Source of the DNA: Candidatus Saccharimonadota bacterium | Lineage (GTDB): Bacteria > Patescibacteriota > Saccharimonadia > Saccharimonadales > Saccharimonadaceae | Reading direction: 5' to 3' | Length of the DNA: 32,000 nucleotides | NCBI GenBank assembly: GCA_001897305.1 | Contig: MKSO01000001.1 | Location: 210,001 to 242,000 of the forward strand | Part shown: positions 1-32,000 of the stretch, piece after piece | Layout of the letters: each line of letters opens with the position of its first letter | Position numbering within the stretch: position 1 is the stretch's first letter | Notes under the pieces: generated by a model | Told to the model about the DNA's origin: nothing | Database searches by the model: none | What the model saw: the letters and a program-made list of their open reading frames with translations, nothing else | Translations under genes and position numbers: made by a program

Positions 1-1131
1 CCGTTTCTTGACCTACCTGGAGTGGGCGTGGCATTTAAGTTGGTGCAAGCCTTGCAGAGCCGTTTGACGGGTTTAGAGCCCGGCCAAGAGAAGTGGTTGC
101 TTGACCTTGTGGCGCTGGGTACTGTCTGCGATGTCGTCACGCTGGTTGATGAAAATCGTACCCATGTATTTTGGGGCTTGAAAGTGTTGTCCAAGACGCG
201 CCGCGCTGGCCTTAAAGCCTTAATGGCGGTGGCAGGGGTGCGACAGCAGGCTGTTGATGCTCGCAGCCTTGGGTTTGCCCTGGGGCCGCGTATGAATGCC
301 GCCGGACGCCTAGAAACGGCGCAATACGCGCTGGATATGCTCACTGCCACCGACCCAATGGAGGCCTTGCAGTACGCTCGCCAACTTGATGAGATGAACC
401 AAGCCCGCCGTCGCGAGCAAGATGTTATTTTAAAGGAGGCGCTTATTCAGGCTGAGACATTCAAAGATGACCCAGTGTTAGTGGTTGCCTCCGAAGGGTG
501 GAATCACGGCATTGTAGGTATTGTAGCTGCTAAATTGCTTGAACGATACCAAAAACCGACCTTCGTATTAGCTATTCATGATGACGAGGCCAAAGGCTCG
601 GCTCGCAGTTACGGTGACTTTAGCGCGGCAGATGCAATTCGATCGGCCGATTCCATTATTACTAAGGGCGGCGGCCATAAGCTGGCGGCTGGCGTAACAG
701 TACCAGCTTCTCGTATTGATGATTTTCGAGCCCAAGTGAACGCTTTTTATAAACAGCAAAACCTTCGCGAGCAAGCGCAACTATTACTTCCTTCGGCAGA
801 TACTGATGCCCACTTAGAAGAAGTAACAGAAGAGTTGATTGCTGCTATAGCAACACTTGAGCCTTTTGGTAACGGTAATCCACAGCCAGTACTACGGACC
901 GAACCGCTTATGGTAAGGGGAGTTCGTCGTATGGGCGACAGTGGCCAGCATATAAAATTGACACTTCAGAGTGACACGGGCAACTCTATTGATGTCGTGG
1001 CATTTAATGCACCGGACTATTTCTTTGTTGAGCAAGGCGTAAGTATTAGGGTGTGGTATGCCCCTGAACTCAACGAATGGCAAGGACGTCGTAGGGTAGA
1101 GGGGCGCCTGCTGCACCTTGAGGTGGTTTGA
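1..1131 (+). CDS. recJ: Single-stranded-DNA-specific exonuclease RecJ, C-terminal ~376 aa (5' end lies outside the window)
   Basis: Frame 1 is open from nt 1 (PFLDLPGVGVAFKL...), so the GTG at 22 in the ORF track is not the real start. DHHA1-type motif GGGHKLAAG is present, with a RecJ-like C-terminal region. TGA stop at 1129-1131. Confidence 0.85.
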   Translation, partial: PFLDLPGVGVAFKLVQALQSRLTGLEPGQEKWLLDLVALGTVCDVVTLVDENRTHVFWGLKVLSKTRRAGLKALMAVAGVRQQAVDARSLGFALGPRMNAAGRLETAQYALDMLTATDPMEALQYARQLDEMNQARRREQDVILKEALIQAETFKDDPVLVVASEGWNHGIVGIVAAKLLERYQKPTFVLAIHDDEAKGSARSYGDFSAADAIRSADSIITKGGGHKLAAGVTVPASRIDDFRAQVNAFYKQQNLREQAQLLLPSADTDAHLEEVTEELIAAIATLEPFGNGNPQPVLRTEPLMVRGVRRMGDSGQHIKLTLQSDTGNSIDVVAFNAPDYFFVEQGVSIRVWYAPELNEWQGRRRVEGRLLHLEVV

Positions 1132-1158
1132 AAGCCTGCGCAACTTATGCTTAACTAG

Positions 1159-1992
1159 GTGGTAATGAAACAGTGGGCAACAGCAAAATCAACAGGCTTT
1201 ACTATCGTCGAACTTCTTATTGTGGTGGTAGTTATCGCTATCTTAGCGGCTATTACACTTATTTCGTATAACGGTATTAAGGACAGGGCCGTAGCAGTGC
1301 AGGTCGAGGCTGGTTTGTCGGAAGCGAATAAAAAAGTACAGCTATATGCAGCTGACCCTGCAAATAATGGCAACTACCCAGCGACATTGGCGGATGCCGG
1401 AGTAACCGACACGAAAAGCGTCACGTATCAATATACTGTTGATACAACAGTTACCCCGGCCTCGTACCTTATAACTGCTTCAAATGGTATTGCGGGCACA
1501 ACTACTTACTATATGGGGAGCGACGTTTCGAGCCCGGTTGTAGGCACGGCACCGGGCCATAACCTTATGCCGTGGAATAAACCAGATAGTGCTAGCGCAC
1601 CGGTTAAGTTGAGCAGTTCGGTGGTGGTTGATACTTCGGTATATCGTACTTCGACCTCCTCGGTTAGGATCGGAACGAATTCAAGTGGGAATCTTTTACG
1701 TTCATCACCGTTTTCGGGTAGTGCAGGGCAAACCTATACGGTCAGCCTTTGGATAAAAACAGATTCTAACTGGAATGGTACAGGAGATAACTCAAAGATT
1801 CGCTTTGGGAATAACGATGGTACGGGAGCACTTTTGCAAGCCTGTGGTTACAGTGGCGTAAAGACGAGTTGGACCCAAGTTACGTGCTCGTACACCCTGA
1901 CGAGTACCTCAACTTCAGTGTCGATTAGTGTGGGTAATAATGGTACAGTGGGTACTATTTGGCTTGATGACGTAAGTGTGTCGTTGAAGTAA
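1159..1992 (+). CDS. Type IV pilin-like protein fused to a C-terminal carbohydrate-binding-module-like (CBM4_9/jelly-roll-like) domain
   Basis: Class III signal: short basic leader, then G|FTIVELLIVVVVIAILAAI (prepilin peptidase site plus hydrophobic alpha1-N). The C-terminal ~125 aa (GQTYTVSLWIKT...WTQVTCSYTL...GTIWLDDVSVSL) matches the CBM4_9 pattern by eye. The start may be GTG 1159 or ATG 1165. Confidence 0.8.
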   Translation: MVMKQWATAKSTGFTIVELLIVVVVIAILAAITLISYNGIKDRAVAVQVEAGLSEANKKVQLYAADPANNGNYPATLADAGVTDTKSVTYQYTVDTTVTPASYLITASNGIAGTTTYYMGSDVSSPVVGTAPGHNLMPWNKPDSASAPVKLSSSVVVDTSVYRTSTSSVRIGTNSSGNLLRSSPFSGSAGQTYTVSLWIKTDSNWNGTGDNSKIRFGNNDGTGALLQACGYSGVKTSWTQVTCSYTLTSTSTSVSISVGNNGTVGTIWLDDVSVSLK

Positions 1993-2013
1993 GTTCTTCA
2001 TTGTATTTACCCC

Positions 2014-2042
2014 TTGCGAGAACTGCTTCTATCTGTTACAAT
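2014..2042 (+). promoter_or_regulatory. Sigma70-type promoter of rpsU (TTGCGA-17-TGtTACAAT)
   Basis: -35 TTGCGA at 2014-2019, 17-nt spacer, extended -10 TGt+TACAAT at 2034-2042. The ATG lies only 9 nt downstream. Confidence 0.55.
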
Positions 2043-2051
2043 GACGTAGAT

Positions 2052-2267
2052 ATGGTACAAGTAACACGTAAAGACGAACGCGAAGCGAACGAAAACATCA
2101 TTCGTCGCTTTAACCGTAAAGTGCTGCAAAGTGGTGTATTGGCAGAAGCCAAGGCATCGATGCGCTTTAGCAAGGACATTAGTAAGGTAGAGCGCCGTAA
2201 AAAAGCGATCATCCGTAAAGAACGTAAAGCCGACAAGCTTGCAAAAGCTCGTTTAGGCGTACGCTAA
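2052..2267 (+). CDS. rpsU: 30S ribosomal protein S21
   Basis: MVQVTRKDEREANENIIRRFNRKVLQSGVLAEAK...ERRKKAIIRKERK is typical S21. The ORF-track start at 2001 would run through the promoter, so ATG 2052 is preferred. Confidence 0.9.
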   Translation: MVQVTRKDEREANENIIRRFNRKVLQSGVLAEAKASMRFSKDISKVERRKKAIIRKERKADKLAKARLGVR

Positions 2268-2277
2268 GGTCTACGCG

Positions 2278-2727
2278 GTGGCGTTAAAGTCACAAATCGA
2301 TAACGATGTAAAAGCCGCTCTTTTGGGCGGCGATCGTTTTCGTGCCGATGTACTCCGCGGCTTAAAAGCGGTTATCTTGAACGAAGAGGTTGCTAAAGGC
2401 AAGCGCGACGAAGGCTTGGACGACGCGACTATCGAGCAACTTATTGCTCGGGAAGTAAAAAAGCGCCTTGATAGCGTTCAGCAATACACCGCTGCGGCTC
2501 GCCCTGAACTAGCCGAGACCGAGCAAGCTGAGGCAAAAATCCTTGAAGCCTACCTTCCCGAACAACTCTCGGAAGCTGATGTCCAAAAGCTCATTGATGA
2601 AACAATCGCCGAACTTGGCGTGAGCGGCCCACAAGCAATGGGTCAAGTTATTGGTGCCGTAAAGGCCAAGGTGGGTAATAGCGCGGACGGCGCAACGATT
2701 GCACGGCTTGTAAAAGAGGCCTTGTAG
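2278..2727 (+). CDS. GatB/YqeY domain-containing protein
   Basis: LKSQIDNDVKAALLGGDRFRADVLRGLKAVILNEEV... and C-terminal GNSADGATIARLVKEAL match the YqeY family. GTG start with AAGGT 7-8 nt upstream. Confidence 0.85.
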   Translation: MALKSQIDNDVKAALLGGDRFRADVLRGLKAVILNEEVAKGKRDEGLDDATIEQLIAREVKKRLDSVQQYTAAARPELAETEQAEAKILEAYLPEQLSEADVQKLIDETIAELGVSGPQAMGQVIGAVKAKVGNSADGATIARLVKEAL

Positions 2728-2743
2728 CCTTTATCATTAAAGT

Positions 2744-3289
2744 ATGATTGTATTTTTTGGTCCTGCCGGCGCAGGAAAGAGTATCCAGGGACAACTTCTA
2801 GCTGCCAGGCAAAACTGGCGTTGGTTAAGTGCAGGGCAAATTTTGCGCGATGCGCACGACGCTGAAATTAATTCTTATATGCAGCGTGGTGAGCTGATTC
2901 CGTCAGGGCTCAGCAACCGTATTATGGGTGAATCTATCAAAAAAGCCGGTGATATTGACCGCATTATTTTAGACGGCTTCCCGCGTCAAATCGAGCAAGC
3001 TCAATGGCTGATCGCTAGCCAGCCCGAGCACGGACGAGCCATCGATTTAGTTGTTGTTCTTGAGGTGCCTCGCGAAGAACTATTAAAGCGTTTATCAATT
3101 CGAGGCCGCGCCGATGATACTGCTGAAGCGATTGAGCATCGTCTACATGATTATCGTCAAGTTATGTACCCAATACTCGGGTATTTCACCGAGCAACACA
3201 TTCCGGTTGTTCACATTGATGGTGTAGGCAATGTCGGTGAAATTCATGACCGTATCTATGCCGAGTTAAAGAGCAGGGAACTGGTGTAA
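2744..3289 (+). CDS. adk: Adenylate kinase (short-LID type)
   Basis: P-loop GPAGAGKSIQ, ILDGFPR NMP-binding motif and short LID RGRADD. Sits in the classical adk-map pair. Confidence 0.85.
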   Translation: MIVFFGPAGAGKSIQGQLLAARQNWRWLSAGQILRDAHDAEINSYMQRGELIPSGLSNRIMGESIKKAGDIDRIILDGFPRQIEQAQWLIASQPEHGRAIDLVVVLEVPREELLKRLSIRGRADDTAEAIEHRLHDYRQVMYPILGYFTEQHIPVVHIDGVGNVGEIHDRIYAELKSRELV

Positions 3290-4041
3290 TGCAAAAGCAA
3301 AAGACTGCTGCTGAAATTGAAGCCATGCGCGAAGGTGGCAAAATATTAGCGCAGATTTTTGAGGGTCTCAAAAAGCAAGTGAAGGCCGGTGTGACTGAAA
3401 AAGAGCTCGACGTTTGGGTTGACGCCGAAATTAAAGCCCGAGGCGCCATCGCTACGTATAAAACAGATGAAGTAAAGTTCCCGGCGGCAATTTGTATTTC
3501 TACAAACGAACAAATTGTTCACAGTATCCCTAGTGACTATGTATTGCAAGACGGCGATGTCGTTAGCTTCGACCTTGTTATTACCTACAAAAATATGAAA
3601 ACCGACAGCGCTTTTACGATGGTGGTGGGCGGTAAACCAAATGGCGTACAAAAACACCTTATTCAGGCGACCGAACGCAGTTTGTATGCTGGTATAGATG
3701 CCATTAAGGGGCCGGTGCGTGTTGGTGATATTGGTGCCGCAATCGAAAAAGTACTTTCAGATGCCAAGCTAGGTATCATTCGTGAATTAGTAGGGCATGG
3801 GGTAGGGCATGAAATGCATGAATCCCCCGAAATCCCCAACTATGGCCGAAAGGGCACTGGGCCACTACTTGCTCCTGGTGATACTATTGCTATTGAACCG
3901 ATGGCCACACTGGGTGGCGAAAAAATTAGTGTCGAAGATGATGGCTGGACAATTAGTACCTGGGATGGAAGTATTGCAGCGCATTTTGAACACACGGTAC
4001 TTATTACCGAAGACGGCGCAGAAATCCTGACGCAATTATAA
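3289..4041 (+). CDS. map: Type I methionine aminopeptidase
   Basis: Metal-ligand motifs FDLVITY...D, VGHGVGHEMHESPEIPNYG, IAIEPM and AAHFEHTVLIT. Its ATG overlaps the adk stop (TAATG). Confidence 0.95.
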   Translation: MQKQKTAAEIEAMREGGKILAQIFEGLKKQVKAGVTEKELDVWVDAEIKARGAIATYKTDEVKFPAAICISTNEQIVHSIPSDYVLQDGDVVSFDLVITYKNMKTDSAFTMVVGGKPNGVQKHLIQATERSLYAGIDAIKGPVRVGDIGAAIEKVLSDAKLGIIRELVGHGVGHEMHESPEIPNYGRKGTGPLLAPGDTIAIEPMATLGGEKISVEDDGWTISTWDGSIAAHFEHTVLITEDGAEILTQL

Positions 4042-4064
4042 CTTTGTAAGCAAAGGAGCAGATC

Positions 4065-4811
4065 ATGTCTCAAACTACAACACCTAAGCCACGAAGAAAC
4101 AAGCGACGCCTTCTCTTTACACTAGCTGGTTTGGCGATTTTATTGCTGCTAGTCGCTGTGGTTGTAAATAATGTCGGCCCTTATGTGAATGTTATTTTTA
4201 AGAGTGCTCAGGTTAACCAGAACTACGATGAACGCGTAGCGGCCATGACAGACGCAAAAAAGGATTTTTCAAAAGGCGAGACATTAGTGGCGGGGCCAGT
4301 CAGCCTGGCTGTAACATCAGTAAGCACCAACTATCAGCTCGATGAAAAGACTGCTACCTATGTGCAGTCTCTCCAAGACCGTGCTGCCAAGAATCGTAAA
4401 AGTGACTTTGACAATGAGCGTTACGCATGGAATGAGCCAAACCCCCAGTATGTCCTTATTCAGTCACATCTTGTATACGATGCCAATGGCTATAAAGAGA
4501 CGAAATATCCCTCTTTTGACGGATTCCCACTTGATAGTGTTCTATCGACACATATAGGCCAGTACGACCCGGTGGCTACGTGGGTTAATGAAACGACCGT
4601 CTTCCAAGGCTCTAATGGCGATGGCTATGACCTAGAGAAAGCATTGAATGGGAAAAACGAAGGTACAATAACGTATCTATTTAGGGTTGCCCCCGAAACA
4701 CCAATCAAGAAGCTTGAGTTACAAGCGACCATTTTTAGTAAGGTATCGAATATTGTTGGTACCGAAGGTATGCCTCGGCGCGGTATTCAATATTCTATTG
4801 GACTTGAATAA
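4065..4811 (+). CDS. Hypothetical membrane-anchored extracytoplasmic protein
   Basis: Basic N-terminus (PKPRRNKRR) followed by one TM helix (LLFTLAGLAILLLLVAVVV). AAAGGAG lies 6 nt upstream of the ATG. I recognise no family. Confidence 0.6.
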   Translation: MSQTTTPKPRRNKRRLLFTLAGLAILLLLVAVVVNNVGPYVNVIFKSAQVNQNYDERVAAMTDAKKDFSKGETLVAGPVSLAVTSVSTNYQLDEKTATYVQSLQDRAAKNRKSDFDNERYAWNEPNPQYVLIQSHLVYDANGYKETKYPSFDGFPLDSVLSTHIGQYDPVATWVNETTVFQGSNGDGYDLEKALNGKNEGTITYLFRVAPETPIKKLELQATIFSKVSNIVGTEGMPRRGIQYSIGLE

Positions 4812-4826
4812 ATAATTTCTTAGGAC

Positions 4827-4856
4827 TTGCCTAAGCTCTACCACAAGCGCTATACT
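4827..4856 (+). promoter_or_regulatory. Promoter of ftsA (TTGCCT-18-TATACT)
   Basis: -35 TTGCCT at 4827-4832 and -10 TATACT at 4851-4856. ATG 4863 is 6 nt downstream, which implies a leaderless mRNA. Confidence 0.5.
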
Positions 4857-4862
4857 AACCCT

Positions 4863-6101
4863 ATGCAAGAGTCCTCTTCTTATGCCGTCGGTCTCGATAT
4901 TGGAACTACGAAAGTACGCGCCGTTGTAGCGCATCTAGATAGTACTACGGGCGTCCCTACTATTGTTGGTATTGGGCAAGCTCCGACGACTGGTATGCGT
5001 AAAGGTGTGGTCGTAAACTTACAGGGTCCGGGCCAGGCGATCGACACGGCTTTAGGTGAAGCTGAGCGTATGAGCGGTTACCAAGTGCACGGTGCAACCG
5101 TGAGTGTTAATGGTGCGCATATTCTTACTACCCATGCAGACGGCATGGTAGCGGCGGGTGCGTCTGACCACGAAATTACTCGTGACGACCTTGATCGCAT
5201 TAAGGAAGTAGCCACGCTTGGAAAAATTCCTGCTAACCGCGACATTCTTGATGTTGTAGCGCATGCTTATAAGCTTGATGGCCAAGATAATATTAAAGAT
5301 CCGCTTGGCATGACTGGTACGCGCCTAGAAATTGACGCCCATGTCGTGTCAGCACTCACACCGTATTTGGTAAATGTGGAAAAAGCTGCCGAATCGGCTC
5401 AAGTAGAACCTCATGGTGTAGTGCCAACAGCCATGGCGGCGGCTCGTGCTGTTCTTAATGAACAACAAATTGAAAATGGTGTCGCTTTAATTGATTTTGG
5501 TGGCGCAACTACGAGCGTAGCTGTATACGAAGAGGGCGACCTACAGTATGTTGGCGTGGTACCTATTGGTGGTAACAACATTACCAACGACCTCGCTATT
5601 GGTCTAAAAACCGACCCTGAAATTGCTGAAGAGGTGAAAGTAAAGCATGCCTGTGCCTTAAGCCACAGTGAAGCTAGCGGTGTGAGTGTAAAACGCGAGG
5701 GTGAAATTTACACCTTCCAAACCGAAGAAATTAATGAAATTGTCGAAGCTCGCCTTGAAGAAATCTTTGAAGGTATTCATTTTCATCTGAAAAAAGCTGG
5801 CCGAGCTGGTAAATTACCGAGCGGTGTCGTACTTGTGGGTGGTGGTGCCAAACTAAAGTATATGGCTGAATACGCTAAGGAAACCTTAGGCCTAGCAGCT
5901 CGTCTGGGCCAACCGGCTGGGTTTGGCGGCGTAGCGGATGACATTGATAAATCTGAGTTTGCAACTGCAATTGGCTTAATGCTGCTTGACGGCGAAACAG
6001 TTCACCATGATAAGCCGCGTAGTGGTCACAAGATCAAGACCCCAAGTGCTAAAGACCTTAAAGGCGGCGTTTCAAAGATTTTTGGTTGGTTTAAACCGTA
6101 A
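4863..6101 (+). CDS. ftsA: Cell division protein FtsA
   Basis: Actin-fold motifs VGLDIGTTKVRAVV, ALIDFGGATTSVAVY and VVLVGGGAKL, located directly upstream of ftsZ. The TTG at 4827 in the ORF track coincides with the -35 box, so ATG 4863 is preferred. Confidence 0.85.
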   Translation: MQESSSYAVGLDIGTTKVRAVVAHLDSTTGVPTIVGIGQAPTTGMRKGVVVNLQGPGQAIDTALGEAERMSGYQVHGATVSVNGAHILTTHADGMVAAGASDHEITRDDLDRIKEVATLGKIPANRDILDVVAHAYKLDGQDNIKDPLGMTGTRLEIDAHVVSALTPYLVNVEKAAESAQVEPHGVVPTAMAAARAVLNEQQIENGVALIDFGGATTSVAVYEEGDLQYVGVVPIGGNNITNDLAIGLKTDPEIAEEVKVKHACALSHSEASGVSVKREGEIYTFQTEEINEIVEARLEEIFEGIHFHLKKAGRAGKLPSGVVLVGGGAKLKYMAEYAKETLGLAARLGQPAGFGGVADDIDKSEFATAIGLMLLDGETVHHDKPRSGHKIKTPSAKDLKGGVSKIFGWFKP

Positions 6102-6139
6102 TACGATACTTATAAAAAATTTGTTCGAACACATACCTA

Positions 6140-6166
6140 TTGCCTCCTGACGGCTCGTGGTATACT
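6140..6166 (+). promoter_or_regulatory. Promoter of ftsZ (TTGCCT-15-TGgTATACT)
   Basis: Extended -10 TGgTATACT at 6158-6166 and a TTGCCT box at 6140-6145 (short spacer). AGGGGAG Shine-Dalgarno at 6190-6196. Confidence 0.45.
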
Positions 6167-6205
6167 AGATAGTAACAGATAAGCATATCAGGGGAGTAGA
6201 CAGGC

Positions 6206-7414
6206 ATGCCTGAAGTAAAACCGAGTGACATTCAGACCTTTGCGAGTATTAAAGTTGTTGGTGTTGGTGGCGCGGGTGGTTCAGCGGTAAACCGCATGAA
6301 AGAAGCCGGCCTTGCTGGTGTTCAATTTATTGCCATGAACACCGACGCGCAGGCACTACATAATAGCAAAGCTGATGTAAAGATTCATTTAGGACACAGT
6401 ACAACGAACGGCCTCGGTGCTGGTGCCGACCCTACGAAGGGTGAGGCGGCTGCCAATGAGTCACGTGAGGACATTCGTGCAGCCATTGAGGGTGCTGACA
6501 TGATCTTTGTAACTATTGGTGCTGGTGGTGGTACTGGTTCAGGTGCTGGGTACGTTGTGGCTGAGGTTGCCCGCGAGCTTGGCATCTTGGTAGTTGGCGT
6601 GGCAACTCGTCCGTTTAGTTTTGAAGGTGAAAAACGCCGTCAAAACGCCGAATGGGCCATTACGAACCTTCGCCGTCACGTTGATACGCTTATTACTATT
6701 CCAAACGACCGTCTTTTGCAAACGATCGACCGCCGTACGCCACTACTTGAAACCTTCAAGATTGCCGACGATGTTCTGCGTCAAGGTGTACAAGGTATCT
6801 CCGAGCTTATTACCGAGCACGGGCTCATTAACCTCGACTTCGCTGACGTGAAGGCTATTATGAGCAACGCCGGCTCGGCCCTTATGGGTATTGGCCGCGC
6901 CAGTGGCGACAACCGCGCCGCTCTAGCAGCTCAACAAGCAATTGAGTCACCACTCATTGAGGTATCAATTGACGGGGCTCGTGGCGTGCTATTCAACGTT
7001 ACGGGTGGCTATGACATGAGCATGTCAGAGATCCAAGAAGCTGCCGAAATTATTACCAGCGCAGTATCACCAGATGCAAACATTATCTTTGGTGCTACTT
7101 TGAAGCCTGAAATCGAAGACGAGTTAATTATTACAGTTATTGCAACCGGCTTCGACTCTGTCTACTTCCAGGAAGATGCGCCCGTAACCGAGCAAGCCGA
7201 CCCTGAGATTGCTGAAAAAATGAATGCCGCCATCGATGAAACTTCGGTGAACGACATTGATATGAACCTTGACCACACCGAAGCGGCTGCTATTTTCAAC
7301 GAAGAATCAACCGAAAACATGTGGAATCAAGCCCCTGAAGCCGAGGACGAATCAGATACGCCAGCCTTCTTGCGTCGCCGTAAAAAGAATAAGAAGAATA
7401 GGGACGAGGAGTAA
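6206..7414 (+). CDS. ftsZ: Cell division GTPase FtsZ
   Basis: Tubulin signature GGGTGSGA, GVGGAGGSAVNRM and NTDAQAL. Acidic linker and conserved C-terminal peptide DTPAFLRRR. Confidence 0.97.
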   Translation: MPEVKPSDIQTFASIKVVGVGGAGGSAVNRMKEAGLAGVQFIAMNTDAQALHNSKADVKIHLGHSTTNGLGAGADPTKGEAAANESREDIRAAIEGADMIFVTIGAGGGTGSGAGYVVAEVARELGILVVGVATRPFSFEGEKRRQNAEWAITNLRRHVDTLITIPNDRLLQTIDRRTPLLETFKIADDVLRQGVQGISELITEHGLINLDFADVKAIMSNAGSALMGIGRASGDNRAALAAQQAIESPLIEVSIDGARGVLFNVTGGYDMSMSEIQEAAEIITSAVSPDANIIFGATLKPEIEDELIITVIATGFDSVYFQEDAPVTEQADPEIAEKMNAAIDETSVNDIDMNLDHTEAAAIFNEESTENMWNQAPEAEDESDTPAFLRRRKKNKKNRDEE

Positions 7415-7420
7415 TCGTTC

Positions 7421-7885
7421 ATGGCCAAGATTGTCATTGGCGACAGCCGGGTTATCGAATCACGCGAAGTAAGCGACGGTGTTACTATTCGTCGTCGCCG
7501 CGAAGCGCCAGACGGCACACGTTTTACTACCTATGAACGCATCGAAAAGCCAAACCTGGCAATTATAAAAAAGAACGGTGCGCGCGAACTCTATGACCGT
7601 GACAAGTTAGCAACTGCTATTAAGCGCTCAGTTGGTAAATTCTTTACCTCAGAAGTAGAAGTTGAAGAAATGATCGACGTCATTGAAGATGGCCTCTACG
7701 ACCTTGGTGAAAATGAGATCACTAGCAAACAAATAGGCGATAAAGTACTCGATGAACTTGCGGAGCGCAATGAAGTAGCCTACGTGCGTTTTGCGAGTGT
7801 CTATCAAGAGTTTAAGACGCTGGACGACTTTGTGAAAATTCTTGAAGAACGCCGCCAGCAAAAACAGGCCAAACAAGGGAATTAA
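7421..7885 (+). CDS. nrdR: NrdR-family transcriptional repressor (ATP-cone) lacking the zinc-ribbon cysteines
   Basis: VIESREVSDGVTIRRRREAPDGTRFTTYERIE aligns to the NrdR N-terminus. ATP-cone region: ELYDRDKLATAIKRSV...VAYVRFASVYQEF. No Cys at any of the four Zn-ligand positions. Confidence 0.85.
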   Translation: MAKIVIGDSRVIESREVSDGVTIRRRREAPDGTRFTTYERIEKPNLAIIKKNGARELYDRDKLATAIKRSVGKFFTSEVEVEEMIDVIEDGLYDLGENEITSKQIGDKVLDELAERNEVAYVRFASVYQEFKTLDDFVKILEERRQQKQAKQGN

Positions 7886-7891
7886 ACATAT

Positions 7892-8149
7892 ATGCGCGTG
7901 GTGGTCTTATATAAAGAGGCGACAGATTACGCCCGGCAAGTCGAAGATTATTTAGTCGATTTTAAGCGCCAAACCGGTCATGACTTAGAAACTATGAACC
8001 CGGAAAGCCCAAACGGTATTAGCTTCTGTGAAGCCTACGACATCTTGGAATTTCCAACCTTGGTTGCTTTATCAGATGACGGGCATGTACAAAATCAGTG
8101 GCGAGGTGTGCCACTCCCAACAATTAGTGAGGTAAGTTATTATGTCTAA
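7892..8149 (+). CDS. Small thioredoxin-fold-like protein without a CxxC motif (hypothetical)
   Basis: 85 aa. YDILEFPTLVALSDDGHV resembles the cis-Pro/beta3-beta4 region of Trx-fold proteins. Single Cys. Overlaps the VKOR gene by 8 nt. Confidence 0.5.
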   Translation: MRVVVLYKEATDYARQVEDYLVDFKRQTGHDLETMNPESPNGISFCEAYDILEFPTLVALSDDGHVQNQWRGVPLPTISEVSYYV

Positions 8150-8780
8150 AGTTGCGCAATTAGTGGCGTATTTCCGACACGACGATAAAAAAATACGGGA
8201 TAATCGTTGGATTTTTGCCAGCATGTTGGTTGGTGCTTTGTTGAGCCTTCTTGCAGCCTTCGTGCTGTCCGTCGAAGCTATTCAACTGGCCAAAAACCCA
8301 AACGCCAGTTTAAGTTGTAGTGTTAACGTTGTACTAAACTGTGCCACGGTTGCAAAGCACCCCACATCTGAGTTATTTGGTTTCCCCAATAGCTTTCTTG
8401 GTATGATTGCCGAACCAGTTGTGATTACCGTAGCAATTGCTGGCTTGGCTGGTATCGCTTTTCCGCGTCGCTTTATGTTTGCTGCTCAAATAGGGTACAC
8501 GCTCGGGCTAATCTTTGCGATATATCTATTCTTTACGAGCATGTTTGTCATTGGGGCGCTGTGTCCATGGTGTTTGTTGGTGACGGCTTCGACAATCTTT
8601 GTGTGGTTTTCGATTACTCGCTACAATATACGCGAAAATAATTTGTATTTGCCCAAGAAAATCCAAAAAGCTGCCCACACTTTTATTGAAAAAGATTATG
8701 ACAAAGTAGTACTTGGTTCGCTTATCGTTGCTATCGTTGCAGGTATTCTACTGAAGTACGGTGACGGCCTCCTTGGCTAG
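8142..8780 (+). CDS. Vitamin K epoxide reductase (VKOR) family membrane protein
   Basis: Loop cysteine pair SCSVNVVLNC, active-site CPWC inside a TM helix, and 4-5 predicted TM helices. Confidence 0.8.
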   Translation: MSKVAQLVAYFRHDDKKIRDNRWIFASMLVGALLSLLAAFVLSVEAIQLAKNPNASLSCSVNVVLNCATVAKHPTSELFGFPNSFLGMIAEPVVITVAIAGLAGIAFPRRFMFAAQIGYTLGLIFAIYLFFTSMFVIGALCPWCLLVTASTIFVWFSITRYNIRENNLYLPKKIQKAAHTFIEKDYDKVVLGSLIVAIVAGILLKYGDGLLG

Positions 8781-9774
8781 TGCTATTTTTGCTGCAACGA
8801 GCCAGCGGCTCAAGGGCTATCATCTTTTTTCTAAAGAAGTAATTCGGGAAATTGCCCAATGCGCAGAGAATCAAGCAGGGGTTTCTTATCAAGATTGGTT
8901 CAAACAAATAGGGCTACCAAAAGTAGAACTATATACCACAAAACGCGGGCGAACTGTGCCGTACATTACTATCGCAGCTCGTAGTAAAAGTACTAAAACG
9001 CTGGTTATTAACCTGCCAATGGGTAACTCCCTCGATACTAGTCAGCTGTATCAAATTGCTACTATCGCAGCAGTCGTACCTGAATGTACTATTGTGGCAT
9101 TCGGCAACCCTAGTGGTAAGCCGTTTCATTTTAAGCGTCAGAAATTAAGCGTTAAAGAATTATTTGAAATTGCGTTTACGTCACGACGTCGGTCCGCGGT
9201 AGCGAGCGAGCTCGAGTATATAGACGAACACGTAAAAGGTGACGTGTATTACGCTGGCTATTCGTACGGTGCCCTTAAGGCTCTTTTAGAGGCAACCTAT
9301 ACCACCGATACTCGACTAAAAGGCATTATACTTGTGGACCCTGTAGCGCACCCCCGTTACCGTAAGCAACTACTGGAAAATTTTATGGCCACCTTAAAGC
9401 CGATGGGGGAGTATGTAGATCGCACCGGCATCGAGGGCTATTTAGCTGCCCGCAAAGACGCCGCCGAGACGGTTAATTATAATGCCGGCCTGCGTCGACC
9501 TATCAACATTGCCATTGGCATGATGTTGGCCAAAGCCGATTTTGCGCAATTATTTGAGGCCGTCTTGCAACATCGCCCGTCTCTTTATGCTACCGTGGCA
9601 TGGGCAAGTAAGAGCGAGTTGGGCAATGATGCCCATATGGAGGTAACATTGCACCGGCTTAGTCATGAATACCCGCACGTACAGGCTATGCGCCTGGATG
9701 GCGACAGGCACTCGGTGGCTAATGATATTCATCTTCATGCGGCAATTATTCGTGAAGCACTAAATGCCATCTAA
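8761..9774 (+). CDS. Hypothetical protein, alpha/beta-hydrolase-like
   Basis: Nucleophile-elbow-like GYSYG. The fold assignment is tentative. Start uncertain (GTG 8761 or TTG 8773, overlapping the VKOR stop). Confidence 0.55.
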   Translation: MTASLASAIFAATSQRLKGYHLFSKEVIREIAQCAENQAGVSYQDWFKQIGLPKVELYTTKRGRTVPYITIAARSKSTKTLVINLPMGNSLDTSQLYQIATIAAVVPECTIVAFGNPSGKPFHFKRQKLSVKELFEIAFTSRRRSAVASELEYIDEHVKGDVYYAGYSYGALKALLEATYTTDTRLKGIILVDPVAHPRYRKQLLENFMATLKPMGEYVDRTGIEGYLAARKDAAETVNYNAGLRRPINIAIGMMLAKADFAQLFEAVLQHRPSLYATVAWASKSELGNDAHMEVTLHRLSHEYPHVQAMRLDGDRHSVANDIHLHAAIIREALNAI

Positions 9775-9793
9775 CAGAGGCAAACTGTTAAAG

Positions 9794-9822
9794 TTGAAGT
9801 CTGAACAAAAAAAGAGTATAGT
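9794..9822 (+). promoter_or_regulatory. Promoter of the T-box leader/cupin/ileS unit (TTGAAG-17-TATAGT)
   Basis: -35 at 9794-9799, 17-nt spacer, -10 at 9817-9822. Confidence 0.45.
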
Positions 9823-10094
9823 AAAAATAGAAGCGTTTGAGTGGTAATCAGCTACGAATACATTAAGTATACGTTTCGGGAAGAACGACTTTTGTATTCA
9901 AAAGGAAACCTACTAAAAAGTAGCATTTCCACCACCTGCGAGGATGCAAAACTCTACTAGACCCCGACGCGATCCCGGCGTAACAGTGGAATAATGAAGT
10001 GCTGAAGTTTAAACTTTCAGAAATCGGATGGTACCACCCGTTTTGCGGGTTCCGATGGATGAAGGTTTTTATTATTTTAAAAGGAAATCCATGT
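9823..10094 (+). promoter_or_regulatory. T-box-type riboswitch leader (probable tRNA-Ile sensing)
   Basis: AAATCGGATGGTACCACCCG (10021-10040) matches the T-box consensus AANNNGGGUGGNACCNCG. It folds as a canonical antiterminator: ATCGGA (10023-28)/TCCGAT (10051-56), 7-nt bulge TGGTACC, ACCCG/CGGGT, loop TTTTG. A stem-III-like hairpin precedes it at 10002-10020. Candidate Ile specifiers are ATC-A (9847-9850) and ATT-A (9862-9865). Located upstream of ileS. Confidence 0.65.
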
Positions 10095-10577
10095 ATGAGT
10101 GAGATACATACACTTAGAAACAGTGTAAGCCTTGGGGAAGGGGCTGAATTTCGTAATGGTGAAACATGCGAGGGGGTAGCGTATGCACTCCTGACCTCAG
10201 AGGGTGAAGTTGATCCTACTCGTGACTTTGCTCGTATTCAAGTAACCCGTCGGTATCCGCTGGATGGGTTGCTCTACGCGCAAAATAATGGTTCTCAGGA
10301 ACGAGTTGAAGTTACTAGTGGTGAAGGCTATTTGCTTCGAGCTAAAACTTCCGGATATATGAGTAGAATAGCGCTTCGGCCAGGTGTGGTAGTGACTATC
10401 GAGCCGGGAGAACTATTTGCTTGGTGGCAGACCGCCTGGGACGACACAAAAGAACCGCTTGGTTTTGATATGATTTGCACGCCGCCGTTTGACCCTGAGC
10501 AATATACATACATTAGCATTGATGAAGGTATTGCCGTTAACGATAATGAAAGGAAGTTGGATGAAGTTCAAAGCTAA
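10095..10577 (+). CDS. Cupin-like small beta-barrel protein (hypothetical)
   Basis: 160 aa starting at ATG 10095, with AAGGAAA 8 nt upstream. Beta-rich pattern VEVTSGEGYLL...LRPGVVVTIEPGELFAWW. Its 3' end overlaps the ileS start by 17 nt. Confidence 0.55.
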   Translation: MSEIHTLRNSVSLGEGAEFRNGETCEGVAYALLTSEGEVDPTRDFARIQVTRRYPLDGLLYAQNNGSQERVEVTSGEGYLLRAKTSGYMSRIALRPGVVVTIEPGELFAWWQTAWDDTKEPLGFDMICTPPFDPEQYTYISIDEGIAVNDNERKLDEVQS

Positions 10578-13500
10578 TAGTCGCCGCCGTGCCCTTGAAT
10601 ACGAAAAAGAGTGGGTTGCTCAGTGGAAGCAAGATAATACGTTCGAAAAGTCGGTCGAGAACCGTTCTAAAGACGACGCCTATGTGTTCTACGATGGCCC
10701 ACCGTTTATTACTGGTGTACCGCACCACGGAACACTCCTTAGCTCTATTGTGAAAGACGCCGTGCCGCGTTATTGGACTATGAAAGGCAAGCGTGTCGAA
10801 CGTGTATGGGGCTGGGACTGTCATGGCCTGCCAGCGGAAAACTTTGTTGAAAAACAATTAAATATCGTTGATCGCCGCCAAATCGTCGCCAACTCGAGCG
10901 ATGAAACACCGCTTGATAAAGACGGCCAGCCGCTACCAACTATTAGTCTTGAAACCTACATCACCAAAGCTCGTGAAAGCATGGTGGCCAACAGCGAAAG
11001 CTGGGAAGGGGTGATTGACCGTATTGGCCGTTGGGTTGACTTCAAGGGTGCCTATCGGACTATGGATAAAGACTTTATGGAGAGTGTGTGGTGGGCCTTT
11101 AAGCAGTTGTACGAAGCTGGCAAAATTTACGAAGGCAAGAAAGTGTTGATGTATGACATCAAATTTGCCACGCCTGTTTCTAAAGCCGAAGTAACAATGG
11201 ACAATGACGCCTACCAAACCGTCACCGACCCATCAGCATATGTAAAGTTTGTATTCGAGCACGACGAAGCGTTTACAAAAGTATTTGGTGACTATCCAAA
11301 AGATGTTGCGGCTCTAGGCTGGACGACAACTCCATGGACATTGCCAGGCAACACTGCCCTTGCAGTGAGCCCTACTATGACCTATTGCTTGGTCGAAGTG
11401 GGCAACGATAGTCTAGTTATTGCTAAAGATCGCCTAGAGGCAGTGTTGAAGGGTGATAAAAACGAGCCACTTGAATACCGCGTTATAAAAGAGATGAGCG
11501 GTACTGACCTTGACGGTCTCTCGTATAAACAATTATGGAATGCACCAGTGAAAGATATTGGCCCTCATGCCACTCTTGCTATCGGTTCATTCAACGATTC
11601 AAGCGCTGAAAATTTTGAGCCAGGTCAGCCATGGGCAAGCAGCTGGAAGGTATACGCTGCTGATTTCGTGAGTGCCGAAAGCGGTACGGGTATTGTCCAT
11701 ATAGCGCCAGCCTATGGTGAGGACGACTTTGAACTGGCGAAAGAAAAGCTTCTTCTTGTCGTGGACCCGATCGATGACAACGGCTATTACGCGCAGCCAC
11801 TGCGCGACTGGCTCTATAGCCTCATGCCATGGCGAGATGCGACGGCTCCTTTAGAATGTTTTGAAGCAAATAAAGATATCGCAAAGGGCCTCGAAAAGGC
11901 TGGTATCGTCTGGAAAATCGAATACATCCGCCACGAGTACCCATTCAACCCACGCTCCAAGCAGCGCATTATGTACCGCGCCATTCCATCATGGTTCTTT
12001 GACATTCAAAATTCAAAGCCATTGATGCTTGAGCAAAACGAACATATTAACTGGTTTCCGCCTCACCTCAAGCACGGCCGCTTCCAAAAAAATATCGAAC
12101 AAGCGCCCGACTGGAACCTTAGCCGTGACCGTTTCTGGGCAACGGCTATGCCGGTGTGGAAAGGTGATAACGGCAGTATAAAAGTTGTTGGAAGCTACGC
12201 CGAACTCAAAGAACTCAGTGGGGTGGAGCTCGACGATTACCACCGCCCTTGGGTTGATGACATCACCTTCGATATTGACGGTGAACACTTCACCCGTATC
12301 GATAAAGTGCTTGATGGCTGGTTCGAATCGGGCTCAATGCCATTTGCACAGCTGCACTATCCATTTGAAAACCAAGAAACCTTCGAGAAAAACTACCCAG
12401 CGGACTTTATCGTCGAATATATCGGGCAGGTGAGGGCGTGGTTTTACTACGTACATGCTGTAAATACCGCGCTGGCTGACATTGGTGCCTTTGGTGCTGA
12501 TAGCCAGAAGCCCGAAAAAGAGGCTTTCAAAAACGTTATCACCACTGGCGTGATTGCTGGTAATGACGGCCGCAAGATGAGCAAGAGCCTTGGTAACTTT
12601 ACCGACCCGAATGAGTTGATGGATAAGTTCAGCGCCGATAGTCTCCGCTTCTTACTCTTGGGTAGTCCATTACTTAGTGGTGAGGACTTTGCGCTTCAGG
12701 ATAAAGATGTTGGCGACGTTGCTCGTAAGCTGACTATGATTTGGAACATGTACGATTTCTTTACCATGTACGCCGAAGTCGACGGCTGGGAATTTAACGG
12801 CGATTTGAACGATCCATTGGAAAGTCTGACCAACCCGCTCGACATTTGGATCGTCTCGCGCTTGCACCAGTTAGTCGGCGAAGTCGAAAAACACATGGAC
12901 GGCTATAACATTCCTGATGCACTCAGCCCAGTGCTACCATTCCTCGACGATGCCAGTAACTGGTATGTGCGTCGCAGCCGCCGCCGTTTCTGGAAGAGTG
13001 AAGATGATGGTGATAAAAACGACGCCTATCGCACACTGCACTATGTACTGGTTCGCTTGGCTTATGTTTTGGCGCCGTTTACGCCGTTCTTGGCTGAGGA
13101 GCTATACCGCAAGTTAACTGGTGACGATGAATCAATTCATCTTAAAGACTGGCTTTCAGCCGGTGCCGTTAATGAGCAGGTAATGGGTGAGATGGAGACG
13201 GTACGCGAGTATGTCAACCAAGGCCTCAGCCTGCGGGCAAAGGCGGGTATAAAGGTTCGACAGCCACTGGCTAGTGTCACGGTCCCGGGTGGCGTCACCT
13301 CATTCGATCAAGCTTCTATTTTAGAAGACGAATTGAATGTGAAAGCCGTTATTGTTGCGACTGATACAGATGCTGAGATTGCTCTCGATACCACCATTAC
13401 TCCTGAACTTCATCGTGAAGGCCTCATGCGCGAAGTTATTCGCCATGTGCAAGCGGCGCGTAAGGATGCTGGGTTGAATATCGACGACAGGATCAGCCTA

Positions 13501-13668
13501 AGTCTAAATACTGAAAATGAGGAGCTTCGCAAAGCACTCGAAGAGTACAGCGCTACGATTATTGCGGAAACTCTTGCTCATGCGCTTGTTTCCGGCGAAG
13601 CATTTGCCTATACAACAACGGTACTCGTGGAAGGCGCCGAGCTTACGGTATCTTTGGAAAAGTCCTAG
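10561..13668 (+). CDS. ileS: Isoleucine--tRNA ligase, type 2 (eukaryote/actinobacterial-like)
   Basis: FYDGPPFITGVPHHGTLL (HIGH region, type-2 form), KMSKSLGN, CP1 editing domain, and no C-terminal Zn-finger domain. ATG 10561 has AGGAAG upstream, and the N-terminus (MKFKANSRRRALEYEKEW) is typical. Confidence 0.95.
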   Translation: MKFKANSRRRALEYEKEWVAQWKQDNTFEKSVENRSKDDAYVFYDGPPFITGVPHHGTLLSSIVKDAVPRYWTMKGKRVERVWGWDCHGLPAENFVEKQLNIVDRRQIVANSSDETPLDKDGQPLPTISLETYITKARESMVANSESWEGVIDRIGRWVDFKGAYRTMDKDFMESVWWAFKQLYEAGKIYEGKKVLMYDIKFATPVSKAEVTMDNDAYQTVTDPSAYVKFVFEHDEAFTKVFGDYPKDVAALGWTTTPWTLPGNTALAVSPTMTYCLVEVGNDSLVIAKDRLEAVLKGDKNEPLEYRVIKEMSGTDLDGLSYKQLWNAPVKDIGPHATLAIGSFNDSSAENFEPGQPWASSWKVYAADFVSAESGTGIVHIAPAYGEDDFELAKEKLLLVVDPIDDNGYYAQPLRDWLYSLMPWRDATAPLECFEANKDIAKGLEKAGIVWKIEYIRHEYPFNPRSKQRIMYRAIPSWFFDIQNSKPLMLEQNEHINWFPPHLKHGRFQKNIEQAPDWNLSRDRFWATAMPVWKGDNGSIKVVGSYAELKELSGVELDDYHRPWVDDITFDIDGEHFTRIDKVLDGWFESGSMPFAQLHYPFENQETFEKNYPADFIVEYIGQVRAWFYYVHAVNTALADIGAFGADSQKPEKEAFKNVITTGVIAGNDGRKMSKSLGNFTDPNELMDKFSADSLRFLLLGSPLLSGEDFALQDKDVGDVARKLTMIWNMYDFFTMYAEVDGWEFNGDLNDPLESLTNPLDIWIVSRLHQLVGEVEKHMDGYNIPDALSPVLPFLDDASNWYVRRSRRRFWKSEDDGDKNDAYRTLHYVLVRLAYVLAPFTPFLAEELYRKLTGDDESIHLKDWLSAGAVNEQVMGEMETVREYVNQGLSLRAKAGIKVRQPLASVTVPGGVTSFDQASILEDELNVKAVIVATDTDAEIALDTTITPELHREGLMREVIRHVQAARKDAGLNIDDRISLSLNTENEELRKALEEYSATIIAETLAHALVSGEAFAYTTTVLVEGAELTVSLEKS

Positions 13669-13693
13669 ACGTTTCCTGTGCAAATATGCAGAA

Positions 13694-13758
13694 AGCCCCC
13701 AGGGCTCTCCGCTTCGACTGAGTTCGGGTGAACCAGGAGCGAAGAGCCCCGGAGGGCT
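13694..13758. terminator. GC-rich imperfect long hairpin at the ileS / orphan-ORF convergent junction
   Basis: Hand-folded pairs: 13694-13700 with 13751-13758, 13702-13708 with 13743-13749, 13710-13715 with 13736-13741, and GTTC/GAAC (13722-25/13730-33). The 3' arm touches the stop of the minus-strand ORF. No clear U-tract. Confidence 0.4.
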
Positions 13759-14060
13759 CATGATGGCAGGGGGTATTCGAAGGTGACCAGTGCTTGTGTT
13801 CGTCGTTGATCGGGTGTTGCGGCGAAATAGAGCCGCCACCAGGGCGTTTCGCTGTCTCGAAGATCAAGACTAACAGGGTCCTCGAGATGGCACTCGATCA
13901 GTGTTGCTCGGAACGTGTGACTTGCGGGAGTCAGGCCTGGGTCGTCCAGGGGAATAGCTTCAAACTCAACCTCTTCCATCCCGCCTGACGCGTACAGTCG
14001 ATCGTACAGTTCGGCTGCGCTCGTATTAACGACCTGAAAGGTCGTCATCTGCTTAGGCAT
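13758..14060 (-). CDS. Hypothetical 100-aa protein in a GC-rich islet
   Basis: Strong SD GGAAGGAG (complement of 14065-14072) and an extended -10 TGgTATTAT (complement of 14094-14102). I recognise no family. Confidence 0.6.
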   Translation of the reverse strand: MPKQMTTFQVVNTSAAELYDRLYASGGMEEVEFEAIPLDDPGLTPASHTFRATLIECHLEDPVSLDLRDSETPWWRLYFAATPDQRRTQALVTFEYPLPS

Positions 14061-14137
14061 ACAACTCCTTCCAAGGTGGGCGGTGGTGTCTATATAATAC
14101 CATATTTAGCGTATATTACAATGAAAGTACGCTACAT

Positions 14138-15166
14138 TTATTGTTTTTCAGAATCTTGAGTGGAGCGCGCTGCTATTGATCGACGTATTTTTTCGCGTGA
14201 TTGATGGGCACTATGGGCTACTTCGATGATGTTTTCGACAAAAGTCGCGCCTTTGGTAACGGCCGTGTCATAGGATATGCCAAGAAGATTCTTCCCGCCA
14301 TTCTTAGTACCGGTAAAGTCTTCATAAGTAAGTCCGGTCGCAACGGCGAGCTTGAGGGGGTGGCGTCGGCGTTTGTCGGTGGCTTGTTTTTCGCTTGATT
14401 TTATATCTAACTCGAGCCAGCCATGAAGGCCGAGTTCTGCAGCAATCTTACTCCATTTGGTTTGGTCGTCTTTTACTGGGTTATTGTTATCGAAACTTAC
14501 TAGCATATCTACACCTATGATGTCTTGTGCAACATTGACGTCACTAATGCAGTCTATCCCTTGGGCGGTAAGCATTGCTTCCGCAGCACCTTCGTGTCTC
14601 ATCCCATCTAAACTATCAAGGATTTCCTGTCGAGATCGATCTAAGAATGACTTTGCTTGAGTTCCTGTTGTTCTTCCAGAGAGTCGTTGTTGGGCGTGTT
14701 CACGAAAGAAAATCTTCTCGTAGGTGTTACCAAGTGATTCTGCAACCGTATATAGATCTAGGTTAGGGGATGTCGACACAATAGCTTTAAGGCTATGGTT
14801 AAAAGGAATGATATGAGCTTTTTTTAAAGCATGCAGTTGGTTCAATTGTTCATCATCTAAGCCTGAATAATCGCGTTTAATCCGTAACTCACGCAGGTCA
14901 TTGACGGCAGCGACAAACCCTCCTAGCTGGCTTGTTGCTTCTAAGACCGCACGGTCGCTGGGGGCAAGGCGACTCTCTTTGTTAGCGGCAGAATGATGCG
15001 CAAGGGATGTAAAGGCTTCGGTGTGTGAGTACCCTTCGTGACGGAGAAGTTCGTATTGTTTTGAGTGCAATATATGACCAGTAATATTATCAACCCTTGC
15101 AACAAAAGCCTCTTTAGGAGAGATGGTCTCGATGGATTGGGTGGAAGGAGGTGGAATATTTGTCAT
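14138..15166 (-). CDS. Hypothetical 342-aa protein; the C-terminal half has a possible PD-(D/E)xK nuclease-like motif set
   Basis: Long clean ORF. Motif string HEGAAEAML...GVDMLVSF...GWLELDIKSSEK fits E...D...(D/E)xK. No signal peptide or TM helix. Extended -10 TGcTATAAAT (complement of 15211-15220). Confidence 0.65.
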   Translation of the reverse strand: MTNIPPPSTQSIETISPKEAFVARVDNITGHILHSKQYELLRHEGYSHTEAFTSLAHHSAANKESRLAPSDRAVLEATSQLGGFVAAVNDLRELRIKRDYSGLDDEQLNQLHALKKAHIIPFNHSLKAIVSTSPNLDLYTVAESLGNTYEKIFFREHAQQRLSGRTTGTQAKSFLDRSRQEILDSLDGMRHEGAAEAMLTAQGIDCISDVNVAQDIIGVDMLVSFDNNNPVKDDQTKWSKIAAELGLHGWLELDIKSSEKQATDKRRRHPLKLAVATGLTYEDFTGTKNGGKNLLGISYDTAVTKGATFVENIIEVAHSAHQSREKIRRSIAARSTQDSEKQ

Positions 15167-15228
15167 ATGTATATTTGCGAGTCAGTTTTGTACTGAACTA
15201 TGTATAAATTATTTATAGCATAAGCTTA

Positions 15229-15265
15229 AATAAAAGTCAATGTCGTTACGATATTGACTTTTATT
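15229..15265. other. Perfect 13-bp palindrome (terminator-shaped hairpin) in an AT-rich divergent intergenic region
   Basis: AATAAAAGTCAAT (15229-41), 11-nt loop, ATTGACTTTTATT (15253-65). Flanked by a second inverted pair AGCATAA (15217-23)/TTATGCT (15271-77). Confidence 0.5.
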
Positions 15266-15319
15266 ACCTTTTATGCTTAAATACTATCAATACCAATCAA
15301 AACAAAAAAGTATTTAAAA

Positions 15320-15520
15320 ATGTCATTACTTCAGTATCTACAACTTCAGCCAATCGACCCTCAAGACGATGGTACGGTGAGTGATCTTGATGATTTTCCT
15401 CAAGACGAGGTGATTGACCTTACCGAAGAGGATGACGGCGACACGTTAGCGCAGTCCTGGGAAGAGATCGACGAAACATTACACTCTATGAGCGTCACTG
15501 ACGACGATTCGACTTCGTAG
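15320..15520 (+). CDS. Hyper-acidic 66-aa protein (hypothetical)
   Basis: 15 Asp and 6 Glu, with no Lys or Arg. No obvious SD. Coding status rests on ORF length and on the jump in composition relative to the AT-rich upstream region. Confidence 0.45.
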   Translation: MSLLQYLQLQPIDPQDDGTVSDLDDFPQDEVIDLTEEDDGDTLAQSWEEIDETLHSMSVTDDDSTS

Positions 15521-15562
15521 TCCATTTTATACATAAGCGACTTACTGGTATACTTTGTAAAT

Positions 15563-15940
15563 ATGTTGTCTGTAACCGATGAAGAATTCGATCGCCTTAT
15601 TACCCAGGCGATGGACGAACTGCCCCAGAAATATATTAAAGGCCTCGATAATGTCGCTATTTTATACGCCGACGAACCGGATGAATACCAAGCGCAACAA
15701 TCACATCTTGATGATCATCATATTTTATTGGGGTTATACGAGGGTATACCATTAACGCAGCGGGGGGCGGGGTATAGTTTTGTATTACCAGATAAAATCA
15801 CTTTGTTTAAAACCCCATTACTCCAGGTGTCGGCTGATGCAAAAGACTTCTTCGAGCATGTTAAGCGTACATTGTGGCACGAAATTGCGCATTACTACGG
15901 CTTAAGCCACCAAGATATGGATGCTCGCTTGAAAGCCTAG
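15563..15940 (+). CDS. Zincin-like metallopeptidase family protein (DUF1025/Zincin_1-like)
   Basis: EFDRLITQAMDELPQKYIKGLDNVAILYADEP...LLGLYEGIPLTQR...LWHEIAHYYG (HExxH). Extended -10 TGgTATACT at 15546-15554, 8 nt upstream of the ATG. Confidence 0.85.
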   Translation: MLSVTDEEFDRLITQAMDELPQKYIKGLDNVAILYADEPDEYQAQQSHLDDHHILLGLYEGIPLTQRGAGYSFVLPDKITLFKTPLLQVSADAKDFFEHVKRTLWHEIAHYYGLSHQDMDARLKA

Positions 15941-15956
15941 CGAAGGCGAGCATTAG

Positions 15957-15985
15957 TTGACCCGAGATACCATAAGCTTTATGAT
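15957..15985 (+). promoter_or_regulatory. Promoter of the large pilin gene (TTGACC-17-TATGAT)
   Basis: -35 at 15957-62, 17-nt spacer, -10 at 15980-85. ATG 15992 lies 6 nt downstream, which implies a leaderless mRNA. Confidence 0.55.
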
Positions 15986-15991
15986 GAAGAT

Positions 15992-17950
15992 ATGGTAGGG
16001 AGGCAAAAAGGGTTTACTCTTGTTGAGCTTATTATTGTCATAGTTGTTATTGGTATTTTAACGACGATTGTGGCATTAGGTATGAGCCTCTATCTTGCCG
16101 AGGGGCGCGATGCAAAGCGTTCTACAAGTACATCGGCAATTAGCGAGGCGCTTGAAGGCTATTATGATAAAAACGGCGAATATCCAAGCTGTTCGGCATT
16201 AACTGCTAACGGTCAAACGGTAAGCCAGCTTTTAAATGGGCTTAATACCGAAACGCTAGTTGCACCTAAGGCGACTGGTGGTACAACCAATTCTTTGTCT
16301 TGTAATGTTCTCGATACTTCAACGAGTGATTTTTATGAGTATAAAGGTGATGGGAGTGCAACTTGTACTGCGGGTGCTGGCTGTTTGTCGTATACGCTCC
16401 GTTACAGGGAAGAGCGCACCGGAAATATTGTAGAGATTAACAGCCGTCGCAGCGCATCCATTGCAACCTCTGGTAAGCCAACCCTGACTGCTACTGGAAC
16501 GGGTCTGACGCAGATATCTTCGAGTTGGAATGCGGTGCCGAATGCTCTTAATTACACCCTGCAAATTTCAACCAATTCAAGCTTCTCAAGTACAGTTAGC
16601 AGTAAGACGGTAACAGGCTATGCAGACGTAAATAACTCTTTGGGTTACAACACCACCTACTACGTAAGGGTAAAAGCTAATGGTGGGTCAAGTTCGGGTG
16701 ATTGGTCTAATACAGTCACGGCCACAACGAAGTCACTATCAGCTCCGACAGTTTCTGCTACGGGGGGTGCTGCATCATTGACGGTGACTTGGTCTAGTAT
16801 TGCGGGTGCGACTAGCTATACGATACAAATAGCAACTGATAGTGGGTTTAGCTCGTCCGTGCAGACGGTTTCAGTAACTGGCATGGCGACAACTATTAAC
16901 AGCCTACCGGCAGGCACGATGTATTATGTACATGTTCGGGCATTATGGAACAGTAATAATGGGCCATGGTCGAGTACAATATCGGCTTCAACGGCGCCAT
17001 CGGCGCCTACGGGCACGACTATTAGCGCTGCTATGAGTGGTAATAACGCTGTTGGCACGGCAGCGGCTAGTTGTGCGCAGGGCAGTGTGCAGTATCAGCT
17101 ACGTTCTCGTAATACTAATACCACAACAGCAGGGGCATGGTCGGGGTGGTCAAGTTGGTCGACAACGCCAACGCTGAACGTGACTTCGACAGCCGAGGGG
17201 TATCAATATGGTTTCCAGATGCAAGCGCGTTGTGTATCTGGGAGCACACCGAGTACTACGACTACGCTCGCAACTGTTGCAACAACGGTGCGTGGTTTTT
17301 CGGCACCGGGTTCCCCGGGGGTTACTGTATCAACGGCCGGAAGTATATCGACCTTTACAAGGACAAATGTAGCATGTCCTGCTGGTGCGACAACTCAGTA
17401 TGAGTATCGTCAAACTCTCGAGAGTACCCAATACGGCTATTACGGTACAACCGCAAACGCTGTGAATATTGGTACGTCAACCGAAGGGTATCAGTATGGA
17501 GTAGATTGGCACGCTCGTTGTGCAAACACCTATTCAACTGGTCCGTGGGGTGGAAATGGTTGGACGAGTTATATTCGACCAGTGAGTCCTCCTACTGGCT
17601 TTAGTTACAATAACTGGCGCCAAAGTGCTCAAATTATCTGGACATCAGTTACATCTTCGTGCGGGCCGGGCGCTACGCTTTATGGGTATGGCGACATGGA
17701 TGCTCGTACATGGCCCTGGGCGGGTGGTTCGGGCAATATCTATGGGTGGCGTCGCGATTCATACGGTTGGGTTGCTAATCTTAATTACTGGGCTAATACT
17801 TTTCAGTTTGGTGCTTCAACGAGCAAGCCTCAAATTCCCTATGGCTCACAATGGCGCACTGCTGGGTACTTAAAGTGTCAAAACAGCGCAACGGGTAGGA
17901 ATAGTGGCAACTTTGTGTATGGAGAAAGTGGGGTGTGGTACGCATGGTAA
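15992..17950 (+). CDS. Large modular type IV pilin-like protein (pilin head + 2 FN3-like repeats + Cys-bracketed repeat modules)
   Basis: MVGRQKG|FTLVELIIVIVVIGILTTIV class III signal. Two ~85-aa FN3-like repeats (aa ~161-247 and ~248-335; SWNAVPNALNYTLQIS...YYVRVKA and TWSSIAGATSYTIQIA...YYVHVRA). Repeated C...EGYQYG...ARC modules (aa 361-414 and 462-510). Trp/Gly/Tyr-rich C-terminus. Confidence 0.85.
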   Translation: MVGRQKGFTLVELIIVIVVIGILTTIVALGMSLYLAEGRDAKRSTSTSAISEALEGYYDKNGEYPSCSALTANGQTVSQLLNGLNTETLVAPKATGGTTNSLSCNVLDTSTSDFYEYKGDGSATCTAGAGCLSYTLRYREERTGNIVEINSRRSASIATSGKPTLTATGTGLTQISSSWNAVPNALNYTLQISTNSSFSSTVSSKTVTGYADVNNSLGYNTTYYVRVKANGGSSSGDWSNTVTATTKSLSAPTVSATGGAASLTVTWSSIAGATSYTIQIATDSGFSSSVQTVSVTGMATTINSLPAGTMYYVHVRALWNSNNGPWSSTISASTAPSAPTGTTISAAMSGNNAVGTAAASCAQGSVQYQLRSRNTNTTTAGAWSGWSSWSTTPTLNVTSTAEGYQYGFQMQARCVSGSTPSTTTTLATVATTVRGFSAPGSPGVTVSTAGSISTFTRTNVACPAGATTQYEYRQTLESTQYGYYGTTANAVNIGTSTEGYQYGVDWHARCANTYSTGPWGGNGWTSYIRPVSPPTGFSYNNWRQSAQIIWTSVTSSCGPGATLYGYGDMDARTWPWAGGSGNIYGWRRDSYGWVANLNYWANTFQFGASTSKPQIPYGSQWRTAGYLKCQNSATGRNSGNFVYGESGVWYAW

Positions 17951-18339
17951 TAACAAAAAAGCGAGCGCTGATTATTACAGTGAGCCTTGTGATTGTTATC
18001 GGGGTAGCCGTCTTTATAGTGTGGCGAACAGGTTTATTGTCACACATAGCCGGGCAGAAGAGTGGTCAAACTACAGAGTCTCAGGCAACACCTCAACAAA
18101 CTAGTTCAGAAGCACCAGCTGATATTCCAGAAGCCGTCACGTTAAAACAACAAGCCACCGATTATATGCAAAAGCAGGAATTCCAAAAAGCTCGCAACAC
18201 TTATGCGCAGGCTCGTGAAGTGTACGAGAAAGCTAATGACCAATCGCACTTAGGCGAGTTAGAGGTTTTGAACGACATCTTGGATCAGCAAGAGGAGGCT
18301 TTTAAAAAGATTCCCGAGCCGCCGCTGGTGTCTAATTGA
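17944..18339 (+). CDS. Hypothetical N-terminally membrane-anchored helical protein
   Basis: Its ATG overlaps the pilin stop (ATGGTAA). TM helix ALIITVSLVIVIGVAVFIVW, then a Q/E-rich helical region. Confidence 0.6.
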   Translation: MVITKKRALIITVSLVIVIGVAVFIVWRTGLLSHIAGQKSGQTTESQATPQQTSSEAPADIPEAVTLKQQATDYMQKQEFQKARNTYAQAREVYEKANDQSHLGELEVLNDILDQQEEAFKKIPEPPLVSN

Positions 18340-18358
18340 TAGTGTTTTGACGTCTATA

Positions 18359-18387
18359 TTTACAAAAAGCGTCATCTCTGTTACAAT
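18359..18387 (+). promoter_or_regulatory. Promoter of rplU (TTTACA-17-TGtTACAAT)
   Basis: -35 at 18359-64 and extended -10 at 18379-87. AAGGAA SD at 18412-17. Confidence 0.55.
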
Positions 18388-18423
18388 TACATACTGATTG
18401 TTAACAACAGTAAGGAATTAAGA

Positions 18424-18732
18424 ATGACAAAAGCAGTCGTTAAGATCGGTGGCAAGCAATTCGTTGTTGCCGAGAAAGAGACCCTCATGGTGGACCTCCT
18501 CCCTGAAGGAACAAAAGAGCTCACACTTGACGCGCTGTTGGTGATTGATGGTGATAAAACCACAGTCGGTACCCCAACGGTCAAAGATGTGAAAGTAACC
18601 GCTAAGGTCTTAGAAGAGGAAGTAAAGGGCGACAAAGTGCTCTACATCCGCTACAAAGCAAAAAAGCGCGTTCACAAAGTAAATGGCCACCGCCAAAAAT
18701 ACTCAAAGATCGAAATTACCTCGATCAAGTAG
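18424..18732 (+). CDS. rplU: 50S ribosomal protein L21
   Basis: VVKIGGKQFVVAEKETLMVD...KVLYIRYKAKKRVHKVNGHRQKYSKIEI is typical L21. Confidence 0.95.
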   Translation: MTKAVVKIGGKQFVVAEKETLMVDLLPEGTKELTLDALLVIDGDKTTVGTPTVKDVKVTAKVLEEEVKGDKVLYIRYKAKKRVHKVNGHRQKYSKIEITSIK

Positions 18733-18736
18733 TTGA

Positions 18737-18770
18737 AAAAGAACCTCCCAAGTGGAGGTTCTTTTATTGA
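18737..18770. terminator. Intrinsic (bidirectional) terminator between rplU and the EEP-family gene
   Basis: 12-bp stem AAAAGAACCTCC/GGAGGTTCTTTT with loop CAAGT. An A-run lies on the 5' side and a T-run on the 3' side. Confidence 0.75.
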
Positions 18771-18783
18771 GACAGAGATTGTA

Positions 18784-19638
18784 TTAATGGTGGGAATGTT
18801 CGTGGCTGTCAGCTATTGCTACGGTCGTACTTAGCTGAACGTGATCAGATATGCCGGCGTGAAGTGTGCGAACGGGTTTCTCGACGGATAGGCGCTTGTT
18901 GAGACCGTGACGAAACATAATATGATCAAGTTGAAAGAGGGGGAGTGAACTAGGCATAGTCGCCTGGTGTTCGGGGTCGGCGTCATGGAAGCCGTTGCCC
19001 GCTAATCGCGCCATAGTGTCACCCTTGCCCATACCTACAAGGTTAGAGGCTGCACCGTTTTTAAAAGGGATGCGTTGAGCTACTTTATTGACCCCGGGGC
19101 TTCGGAGGAGGCGAGCTGCTAAGGATGATCTGTGCATGGCATTAAAATCACCCATTAGGACAATCGGTTCATTGTGGTGGTTGGAAAGGACCGGCGATAA
19201 GTCATCAAGTTGACGCATGCGAATATCTTCGCCACGGTCGTCAAGGTACAAACTAATGACATTAAGGGCGATGCCAGCAAGATCAACCCGAAGGTGGTGG
19301 GCGCGACGCTCGCCAAGTTTAATTTCATTAAAATCAATAACGGGGAGCGATTCGTGTACAAGGCTAGCAAACCCGTAATGAGCGTAGTTGTCGTCTGGGC
19401 GATCGTCGGGGAATGTAGTGCCGTAGTATGTGTATCCTAGGGCTTTGAAGTCAGTATCTTTTAATTGAGGCGAGCGACCGGTGCGTTCGGATTTTTCCGA
19501 ATCTACACGCCAAGCATCTGGAAGTGTCAAGATAGAGCCACCCTGATTCTTGATAGCGTTGGCTACATAGTCTGTATGTTCAGGGTTGCTGAGTGCGCCT
19601 TGGAGATTCCAGGTGCTTACAGTAATAGATTCACTCAT
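18784..19638 (-). CDS. Endonuclease/exonuclease/phosphatase (EEP) family protein
   Basis: N-terminal TWNLQG, internal LMGDFN, and C-terminal LDHIMF and SDHVQL motifs. ATG at 19638 is preferred, because the longer ORF-track version (to 19797) would overlap the parA promoter and start. Confidence 0.8.
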   Translation of the reverse strand: MSESITVSTWNLQGALSNPEHTDYVANAIKNQGGSILTLPDAWRVDSEKSERTGRSPQLKDTDFKALGYTYYGTTFPDDRPDDNYAHYGFASLVHESLPVIDFNEIKLGERRAHHLRVDLAGIALNVISLYLDDRGEDIRMRQLDDLSPVLSNHHNEPIVLMGDFNAMHRSSLAARLLRSPGVNKVAQRIPFKNGAASNLVGMGKGDTMARLAGNGFHDADPEHQATMPSSLPLFQLDHIMFRHGLNKRLSVEKPVRTLHAGISDHVQLSTTVAIADSHEHSHH

Positions 19639-19710
19639 ATAGCAGTCACTATAGCAAATACAACAGGTGATACGAAGCATAAGTACGACATGTTTGTATT
19701 GCCGTGTACG

Positions 19711-19719
19711 TGGTATAAT
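19711..19719 (+). promoter_or_regulatory. Extended -10 element (TGgTATAAT) upstream of parA
   Basis: TGGTATAAT at 19711-19719, 31 nt before ATG 19751. Confidence 0.5.
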
Positions 19720-19750
19720 GACGGTAATGACGAAGGGTAAAAAGTAACAC

Positions 19751-20551
19751 ATGGCCACTGTTATCGCAGTGACAAACCAAAAAGGGGGAGTAGGCAAGAC
19801 AACTACCTCTATTAATGTGGCTTATTTTTTGGCAAAAGCTGGCCGAAAAACACTGTTAATTGACTTCGATCCTCAAGGGAATGCAACGAGCGGCCTTGGT
19901 GTTGATAAAACTAGCCTTACCGGTGATATGACTGACGTTATTAAGGGCCAGCAGCAGCTTGAGCAAATTATTGTCAAAACAGAGCATAAAAACCTGTGGC
20001 TAGCCCCAACTACCTCGGTGCTTGCCAATACCGAAGTCGAGATGGCTCAAGTGGACCGCCGTTTTTCGCGGCTTCGTATGGCGGTGGACGCAGTGCAACA
20101 GGCTTACGACTATATTATTATCGACAGCCCGCCAAGCCTCAGTTTGTTGACGGTTAATGGTTTGATCGCTGCGAAATATGTACTATTGCCGGTACAAGCT
20201 GAATTTTATGCCTTAGAGGGGTTGGGGCAGCTTCTTGAAACCATGAAGCTAGTTCGCAAGGGTATGAACCCGACACTCGAACTATTGGGTGTGTTGCCGA
20301 CCATGATGGATAGCCGAACAACTCTTAGTAACCAAGTGCACGCCGAGATTAAGCGGCACTTCCCGGGTAAGGTATTTGATGTAACGATCCCTCGTAATAT
20401 TCGTTTAGCCGAGGCGCCGAGCCACGGTATCCCTATTGGCGTGTACGACAAGTTTTCTAAGGGTTCACGTGCGTATAAAGCCCTTGCTAAAGAGGTGATT
20501 GATCGAGTTGAAGCGGCTCAGCCTGCTGCGGCTGGCGAGGGTACAGTATGA
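19751..20551 (+). CDS. parA: Chromosome partitioning ATPase ParA/Soj
   Basis: Deviant Walker A NQKGGVGKTTT, IIDSPPSL, and ATGA overlap with parB. Confidence 0.95.
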   Translation: MATVIAVTNQKGGVGKTTTSINVAYFLAKAGRKTLLIDFDPQGNATSGLGVDKTSLTGDMTDVIKGQQQLEQIIVKTEHKNLWLAPTTSVLANTEVEMAQVDRRFSRLRMAVDAVQQAYDYIIIDSPPSLSLLTVNGLIAAKYVLLPVQAEFYALEGLGQLLETMKLVRKGMNPTLELLGVLPTMMDSRTTLSNQVHAEIKRHFPGKVFDVTIPRNIRLAEAPSHGIPIGVYDKFSKGSRAYKALAKEVIDRVEAAQPAAAGEGTV

Positions 20552-21447
20552 GCGCGGCAAAAAAAGGGTTAGGGCGTGGCTTTGATTCGCTTATACCAAC
20601 GGATTTAATTGACGATAGCTTCGACCCTAATAATCTGTACGACCCAATAGCCGATGAAGACAAAAAGGTGAGCCACGAGCAAACCTTGCCACTTACAAAA
20701 ATAGTTGCCAATCCCGACCAACCTCGTCGCCAATTTGACCAAACTGCCATTGAAGAGTTGGCGGCCTCTATTAAAGAGCATGGCCTTATTCAACCTATCG
20801 TCGTTACTCCAAAAGGTGAGGCATACGAGATTGTTGCCGGCGAGCGCCGGTATCGGGCCTCCACGCTGGCTGGCCTTACGGAAGTACCTGTTATTATTCG
20901 AACGCTGTCCGCTCAAAACCAACTCGAGCTTTCATTGGTTGAGAATATTCAGCGCCGTGATTTGAATGCCATTGAAACGGCCATCGCATACGCCAAGCTA
21001 CGTGATCAGTTTAACCTTACAAACGAGCAAATCGCTGCTCGTGTTCACAAATCCAGTTCTTCAATTATTAATACGATGCGCCTATTAAAGCTTCCTAAAG
21101 AAGCCATTGCTTTAGTGGCTGAGGGGAAGCTTCGCGAGGGTCAAGTACGGCCACTTATCGGGCAAGACGATACGCTCATTCTTGAAATACTCCCTAAAAT
21201 TCTGGCTGAAGAGTGGAGTGCTCGTAAGGTTGAGCAGTACGTGGTTAATTTAAAGCGAGCCACAGAAGCGAACGAACCTAAAGAAACAGTTGATGTTGCT
21301 CCGGAAACCGTGGCCGCTATTGATGCGCTTTCGAACCGCTTTAATACCAAGGTTGCTATTCGCACCAATACAAAAGGTGCAGGTAAGATTGTTATCGATT
21401 TTAAAAATCAACAAGAATTTGAACGAATTAAAGACTTGCTTAGCTAA
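20548..21447 (+). CDS. parB: Chromosome partitioning protein ParB/Spo0J
   Basis: GLGRGFDSLIP, IQPIVV, AGERRYRA and ENIQRRDLN motifs. Confidence 0.95.
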   Translation: MSAAKKGLGRGFDSLIPTDLIDDSFDPNNLYDPIADEDKKVSHEQTLPLTKIVANPDQPRRQFDQTAIEELAASIKEHGLIQPIVVTPKGEAYEIVAGERRYRASTLAGLTEVPVIIRTLSAQNQLELSLVENIQRRDLNAIETAIAYAKLRDQFNLTNEQIAARVHKSSSSIINTMRLLKLPKEAIALVAEGKLREGQVRPLIGQDDTLILEILPKILAEEWSARKVEQYVVNLKRATEANEPKETVDVAPETVAAIDALSNRFNTKVAIRTNTKGAGKIVIDFKNQQEFERIKDLLS

Positions 21448-21590
21448 GGGCAGTGGCCTGCGGCCCTACCTTTCCAAAGGACACTTTCGCGTAACCAAAA
21501 ACCTCTAAGGCGTAGAGACCCTTAGAGGTTATTGCGTGAAGCAAGTTCCGTGGAAACGGTAGGGCCGCAGGCCACTGCCCTTAGCTAAGC
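21438..21590. repeat. Long rod-like hairpin element, copy 1 (candidate structured RNA or palindromic element)
   Basis: Perfect 33-bp outer stem (21438-70/21558-90) plus 6 more bp (21471-76/21551-56). The core shares blocks of 16, 19 and 14 nt with copy 2. Inner stem AACCTCTAAGG/CCTTAGAGGTT with 9-nt loop CGTAGAGAC. Confidence 0.7.
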
Positions 21591-21594
21591 TACC

Positions 21595-22194
21595 TTAGAA
21601 CGTTCGAATCTTATTGAATGGGAAAATCCGCATAGCAACCGGCCCGACGATATCGTATTGTGGAATCGTCCCTAAGCCATTACGAGAGTCGTACGAATAA
21701 TTGCCCTGTCGGTGGTCGCCAGATACGAAAATTTCACCTTCAGGTACGACTTCGTCTACTTCGCCGCTGGTTGGACTGCCAGGCTCGCCGTGGTTGTAAT
21801 CATCCGGGTTAAACCCTTCAGGATGAGCGTCGTTATAAACGGTGTATGTACCGTTTTTCAGTACGACGCGCTCGCCAGGGTAGGCGATGACCCGTTTTAC
21901 GATATATTCATCCTCGATGCCTAAAGTATAATGCGGGTTACGAAAAACGATAACCTGACCACGAGTAGGCATGTATTTTTTGCCTTGGATATTTGCCCAT
22001 GTTACGGGTAGGCGGTTCACGATAAGGCGGTCACCGGTATAAAGGGTTGTTTCCATACTGGGCCCAACAACATTGTAGCTACGAAACACAAAAGTATTAA
22101 TAAGAACCGTACCAATAATGACACAGACAACAAAAATAACCAGGCTAAGCAGGTCCTTGAGAAACGGATGACGGGTAAAATACGAGGCTTCCAT
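21595..22194 (-). CDS. lepB: Signal peptidase I
   Basis: GPSMETTL (catalytic Ser), YIVKRVIAYPGERV (catalytic Lys), GDHRQGNYSYDSR, and an N-terminal TM anchor. Confidence 0.9.
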   Translation of the reverse strand: MEASYFTRHPFLKDLLSLVIFVVCVIIGTVLINTFVFRSYNVVGPSMETTLYTGDRLIVNRLPVTWANIQGKKYMPTRGQVIVFRNPHYTLGIEDEYIVKRVIAYPGERVVLKNGTYTVYNDAHPEGFNPDDYNHGEPGSPTSGEVDEVVPEGEIFVSGDHRQGNYSYDSRNGLGTIPQYDIVGPVAMRIFPFNKIRTF

Positions 22195-22253
22195 GAACTT
22201 CCACTATTATACGCGAGTCATGTCATAAACACCACGTATGTTGGGCCTGAATG

Positions 22254-22282
22254 TTGGATATTACCGCACGGTCGCGTATAAT
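22254..22282 (+). promoter_or_regulatory. Promoter of the LCP gene (TTGGAT-17-TATAAT)
   Basis: -10 TATAAT at 22277-82. It lies inside the 5' extension of the ORF-track call, which supports ATG 22296. Confidence 0.45.
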
Positions 22283-22295
22283 AAGTACAAGTTTT

Positions 22296-23999
22296 ATGAA
22301 TAATAAAAAGTCAACAGTTGACGGGTTTATACCCCGTAGGCCTGGTAGCCAAATTGGCGATCGTCACTCGACGACTCCTAAACAGGCCCAATCGACACCA
22401 CGCCGAAAAGAGCTCGTTACTGAGGACGATCTTCAAAAAAATAGTATTGGCGCGGCGCGTCCGGGTCGTGCTATCGGACGCTCTGATATTGACGCGTCAC
22501 TTCGACAATTAGACGATCCGCTAGAGCAGCAACGGAGTGGACGTAAATTATCACGACGCGAGCGCCGTCGTATAAAAAAAGAGGCTCGTACTCGTGGCCA
22601 GCGTATTCGACGCCGTATTATTTGGGCTCTTGTCATCCTATTGATTGCGGCGTTACTAGCAGCTGGTGCCTTCATGGTATTTAAGGCCCTCCGTGCGACA
22701 AATAATGTCCTTCAGGGGAGCGTTGCAGACTTAATACAGCACGAACCCCTTAAAAAGGATGCTAATGGACGCAGTAACTTCTTAATTTTGGGTACTGCAG
22801 AAGATGACCCGGGTCATGATGCTGGCTGGCTGACTGACTCAATCATGATTTTGAGTATCGACCAAGACAAAAAGAACGCCTACACCTTTAGCATTCCTCG
22901 TGACCTCTATGTAAACTATGGCATGGCTTGCGATGCTGGCTACAGAGGAAAGATTAACGCTTACTTTAACTGTGTTAACCAAGGTACCGATGACGCCGCC
23001 GAACAGGAACGCCTAACGCAAACACAAGCATTTATCGGTTCTATAACTGGCCTTGATCTTCAGTATGGGGTTCACGTTAATTACACAGTTATGCGCGACA
23101 TTGTGAATGCTATTGGTGGCAGTATTACGGTGAAGATTGAGGGCAATGACGGCAGCGGGCCATCTGACAAGCTTGGCATTATGGACAGTAACTTTGACTG
23201 GAAGTGTGGGGCTACTCGGGCTCAAAAGATTGCAAATTGTCCACCAAACGGCCACTTTATCGAATACGAACCGGGCCTTCAGGTGCTCGACGCCGAACAT
23301 GCGCTTTACTTAGCCCAGGCCCGTGGTGATATATCGCCTACATATGGTTTGGCACAGTCGAACTTCGACCGCGAACGCAACCAACAGAAGATTCTAGTCG
23401 CTATTAAAGATAAGGCTCTGAGTACCGGTACACTAACTAACTTAGGGGCAATTAGCGGGTTAATTGATGCGCTAGGCAATAACTTGCGTACCAATATTCA
23501 AACCAAAGAAGTTCGTACCCTAATGGACCTTGCTAAGGACATTCCTAATGACAAGATTACATCTATCGATTTCTACAGCCCAGATAATAAGATCTTCACG
23601 ACAGGGCCTATTGACGGAGCGAGCTCAGTGTATCCAGCCGCTGGCCTCTACAATTACACCGCATTGCAAGCCTTTATCCTTAAAGAGCTTACCTCCGAAC
23701 CATATATGAAAGAGAACGCGAGCATTACCGTGTTTAATGGCACCCAAGTTGCTGGCGTAGGCCAAACACTCTCCAACGCTCTTACCGAGAAAGGCTTTAC
23801 GGTTGATACCGTCGATAATGCGCCAGAAGGCAAGTATAGTCCAATTGAAATTTACCAACTTAATACAACCAAGCCGGCAACTACTGCGAAGCTACAAGAG
23901 TTGTACAACGTAAAAGTGAAGACGACCAAGCCACCAGTTAGTGTCACGGGCGAGACCGATTTCGTCATTATCATTGGCGACGCCAGCGTGGTACAATAA
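22296..23999 (+). CDS. LytR-CpsA-Psr (LCP) family cell-envelope phosphotransferase with a basic cytoplasmic tail and LytR_C-like C-terminus
   Basis: NFLILGTAEDD...LTDSIMILSID, SIPRDLYV, an Arg-rich N-terminal region, and one TM helix (IIWALVILLIAALLAAGAFMVF). Confidence 0.9.
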   Translation: MNNKKSTVDGFIPRRPGSQIGDRHSTTPKQAQSTPRRKELVTEDDLQKNSIGAARPGRAIGRSDIDASLRQLDDPLEQQRSGRKLSRRERRRIKKEARTRGQRIRRRIIWALVILLIAALLAAGAFMVFKALRATNNVLQGSVADLIQHEPLKKDANGRSNFLILGTAEDDPGHDAGWLTDSIMILSIDQDKKNAYTFSIPRDLYVNYGMACDAGYRGKINAYFNCVNQGTDDAAEQERLTQTQAFIGSITGLDLQYGVHVNYTVMRDIVNAIGGSITVKIEGNDGSGPSDKLGIMDSNFDWKCGATRAQKIANCPPNGHFIEYEPGLQVLDAEHALYLAQARGDISPTYGLAQSNFDRERNQQKILVAIKDKALSTGTLTNLGAISGLIDALGNNLRTNIQTKEVRTLMDLAKDIPNDKITSIDFYSPDNKIFTTGPIDGASSVYPAAGLYNYTALQAFILKELTSEPYMKENASITVFNGTQVAGVGQTLSNALTEKGFTVDTVDNAPEGKYSPIEIYQLNTTKPATTAKLQELYNVKVKTTKPPVSVTGETDFVIIIGDASVVQ

Positions 24000-24007
24000 A
24001 TACGCGT

Positions 24008-24808
24008 ATGGAGTTTCTCAAATTTGTTCGTAAGAAGTCATTTCTCAGCGAACTCATCTATACAATTTTGAACATCGCCTTGGCAGTGGGTCTTCTTCTG
24101 ATTGTCCGTTATACCGAGGCGGTGTGGTTTGCTATTTTGTTAGTTTTGCTGAGTAAATGGCGTATTTTTGCGGTTCGACCGCGTTACTGGTGGGCAAACT
24201 TACGTTCAAATGTCGTCGACATTATTGTGAGTGTGAGTGTTGTGTTCCACATGTACACGATAAACGCCGCTTTAATAGCTGACAGCACCAAGTTGCTGCT
24301 CTTGATAGTCATGACGCTGCTTTATATCGGTTGGCTGCTCTATATAAAACCGCGCTCTAAGCGTTCGTATATGGCACTACAAGCTGGGATTGCTATCTTC
24401 TTGGGTGTATCAGCGCTGTTTACTATTTCGTTTAACTGGCCAGTTTCTATTGTGGTAGTGGGCGCGTGGCTCATTGGATATTCGGCGACACGGCATATTT
24501 TGGGTTCTTATGATGATGAAACCCACGGTTTATTACTGGGCTTAGTATGGGGTTTGGTCGTGGCCGAGATTACTTGGGTGGCCTACCACTGGGCAATTGC
24601 GTACCCGTTGCCAATTGTAAATACTCTCATGATTCCACAAGCCTCCATTACTGTGACTCTGGTAAGCTTCTTGGCGTACAAATGTTACGACTCGTTCTAT
24701 CACCATGCTAAAATTCGTACCAACGATATATTATTACCGCTGTTGTTTACGGTAAGTATTATGATTGTACTCGTCTTAGTGTTCAACCGAGTTGGCACCG
24801 CTATTTAA
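24008..24808 (+). CDS. Hypothetical polytopic membrane protein
   Basis: About 7-8 hydrophobic helices. Extended -10 TGgTACAAT (23989-97) lies inside the LCP 3' end, 10 nt before the ATG. Confidence 0.7.
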   Translation: MEFLKFVRKKSFLSELIYTILNIALAVGLLLIVRYTEAVWFAILLVLLSKWRIFAVRPRYWWANLRSNVVDIIVSVSVVFHMYTINAALIADSTKLLLLIVMTLLYIGWLLYIKPRSKRSYMALQAGIAIFLGVSALFTISFNWPVSIVVVGAWLIGYSATRHILGSYDDETHGLLLGLVWGLVVAEITWVAYHWAIAYPLPIVNTLMIPQASITVTLVSFLAYKCYDSFYHHAKIRTNDILLPLLFTVSIMIVLVLVFNRVGTAI

Positions 24809-24812
24809 AGCG

Positions 24813-24947
24813 GTAACCAAAGAAACTCCTCGCAGTATATTCAAAGAACACTTTCGCGTAACCCCTAAAAATAAGGCGTAGAGACCCTTATTTTTAGAGG
24901 CGTGAAGCAAGTTTCGTGAATATACTGCGAGGAGTTTCTTTGGTTAC
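24813..24947. repeat. Long rod-like hairpin element, copy 2
   Basis: Perfect 30-bp outer stem (24813-42/24918-47). Same three conserved blocks as copy 1 (24848-63, 24872-90, 24900-13), in the same order and on the same strand. Inner stem CCCCTAAAAATAAGG/CCTTATTTTTAGAGG with the same loop. Confidence 0.7.
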
Positions 24948-24956
24948 TTCAAATAA

Positions 24957-25823
24957 CTAGGCCAACTTGTCAAACAATAAGCCGTAGCCGTCATTTTTTA
25001 CCAAAACAAGGCCGTACTTTGTTGCTTCTTTTATAATTGCTGGATGCTGTTCGGGGTCGGCTTCAAGGATGAGTTTGCCGCCATACGCTAATTTTTCTTT
25101 GCTTTGAATAAGGAGCTCAAATATAAGAGATAGGCCATTATTGGTAGCGAAAAGAGCTTCGGCGGGTTCGTGGTTTGTTTCGGGTGAACGCTCCCATTCG
25201 GGGTTAACGTAGGGCAGGTTAGCGATAATAACGTCAGCTATAAAGGGGTAGCTGGTAAGTAAGTCGCTTTGGAGGGTGTTTACTTCGGCGTTGAGCGTAG
25301 CTGCATTGTCTTGGGCTACGGTAAGGGCGTGACGACTTATATCAAGCAAGGTGACGTCGAGTTCGGGGTGTTCAAGCTTAGCCGTAATACCAAGTATGCC
25401 GCTGCCCGTACCGACATCGACTACTTTTAGTGCTTCGGGTAAAAGGCTGTGATTGCGAGGGAGAGCCTCATTAAGCAGTGCTATTAAGCTTTCGGATTCG
25501 GGACGAGGAATAAGCGTCGCGGTGGTGACTTTAAACATTCGCCCGTAAAATTCCTTATGGCCAATAATGTAAGCCACTGGTACGCGGTCAAGGCGAAGGT
25601 CAAGTCGGGCATTGGCAATTTCGCGGTGCCGTTCGCTTAGCGTTTCATCACCATGACCATGCAGCCAGGTGCGAGGCTTGCGGAGAGTGTGGGCAAGTAA
25701 TAACTCGGCATCAAGGCGAGCACTGGGGATGTCGGCAAAGACAAGTTGACGGGTTGCTTCGGCGAGCCAGTCGGCAATGGTGAACGTATTAGCTGGCGTT
25801 TTGGGCGGCAAGTTCGCGTTCAT
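24957..25823 (-). CDS. prmC: Release-factor glutamine N5-methyltransferase PrmC/HemK
   Basis: SAM motif [11 protein letters not shown] and substrate motif NLPY (a variant of NPPY). Overlaps and follows prfA. Confidence 0.9.
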
Positions 25824-26856
25824 AAGCTTGCAAGTGCTCCACTAAGTCATCAATGCGCCCATCCATCGCTTGGGGAATACCAGAGCGGCTGTACCCAATA
25901 CGGTGGTCGGTAATGCGGTCTTGAGGGAAATTATAGGTACGAATCTTTTCGCTACGATCACCAGACCCAATGAGGCTGCGGCGTTCGGCGGTTAATTTAG
26001 CATTTTCTTCGTCAATTTTTTGCTGAAGCAGGCGTGAACGTAAGACGCTCATGGCCTTTTCTTTATTTTTTAGCTGAGACTTTTCGTCTTGGTTGGTTAC
26101 AACTAAGCCACTGGGTAGGTGAGTAATGCGCACGGCTGAATCGGTGGTGTTCACGGACTGTCCGCCGTGGCCCGAGGCGCGGTAGATGTCGATACGAAGA
26201 TCGGCTGGGTTAATTTCAATGTCGGTCTCTTCGGCTTCGGGAAGGACTGCAACAGTAACAGTGCTAGTGTGAATGCGACCTTGGCTCTCGGTAGCGGGGA
26301 CGCGTTGAACGCGGTGAACGCCAGACTCAAACTTTAATTGTGAATACGGCGCATCGCCTTTTACGCCAAATACGACTTCTTTATAGCCACCAGTGTCGTT
26401 GGCGCTTTCCGAAATAAGCTCTGTTTTAAGGTTGTGAGCCTCGCAGTAGCGCAGATACATGCGGTAAAGTTCGGCCGCAAATAGGCTTGCTTCGTCTCCA
26501 CCGGCACCGGCGCGAATTTCGACAATAACGTTTTTATCATCGTTAGGGTCTTTCGGCGCTAGCATGGTGAAGAGCTCGGCTTCAAGGGTCTCGAGCTGGT
26601 CTTCCGTTTCGCTAACTTCAAGTTTTGCCAGCTCGGCCAGCTCATCGCTGCCTTGGGCTAATTCTTTAGCTTCAATAAGTTGAGCTTCAAGTGTTTCGCG
26701 AAGTGTCGCCTTTTCGAGAATGTTAGTGAGCTCAAGGAGGCGTTTGTTCTTTTTAGAAAAATCTGGGTCACTATAGGCATTGGGCTGCGACAAAAAAGCA
26801 TCGAGATCTTTCTTCTCGGCCATCAGTTCTTCAATGTTCAGTTCGATGCGCGGCAT
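25789..26856 (-). CDS. prfA: Peptide chain release factor 1
   Basis: PAT tripeptide ([10 protein letters not shown]) and GGQ (SGHGGQSVN). Confidence 0.97.
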
Positions 26857-26909
26857 TACTAGGGTTAATTATACCACATCACCCCTGTTTTTTTGTGTAT
26901 AATAGAGCT

Positions 26910-27311
26910 ATGAAGGTGCTTATGATACGAATTGCCAGTCCTTTTTTGTGGGTGTATCACAAAACACATTGGTTTACGGATCGTGAAGCCTGGGGTATTT
27001 TCCGTTTCTTCGCCATTTTAGAGGCTGTCGGGTGGTCTTTGCTGATTATTGCTATTATGTATCGACGAATGGGGTTGCCCGAAGCGGCATCGGTTGTCTC
27101 GTTTGCTGGGCATGTCCACGGCATTGGGTTTGGTCTGTATTTTTTGTTCACTATTCTTGTTGCGCGCAGTATGGAGTGGGGTGTCGGGCGTATCGCTGCT
27201 GCTATTATTGCCGGTATGCCACCGTACGGTTCAATTCTTTTTGAGCGAATTATGGCTATACATAGAAAAAAGCAGCCAGCTTATGTCGAGCCGCCAAAAG
27301 ATATCGAATAG
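26910..27311 (+). CDS. DUF3817-like integral membrane protein
   Basis: FRFFAILEAVGWSLLIIAIM...GHVHGIGFGLYF...MPPYGSILFER. TATAAT at 26898-903 is 6 nt upstream of the ATG, so the GTG at 26895 in the track sits inside the promoter. Confidence 0.7.
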   Translation: MKVLMIRIASPFLWVYHKTHWFTDREAWGIFRFFAILEAVGWSLLIIAIMYRRMGLPEAASVVSFAGHVHGIGFGLYFLFTILVARSMEWGVGRIAAAIIAGMPPYGSILFERIMAIHRKKQPAYVEPPKDIE

Positions 27312-27563
27312 CTATTTTTTCTTTTTGCGAAACCCTAATACCGCTGGGGTAAAAACAACCCACGCCAGGGACACGAGTGCGACGAAGCCAAAAAGTATGC
27401 CGTAGATAAGAGCGAACTTACTCCCGTCAATAACCTTGCTTAAGAGGTATCCATCAAGCGCAATTAAGGCGAAGCCTGCTGCAAGCCAACGAAAACGGGC
27501 ATAAGCCGGGGGCTTAACAAACTGTTTTTGTGGTTGGTCTGTTGTGCTAGGCGGAGTACTCAT
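27312..27563 (-). CDS. Hypothetical small two-TM membrane protein
   Basis: 83 aa with two hydrophobic segments. Abuts the DUF3817 gene stop-to-stop with no gap. Confidence 0.45.
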   Translation of the reverse strand: MSTPPSTTDQPQKQFVKPPAYARFRWLAAGFALIALDGYLLSKVIDGSKFALIYGILFGFVALVSLAWVVFTPAVLGFRKKKK

Positions 27564-27585
27564 ATGATATGTGTAACTTGTAACT

Positions 27586-27614
27586 AAAAAGCCTCTTTTA
27601 GTAAGAGGCTTTTT
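27586..27614 (-). terminator. Intrinsic terminator downstream of rpmE
   Basis: 12-bp stem AAAAAGCCTCTT/AAGAGGCTTTTT with a 5-nt loop, flanked by A and T runs. Confidence 0.75.
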
Positions 27615-27619
27615 ATAGG

Positions 27620-27940
27620 TTACTTGTCGGCTTTCTTTGCCTTGTTAGCGGCAACTTTTTTGGCCTTGTTAGTAAGTTCGGCCTTGCGAGCTTCGGCGGC
27701 TGCGGCACGGTTCTTGAAGCGATCAACGCGACCTTCGGTGTCGATGATCTTTTCTTCACCAGTAAAGAACGGGTGAGAAGCACTTGAAATGTGCACTTTT
27801 ACGAGTGGGTAGGTGTTGCCATCTTCCCATACAATAGTATCGTTGGTTTGTGCGGTTGACTGGGTCAGAAACGCAAAACCGGCGACGTCATCGCTAAATA
27901 CGACGGGTCGGTAGTCGGTTGGGTGTAGGTTGCTTTTCAT
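27620..27940 (-). CDS. rpmE: 50S ribosomal protein L31, type B (no Zn-binding Cys), with a Lys/Ala-rich C-terminal tail
   Basis: [15 protein letters not shown]...[41 protein letters not shown] at 27940 is preferred over the ORF-track start at 28024. Confidence 0.9.
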
Positions 27941-27950
27941 AATCTGAGCT

Positions 27951-27979
27951 ATTGTATCTGAAAATACTTGATTTGTCAA
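27951..27979 (-). promoter_or_regulatory. Consensus promoter of rpmE (TTGACA-17-TACAAT)
   Basis: On the minus strand: TTGACA (complement of 27974-79), 17-nt spacer, TACAAT (complement of 27951-56). The ATG is 10 nt downstream. Confidence 0.65.
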
Positions 27980-28033
27980 AGGAGTAGGTATTCTTTGTAC
28001 AGACCGAGCGTCTGTCCTGTACAATAGGGGTAG

Positions 28034-28900
28034 ATGCCAATCCGAAAACGACCATCATCGAACTCGAATGGCTCCAGTACCCTCTGGACGATTTGGCGAG
28101 TGAGTATGATCTTGCTGGGAAGTGCTTTGGCGGCGGTGGGATTGCAATTCTTTTTGTTACCAAACCATTTATTGGACGGGGGAGTAACGGGCGTATCTAT
28201 ATTGGGCGCTTATGTATTTAACGTGCCGTTTGCGGTACTACTGGTCCTATTTAATATACCGTTTGTCTACTTGGGCTACCGAAAGTTCGGTAAACTTTTT
28301 GCGCTGTATTCCTCGATTGGTATTTTAACTTTGGCCGCTTTAACGTTTAACCATGTTGAAGTTGGTTTTACGCATGAGCCAATTTTGGCGGCGATATTCG
28401 GTGGTATTTTTGTAGGGATTGGAGCGGGTCTGGTGATTCGCTATGGCGGCACAATTGACGGGACGGATACGGTTGCTATTCTGATAGACCGCGTAACAAT
28501 CTTCTCAGTGGGCGAGGCAATCATGGTGATTAACGGTATCATTATTGCGTTAGCGGGCTTTGTGTTCGGCTGGGAGAATGCCCTGTATTCTTTGGTGGCC
28601 TACTTTGTGGCCCATAAGGCGATTGATGTAACGGTAGAAGGGCTGAATGAGTCGCGTAGTGTCTGGGTTGTAAGCCACCATGTACGTGAAATTGGTGCCA
28701 TTATTAACGCTGTGGTTGACGAACCGGTGACCTATGTAAAAGAGGCTAACCCTAAAGATCCTGAGCCGCACGGTGTGATGCTGGCGGTTATTACTCGCTT
28801 CGAAGAGGCTAAAATTAAGGCCGCTATTTATGCCATAGATAAAAAGGCCTTCGTCGTTATATCAAATGCCCATGAGGTTATTGGCAAAGAAACCTTTTAA
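28034..28900 (+). CDS. YitT-family membrane protein (DUF2179 C-terminal domain)
   Basis: [22 protein letters not shown] and [13 protein letters not shown] repeats, plus a soluble C-terminal domain. TACAAT at 28020-25 is 8 nt before the ATG. Confidence 0.85.
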
Positions 28901-29934
28901 GAAGCCTGTTGCTTTTTATAGCGAAAGCTTGCAAATAACGCCGTTAAAATAAAGGCCAAGCCAATGCCACCGGTGATAAATTCATTTATATGAATGGTAA
29001 TACTTGTAAGCAGCAGCACCGCCAAGGCGCCAATTGCCCAGTGGGCACCGTGTTCTAAGTAGACTAATGTCTCGAGGGTTCGCTGACGAACCATATATAC
29101 GGTCAGCGAACGTACAAAGATAGCGCCAATCAACCCAAGGCCGAGAGCGATAATGATGGGGTCGGGGGTAATGGCGAATGCTCCAATTGCACCGTCAAAC
29201 GAGAGTGTAGCATCGAGCACTTCAAGGTACAGAAAGAGGAAGAACCCAGCCTTGCCTACGGCAACGCCTTTAGCGTGACTTGCTTTGCGTTCGCCATATT
29301 TTTTAAAGGCTTCACCCAAGCCGTGAACCACAAAGAACACGAGGAGTCCTATAAGCCCAGCTATAATCACCTCAAAACGCAGGTCGCCACTTAAAGGAAG
29401 CGCAGCAAGAATAAGCCCGACAACAGCCGTGGCTGGTGCGATAAGGGGGATACTTCCAATGCGCGCAAGGGGCTTTTCGATCCAACTAAGCCAGGTGATG
29501 GTGCGCTTTTCGAAAATGAAGTTAAGAAATAGAAGTAATAGGAACATACCTCCAAAAGCAGCCACGATGGGGTGTACTGAGGCGAATATATACGCATAAC
29601 TACCCGGCTCGTGTGGATCGCCTTTTTGAAGTGCTAGCTGGAAAGCTTCGATCGGGTTGATGCTGGCGGCGATACTGACAATTAAAACCGGGAACACGAG
29701 CCGCATACCAAATACGGCAATGAGGATTCCAATAGTAAGGAAGATATTCTGCCAAAAAGGACTCATCTTTCGCAGGATGGTTGCATTGAGAACAGCGTTA
29801 TCAAAGGAAAGTGATACTTCTAGTACACCAAGAATAATACACAACAAGAGAGCGGGCCAGCCGCCGTATAAAAAGGCGAGTACTAACGCAACAGCAGTAA
29901 TAGCAAATGACCAGCGGAAGGTTTTCCAAAACAT
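28897..29934 (-). CDS. TerC/DUF475-family integral membrane protein
   Basis: Duplicated motif LEVSLSFDNAV / LEVLDATLSFDGAI. Polytopic. Extended -10 TGaTACAAT (complement of 29942-50) is 7 nt upstream of the ATG. Confidence 0.8.
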   Translation of the reverse strand: MFWKTFRWSFAITAVALVLAFLYGGWPALLLCIILGVLEVSLSFDNAVLNATILRKMSPFWQNIFLTIGILIAVFGMRLVFPVLIVSIAASINPIEAFQLALQKGDPHEPGSYAYIFASVHPIVAAFGGMFLLLLFLNFIFEKRTITWLSWIEKPLARIGSIPLIAPATAVVGLILAALPLSGDLRFEVIIAGLIGLLVFFVVHGLGEAFKKYGERKASHAKGVAVGKAGFFLFLYLEVLDATLSFDGAIGAFAITPDPIIIALGLGLIGAIFVRSLTVYMVRQRTLETLVYLEHGAHWAIGALAVLLLTSITIHINEFITGGIGLAFILTALFASFRYKKQQAS

Positions 29935-30065
29935 ATGCTTTATTGTATCATTTCGAATGGCGATATAGCTACGCCCGCTCGTATTGACTTAGCCATACCT
30001 GTATTTGATACACTCGCAGCCGTCTCCGTAATACGCAGTTGTAACTAGACGGCCTTTAGTAAAAA

Positions 30066-30074
30066 TGCTATAAT
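30066..30074 (+). promoter_or_regulatory. Extended -10 promoter element of the rpsB-tsf operon (TGcTATAAT)
   Basis: TGCTATAAT at 30066-74, about 85 nt upstream of the ATG. AAGGAG SD at 30151-56. Confidence 0.55.
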
Positions 30075-30163
30075 AAGAGTGTAACGAGTTTTAATGAAAC
30101 ACCCATCCGCAAGTTACTCCTGAAGTTTCAGGTGCGCGTGGGGAAGTAAAAAGGAGTAATATC

Positions 30164-30880
30164 ATGGCCATAGAGGTTGATATTAAACAGCTGCTCGAAG
30201 CTGGTGTTCACTTTGGACATAAAACGAGCCGTTGGCACCCAAAGATGGCGCCATACATTCACAGCAAACGTCAGGACAGCCACATTATTGACCTGACAAA
30301 AACAGTTGAAGCCCTCGACAAGGCATTGCCTTTCTTGACTGCAACTGCTGCTGCAGGTAAGCCAATTCTTTTCGTGGCTACTAAAAAGCAAACTAAAGAT
30401 TTGGTTCGTAAAACAGCCGAAAGCCTTGGTCAGCCATACGTAACCGAGCGTTGGCTTGGTGGCATGCTCACTAACGTGAACACAATTACTACTCAAATCA
30501 AGAAGCTGAAAGACCTCGAACGCAACATGGCGTCAGGTGCTTTTGAAAAGAAGTACAACAAGCTTGAAATCCAGCGTTTCCAAGAGGAAATCGACGAGCT
30601 CAACAAGAAGTACTCTGGTGTAAAAGACCTTTCTGGCAAGCCAGGCGCAGTATTTATCATAGATGTACTCGGTGATGTAAACGCGATTAACGAAGCCAAG
30701 ACCCTCGGTGTTCCAGTGGTTGCTTTGGCTGACACCAACGTTGACCCAAGCCGTATCGACTATGTTATCCCTGGTAACGACGACGCGATTAAGGGTGTAT
30801 CACTTATTCTTGACTACGTAGCGCAAGCTATCGAAGCTGGTAAAGGTGTAAGCAAAAAGGACAAAGAAGGGGAGGCGTAA
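30164..30880 (+). CDS. rpsB: 30S ribosomal protein S2
   Basis: LLEAGVHFGHKTSRWHPKMAPYI and ERWLGGMLTN. Confidence 0.97.
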   Translation: MAIEVDIKQLLEAGVHFGHKTSRWHPKMAPYIHSKRQDSHIIDLTKTVEALDKALPFLTATAAAGKPILFVATKKQTKDLVRKTAESLGQPYVTERWLGGMLTNVNTITTQIKKLKDLERNMASGAFEKKYNKLEIQRFQEEIDELNKKYSGVKDLSGKPGAVFIIDVLGDVNAINEAKTLGVPVVALADTNVDPSRIDYVIPGNDDAIKGVSLILDYVAQAIEAGKGVSKKDKEGEA

Positions 30881-30885
30881 TAACC

Positions 30886-31482
30886 ATGGCAGTATCAATC
30901 GACGACATTAAAAAGCTAAAAGAACTTACCGGTGTTGGTTTGACTGACGCTAAAACAGCCCTTGTTGAGGCTGATGGTGACTTCGACAAAGCCCTTGAAG
31001 CTATGCGCAAAAAAGGCCTCACCAAAGCTGAAAAGAAAGCTGACCGTGAAGCTCTTGAAGGTGTGATCGACAGCTACGTACACGGTGGCCGCATCGGCGT
31101 ATTAGTAGAAGTAAACTGTGAAACTGACTTTGTTGCTCGTACTGACAACTTCAAAGAGTTTGCTCACATGATTGCTTTGCAGGTTGCTTCAATGAGCCCA
31201 ATCTATGTGTCTGAAGCCGACATTCCAGCCGAAGAACTTGAGCGTGTTCGCCAGGAAGCACTTGCCAGCGACGCCTTAAAGGGTAAGCCAGCTGACATTG
31301 CCGACAAAATCGTTGAAGGCCAGGTTAAAAAGCACTTTGCCGACAAAGTCCTTTTGAACCAAAGCTACATCATGGACGATTCTAAAACAGTGGCTGATTT
31401 CTTGAAAGAAACCATTGCGAAGACTGGTGAAAACGTTGTTGTTCGTCGTTTCAAGCGTATCGAACTTGGCGTTAACGACTAG
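30886..31482 (+). CDS. tsf: Elongation factor Ts (short form)
   Basis: IKKLKELTGVGLTDAKTALVEADGDFDKALEAMRKKG and VEVNCETDFVART. Conserved rpsB-tsf pair. Confidence 0.97.
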   Translation: MAVSIDDIKKLKELTGVGLTDAKTALVEADGDFDKALEAMRKKGLTKAEKKADREALEGVIDSYVHGGRIGVLVEVNCETDFVARTDNFKEFAHMIALQVASMSPIYVSEADIPAEELERVRQEALASDALKGKPADIADKIVEGQVKKHFADKVLLNQSYIMDDSKTVADFLKETIAKTGENVVVRRFKRIELGVND

Positions 31483-31498
31483 GTAGGTATCGATAGTA

Positions 31499-31535
31499 AA
31501 AAATAGACTCCAACCGGGGTCTATTTTTCTTTTTG
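31499..31535. terminator. Bidirectional intrinsic terminator after tsf
   Basis: 13-bp stem AAAAATAGACTCC/GGGGTCTATTTTT (one G-U pair), loop AACC, followed by a T-rich tract. It contains the stop codon of the convergent ORF. Confidence 0.75.
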
Positions 31536-32000
31536 CTGATTGGCCAAGGTGTGCATCGTGCGAGAGGTGAGGCGGCCAATAGTGTTTTCTTCGACGTAGC
31601 CGAAGTCGGCCGTAATGGCGATGGCAGGCGTAAAGGTGCGATCATATTGGTGTGCAATAGCCTCAATACCTTCGTGTAGTCGTTGCATAAATGCCCGGGT
31701 GTAGTGCTGTTTGAACGTGGCAAACGATTGCGGAAGATAAGGACTGAAGTATTCAGGTAGGGGAAGTACAATATAGGCACCGTCACCCTGGTCATCATAG
31801 GCTTCATGTATACCAGCCTGTAGCCGCTTATGATATGAGGTGTACGTGTAGGTTAATTCGCGAAGAAACGCATGGACTTGTCCGACAAAAGCATCGTAGA
31901 CGCCGCCCAGGTCGCTATGTACAAAGTGAGTTGAATTCTTGATGTCCCAACGAATAACAAAGGCATTAGGGGCGATTGGTTGCTCGAGTTCAAGTCCGGT
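31521..32000 (-). CDS. Hypothetical protein, C-terminal 159 aa (5' end outside the window); not in the ORF track
   Basis: The minus-strand frame is open for 160 codons from the window edge (TGLELEQPIAPNAFVIRWDIKNSTHFVH...HTLANQQKEK*) with stop TAG (complement of 31521-23). The track's 31472-31807 ORF is in another frame and reads as low-complexity. Confidence 0.55.
   Translation of the reverse strand, partial: TGLELEQPIAPNAFVIRWDIKNSTHFVHSDLGGVYDAFVGQVHAFLRELTYTYTSYHKRLQAGIHEAYDDQGDGAYIVLPLPEYFSPYLPQSFATFKQHYTRAFMQRLHEGIEAIAHQYDRTFTPAIAITADFGYVEENTIGRLTSRTMHTLANQQKEK

Follow-up and report, generated by a model that had tools for sequence, protein, structure and literature searches.

T-box riboswitches are the textbook case of a structured RNA that reads another RNA. 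In the accepted switching step, uncharged tRNA stabilizes helix A1 and charged tRNA lets A1 and A2 shear into the terminator. More recently, structural and single-molecule studies have suggested that the amino acid is sensed instead by Stem III together with its flanking purines. A short or ultrashort Stem I that lacks an elbow-binding platform is a mark of the translational (class II) ileS T-boxes of Actinobacteria (PMC7583486, PMC12990946). These T-boxes with reduced or ultrashort Stem I, described by Sherwood et al. 2015 as cited in PMC7583486, offer the closest parallel for what follows. All T-boxes with an ultrashort Stem I described so far are translational, and a long Stem I is said to be a requirement for rapid tRNA capture in the transcriptional kind (PMC7583486). 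Binding of the tRNA 3' end requires Stem III together with its purine flanks (PMC7583486), and when the M. tuberculosis ileS T-box is presented with a mimic of charged tRNA, its antisequestrator fold is largely unchanged, with the linker and Stem III undocked (PMC12647780).

The window analyzed here is a stretch of 32,000 nucleotides of DNA from a Candidatus Saccharimonadota bacterium. Judged by its sequence, the segment at 9839-10078 is a tRNA-sensing T-box leader lying ahead of the ileS operon of a member of the Saccharibacteria (TM7/CPR). Saccharibacteria live as obligate epibionts on Actinobacteria; their genomes are tiny, and few regulators are known in them. It is likely, as we model it, that this leader is an Ile-specific T-box in which a nested terminator, competing with Stem III, controls transcription of a cupin-like ORF and ileS. 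Its parts are collected in Table 1.

Table 1. Predicted elements of the ileS leader and the genes that follow it (positions in the window)
Feature	Position	Strand	Basis
Putative sigma-70-type promoter: TTGAAG (-35), 17-nt spacer, TATAGT (-10)	9794-9822	+	Consensus scan, 9/12 matches
Ultrashort Stem I	9839-9857	+	4-bp helix GTGG 9841-44 / CTAC 9852-55, conserved G-A/G-A flanks
Lineage-specific insertion at the Stem I-Stem II junction	9858-9875	+	Fold uncertain; missing from most aligned leaders
Stem II	9876-9967	+	Base helix TCGGG 9876-80 / CCCGA 9963-67
Stem IIA and candidate IIB pseudoknot	9968-9990	+	IIA CGC 9968-70 / GCG 9978-80
Stem III module	9997-10022	+	AAGUG (RRRxG) 9997-10001, Stem III, 3' AA 10021-22
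Predicted tRNA 3'-end-binding hairpin (canonical "antiterminator")	10023-10056	+	RF00230 aligns with high posterior probability
Outer stem, 5' strand (Stem III loop and 3' strand)	10011-10019	+	Covariation, RNAalifold
Outer stem, 3' strand UGAAGGUUU	10060-10068	+	Covariation, duplex energies
T-tract TTTTTATTATTTT	10066-10078	+	Directly after, and partly within, the outer stem
SD AAGGAA and start codon (ATG 10095) of the first regulated ORF	10081-10097	+	Sequence
Cupin-like ORF, 160 aa, between leader and ileS	10095-10577	+	Homologues in the same slot
ileS, 1035-aa isoleucyl-tRNA synthetase	10561-13668	+	Pfam tRNA-synt_1, Anticodon_1, DUF5915

About 67 of 80 Saccharibacteria genome loci, and 55 metagenome contigs, have the leader ahead of ileS, and its conservation is accompanied by covariation over more than 100 independent sequences. 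(The pattern scan of the metagenomes gives 25 matches in 80 by chance; a covariance model removed these.) An earlier sequence-only reading of this DNA had proposed a T-box-type leader in control of the cupin-like ORF and ileS, and had named the lack of a significant RF00230 score as grounds for giving the proposal up. That criterion gives a divided answer. By E-value the RF00230 match is significant and far beyond chance, at 9e-8 locally and 5.7e-6 over the whole window; the score is 41.1 bits, below the curated gathering score of 93 bits, at which there is no match in the window and none in 16 orthologous loci. With the covarying leaders of related bacteria, the proposal of a T-box stands. 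Routine annotation consequently misses the leader, its 41 bits standing against a threshold of 93. Leaders of the same type with a specifier other than Ile, or with a target other than ileS, were searched for and none was found.

The ultrashort Stem I carries a 7-nt loop, TAATCAG (9845-51), containing the specifier AUC (9847-49) followed by a purine, A9850, and thus matching the amino acid of the gene downstream. This ATC-A, placed in a short hairpin close to the predicted start of transcription, had been the first choice of specifier in the sequence-only reading, which looked to an alignment of related ileS leaders for the decision: AUC is invariant in 56 of 56 aligned leaders, the next base is a purine in 55 of the 56, and AUC recurs in the metagenome leaders. 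The Stem I helix covaries, pair 2 being C-G in 28 leaders and U-A in 25, and pairs 3 and 4 changing from G-C to A-U. The second choice, ATT-A at 9862-65, is not conserved and lies inside the lineage-specific insertion that follows Stem I; differing small hairpins occupy this junction in L019, L023, L038, L056 and L072. A long hairpin in the minimum free energy (MFE) fold (9856-9900) was rejected, showing no conservation. The "Stem I" of the Rfam alignment (9904-9936), in which 27 nt stand for 91 model positions of Stem I, was likewise rejected: it lies in a lineage-specific insertion of Stem II, with the conserved specifier hairpin 60 nt upstream.

Transcription is predicted to start near 9829. 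The promoter boxes on which this prediction rests are in the sequence as first pointed out, and relatives place TATAAT-like boxes at an equal spacing, 12-14 nt ahead of the conserved CGTTTGAG at the start of the leader, but the pattern TTGAAG-17-TATAGT taken alone does not exceed chance, with 3 sites against an expectation of 2.4.

Stem II presents S-turn-type purine strings, AAGAA at 9881-85 and ACUAGA at 9956-61; the motifs GAAGAA and AGUAGA are conserved among aligned leaders, and the base of the stem covaries (G-C in 22, C-G in 15, A-U in 6 and U-A in 4). The distal insertion of 70 nt (9886-9955) comprises a UGCGAG motif and a hairpin that the Rfam alignment wrongly took for Stem I. Beyond Stem II, the loop UCC (9973-75) is placed to pair with GGA (9988-90) as pseudoknot IIB. 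Pairs 1 and 2 of Stem IIA are nearly invariant, and loop and linker can form at least 4 Watson-Crick pairs in 55% of leaders, compared with 14% of shuffled controls, with sequences that vary between leaders. We place moderate confidence in the presence of a IIA/B pseudoknot in these leaders.

The Stem III hairpin spans 10002-10020 (CUGAAGU at 10002-08 against ACUUUCAG at 10013-20); the sequence-only reading had already remarked on a Stem-III-like hairpin, and it is there. With its flanks it makes up the discriminator motif RRRxG-Stem III-AA as defined in PMC7583486, here AAGUG-hairpin-AA. AAGYG-hairpin-AA occurs in almost every leader, and AAGYG and AA are nearly invariant. The T-box core, AAATCGGATGGTACCACCCG, occupies 10021-10040. 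Helix A1 (ATCGGA 10023-28 / TCCGAT 10051-56), the bulge TGGTACC (UGGUACC in the RNA, 10029-35) and helix A2 (ACCCG 10036-40 / CGGGT 10046-50, with the loop TTTTG) are as originally assigned, and the helices are conserved with covariation: A1 is paired at 6 of 6 positions in 58 of 58 leaders while taking about 14 sequence variants, and double changes are numerous among the pairs of A1 and A2. The bulge follows UGGNACC, with UGG conserved and UGGUAAC or UGGUAUC in some lineages. At the base of A2, a G-U pair that has been called the main steric sensor persists in only 27 of 48 leaders; the window has A-U there.

How such a leader might act on gene expression was the weak point of the sequence-only reading, which saw no recognizable terminator. 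It was right that no helix complementary to CGGGTTCCGAT exists downstream. A pattern scan of the window leader for a simple terminator found none, and a canonical terminator was rejected, only 4 of the 6 bases of the A1 3' strand pairing downstream (-2.5 kcal/mol). A conserved and covarying hairpin followed by a T-tract is nevertheless present; it escaped notice because the 3' strand of Stem III, and not that of A1/A2, supplies its 5' strand. The leader probably stops transcription by means of this hairpin, a terminator that would enclose the tRNA-binding hairpin and compete with the neighboring Stem III. The register of its outer stem is simple: position -n ahead of A1 pairs with position +n past A1. 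The 5' strand of the outer stem takes up the Stem III loop as well as the Stem III 3' strand, so that Stem III and the outer stem are mutually exclusive.

Several lines of evidence bear on the outer stem. It is 89.1% paired in the alignment, against 75.9% for shuffled and at most 66.5% for slid registers, and double changes are found in 9 of its 10 pairs. The RNAalifold consensus yields it unaided. Duplexes between cognate flanks average -14.9 kcal/mol, against -7.8 for non-cognate and -5.3 for shuffled ones. The metagenome leaders replicate it (91% against 61%), with a T-tract in 98%, and in 6 test loci outside the model set the MFE structure is the nested terminator fold. In the window the terminator conformer is computed at -23.3 kcal/mol and the Stem III conformer at -17.1; the MFE structure of 9997-10079 is the nested hairpin (-25.9 kcal/mol, z = -3.65), and the transcript, when grown as far as A1, folds into Stem III plus A1/A2. 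A run of at least 4 T starts at +10 to +18 past A1 in 49 of 50 nested-class leaders (8.6% of random windows), and at least 7 T in 9 nt in 47 of 50 (1.9%); the T-run of the window begins 10 nt past A1. A stable stem directly followed by a T-rich tract, the mark of an intrinsic terminator, is to be seen at 10011-19/10060-68 and TTTTTATTATTTT. In the window the outer stem ranks among the family's weakest, with 9 A/U-rich pairs, one of them G-U, and a duplex energy of -9.9 kcal/mol, and the T-tract is broken by two A. Classic A-tract/T-tract terminators occur elsewhere in the window, which favors termination as the output.

The sister Saccharibacterial leaders upstream of ileS are orthologous to that of the window and have the same Stem I, Stem II, IIA/B, Stem III and bulge. 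Most of them share its nested class. Six (L059, L066, L067, L069, L077, L080) have instead a canonical terminator, in which the A1 3' strand is followed by a GNRA loop, its complement and a T-tract, and in four (L011, L043, L057, L070) the 5' half of A2 pairs with a distal GGGCGGG ahead of the T-tract. That these sister lineages have canonical or A2-5'-strand terminators at the same position supports termination as the output.

The switch might then operate as follows. The AUC in the loop of Stem I would decode tRNA-Ile(GAU), the S-turn purines of Stem II and the IIA/B pseudoknot would assist in recognizing it, and the ACCA end of the tRNA would pair with UGGU in the bulge between A1 and A2. 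(A search of the window and of 60 genome and 32 metagenome loci for a tRNA-Ile gene, in which GAU and A73 could be checked, yielded none.) As transcription proceeds, Stem III and A1/A2 would fold before the outer stem. With uncharged tRNA-Ile bound, the tRNA 3' end, the RRRxG and AA purine strings and the docked Stem III would lock together, leaving the downstream strand unable to displace the 5' strand of Stem III; RNA polymerase would pass the T-tract and the operon would be made. With tRNA-Ile charged or absent, Stem III would be undocked and the more stable outer stem would form by strand exchange, extending A1 across a 3x3 purine internal loop and running into the T-tract, with transcription ending at about 10070-10078. 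Because the outer stem would continue A1 into the T-tract, the A1/bulge/A2 hairpin would remain intact at the tip of the terminator. We lean, with somewhat less assurance than in the assignment as a whole, to the view that A1/bulge/A2 is constant in the ON and OFF folds, and that the aminoacylation signal is conveyed only by the docking of Stem III and its purine latch. The need for Stem III and its flanks in binding the tRNA 3' end (PMC7583486), and the undocking of Stem III by a charged-tRNA mimic in M. tuberculosis (PMC12647780), favor Stem III as the switch point.

The bulge is exposed in the terminator conformer, so that tRNA might bind both states. This is the opening for a different account in which the sensor and the long hairpin are real and the switch bypasses Stem III: tRNA held at the bulge, which in principle could dock on the terminator because A1/bulge/A2 is intact in both conformers, would itself hinder termination, or else the hairpin would be a leaky constitutive terminator or a stabilizer, with control residing elsewhere. 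The weakness of Stem III, at about -5 kcal/mol, would fit such an account. We think it unlikely, since Stem III and its RRRxG/AA flanks are conserved and covary despite the overlap with the outer stem, Stem III measures about 9 bp in the nested class against 4-5 bp in the lineages with canonical terminators, and an A1/A2 hairpin that lacks Stem III binds no tRNA appreciably (PMC7583486).

Less probable still is a translational T-box as in Actinobacteria, with constant transcription and tRNA binding that frees the SD from a sequestrator helix, which is a platform that the sequence-only reading had suggested as one possibility. Its attraction is that the decoding architecture with ultrashort Stem I is known only from translational ileS T-boxes and that the window is without a canonical terminator. 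The SD, however, sits 21-32 nt past A1, beyond the T-tract, with a pairing probability of 0.09 in the window and a class mean of 0.38, and sequestration in an OFF helix with release in an ON fold is not what the leader displays; the SD being unsequestered, a translational switch is not supported. The weak ATGGAT/ATCCAT pairing that touches the SD region of the window, to which attention had been drawn, is missing from the nearest leaders, L034 and L063, and is not conserved. The conserved hairpin and T-tract in 49/50 leaders, and the clear canonical terminators at the same site in sister lineages, also argue against this alternative. Thus the likeness to actinobacterial ileS T-boxes holds for the decoding domain and fails for the expression platform.

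A 3-codon mini-ORF begins at ATG 10091, just ahead of the cupin-like ORF. The window copy of the latter has no match in a Pfam search; in L028, L072 and L075 the corresponding slot holds homologues that match Cupin_3 or Cupin_2 (E = 6.5e-6 at best), and the profile matches cupin structures weakly. The start of ileS overlaps the end of the cupin-like ORF, and ileS has its own SD at 10549-56. The encoded IleRS is 59-73% identical to other Saccharibacteria IleRS. It is very improbable that the leader is a T-box in decay, one that came with ileS by descent or by acquisition and has since ceased to regulate: its score below the Rfam gathering threshold and the large insertions, weak outer stem and A-U in place of the G-U sensor pair in the window copy point that way, but AUC, UGG, ACC, RRRxG, AA and the S-turn purines are invariant or nearly so, and compensatory changes in every helix, across genomes with IleRS at that level of identity, imply purifying selection on the structure.

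The leader extends T-boxes to Saccharibacteria, where a whole clade of them is overlooked by annotation at the Rfam threshold. The preferred reading of its output is termination by a nested hairpin that contends with Stem III. A literature search for T-boxes in Saccharibacteria, Patescibacteria, CPR or TM7, the range of which excluded most subscription journals, found none. If the reading is true, the Candidate Phyla Radiation would have its first described T-box, which would also be the first with an ultrashort Stem I to act co-transcriptionally, and one whose true antiterminator is Stem III, shielded from the terminator strand by the purine latch; three interchangeable terminator topologies would have evolved on one sensor. 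The leaders would contradict the working rule that an ultrashort Stem I goes with translational control and a long, elbow-binding Stem I with transcriptional control. They look like a natural experiment on Stem III as amino-acid sensor: with A1/A2 never broken and only Stem III contested, the docking step of Stem III could be isolated in a termination assay. The leader may also serve as a conserved native regulatory part for organisms that are still without genetic tools.

Set beside class I T-boxes (B. subtilis tyrS and glyQS; RF00230), the leader shares the plan of a tRNA-sensing RNA ending in an intrinsic terminator and T-tract, the T-box bulge with A1 and A2, the purine motif at Stem III, and an ON fold less stable than the terminator. 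It differs in its Stem I, a 15-nt hairpin that dispenses with the K-turn, internal specifier loop, AG bulge and distal loop of the class I element of about 90 nt and that is, in being ultrashort and without an elbow-binding platform, of the class II kind. It differs also in the 5' strand of its terminator, furnished by the 3' strand of Stem III and not by the 3' halves of A1/A2, so that the canonical decision step, the stabilizing or shearing of A1, cannot apply.

The actinobacterial ileS T-boxes (M. smegmatis, M. tuberculosis, N. farcinica; PDB 6UFG, 6UFH and 6UFM), compared here by description, stand ahead of the same gene, ileS, with an Ile specifier. Their Stem I is likewise without the elbow-binding double T-loop (IDTM), they too depend on the S-turn purine string of Stem II and on the IIA/B pseudoknot, and their discriminator is the same, RRRxG-Stem III-AA with A1, a UGGN bulge and A2. 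Apart from the host phylum, Actinomycetota in the one case and Saccharibacteria (CPR) in the other, the difference lies downstream of the sensor: an SD sequestrator there, a hairpin and T-tract here, with predicted transcription termination. In M. tuberculosis the OFF helix can form only if the antisequestrator is broken, whereas in the Saccharibacteria leader A1/A2 would be left intact and the competitor would pair with Stem III.

The leader upstream of ileS in the window is, with little room for doubt, a genuine Ile T-box. All the features listed by the sequence-only reading (T-box core, helices A1 and A2, bulge, upstream hairpin and promoter-like site) are found in the window sequence (see the table). 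That reading had also looked to RF00230, the Rfam class I T-box model, for a significant score, and there the outcome is divided. At curated thresholds Rfam has no match anywhere in the window; a permissive scan places RF00230 at 9898-10057 with an E-value of 9e-8 locally and 5.7e-6 window-wide, but at 41.1 bits, below the gathering score of 93. The alignment is good over the 3' half and squeezes 91 Stem I model positions into 27 nt. (None of 16 orthologous leaders is recognised at the gathering threshold.)

Features of the leader and the genes that follow it (window positions)
Feature	Sequence or description	Position
Promoter-like site	TTGAAG-17-TATAGT	9794-9822
Stem I	GTGG / CTAC, 7-nt loop UAAUCAG	9841-44 / 9852-55
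Hairpin	immediately 5' of T-box core	
Outer stem	AAACUUUCA with UGAAGGUUU	10011-19 with 10060-68
3x3 purine internal loop	GAA/GGA adjoining A1, then TTTTTATTATTTT	
T-box core		10021-10040
Helix A1	ATCGGA / TCCGAT	10023-28 / 10051-56
Bulge	TGGTACC	10029-35
Helix A2	ACCCG / CGGGT, loop TTTTG	10036-40 / 10046-50
Small ORF	160 aa	10095-10577
IleRS (ileS)	1035 aa; overlaps small-ORF end; own SD 10549-56	start 10561

The spread of the leader was traced first by motif search, next in alignments and finally with a covariance model. The closest relatives of the window's IleRS (the best 80 in a species-level genome collection; loci designated L) are 59-73% identical to it and nearly all come from Candidatus Saccharibacteria (TM7, Patescibacteria), and the leader lies upstream of ileS in ~67 of the 80 loci, as well as in 55 metagenome contigs passing the covariance model; the window holds exactly one copy. 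(L022, DATMTU010000112.1, is a contig that encodes a Saccharibacteria-type IleRS of 63% identity but sits in a MAG labelled Dongiaceae (Alphaproteobacteria), probably through binning contamination.) A1 is paired 6/6 in 58 of 58 leaders by ~14 different sequence pairs, and the discriminator motif RRRxG-Stem III-AA is present in nearly all. The ACC of the bulge and the G-U sensor pair at the base of A2 are supposedly critical discriminator features, yet both vary: the bulge reads TGGTAAC in L016, L027 and L062 and TGGTATC in L025, L030 and L055, and the G-U pair is retained in 27 of 48 leaders, the window having A-U (10036/10050; alignment columns 100/144).

In the decoding domain Stem I is ultrashort, and its terminal loop, which resembles an anticodon loop, carries the codon. 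Its conserved element, GAGYGGYUAUCANCCRCGA, makes a 4-bp helix that covaries (at one pair 28 leaders have C-G and 25 have U-A; two other pairs change from G-C to A-U). The specifier is AUC in every leader with a readable Stem I, among them all 56 aligned leaders, of which 55 have a purine next to it on the 3' side. ATC-A, the first choice of the sequence-only reading, was right; its alternative, ATT-A, falls in a lineage-specific insertion. In many lineages an extra small hairpin abuts the 5' side of Stem I (for example L020, L028, L035, L040, L073 and L078); in the window and its closest relatives this stretch reads CGUUUGAG instead, and the predicted transcription start is a few nt upstream. 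Stem II base pairs covary, its purine strings GAAGAA and AGUAGA are conserved, and Stem IIA is present 3' of it. A loop-linker pseudoknot is moderately supported by sequence comparison, at least 4 Watson-Crick pairs being available in 55% of leaders and 14% of shuffled controls. Stem II of the window totals 92 nt (35 is typical), including a 70-nt insertion (9886-9955); a hairpin in this insertion was mistaken by Rfam for Stem I. The insertion motif UGCGAG, common to the window, L059, L063, L066, L069 and L080, is possibly a T-loop-like pentaloop (UGCGA); that the insertion might stand in for the elbow-binding platform that Stem I lacks is pure speculation.

A simple-terminator scan found nothing at the leader, and downstream in the window there is no complement to the 3' strand of A1/A2. 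To that extent the earlier statement that no terminator is recognisable holds, for the simple or canonical type; what it passed over is a covarying nested hairpin with a T-tract. In most leaders the loop and 3' strand of Stem III are complementary to a segment starting 3-4 nt past A1, and a T-tract follows. Numbered outward from A1 (-n pairing with +n) and ungapped in the alignment, this outer stem is 89.1% paired, against 75.9% when shuffled and at most 66.5% when slid; double-sided changes occur at nine of ten pairs, and the observed value was reached by 0 of 500 shuffles on four of five measures and by 2 of 500 on the fifth. Outer stem, A1 and A2 together are 93.5% paired, against 76.3%. 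Flank duplexes average -14.9 kcal/mol when cognate, -7.8 when non-cognate and -5.3 when shuffled. RNAalifold, given no structure, predicts the nested fold, which is also the MFE structure of six loci outside the model-building set. Of the distal stem positions left free by the search pattern, 91% are paired in a set of 45 distinct metagenome leaders (61% non-cognate). A run of at least four T starts 10-18 nt past A1 in 49 of 50 leaders (8.6% of random windows), and 47 of 50 have at least 7 T in 9 nt (1.9%). The window's outer stem is among the weakest of the family. Nascent window RNA that ends with A1 forms Stem III plus A1/A2 (-17.5 kcal/mol); once the downstream strand is included, the nested conformer reaches -23.3 and the Stem III conformer -17.1. 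An 83-nt window segment has the nested hairpin as its MFE structure (-25.9 kcal/mol, z = -3.65, 0 of 200 shuffles as good).

The translational platform that had been suggested fares poorly: the SD lies 21-32 nt past A1, 3' of the T-tract, its pairing is not consistent (mean probability 0.38; 0.09 in the window), and the weak ATGGAT/ATCCAT pairing proposed near it is window-specific, missing from the closest leaders. Six orthologues (L059, L066, L067, L069, L077 and L080) have a textbook T-box terminator at the corresponding position, made up of the A1 3' strand, a GNRA loop, the complement of that strand and a T-tract. In four others (L011, L043, L057 and L070) a helix between the 5' half of A2 (GCCCGCCC) and a downstream GGGCGGG loops out A2-3' and A1-3', and a T-tract follows. 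Three competing helices, engaging three different parts of the discriminator and all ending in T-tracts, point to termination as the shared output, and the output in the window is probably a nested terminator that would compete with Stem III. (Elsewhere in the window, long and perfect intergenic A-tract/hairpin/T-tract structures at 15229-15265 and 31499-31528 resemble intrinsic terminators that work in both directions; a sub-threshold, probably meaningless Rfam match to STnc380 (E = 0.09) overlaps the first of them.)

Since both folds leave A1/A2 unbroken, the canonical decision step of stabilising or shearing A1 is inapplicable. Only Stem III is mutually exclusive with the outer stem. The tRNA 3' end cannot be bound without Stem III and its purine flanks (PMC7583486), and with a charged-tRNA mimic the antisequestrator fold of the M. 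tuberculosis ileS T-box is largely unchanged, the GAG linker and Stem III being undocked (PMC12647780). On these grounds the best-supported mechanism, which we infer, is that uncharged tRNA-Ile would lock Stem III, together with the purine latch, onto the NCCA-bulge duplex, leaving the downstream strand unable to displace the Stem III 5' strand; unlocked, the more stable outer stem would form and transcription would end in the T-tract. The length of Stem III fits this mechanism: ~9 bp in leaders of the nested class, only 4-5 bp in canonical-terminator lineages. No tRNA-Ile gene was found in the window, 60 genome loci or 32 metagenome loci.

Wherever enough downstream sequence is available ileS lies 3' of the leader, sometimes beyond inserted genes of up to ~2.9 kb. 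This slot is an insertion hotspot, holding one to several unrelated small genes (GNAT-like, Nudix-like, CYTH-like, ArsC/Spx-like, glycosylase-like, cupin-like) in ~25 genomes (among them the window, L004-L008, L015, L021, L026, L028-L030, L032, L040, L043, L044, L049, L052, L055, L063, L072, L073 and L075); the inserted genes would all fall under tRNA-Ile control. The window's 160-aa ORF itself has no Pfam match; "cupin" is a reasonable label because same-slot homologues in three other genomes match Cupin_2 or Cupin_3. A three-codon mini-ORF (ATG TAT GAG TGA, 10091-10102) begins 4 nt 5' of its ATG, overlaps it and shares its SD. Within the ORF, shortly 5' of ileS, a promoter-like TTGATG-17-GATAAT (10519-10547; a consensus match only, 9/12) would, if active, give a T-box-independent ileS transcript.

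A literature search, in a collection with few subscription journals, linked no T-box to Saccharibacteria, Patescibacteria, CPR or TM7, and an earlier description may exist; TBDB applied its short-Stem-I model to Actinobacteria only. The decoding domain of the leader is of the same type as that of actinobacterial ileS T-boxes, with a short Stem I and dependence on Stem II and IIA/B, but its predicted output is termination, whereas ultrashort Stem I leaders have so far been known only as translational switches (PMC7583486); the actinobacterial OFF helix requires the antisequestrator to be broken, whereas the nested fold keeps A1/A2 intact. In output the Saccharibacterial leader would instead resemble class I T-boxes, but neither its Stem I nor its terminator topology fits the class I definition.

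Follow-up and report, generated by a model that had tools for sequence, protein, structure and literature searches.

MITEs carry conserved terminal inverted repeats and direct target-site duplications, and are usually present in tens to hundreds of copies. The Rickettsia palindromic elements (RPEs) are hairpin repeats of about 100-150 bp which occur in a small, reduced genome, both in intergenic positions and in frame within housekeeping genes (summarised in PMC10969869). Correia/NEMIS and ERIC-type MITEs are non-coding repeats of gene ends whose long transcript hairpins are cut by RNase III or RNase E; Correia elements can invert, and such MITEs occur in both orientations (PMC10969869). REPs measure 20-40 nt, their arms are conserved, and the stem has GTAG or CGTC as a tag at its foot (PMC3733652). 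The homogenisation of hairpin arms, their expansion and the inversion of the spacer have been documented as outcomes of template switching (PMC8604942, PMC8794818, PMC13100816). In its general kind, the element reported here comes closest to selfish hairpin repeats like the RPEs, and no description of it was found in the literature on Saccharibacteria repeats or ncRNAs.

The window, the whole 32-kb stretch of DNA that was analysed, holds two copies of this palindromic hairpin element. Copy 1 comprises 153 bases (21438-21590) downstream of parB (ORF 20548-21447), which is convergent with the S26 signal-peptidase gene lepB (21595-22194, - strand). The left outer arm (21438-21470, + strand, 33 nt) and the right outer arm (21558-21590, + strand), its exact complement, form a perfect stem of 33/33 bp, which was determined from the sequence and with a repeat finder, the latter reporting the arms as 21438-21481 and 21547-21590. 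The stem continues with TTTCCA (21471-76) paired to TGGAAA (21551-56), and C21557 is bulged. Since the parB ORF ends at 21447, the left arm covers the last parB codons and the TAA stop. The opening 12 nt of this arm, GCTTAGCTAAGC, are a palindrome in their own right. Between the end of the right arm and the lepB stop codon there are 4 nt. Folded as RNA, the + strand of copy 1 reached -114.6 kcal/mol (z = -15.5 against dinucleotide shuffles) and the - strand -110.5 kcal/mol. The copy folds as a single rod from end to end with the 9-nt apical sequence CGTAGAGAC. The initial annotation had described a perfect 33-bp stem which starts in the last parB codons and continues for 6 further bp, and one continuous rod with a 9-nt apical loop, and both descriptions agree with these results. 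The conserved core (21471-21557, + strand) scored 115 bits with the covariance model.

Copy 2 (24813-24947) has a perfect 31-bp stem according to the repeat finder, formed by the left outer arm (24813-24843, + strand, 31 nt) and the right outer arm (24917-24947, + strand), the exact complement of the left one. The left arm begins 5 nt past the stop of ORF 24008-24808, and the right arm ends 9 nt short of the stop of the convergent prmC (24957-25823, - strand). The core (24844-24916, + strand) has the same orientation as in copy 1 and scored 105 bits. A decayed extension of the outer palindrome was detected on both sides. On the left it spans 24792-24812 (+ strand), the end of ORF 24008-24808 including its TAA; on the right it spans 24948-24965 (+ strand; TTCAAATAACTAGGCCAA), contains the prmC stop codon and is an inverted, diverged and imperfect copy of the left flank. 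Locus L039 is identical to the copy 2 locus.

The arm sequences of the two copies are unrelated and the cores of about 80 nt are nearly identical. The P4 stem of copy 2 differs from that of copy 1 in sequence, with the pairing kept. The three blocks reported in the initial annotation as identical in both elements (21481-96, 21506-24 and 21534-47 in copy 1) correspond to ACACTTTCGCGTAACC (24848-63), TAAGGCGTAGAGACCCTTA (24872-90) and GCGTGAAGCAAGTT (24900-13) in copy 2, and were found nowhere else in the window. With filters off, the covariance model detected only these two copies in the 32 kb, and both are on the G-rich strand.

The element had been presented as a two-copy family, which is correct within the window; in related genomes, the family runs to dozens of members. 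The searches yielded about 50 further copies, nearly all from genomes and metagenomes of Saccharibacteria (Ca. Microsaccharimonas-like), which also answers the possibility that only two copies exist with no homologues in relatives. The density was 0-2 copies per 20 kb, or a few per genome, the element length was 116-153 nt, and at least 15 types of gene junction were occupied. Other flanking genes, named by reading their translations, presumably include gltX, lysS, greA, der, rpoD, miaA, ftsA and fmt. The contigs of L043, L048, L052, L074, L075 and L036 (at its second copy) end inside or at the element, which suggests that the palindromes break short-read assemblies.

The positions at gene ends brought up the reading as an oversized bidirectional terminator between convergent genes, the conserved centre of which would be an accident of common descent. 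Both window copies occupy convergent junctions, 27 of the 31 gene contexts touch at least one gene 3' end, and RNA polymerases arriving from either direction can stall at a long hairpin. However, a T run is missing after both copies, whichever strand is read, and the terminator scan lists no site at these positions. An intrinsic terminator, having a short G+C-rich stem and a U tract, was rejected on this ground, whereas the ordinary terminators of the window (18737, 27586 and 31499) are 12-13-bp hairpins with A/T runs, as was pointed out in the initial annotation. Moreover, four copies separate divergent genes and lie upstream of their outward-facing -10 boxes, and one member is located within ileS, an essential gene through which transcription has to pass. 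The terminator reading also leaves the invariant asymmetric core and its strand-specific wobble bias, described below, unexplained, and it was judged the least probable of the explanations.

The Rfam search at the gathering threshold gave no match over the window, and in the E-value mode the two copies gave only a chance palindrome match, mir-308, with 26 of 60 bits. Hence the failure of the initial annotation to match the element to a known RNA family is borne out by these scans. The element is not an ordinary terminator and not a known RNA gene. No match was found in plasmid and phage collections; the 15-mer of the loop had 26 matches in viral contigs, 0 of them with the flanking blocks. The annotated loci L077-L082 showed no transposase. 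A consistently open reading frame was absent, the best frame being open in 17 of 41 copies. The scan for sigma-70-like promoters gave no site in or just before either window copy, and a weak TAnnTT motif, noticed on inspection at the inner arm ends, was uninformative because it is mirrored on both sides.

The orientation of the core did not depend on that of the neighbouring genes; the core is antisense to both of them in 10 tandem contexts. At the parB/lepB junction, 7 distinct loci carry the core one way and 2 carry it flipped; the corresponding numbers were 3 vs 4 at the gltX junction and 2 vs 3 at the helicase junction. The element is thus present in either orientation at one junction. An inverton was considered and rejected, as there is no sigma-70-like site inside either copy. 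Inversion was seen between lineages. Identical cores were found at different junctions within one sample, the core of L043 (parB junction, flipped) being equal to that of L064 (prmC junction) over the portion present in L043. The core identity was 0.74 between paralogues of the same sample, 0.78 between orthologues of different samples and 0.67 between unrelated pairs; this signal of concerted evolution is modest, and the sample is only a proxy for the genome. As paralogues of one sample are as alike as orthologues of different samples, the cores appear to move between loci.

The parB junction was filled in most sampled lineages, mainly in one orientation, which also fits a long vertical retention of something useful. 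The location beside parB also suggested a DNA-level site, such as a cruciform or an ssDNA hairpin bound by a nucleoid, segregation or replication-associated host protein. The element is palindromic as DNA, it has one conserved position directly after parB, and the strand-specific wobble bias would fit an ssDNA hairpin as well. Against such a site, most copies adjoin unrelated housekeeping genes, and relatives with the same parAB locus have no element. The core orientation relative to the local GC skew was divided 18 vs 17 loci, which indicates no replication polarity, and a replication-polar ssDNA site was therefore rejected. A parS-like site was also discarded, because the resemblance, GTTTCGTGAAAC, sits at freely covarying positions. 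The protein-binding cruciform proposed in the initial annotation received no specific support, and a DNA-level site of this kind is considered very improbable.

The comparison of orthologous junctions revealed that the element is inserted DNA, since such junctions exist without it. The loci L077, L078 and L079 have the same gene order, parA-parB-lepB-lytR-ORF266-prmC-prfA, and no element. The two convergent genes of an empty site have overlapping stop codons (TTAA or CTAG) or stops separated by 11-37 nt. The prmC junction is empty in L080 and L082 and filled in the window and L081, and in the ParB tree the filled, flipped locus L057 is placed among empty loci. A diverged member was detected in ileS (L079:1173-1284), where it is in frame, adds 36 amino acids and is absent from 4 orthologues; the arms of this in-gene copy are not derived from its flanks. 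A second candidate for an in-gene insertion (L063) turned out to be positioned upstream of rpsT. The origin of the arms from the spacer of the empty site was rejected, as the comparison of L057 with L078 was unconvincing and the arms of the ileS copy are not flank copies. Among the proposals of the initial annotation, a small palindromic mobile element targeting terminator loops has the best fit and is retained in part: the empty sites, the ileS copy, the two orientations and the exchange of cores agree with a mobile element, but not with terminator-loop targeting, because the empty sites have no palindrome and an insertion into pre-existing terminator hairpins was rejected.

In the core of copy 1, P2 consists of GGA/TCC (21479-81 / 21547-49) and ACTT/AAGT (21483-86 / 21543-46) with C21482 bulged. 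P3 is formed by G21489-C21542 and C21490-G21541, and is followed by the asymmetric internal loop GUA (21491-93) / GAA (21538-40) and by the pairs A21494-U21537, C21495-G21536 and C21496-G21534, with C21535 bulged. P4 (21497-21510 / 21520-21533) contains a conserved A21499/A21531 mismatch, and the apical sequence (21509-21520) is GGCGUAGAGACC. The core has an RGAG tetraloop and an invariant G-bulge-like internal loop (GUA/GAA), for which a K-turn did not fit on inspection; a sarcin-ricin/loop-E-like reading may be possible.

In the family alignment, 88.3% of the cells at paired positions were paired, compared with 68.8% in shuffles. The covariation score was 0.513 vs 0.177 in shuffles, and the observed value was reached by 0 of 500 shuffles. 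Double-sided changes were detected in 29 of the 40 pairs, and the apical stem showed U-A to C-G covariation among copies retrieved without the loop sequence being required. All the helices of the element covary, and the covariation check suggested in the initial annotation supports a conserved secondary structure. Covariation alone is nevertheless no proof of selection on the structure, because template switching can mimic compensatory changes. Counted over its proximal 25 bp, the outer stem had more G.T than A.C pairs on the + strand, 41 vs 10 (p about 1e-5). This bias was present in every gene context, whereas the distal, decayed part of the stem was without it (43 vs 37). Because the G.T wobbles strongly favour the + strand, they show that one particular single strand, the + strand of the core, folds, either as RNA or as ssDNA.

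Such a folded strand could belong to a functional structured RNA, a 3' UTR cis element or a small RNA, in which the outer stem would be an RNase III stalk releasing a core of about 80-110 nt. In rRNA precursors, a processing stalk is cut by RNase III in this way. The internal loops and the RGAG tetraloop would then bind a protein or another RNA. The strong covariation of every helix, the conservation of asymmetric bulges and loops, and the restriction of the one-strand G.U preference to the structured part all argue for this reading, as do the retention of the parB junction across about 70% ParB identity and the several similar cores per genome, which are reminiscent of multi-copy sRNA families. 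The conserved bulges together with the wobble bias would be expected of a functional RNA and would count against a selfish reading. On the other hand, the core orientation ignores the flanking genes (the 10 antisense tandem and the 4 divergent contexts), neither window copy has a promoter-like site in or just before it, there is no Rfam relative, one member lies within a coding sequence, and relatives with identical gene order manage without the element. The perfect stems of 31-33 bp and the mirrored indels, described next, also speak for a DNA-level process. A functional structured RNA, which was also among the proposals of the initial annotation (structured ncRNA or RNase III-processed element), is accordingly regarded as possible but doubtful.

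The arms of closely related loci were compared to follow their changes. The window and L076, with 90% identical ParB, have GGCAGTGGCC in common. Two indels separate them, each with its mirror image on the opposite arm, and the core has three compensatory double changes. In L074 and L075, with 97% identical ParB, several arm positions are already different. The perfect 31-33-bp Watson-Crick stems and the mirrored indels point to a DNA-level process. Beyond the arms, gene ends or promoter boxes recur as inverted copies that have decayed. Similarity of the outer arms was limited to orthologous loci; non-orthologous copies share only the inner CTACC-TTTYCA motif, and the pairwise search for recent transposition found no arms common to them, so that no case of recent transposition was observed. 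In the flanks, the end of the neighbouring gene is repeated in inverted and not in direct orientation. The flank repeat of copy 1, TTAGCTAA, is ambiguous in this respect because it is itself palindromic. Conserved termini and a direct target-site duplication of fixed length were absent among the family copies.

The element shares with the RPEs the dispersed hairpin repeats of similar size (here 116-153 nt at the at least 15 junction types), an in-frame gene insertion adding a peptide (here the single ileS case) and the lack of a known associated transposase. The RPEs differ, by layout, in being conserved over the full length, whereas here conservation is confined to the centre and each locus has arms of its own; many RPE copies lie in ORFs, in contrast to the one in-gene copy and no consistently open frame here. 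The MITEs are also small, non-coding hairpin repeats at gene ends in both orientations, but their termini are conserved and their copies many. Because its outer arms are locus-specific and its flank repeats inverted, not direct, the element is not an ordinary MITE, the outcome that fixed outer arms with target-site duplications would have indicated. REPs, BIMEs and REPINs are likewise extragenic palindromes at gene 3' ends and between convergent genes, and with RAYT the hairpin is recognised as a single strand of one polarity with G.T mismatches tolerated. In contrast to REPs, the element is 116-153 nt long, has GTAG in the apical loop and variable arms, and is present in 2 copies in 32 kb as opposed to the high REP copy number. 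Integron attC was excluded on looking at the alignment, since conservation lies in central and not in terminal blocks, and GCGTAAC and GTTYCGT are not complementary and off the consensus R''(RYYYAAC)/R'(GTTRRRY).

Two further systems were compared. The flip/flop hairpins of parvovirus and poxvirus genomes form the telomeres of linear replicons, and dedicated enzymes resolve them. By analogy, they are similar in the asymmetric centre of the palindrome, the extrahelical bases, the perfect arms and the two inverted orientations; the present element, however, is internal to a bacterial chromosome with no sign of a linear replicon. Template switching at hairpins, known as quasipalindrome correction and IR spacer inversion, would account for the perfect arms, the mirrored changes, the outward growth and the inversion of the centre. 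Yet it is a mutational process and not an element, and it leaves unexplained the centre of about 80 nt shared by dozens of unrelated loci.

The explanation to which we give slightly better than even chances is an undescribed Saccharibacteria family of selfish, mobile or formerly mobile hairpin elements, with arms maintained by template switching and the core as the conserved cis-acting part. Against it count the low copy number, the lack of conserved termini, of direct target-site duplications and of arms common to non-orthologous copies, and the fact that no transposase, recombinase or autonomous partner came to light. Once the core is in place, template switching of replication at the hairpin would keep the arms perfectly complementary and would copy the indels of one arm onto the opposite one. 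The palindrome would grow outward when the neighbouring flank is copied in inverted orientation, and this would explain the mirror images of stop codons, gene ends or -10 boxes beyond the opposite arm. Occasionally, template switching would invert the hairpin centre. The core would be conserved because it is the cis-acting part: the folded + strand, as RNA or ssDNA, may be recognised by a putative host or element-encoded activity which copies the core between loci, and selection would then keep the bulges, the internal loops and the RGAG tetraloop against homogenisation. When transcribed, the rod would be dsRNA of at least 30 bp and would be expected to act as an RNase III substrate or as a roadblock separating convergent genes. 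Insertions at the 3' ends of genes may be tolerated for this reason, or may even be of mild use.

Whatever the neighbouring genes or the replication direction, the core may be under selection on one strand. That it represents a new functional single-stranded module, either a class of RNA released by RNase III from its stem or the cis hairpin of a new mobile DNA, is proposed tentatively. In the latter form, it may have spread without terminal repeats and with target duplications that are inverted, not direct.

Saccharibacteria and other bacteria of the candidate phyla radiation have tiny genomes, and almost nothing is known of their non-coding or selfish DNA. The family described here is a conserved structured hairpin in such genomes which fits exactly between overlapping convergent stops and even into an essential gene. 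Elements of this kind could be mis-annotated as terminators or small RNAs. On the preferred reading, the family also offers a clean natural case of template switching that keeps 30-bp palindromes perfect, extends them and flips their centres. If the core is an RNA with its own function or a new transposition signal, it would represent a new class.

The perfect 33-bp outer stem claimed for copy 1 (21438-21590) was borne out by the sequence and by a repeat finder, which gave arms of 91% complementarity (21438-21481 and 21547-21590), the outermost 33 bp being perfect. For copy 2 (24813-24947), a perfect 31-bp arm pair was determined (24813-24843 and 24917-24947). The + strand of copy 1, i.e. the orientation of the core in the window, gave one rod with a folding energy of -114.6 kcal/mol (z = -15.5 relative to dinucleotide shuffles) and the - strand reached -110.5 kcal/mol. 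The energy and z of copy 2 were -78.2 and -14.5, respectively. The three blocks reported as shared, ACACTTTCGCGTAACC, TAAGGCGTAGAGACCCTTA and GCGTGAAGCAAGTT, were the same in both copies and absent elsewhere in the window; no third copy was found in these 32 kb, where R1, the covariance model of the family, matched only copies 1 and 2. Both copies occupy convergent gene junctions: copy 1 separates parB (20548-21447, +) from the S26 signal peptidase gene lepB (21595-22194, -), and copy 2 separates an unannotated membrane-protein ORF, ORF266 (24008-24808, +), from prmC (24957-25823, -). The window is G-rich on the + strand throughout.

The ordinary terminators named in the initial annotation were indeed simple hairpins. 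At 18737-18767, 27586-27616 and 31499-31528, canonical bidirectional intrinsic terminators have 12-13-bp stems preceded by A runs and followed by T runs; therefore, this genome does use ordinary terminators. No T run was found at the element, which is not a canonical terminator, and its reading as a plain terminator is less likely. When transcribed, the 30-bp duplex would be expected to serve as a substrate of RNase III or to act as a roadblock between the convergent genes.

The initial annotation had not matched the element to an RNA family, and Rfam yielded no family match at gathering or permissive thresholds. Plasmid and phage collections contained no match to the element. When one genome per species was scanned with a two-block pattern, three true members were obtained, of which two came from Saccharibacteria MAGs (one of Ca. 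Microsaccharimonas, one of an uncultured Saccharibacteria bacterium). L028, the third and a typical family member, lies on DATMTU010000133.1, a 5.3-kb contig from a MAG carrying the label Dongiaceae. The proteins on either side of it (363-aa and 507-aa ORFs) group with same-junction proteins of loci L033, L050, L051 and L061; this contig probably derives from Saccharibacteria and was mis-binned. The loop 19-mer matched 43 metagenome loci, resulting in about 40 unique family members with at most four per long contig; one of them (L039) matches window copy 2 exactly. Further copies with a loop unlike the search pattern were recovered by R1 in the fetched loci. The window ParB is 70-73% identical to those of Ca. 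Microsaccharimonas and Saccharimonadota MAGs, which places the window on a Saccharibacteria chromosome. With homologues of the two window copies in related genomes and metagenomes, the proposed family was both confirmed and widened. The element represents a real, undescribed family, restricted to Saccharibacteria as far as sampled. A number of contigs stop within the element or directly at it (L043, L048, L052, L074, L075 and, at a second copy, L036:6544-6616), which fits a palindrome that breaks short-read assemblies; L074 and L075, relatives with 97% ParB identity, end 19 nt into the left arm.

The core anatomy was determined from A2, an alignment of 41 cores, and forms one rod. The variable outer stem P1, with the helix TTTYCA/TGRAAA inside it, is followed by P2 (GRA/TYC and ACTN/NAGT, with a bulged C) and by the 2-bp P3 (G-C and C-G), where G-to-A is accompanied by C-to-T. 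The asymmetric internal loop GUA/GAA leads to the pairs A-U, C-G and C-G with a bulged C, then to P4, about 14 variable bp interrupted by a mismatch of constant position, and to the apical GGCG-YRGAGR-CC. The GUA/GAA loop may resemble a G-bulge (sarcin-ricin/loop-E-like) motif. Double-sided compensatory changes were detected by RNAalifold in 29 of the 40 pairs of the core alignment, and mutual information singled out the same pairs. In the refined structure, paired cells made up 88.3% compared with 68.8% in shuffles, and the covariation score was 0.513 compared with 0.177, with none of the 500 shuffles reaching the observed score; all slid registers scored far lower. In copies detected with the loop sequence left free, U-A to C-G covariation was seen beside the (A/G)GAG tetraloop. 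In a divergent subfamily (…CGACATC-TGCAGCCCGAG…GGCGCGAAGCCGTC…), the internal loop is shorter and a U.G pair stands in the place of P3. This subfamily and further copies with variant apical loops were located at L035, L045, L047, L063, L066 and L069 (loop-centred), L046:4861-4972, L069:1662-1770 and L051:13909-14019. Typical and divergent types co-occur in the same samples, even on the same contigs.

The left arm of each locus was aligned with the reverse complement of the right arm under strand-neutral scoring. A.C pairs on the + strand correspond to G.U on the - strand. Over the 25 bp adjoining the core, 41 G.T were counted on the + strand versus 10 A.C (binomial p = 1.5e-5), the excess being found in 18 loci versus 2. 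The bias was present in every gene context (12 versus 4 in elements antisense to both neighbours) and was lost from the outer, decayed portion of the palindrome (43 versus 37), which speaks against a strand-specific mutation bias of a general kind. Thus, the + strand of the core, as RNA or single-stranded DNA, must be the one that folds. This one-sided wobble bias, the covariation, the conserved loops and the long retention at the parB junction would also fit a functional structured RNA.

The element is absent from relatives with exactly the same gene order. In L077 and L079, the stop codons of parB and lepB, and likewise of ORF266 and prmC, overlap by 4 nt, TTAA or CTAG (L077:10888-10891, L077:14045-14048, L079:10897-10900 and L079:14133-14136). 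These convergent pairs have zero intergenic space and no terminator. L078 has junction gaps of 11 and 37 nt. L080 and L082 carry an element at the parB junction and none at the prmC junction, and L081 carries one at each. In the ParB neighbour-joining tree, the occupied, flipped L057 nests inside the empty clade. The element is an insertion, as these comparisons show. The 45-nt spacer of the 'empty' ORF266/prmC junction of L080 (L080:14793-14837) contains GCCATACCTTTTGAAAC, which resembles the family inner-arm motif CCATACC plus TTTTCA/TGAAAAC and could either be left over from a deletion or have arisen by chance.

A diverged member was found inside ileS on the - strand of metagenome contig Ga0206103_100025 (L079:1173-1284, 31 bits). 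It is in frame and lengthens the protein by 36 aa (AAAPSSDETASRRETIGELAPSVSRAADVSPDEVQTA), placed between ...GELVDP and NPLDQWII and missing from the IleRS of L077, L080, L081 and the window (10489-13668). The arms of this member are not copies of its flanks. Beyond the perfect arms of the family, a decayed inverted copy of the neighbouring gene end was observed, stop codon included, and therefore each convergent gene retains a stop. Where the neighbouring genes diverge, what is mirrored is an extended -10 box facing outward, TGcTATAAT; the flanks of L054, L040, L062 and L070, about 45-50 nt to each side of the core, show such extended -10-like boxes (TGCTATAA/T). The downstream gene plausibly uses one of the two copies, and the second, which resembles its inverted duplicate, could cause antisense transcription.

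The gene contexts were 11 convergent, 10 antisense tandem, 6 sense tandem and 4 divergent. By clustering of flanking proteins, a single junction bears the core in either orientation across genomes (7 versus 2 at parB/lepB, 3 versus 4 at the gltX junction and 2 versus 3 at the helicase junction); orientation had no relation to local GC skew (18 versus 17). Over its available part, the flipped core of L043 at the parB junction equals that of L064 at the prmC junction of the same sample; in the window, the copies at these junctions differ in the P4 stem. Core similarities of same-sample paralogues and cross-sample orthologues were alike (0.74 and 0.78), compared with 0.67 for unrelated pairs. Exchange of cores takes place between loci. 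Arms are common to orthologous loci only. Between the window and L076 (ParB 90% identical), two indels are both mirrored on both arms, the core carries three compensatory double changes, yet the arms of L076 again pair perfectly. Even between relatives whose ParB is 97% identical, several left-arm positions have already changed. The arms thus evolve very fast yet symmetrically. Such arm dynamics at the DNA level, together with the gene-independent orientation, the absent promoter, the dispensability in syntenic relatives and the copy inside ileS, speak against the functional RNA, leaving it a minority but appreciable probability.

Template switching in replication at inverted repeats produces perfect arms, mirrored indels, inverted-flank outward growth and centre inversion (PMC8604942, PMC8794818, PMC13100816), a pattern which the arm behaviour matches. 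An asymmetric centre of about 80 nt at dozens of unrelated loci, one in a gene, goes beyond template switching and requires inter-locus copying, which means a mobile or gene-converting element. Keeping the bulges of the centre requires selection against homogenisation. With the centre at unrelated loci and its bulges kept, the family is therefore read as selfish hairpin DNA, with the core as a cis-acting signal folded as the + strand; a DNA site bound by protein is less likely. The closest known behaviour is that of Rickettsia palindromic elements and the hairpin MITEs Correia/NEMIS and ERIC (PMC10969869). In contrast to these, the layout is reversed, the centre being conserved and the arms locus-specific, and the conserved terminal repeats and direct target duplication that define MITEs are absent. 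There is a substantial minority chance that a novel RNA, or a novel mechanism of transposition, lies behind the element; the family is best placed among palindromic selfish repeats.

Follow-up and report, generated by a model that had tools for sequence, protein, structure and literature searches.

Several described families of hairpin-forming DNA come close to the element reported here. attC sites resemble it in that stems of free sequence keep a conserved structure with extrahelical bases, are recognised as a folded strand and lie at gene 3' ends; the base of their hairpin carries R''/R' and L''/L' boxes, and they form cassette arrays and adjoin intI. Correia elements are further defined by 26-bp terminal inverted repeats that are conserved, by a TA duplication and by an IHF site. 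REP/REPIN sequences with their RAYT enzymes offer another parallel, being gene-end hairpins with long vertical persistence and proposed roles as 3' stabilisers or terminators, whose folded single strand is recognised by an HUH enzyme. ERIC sequences, imperfect palindromes of about 127 bp in transcribed intergenic regions, can face either way, vary in presence among orthologous sites and are conserved in sequence across species. SPRITE repeats and other bidirectional terminators are likewise gene-end hairpin repeats, with A-rich and U-rich tracts beside the stem, and the RNase III stems flanking rRNA, like pri-miRNA-like hairpins, place an arbitrary duplex around a conserved RNA, an analogy of mechanism only. 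Correia/NEMIS repeats of Neisseria share with our element the intergenic hairpin, the insertion polymorphism and, in Correia, duplexes cut by RNase III (PMC10969869). Transcribed Correia and ERIC hairpins are cleaved by RNase III and RNase E, the RNase III cuts in Correia transcripts concern duplexes of the 20-40 bp length class, and ERIC hairpin RNAs affect mRNA stability (PMC10969869).

The present element occurs twice in the 32-kb stretch of Saccharibacteria DNA that was analysed as a whole (32,000 nt, hereafter the window). An earlier note, made from the sequence alone, had described copy 2 (24813-24947) as an inverted repeat around three blocks identical to those of copy 1. The copy exists as described, and the three blocks match exactly between the copies, with + strand and order unchanged. 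The features of the two junctions are the following.

20548-21447, + strand: parB (Pfam ParB_N, HTH_ParB, ParB_C), upstream of copy 1.
21438-21590, + strand: copy 1, entire, with arms 21438-21470 and 21558-21590 and core 21475-21552.
21481-96 and 24848-63, + strand: block ACACTTTCGCGTAACC, exact in both copies.
21506-24 and 24872-90, + strand: block TAAGGCGTAGAGACCCTTA, exact in both copies.
21535-47 and 24901-13, + strand: block CGTGAAGCAAGTT, exact in both copies.
21595-22194, - strand: lepB (signal peptidase I; Pfam Peptidase_S26), convergent with parB.
24008-24808, + strand: upstream ORF (membrane protein), 266 aa, no Pfam match, syntenically conserved; its stop lies 4 nt 5' of copy 2.
24813-24843, + strand: copy 2, 5' outer arm GTAACCAAAGAAACTCCTCGCAGTATATTCA, a perfect 31-nt inverted repeat with 24917-24947, paired in the fold.
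24844-24863, + strand: copy 2, 5' core half, columns 17-36, AA-GA-AC-ACUU-UC-GC-GUAAC-C, invariant or nearly so in 21 copies.
24864-24876, + strand: copy 2, variable inner stem, 5' strand CCTAAAAATAAGG, columns 37-50, the final 5 nt (UAAGG) conserved.
24877-24885, + strand: copy 2, conserved apical module CGUAGAGAC, with a C bulge, G-C and U-A pairs and an AGAG loop.
24886-24899, + strand: copy 2, inner stem, 3' strand CCTTATTTTTAGAG, complement of 24864-24876.
24900-24916, + strand: copy 2, 3' core half, columns 74-90, G-C-GU-GAA-GC-AAGU-U-UC-G, its GAA opposing the GUA of the 5' half.
24917-24947, + strand: copy 2, 3' outer arm, inverted repeat with 24813-24843.
24957-25823, - strand: prmC (Pfam PrmC_N, MTS), convergent; its stop lies 9 nt past the 3' arm of copy 2.

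The outer stem of copy 2, given earlier as a perfect 30-bp duplex, is indeed perfect and measures 31 bp, and its arms have no sequence relationship to those of copy 1 (21438-21481 with 21547-21590; 44 nt, 91% complementary), as had been claimed. The inner stems of the two copies also differ, yet each is self-complementary. Each copy takes up the whole interval between two convergent stop codons (parB 21447 to lepB 21595; membrane-protein ORF 24808 to prmC 24957), another point on which the earlier reading was accurate; the stop-to-stop distance occupied by the element is 147-148 nt at both junctions, and the palindrome of copy 1 extends into the final codons and stop of parB (GCTTAGCTAAG). The predicted folding energies are -99.6 kcal/mol for copy 1 (z = -14.1) and -80.4 kcal/mol for the + strand of copy 2 (z = -15.2), neither value being equalled by any of 200 shuffles.

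Pattern scans, a covariance model and synteny look-ups together yielded 21 distinct copies, 135-150 bases long, from at least 12 Saccharibacteria populations. More specifically, an exact scan with all three blocks over one genome per species (185,579 genomes) returned 4 matches, all in Saccharibacteria (TM7) assemblies or in a mis-binned contig of one, and a two-block scan of metagenomes returned 10 further matches. A covariance model, R1, was then built from 14 copies and run on syntenic loci fetched through ParB homologues. The 7 copies found without an exact pattern (L013b, L022, L025, L035, L036 and two in L038) score 88-108 bits against R1, and copy 1 scores 113.9 bits. A segment scoring 21.6 bits (L012:13913-14014) may be a decayed relative and was left out of the member count. 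The exact-pattern scan recovered 1-2 copies in each of 3 reference genomes, and the window holds 2 copies in 32 kb; these counts are lower bounds, as the scan overlooked known copies, including those of the window organism. From this single scan we estimate a copy number of roughly one to a few per genome of about 1 Mb. The element is a low-copy family confined to one clade of Saccharibacteria.

Comparison of the full window with Rfam 15 at gathering thresholds gave no match, and relaxing the threshold to E up to 10 over 21400-25000 gave chance matches only (mir-308 on the arm duplex, sR44, ARRPOF); the mir-308 and mir-2816 matches were rejected as chance similarity to the arm duplex. A tRNA/tmRNA scan was negative. 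Three patterns run against viral contigs, and BLAST of the core against phage genomes and plasmids, returned no copy, so that there is no sign of a phage or plasmid source. Judged by eye against their defining sequences, or against the expectation of a single copy, kink-turns, attC boxes, parS, hammerhead, hairpin and twister cores, SRP RNA and 6S RNA were all set aside. Our literature search found no description of this element or of a comparable Saccharibacteria element.

Sequence conservation is concentrated in the centre. The core (about 56 nt) has a mean identity of 95% across copies, a figure inflated by the fact that 14 of the 21 copies were ascertained by exact core patterns; in the three pattern-independent copies entering the identity comparison, the core is 87-96% identical to other parB-site copies. 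Between genomes whose core columns are about 95% identical, the last 240 nt of the adjoining parB are 64-71% identical, and the outer-arm columns fall to 38% with pairing retained. The expectation that bulges and loops would be invariant and the termini without common sequence, the reverse of a classical MITE, is borne out by these values (core 95%, arms 38%). Allowing for ascertainment, the core is under strong purifying selection and the stems are constrained by pairing alone.

Pairing was assessed on the 21-copy alignment, in which 96.2% of cells are paired, against 82.3% after shuffling and at most 51% with slid partners. Compensatory double changes affect 18 of 33 pairs and 99 cells, where shuffles give 28, and the observed covariation score was reached by none of 500 shuffles. 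These compensatory changes support a common fold, as is generally asked of a structured non-coding RNA. The one compensatory candidate singled out in the earlier note (21480/21548 in copy 1, 24847/24914 in copy 2; column pair 20-88) is G-C in 12 copies and A-U in the other 9, with zero exceptions. Pair 26-83 is seen as U-A, A-U and G-C, pair 25-84 as U-A and C-G, and pair 29-82 is G-C but A-U in two lineages (L022, L036). Overall, covariation supports pairs 19-89, 20-88, 23-86 to 26-83, 29-82 and 30-81 of the core, and compensatory changes in the inner stem occur at column pairs 37-73, 40-70, 42-68, 44-66 and 45-65. The inference first drawn from two copies, that conserved unpaired bases and covarying helices reflect selection on a single-strand fold, is upheld on 21. 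A small ORF or type I toxin was rejected because the variable segments change compensatorily and not at synonymous positions.

The core register backed by covariation differs from the minimum-energy fold. The latter (19-22/85-88, 25-31/75-81; UUUCGCG with CGUGAAG, including two G.U pairs) has zero compensatory change and 5 broken cells, and was replaced by the supported register, which forms a near-continuous Watson-Crick core helix interrupted by the fixed bulges AA, AC, UC, C and U. In this register GUA (columns 31-33) stands opposite GAA (78-80), an arrangement that may resemble the AGUA/GAA module of loop E/sarcin-ricin (bulged-G) motifs, the A before the G being C here. Past the variable inner stem (9-15 bp), the core is closed by a conserved cap, GG-C-GU-AGAG-AC-CC, in which 18 copies have U-A at pair 53-58, 2 have C-G and 1 has U.G, and variants of the AGAG loop are limited to UGAG or AGAA. 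The outer duplex measures 20-40 bp. A conserved, asymmetrically bulged centre with free stems is the mark of a folded single strand that is read by a specific partner.

Mismatches and position both bear on the strand and the molecule under selection. Read on the core-sense strand, mismatches within the near-perfect arms are predominantly G.U: those of L001 and L025 counted by eye are 4 G.U each and no A.C. The excess is more modest in automatic counts, of which one extending into the flanks gave 38 G.U against 20 A.C (p = 0.025). A strict stop rule gave 10 against 3 (p = 0.09) and minimum-energy folds 40 against 25 (p = 0.08); the former was judged too strict and the latter too inclusive, and neither was taken as the main result. 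In 16 of 17 copies, the sense strand gives a better fold than its antisense counterpart. Such strand bias in mismatches and folding is not expected of a double-stranded or cruciform site and therefore argues for selection on a single-strand fold. The core pairs of the supported register are all Watson-Crick, so the core alone cannot separate RNA from single-stranded DNA. Position adds further information: most copies begin 0-30 nt from an upstream stop codon, and 7 of the 8 copies at tandem junctions are sense to the upstream gene. Convergent junctions hold both orientations (5 versus 3 lineages at parB-lepB, 1 versus 2 at membrane-prmC). Two copies depart from this arrangement, L001 being antisense to both flanking tandem genes (the helicase gene and the next gene) and L014 sitting between divergent promoters; expression of either would need read-through or divergent transcription, and no sense promoter was recognisable for them. 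The orientation pattern nonetheless suggests a need for transcription, and given the gene-end position, the orientation pattern and the GUA/GAA-type internal module, we lean towards RNA as the selected molecule.

The palindrome also has a history of its own at the DNA level. Comparison of orthologous junctions, proposed earlier as a check for insertion polymorphism, revealed such polymorphism, with three lineages in which both parB-lepB and membrane-prmC are empty. The parB-lepB junction is empty in L015-L021, and membrane-prmC is empty there and at other loci, with gene order unchanged. Empty junctions contain no hairpin, their stop codons being either overlapping or separated by 11-37 nt, and the covariance model found no match in 125 kb from empty-site lineages. 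The earlier note had asked whether the outer stem pre-exists as a plain terminator; since empty sites have overlapping or abutting stops and no hairpin, this origin is rejected. Filled and empty sites are interleaved on the ParB tree at 84-87% ParB identity (L018 empty, L013 filled in + orientation, L025 filled in -), and both orientations are found at three different junctions.

The arms differ even between close relatives. In L022, whose ParB is 90% identical to that of the window, the window inner stem is kept and symmetric indels distinguish the arms: TGCGGCCC with its complement occurs in the two window arms and in neither arm of L022, which has an additional distal CCGAGCC/GGCTCGG. L023 and L024 (ParB identity 97%) have yet another 5' arm, the one arm visible there, since the contigs stop 19 nt into it. 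Several short-read contigs terminate within the palindrome. The far arm of L025 is an inverted copy of the final ~17 nt of parB, stop codon included, and at the junctions of the helicase gene and of greA a degenerate version of the gene's final codons, inverted, lies within the downstream flank and tracks lineage-specific synonymous differences. Distal-flank scores average 8.8 at filled sites, against 5.6 for non-cognate pairs and 5.6 for empty junctions. The idea that the arms are duplicated flanking sequence thus stands for their outermost parts only (L025, L001, helicase, greA); simple flank duplication is ruled out for the bulk of the arms, which is not flank-derived.

The centre, in turn, is shared between sites. 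The same cassettes of inner stem plus cap recur at different junctions in different genomes: AAAAACCTCTAAGG is common to window copy 1 (w1), L022 and both L038 copies, and A(A/T)TAAAAATAAGG to window copy 2 (w2), L013a, L003, L036 and L035. L002 and L003, which belong to one genome, share an arm, and GGCTAG in L003 corresponds to the final parB codon and stop of L002. Symmetric indels, inverted flank copies and cassette sharing show a DNA-level process in which one arm serves as template for the other, the centre is exchanged between copies and the entire palindrome is deleted or inverted. These dynamics probably contribute to the perfection of the arms.

With a probability of roughly 45%, we propose that the element is a structured RNA module transcribed by read-through, whose duplex serves as a 3' barrier or RNase III-type site and whose core is bound by a lineage-specific factor. 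Transcription running out of the neighbouring gene would yield an RNA of the strand shown, which would fold as a long irregular rod consisting of the outer duplex, the core helix and the inner stem with its cap. Pairing would be the sole requirement on the outer duplex (20-40 bp), and a long, near-perfect duplex of this kind may form a barrier at the 3' end and also be cut by RNase III or a similar double-strand RNase, which would free the module from the mRNA. A conserved protein or complex particular to this lineage would bind the invariant core. Separately, the DNA behaves as a self-perfecting palindrome: its arms change by symmetric indels and copy flanks outward in inverted form, its central cassette is exchanged between sites, and it is present in either orientation or, in related lineages, missing from the junction. 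A point against the proposal is that the arms could owe their perfection to templated correction of DNA rather than to selection on RNA.

A bolder version, in which ultra-small bacteria would possess a novel type of genetic unit, holds that a conserved RNA cassette, the subunit of a lineage-specific RNP not described so far, rides without promoter or terminator in a self-templating palindrome and hops or flips among sockets at a few gene ends. We regard it as speculative and rather unlikely, its DNA-level variant included. If true, the palindrome would supply the processing duplex and the cassette could be expressed from any transcript; if the DNA variant were true, a mobile element would be recognised through its centre alone, with arms re-synthesised from the flanks at each event.

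The main rival to the RNA module is a mobile element acting as single-stranded DNA. It would be non-autonomous, with its bulged core read in the folded strand by an HUH/Y1 enzyme (IS200/IS605, RAYT) or an attC-type integrase whose gene lies at another place in the genome, and which would move or copy the central cassette while the arms are rebuilt by fold-back synthesis. Much of the DNA-level record suits it: the interleaving of filled and empty alleles on the ParB tree (L018, L013, L025), the two orientations at three junctions, the cassettes common to different sites in different genomes, the parB end of L002 carried by L003 within one genome, the symmetric indels and inverted copies of coding flanks, which demand templating at the DNA level, and the purely Watson-Crick core pairs. 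Against this, the apparent copy number is very low, and insertion points are common to lineages at about 70% ParB identity, which suits long residence and not active spread. By eye we found no conserved termini, flanking tetranucleotide or consistent direct target duplication, and the clear repeats are inverted (L025); copy 1 is flanked on both sides by CTTAGCTAAG, itself a palindromic 10-mer. Neither the annotated window ORFs nor the genes called in the fetched loci include a transposase or recombinase, viral contigs, phages and plasmids hold no copy, and mobility alone does not explain an intact core in old resident copies. We consider a single-stranded DNA element possible but improbable.

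A plain bidirectional terminator or 3' stabiliser, acting with no trans partner and kept uniform in its core by gene conversion, so that any long hairpin could serve, is a doubtful alternative. It would account for the gene-end location, often between convergent genes, and for the A-rich 5' and U-rich 3' tracts that flank the inner stem in the style of bidirectional terminators; there is evidence of cassette exchange between copies, and a comparable action is proposed for SPRITE and other hairpin repeats (PMC10969869). Gene conversion, however, acts within genomes, and core identity of about 95% is seen across genomes in which the neighbouring genes share 64-71%. In the window genome, the presumed terminator just 3' of the sub-threshold T-box match upstream of ileS has a long free U-tract (GGUUUUUAUUAUUUU), and the element has none outside its paired region: its U-rich 3' strand pairs with the A-rich 5' strand, unlike an intrinsic terminator, and a consensus scan called no canonical terminator at the window copies. 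Related genomes have no hairpin at these junctions, and termination needs neither fixed bulges nor a fixed cap.

Independent sRNA genes, each with its own promoter and acting in trans by base pairing through conserved single-stranded nucleotides, are very unlikely. A low-copy family with a conserved core does recall multi-copy sRNA families, and L001 and L014 lie outside any 3' UTR; still, the arms begin at or inside the upstream stop codon and leave no room for a promoter, no sigma-70-like promoter was found upstream in the sense orientation, and the few unpaired nucleotides include no conserved long single-stranded seed. Least credible of all is a double-stranded DNA site, a cruciform or bipartite operator serving, for example, chromosome organisation near parB: the architecture is palindromic, copy 1 adjoins parB, the two window copies lie at most 3.4 kb apart, and GTTTCGTGAA in some copies resembles a parS half-site pair, but this parS-like sequence, part of which falls in the variable arm, is missing the central 2 bp, further copies sit at greA, helicase and other junctions, freely covarying stems leave no readable sequence outside the core, and cruciform transitions would give G.T and A.C equally, without the strand bias that is seen.

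Saccharibacteria and other candidate-phyla-radiation genomes are tiny and dense, trimming intergenic DNA until stop codons overlap. That an element of about 140 nt is kept in such genomes with near-tRNA conservation of its core argues for a real function and probably for a protein partner that has gone unrecognised. An invariant centre with sequence-free arms reverses the usual rule for bacterial hairpin repeats. Beyond the RNA module itself, the family provides a natural series for following long palindromes as they become perfect, grow outward, flip or are lost, spanning sites that are empty or filled in either orientation, arms with symmetric indels and arms copied from coding DNA. The window organism is present at 100% identity on contigs of 0.9-1.3 Mb in several samples, and with its host on such large contigs, transcript tests on existing data look feasible.

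Set against the described families, the element misses the tested defining features of ERIC, Correia, REP/REPIN, SPRITE and attC. ERIC copies resemble one another from end to end, termini included, with 30 to 700 of them per genome; in our element the centre alone is conserved, the arms are unrelated, copies apparently number ~1-5, and there is no sequence similarity to ERIC. The 26-bp termini and IHF site of Correia are absent, and no TA duplication was evident by eye. REP/REPIN sequences show the opposite arrangement, with a conserved hairpin arm, a free spacer and hundreds of copies per genome, whereas the arms of our element are not conserved, and no RAYT gene was found among the annotated window ORFs or the genes called in the fetched loci. 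With respect to attC, the element differs in its long invariant core blocks, its housekeeping neighbours and its lack of arrays; copies are single, no integrase gene was found in the loci examined, and the core GCGTAAC, compared with the R'' box (RYYYAAC), is not paired with any R' sequence (GTTRRRY). SPRITE repeats and terminators are distinguished by the free U-tract that the element lacks, and its invariant bulged core and cap are foreign to them. As for MITEs, the insertion polymorphism is shared (both junctions are empty or filled according to lineage), the inverted termini of each copy have no sequence in common with those of other copies, and in place of many copies with an autonomous IS there are 1-2 exact matches per genome, a lower bound. 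The element belongs, broadly, with the structured intergenic hairpin repeats, among which its conservation pattern is inverted and the dynamics of its palindrome are unusual.

The window organism recurs in several ENA and JGI samples, where contigs of 0.9-1.3 Mb (L030-L034), near-complete single contigs, match it at 100% nucleotide identity across 6.6-6.9 kb and carry both window copies of the element without change. In short-read (Logan) assemblies, contig ends fall within the palindrome (L023:6896-6914, L024:4027-4045, L026:10814-10880 and L029:2237-2303). The element breaks assemblies, and in fragmented metagenome bins it will be under-counted. The helicase gene end and the element on the 5.3 kb contig DATMTU010000133.1 (L001) are shared with two Saccharibacteria contigs, L006 and L012, and the label Dongiaceae that this contig bears probably reflects mis-binning.

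An extended -10 promoter directly adjoins the element in both copies located outside a 3' UTR, one on L001 (2980-3035; TGTATAAT) and one on L014 (4766-4794; TGCTACAAT). Both promoters face away from the element, which lies behind them, and we speculate that divergent transcription from them could supply a sense transcript of these copies.

Two copies of the element were found 3.4 kb apart in one genome:

L038:10906-11012, minus strand, element copy
L038:14358-14465, minus strand, element copy

They have in common the inner stem, the rare variants A26/U83 at a covarying pair of core columns, and a UGAG cap (the apical module closing the inner stem), and differ in their arms. This pair is consistent with within-genome duplication or gene conversion.

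A weak match to R1, the covariance model of the element, adjoins a SAM-I riboswitch match on its far side, the riboswitch match itself being followed downstream by a metK-like ORF:

L012:13731-13847, minus strand, SAM-I riboswitch, 42.6 bits (slightly below the gathering score of 44.4)
L012:13913-14014, plus strand, weak R1 match, 21.6 bits

In the R1 match the cap GGCGUGGAGACC is kept and the core is degenerate; the sequence may represent a relative of the element that has decayed or diverged.

Two further features were recorded in the window:

15217-15277, near-palindrome of 61 nt, its 30-nt arms 80% complementary and separated by 1 nt
9898-10057, plus strand, T-box leader match (RF00230), 41.1 bits, E = 1.5e-07, below the gathering score of 93 bits

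The near-palindrome lies in the divergent intergenic region 15167-15562 and shows no resemblance to the core element. A gap of 714 nt (9775-10488) precedes ileS (10489-13668) and contains the T-box match, with a hairpin and long U-tract 3' of the match at about 10030-10085; this leader probably represents a divergent T-box riboswitch of the Ile type.
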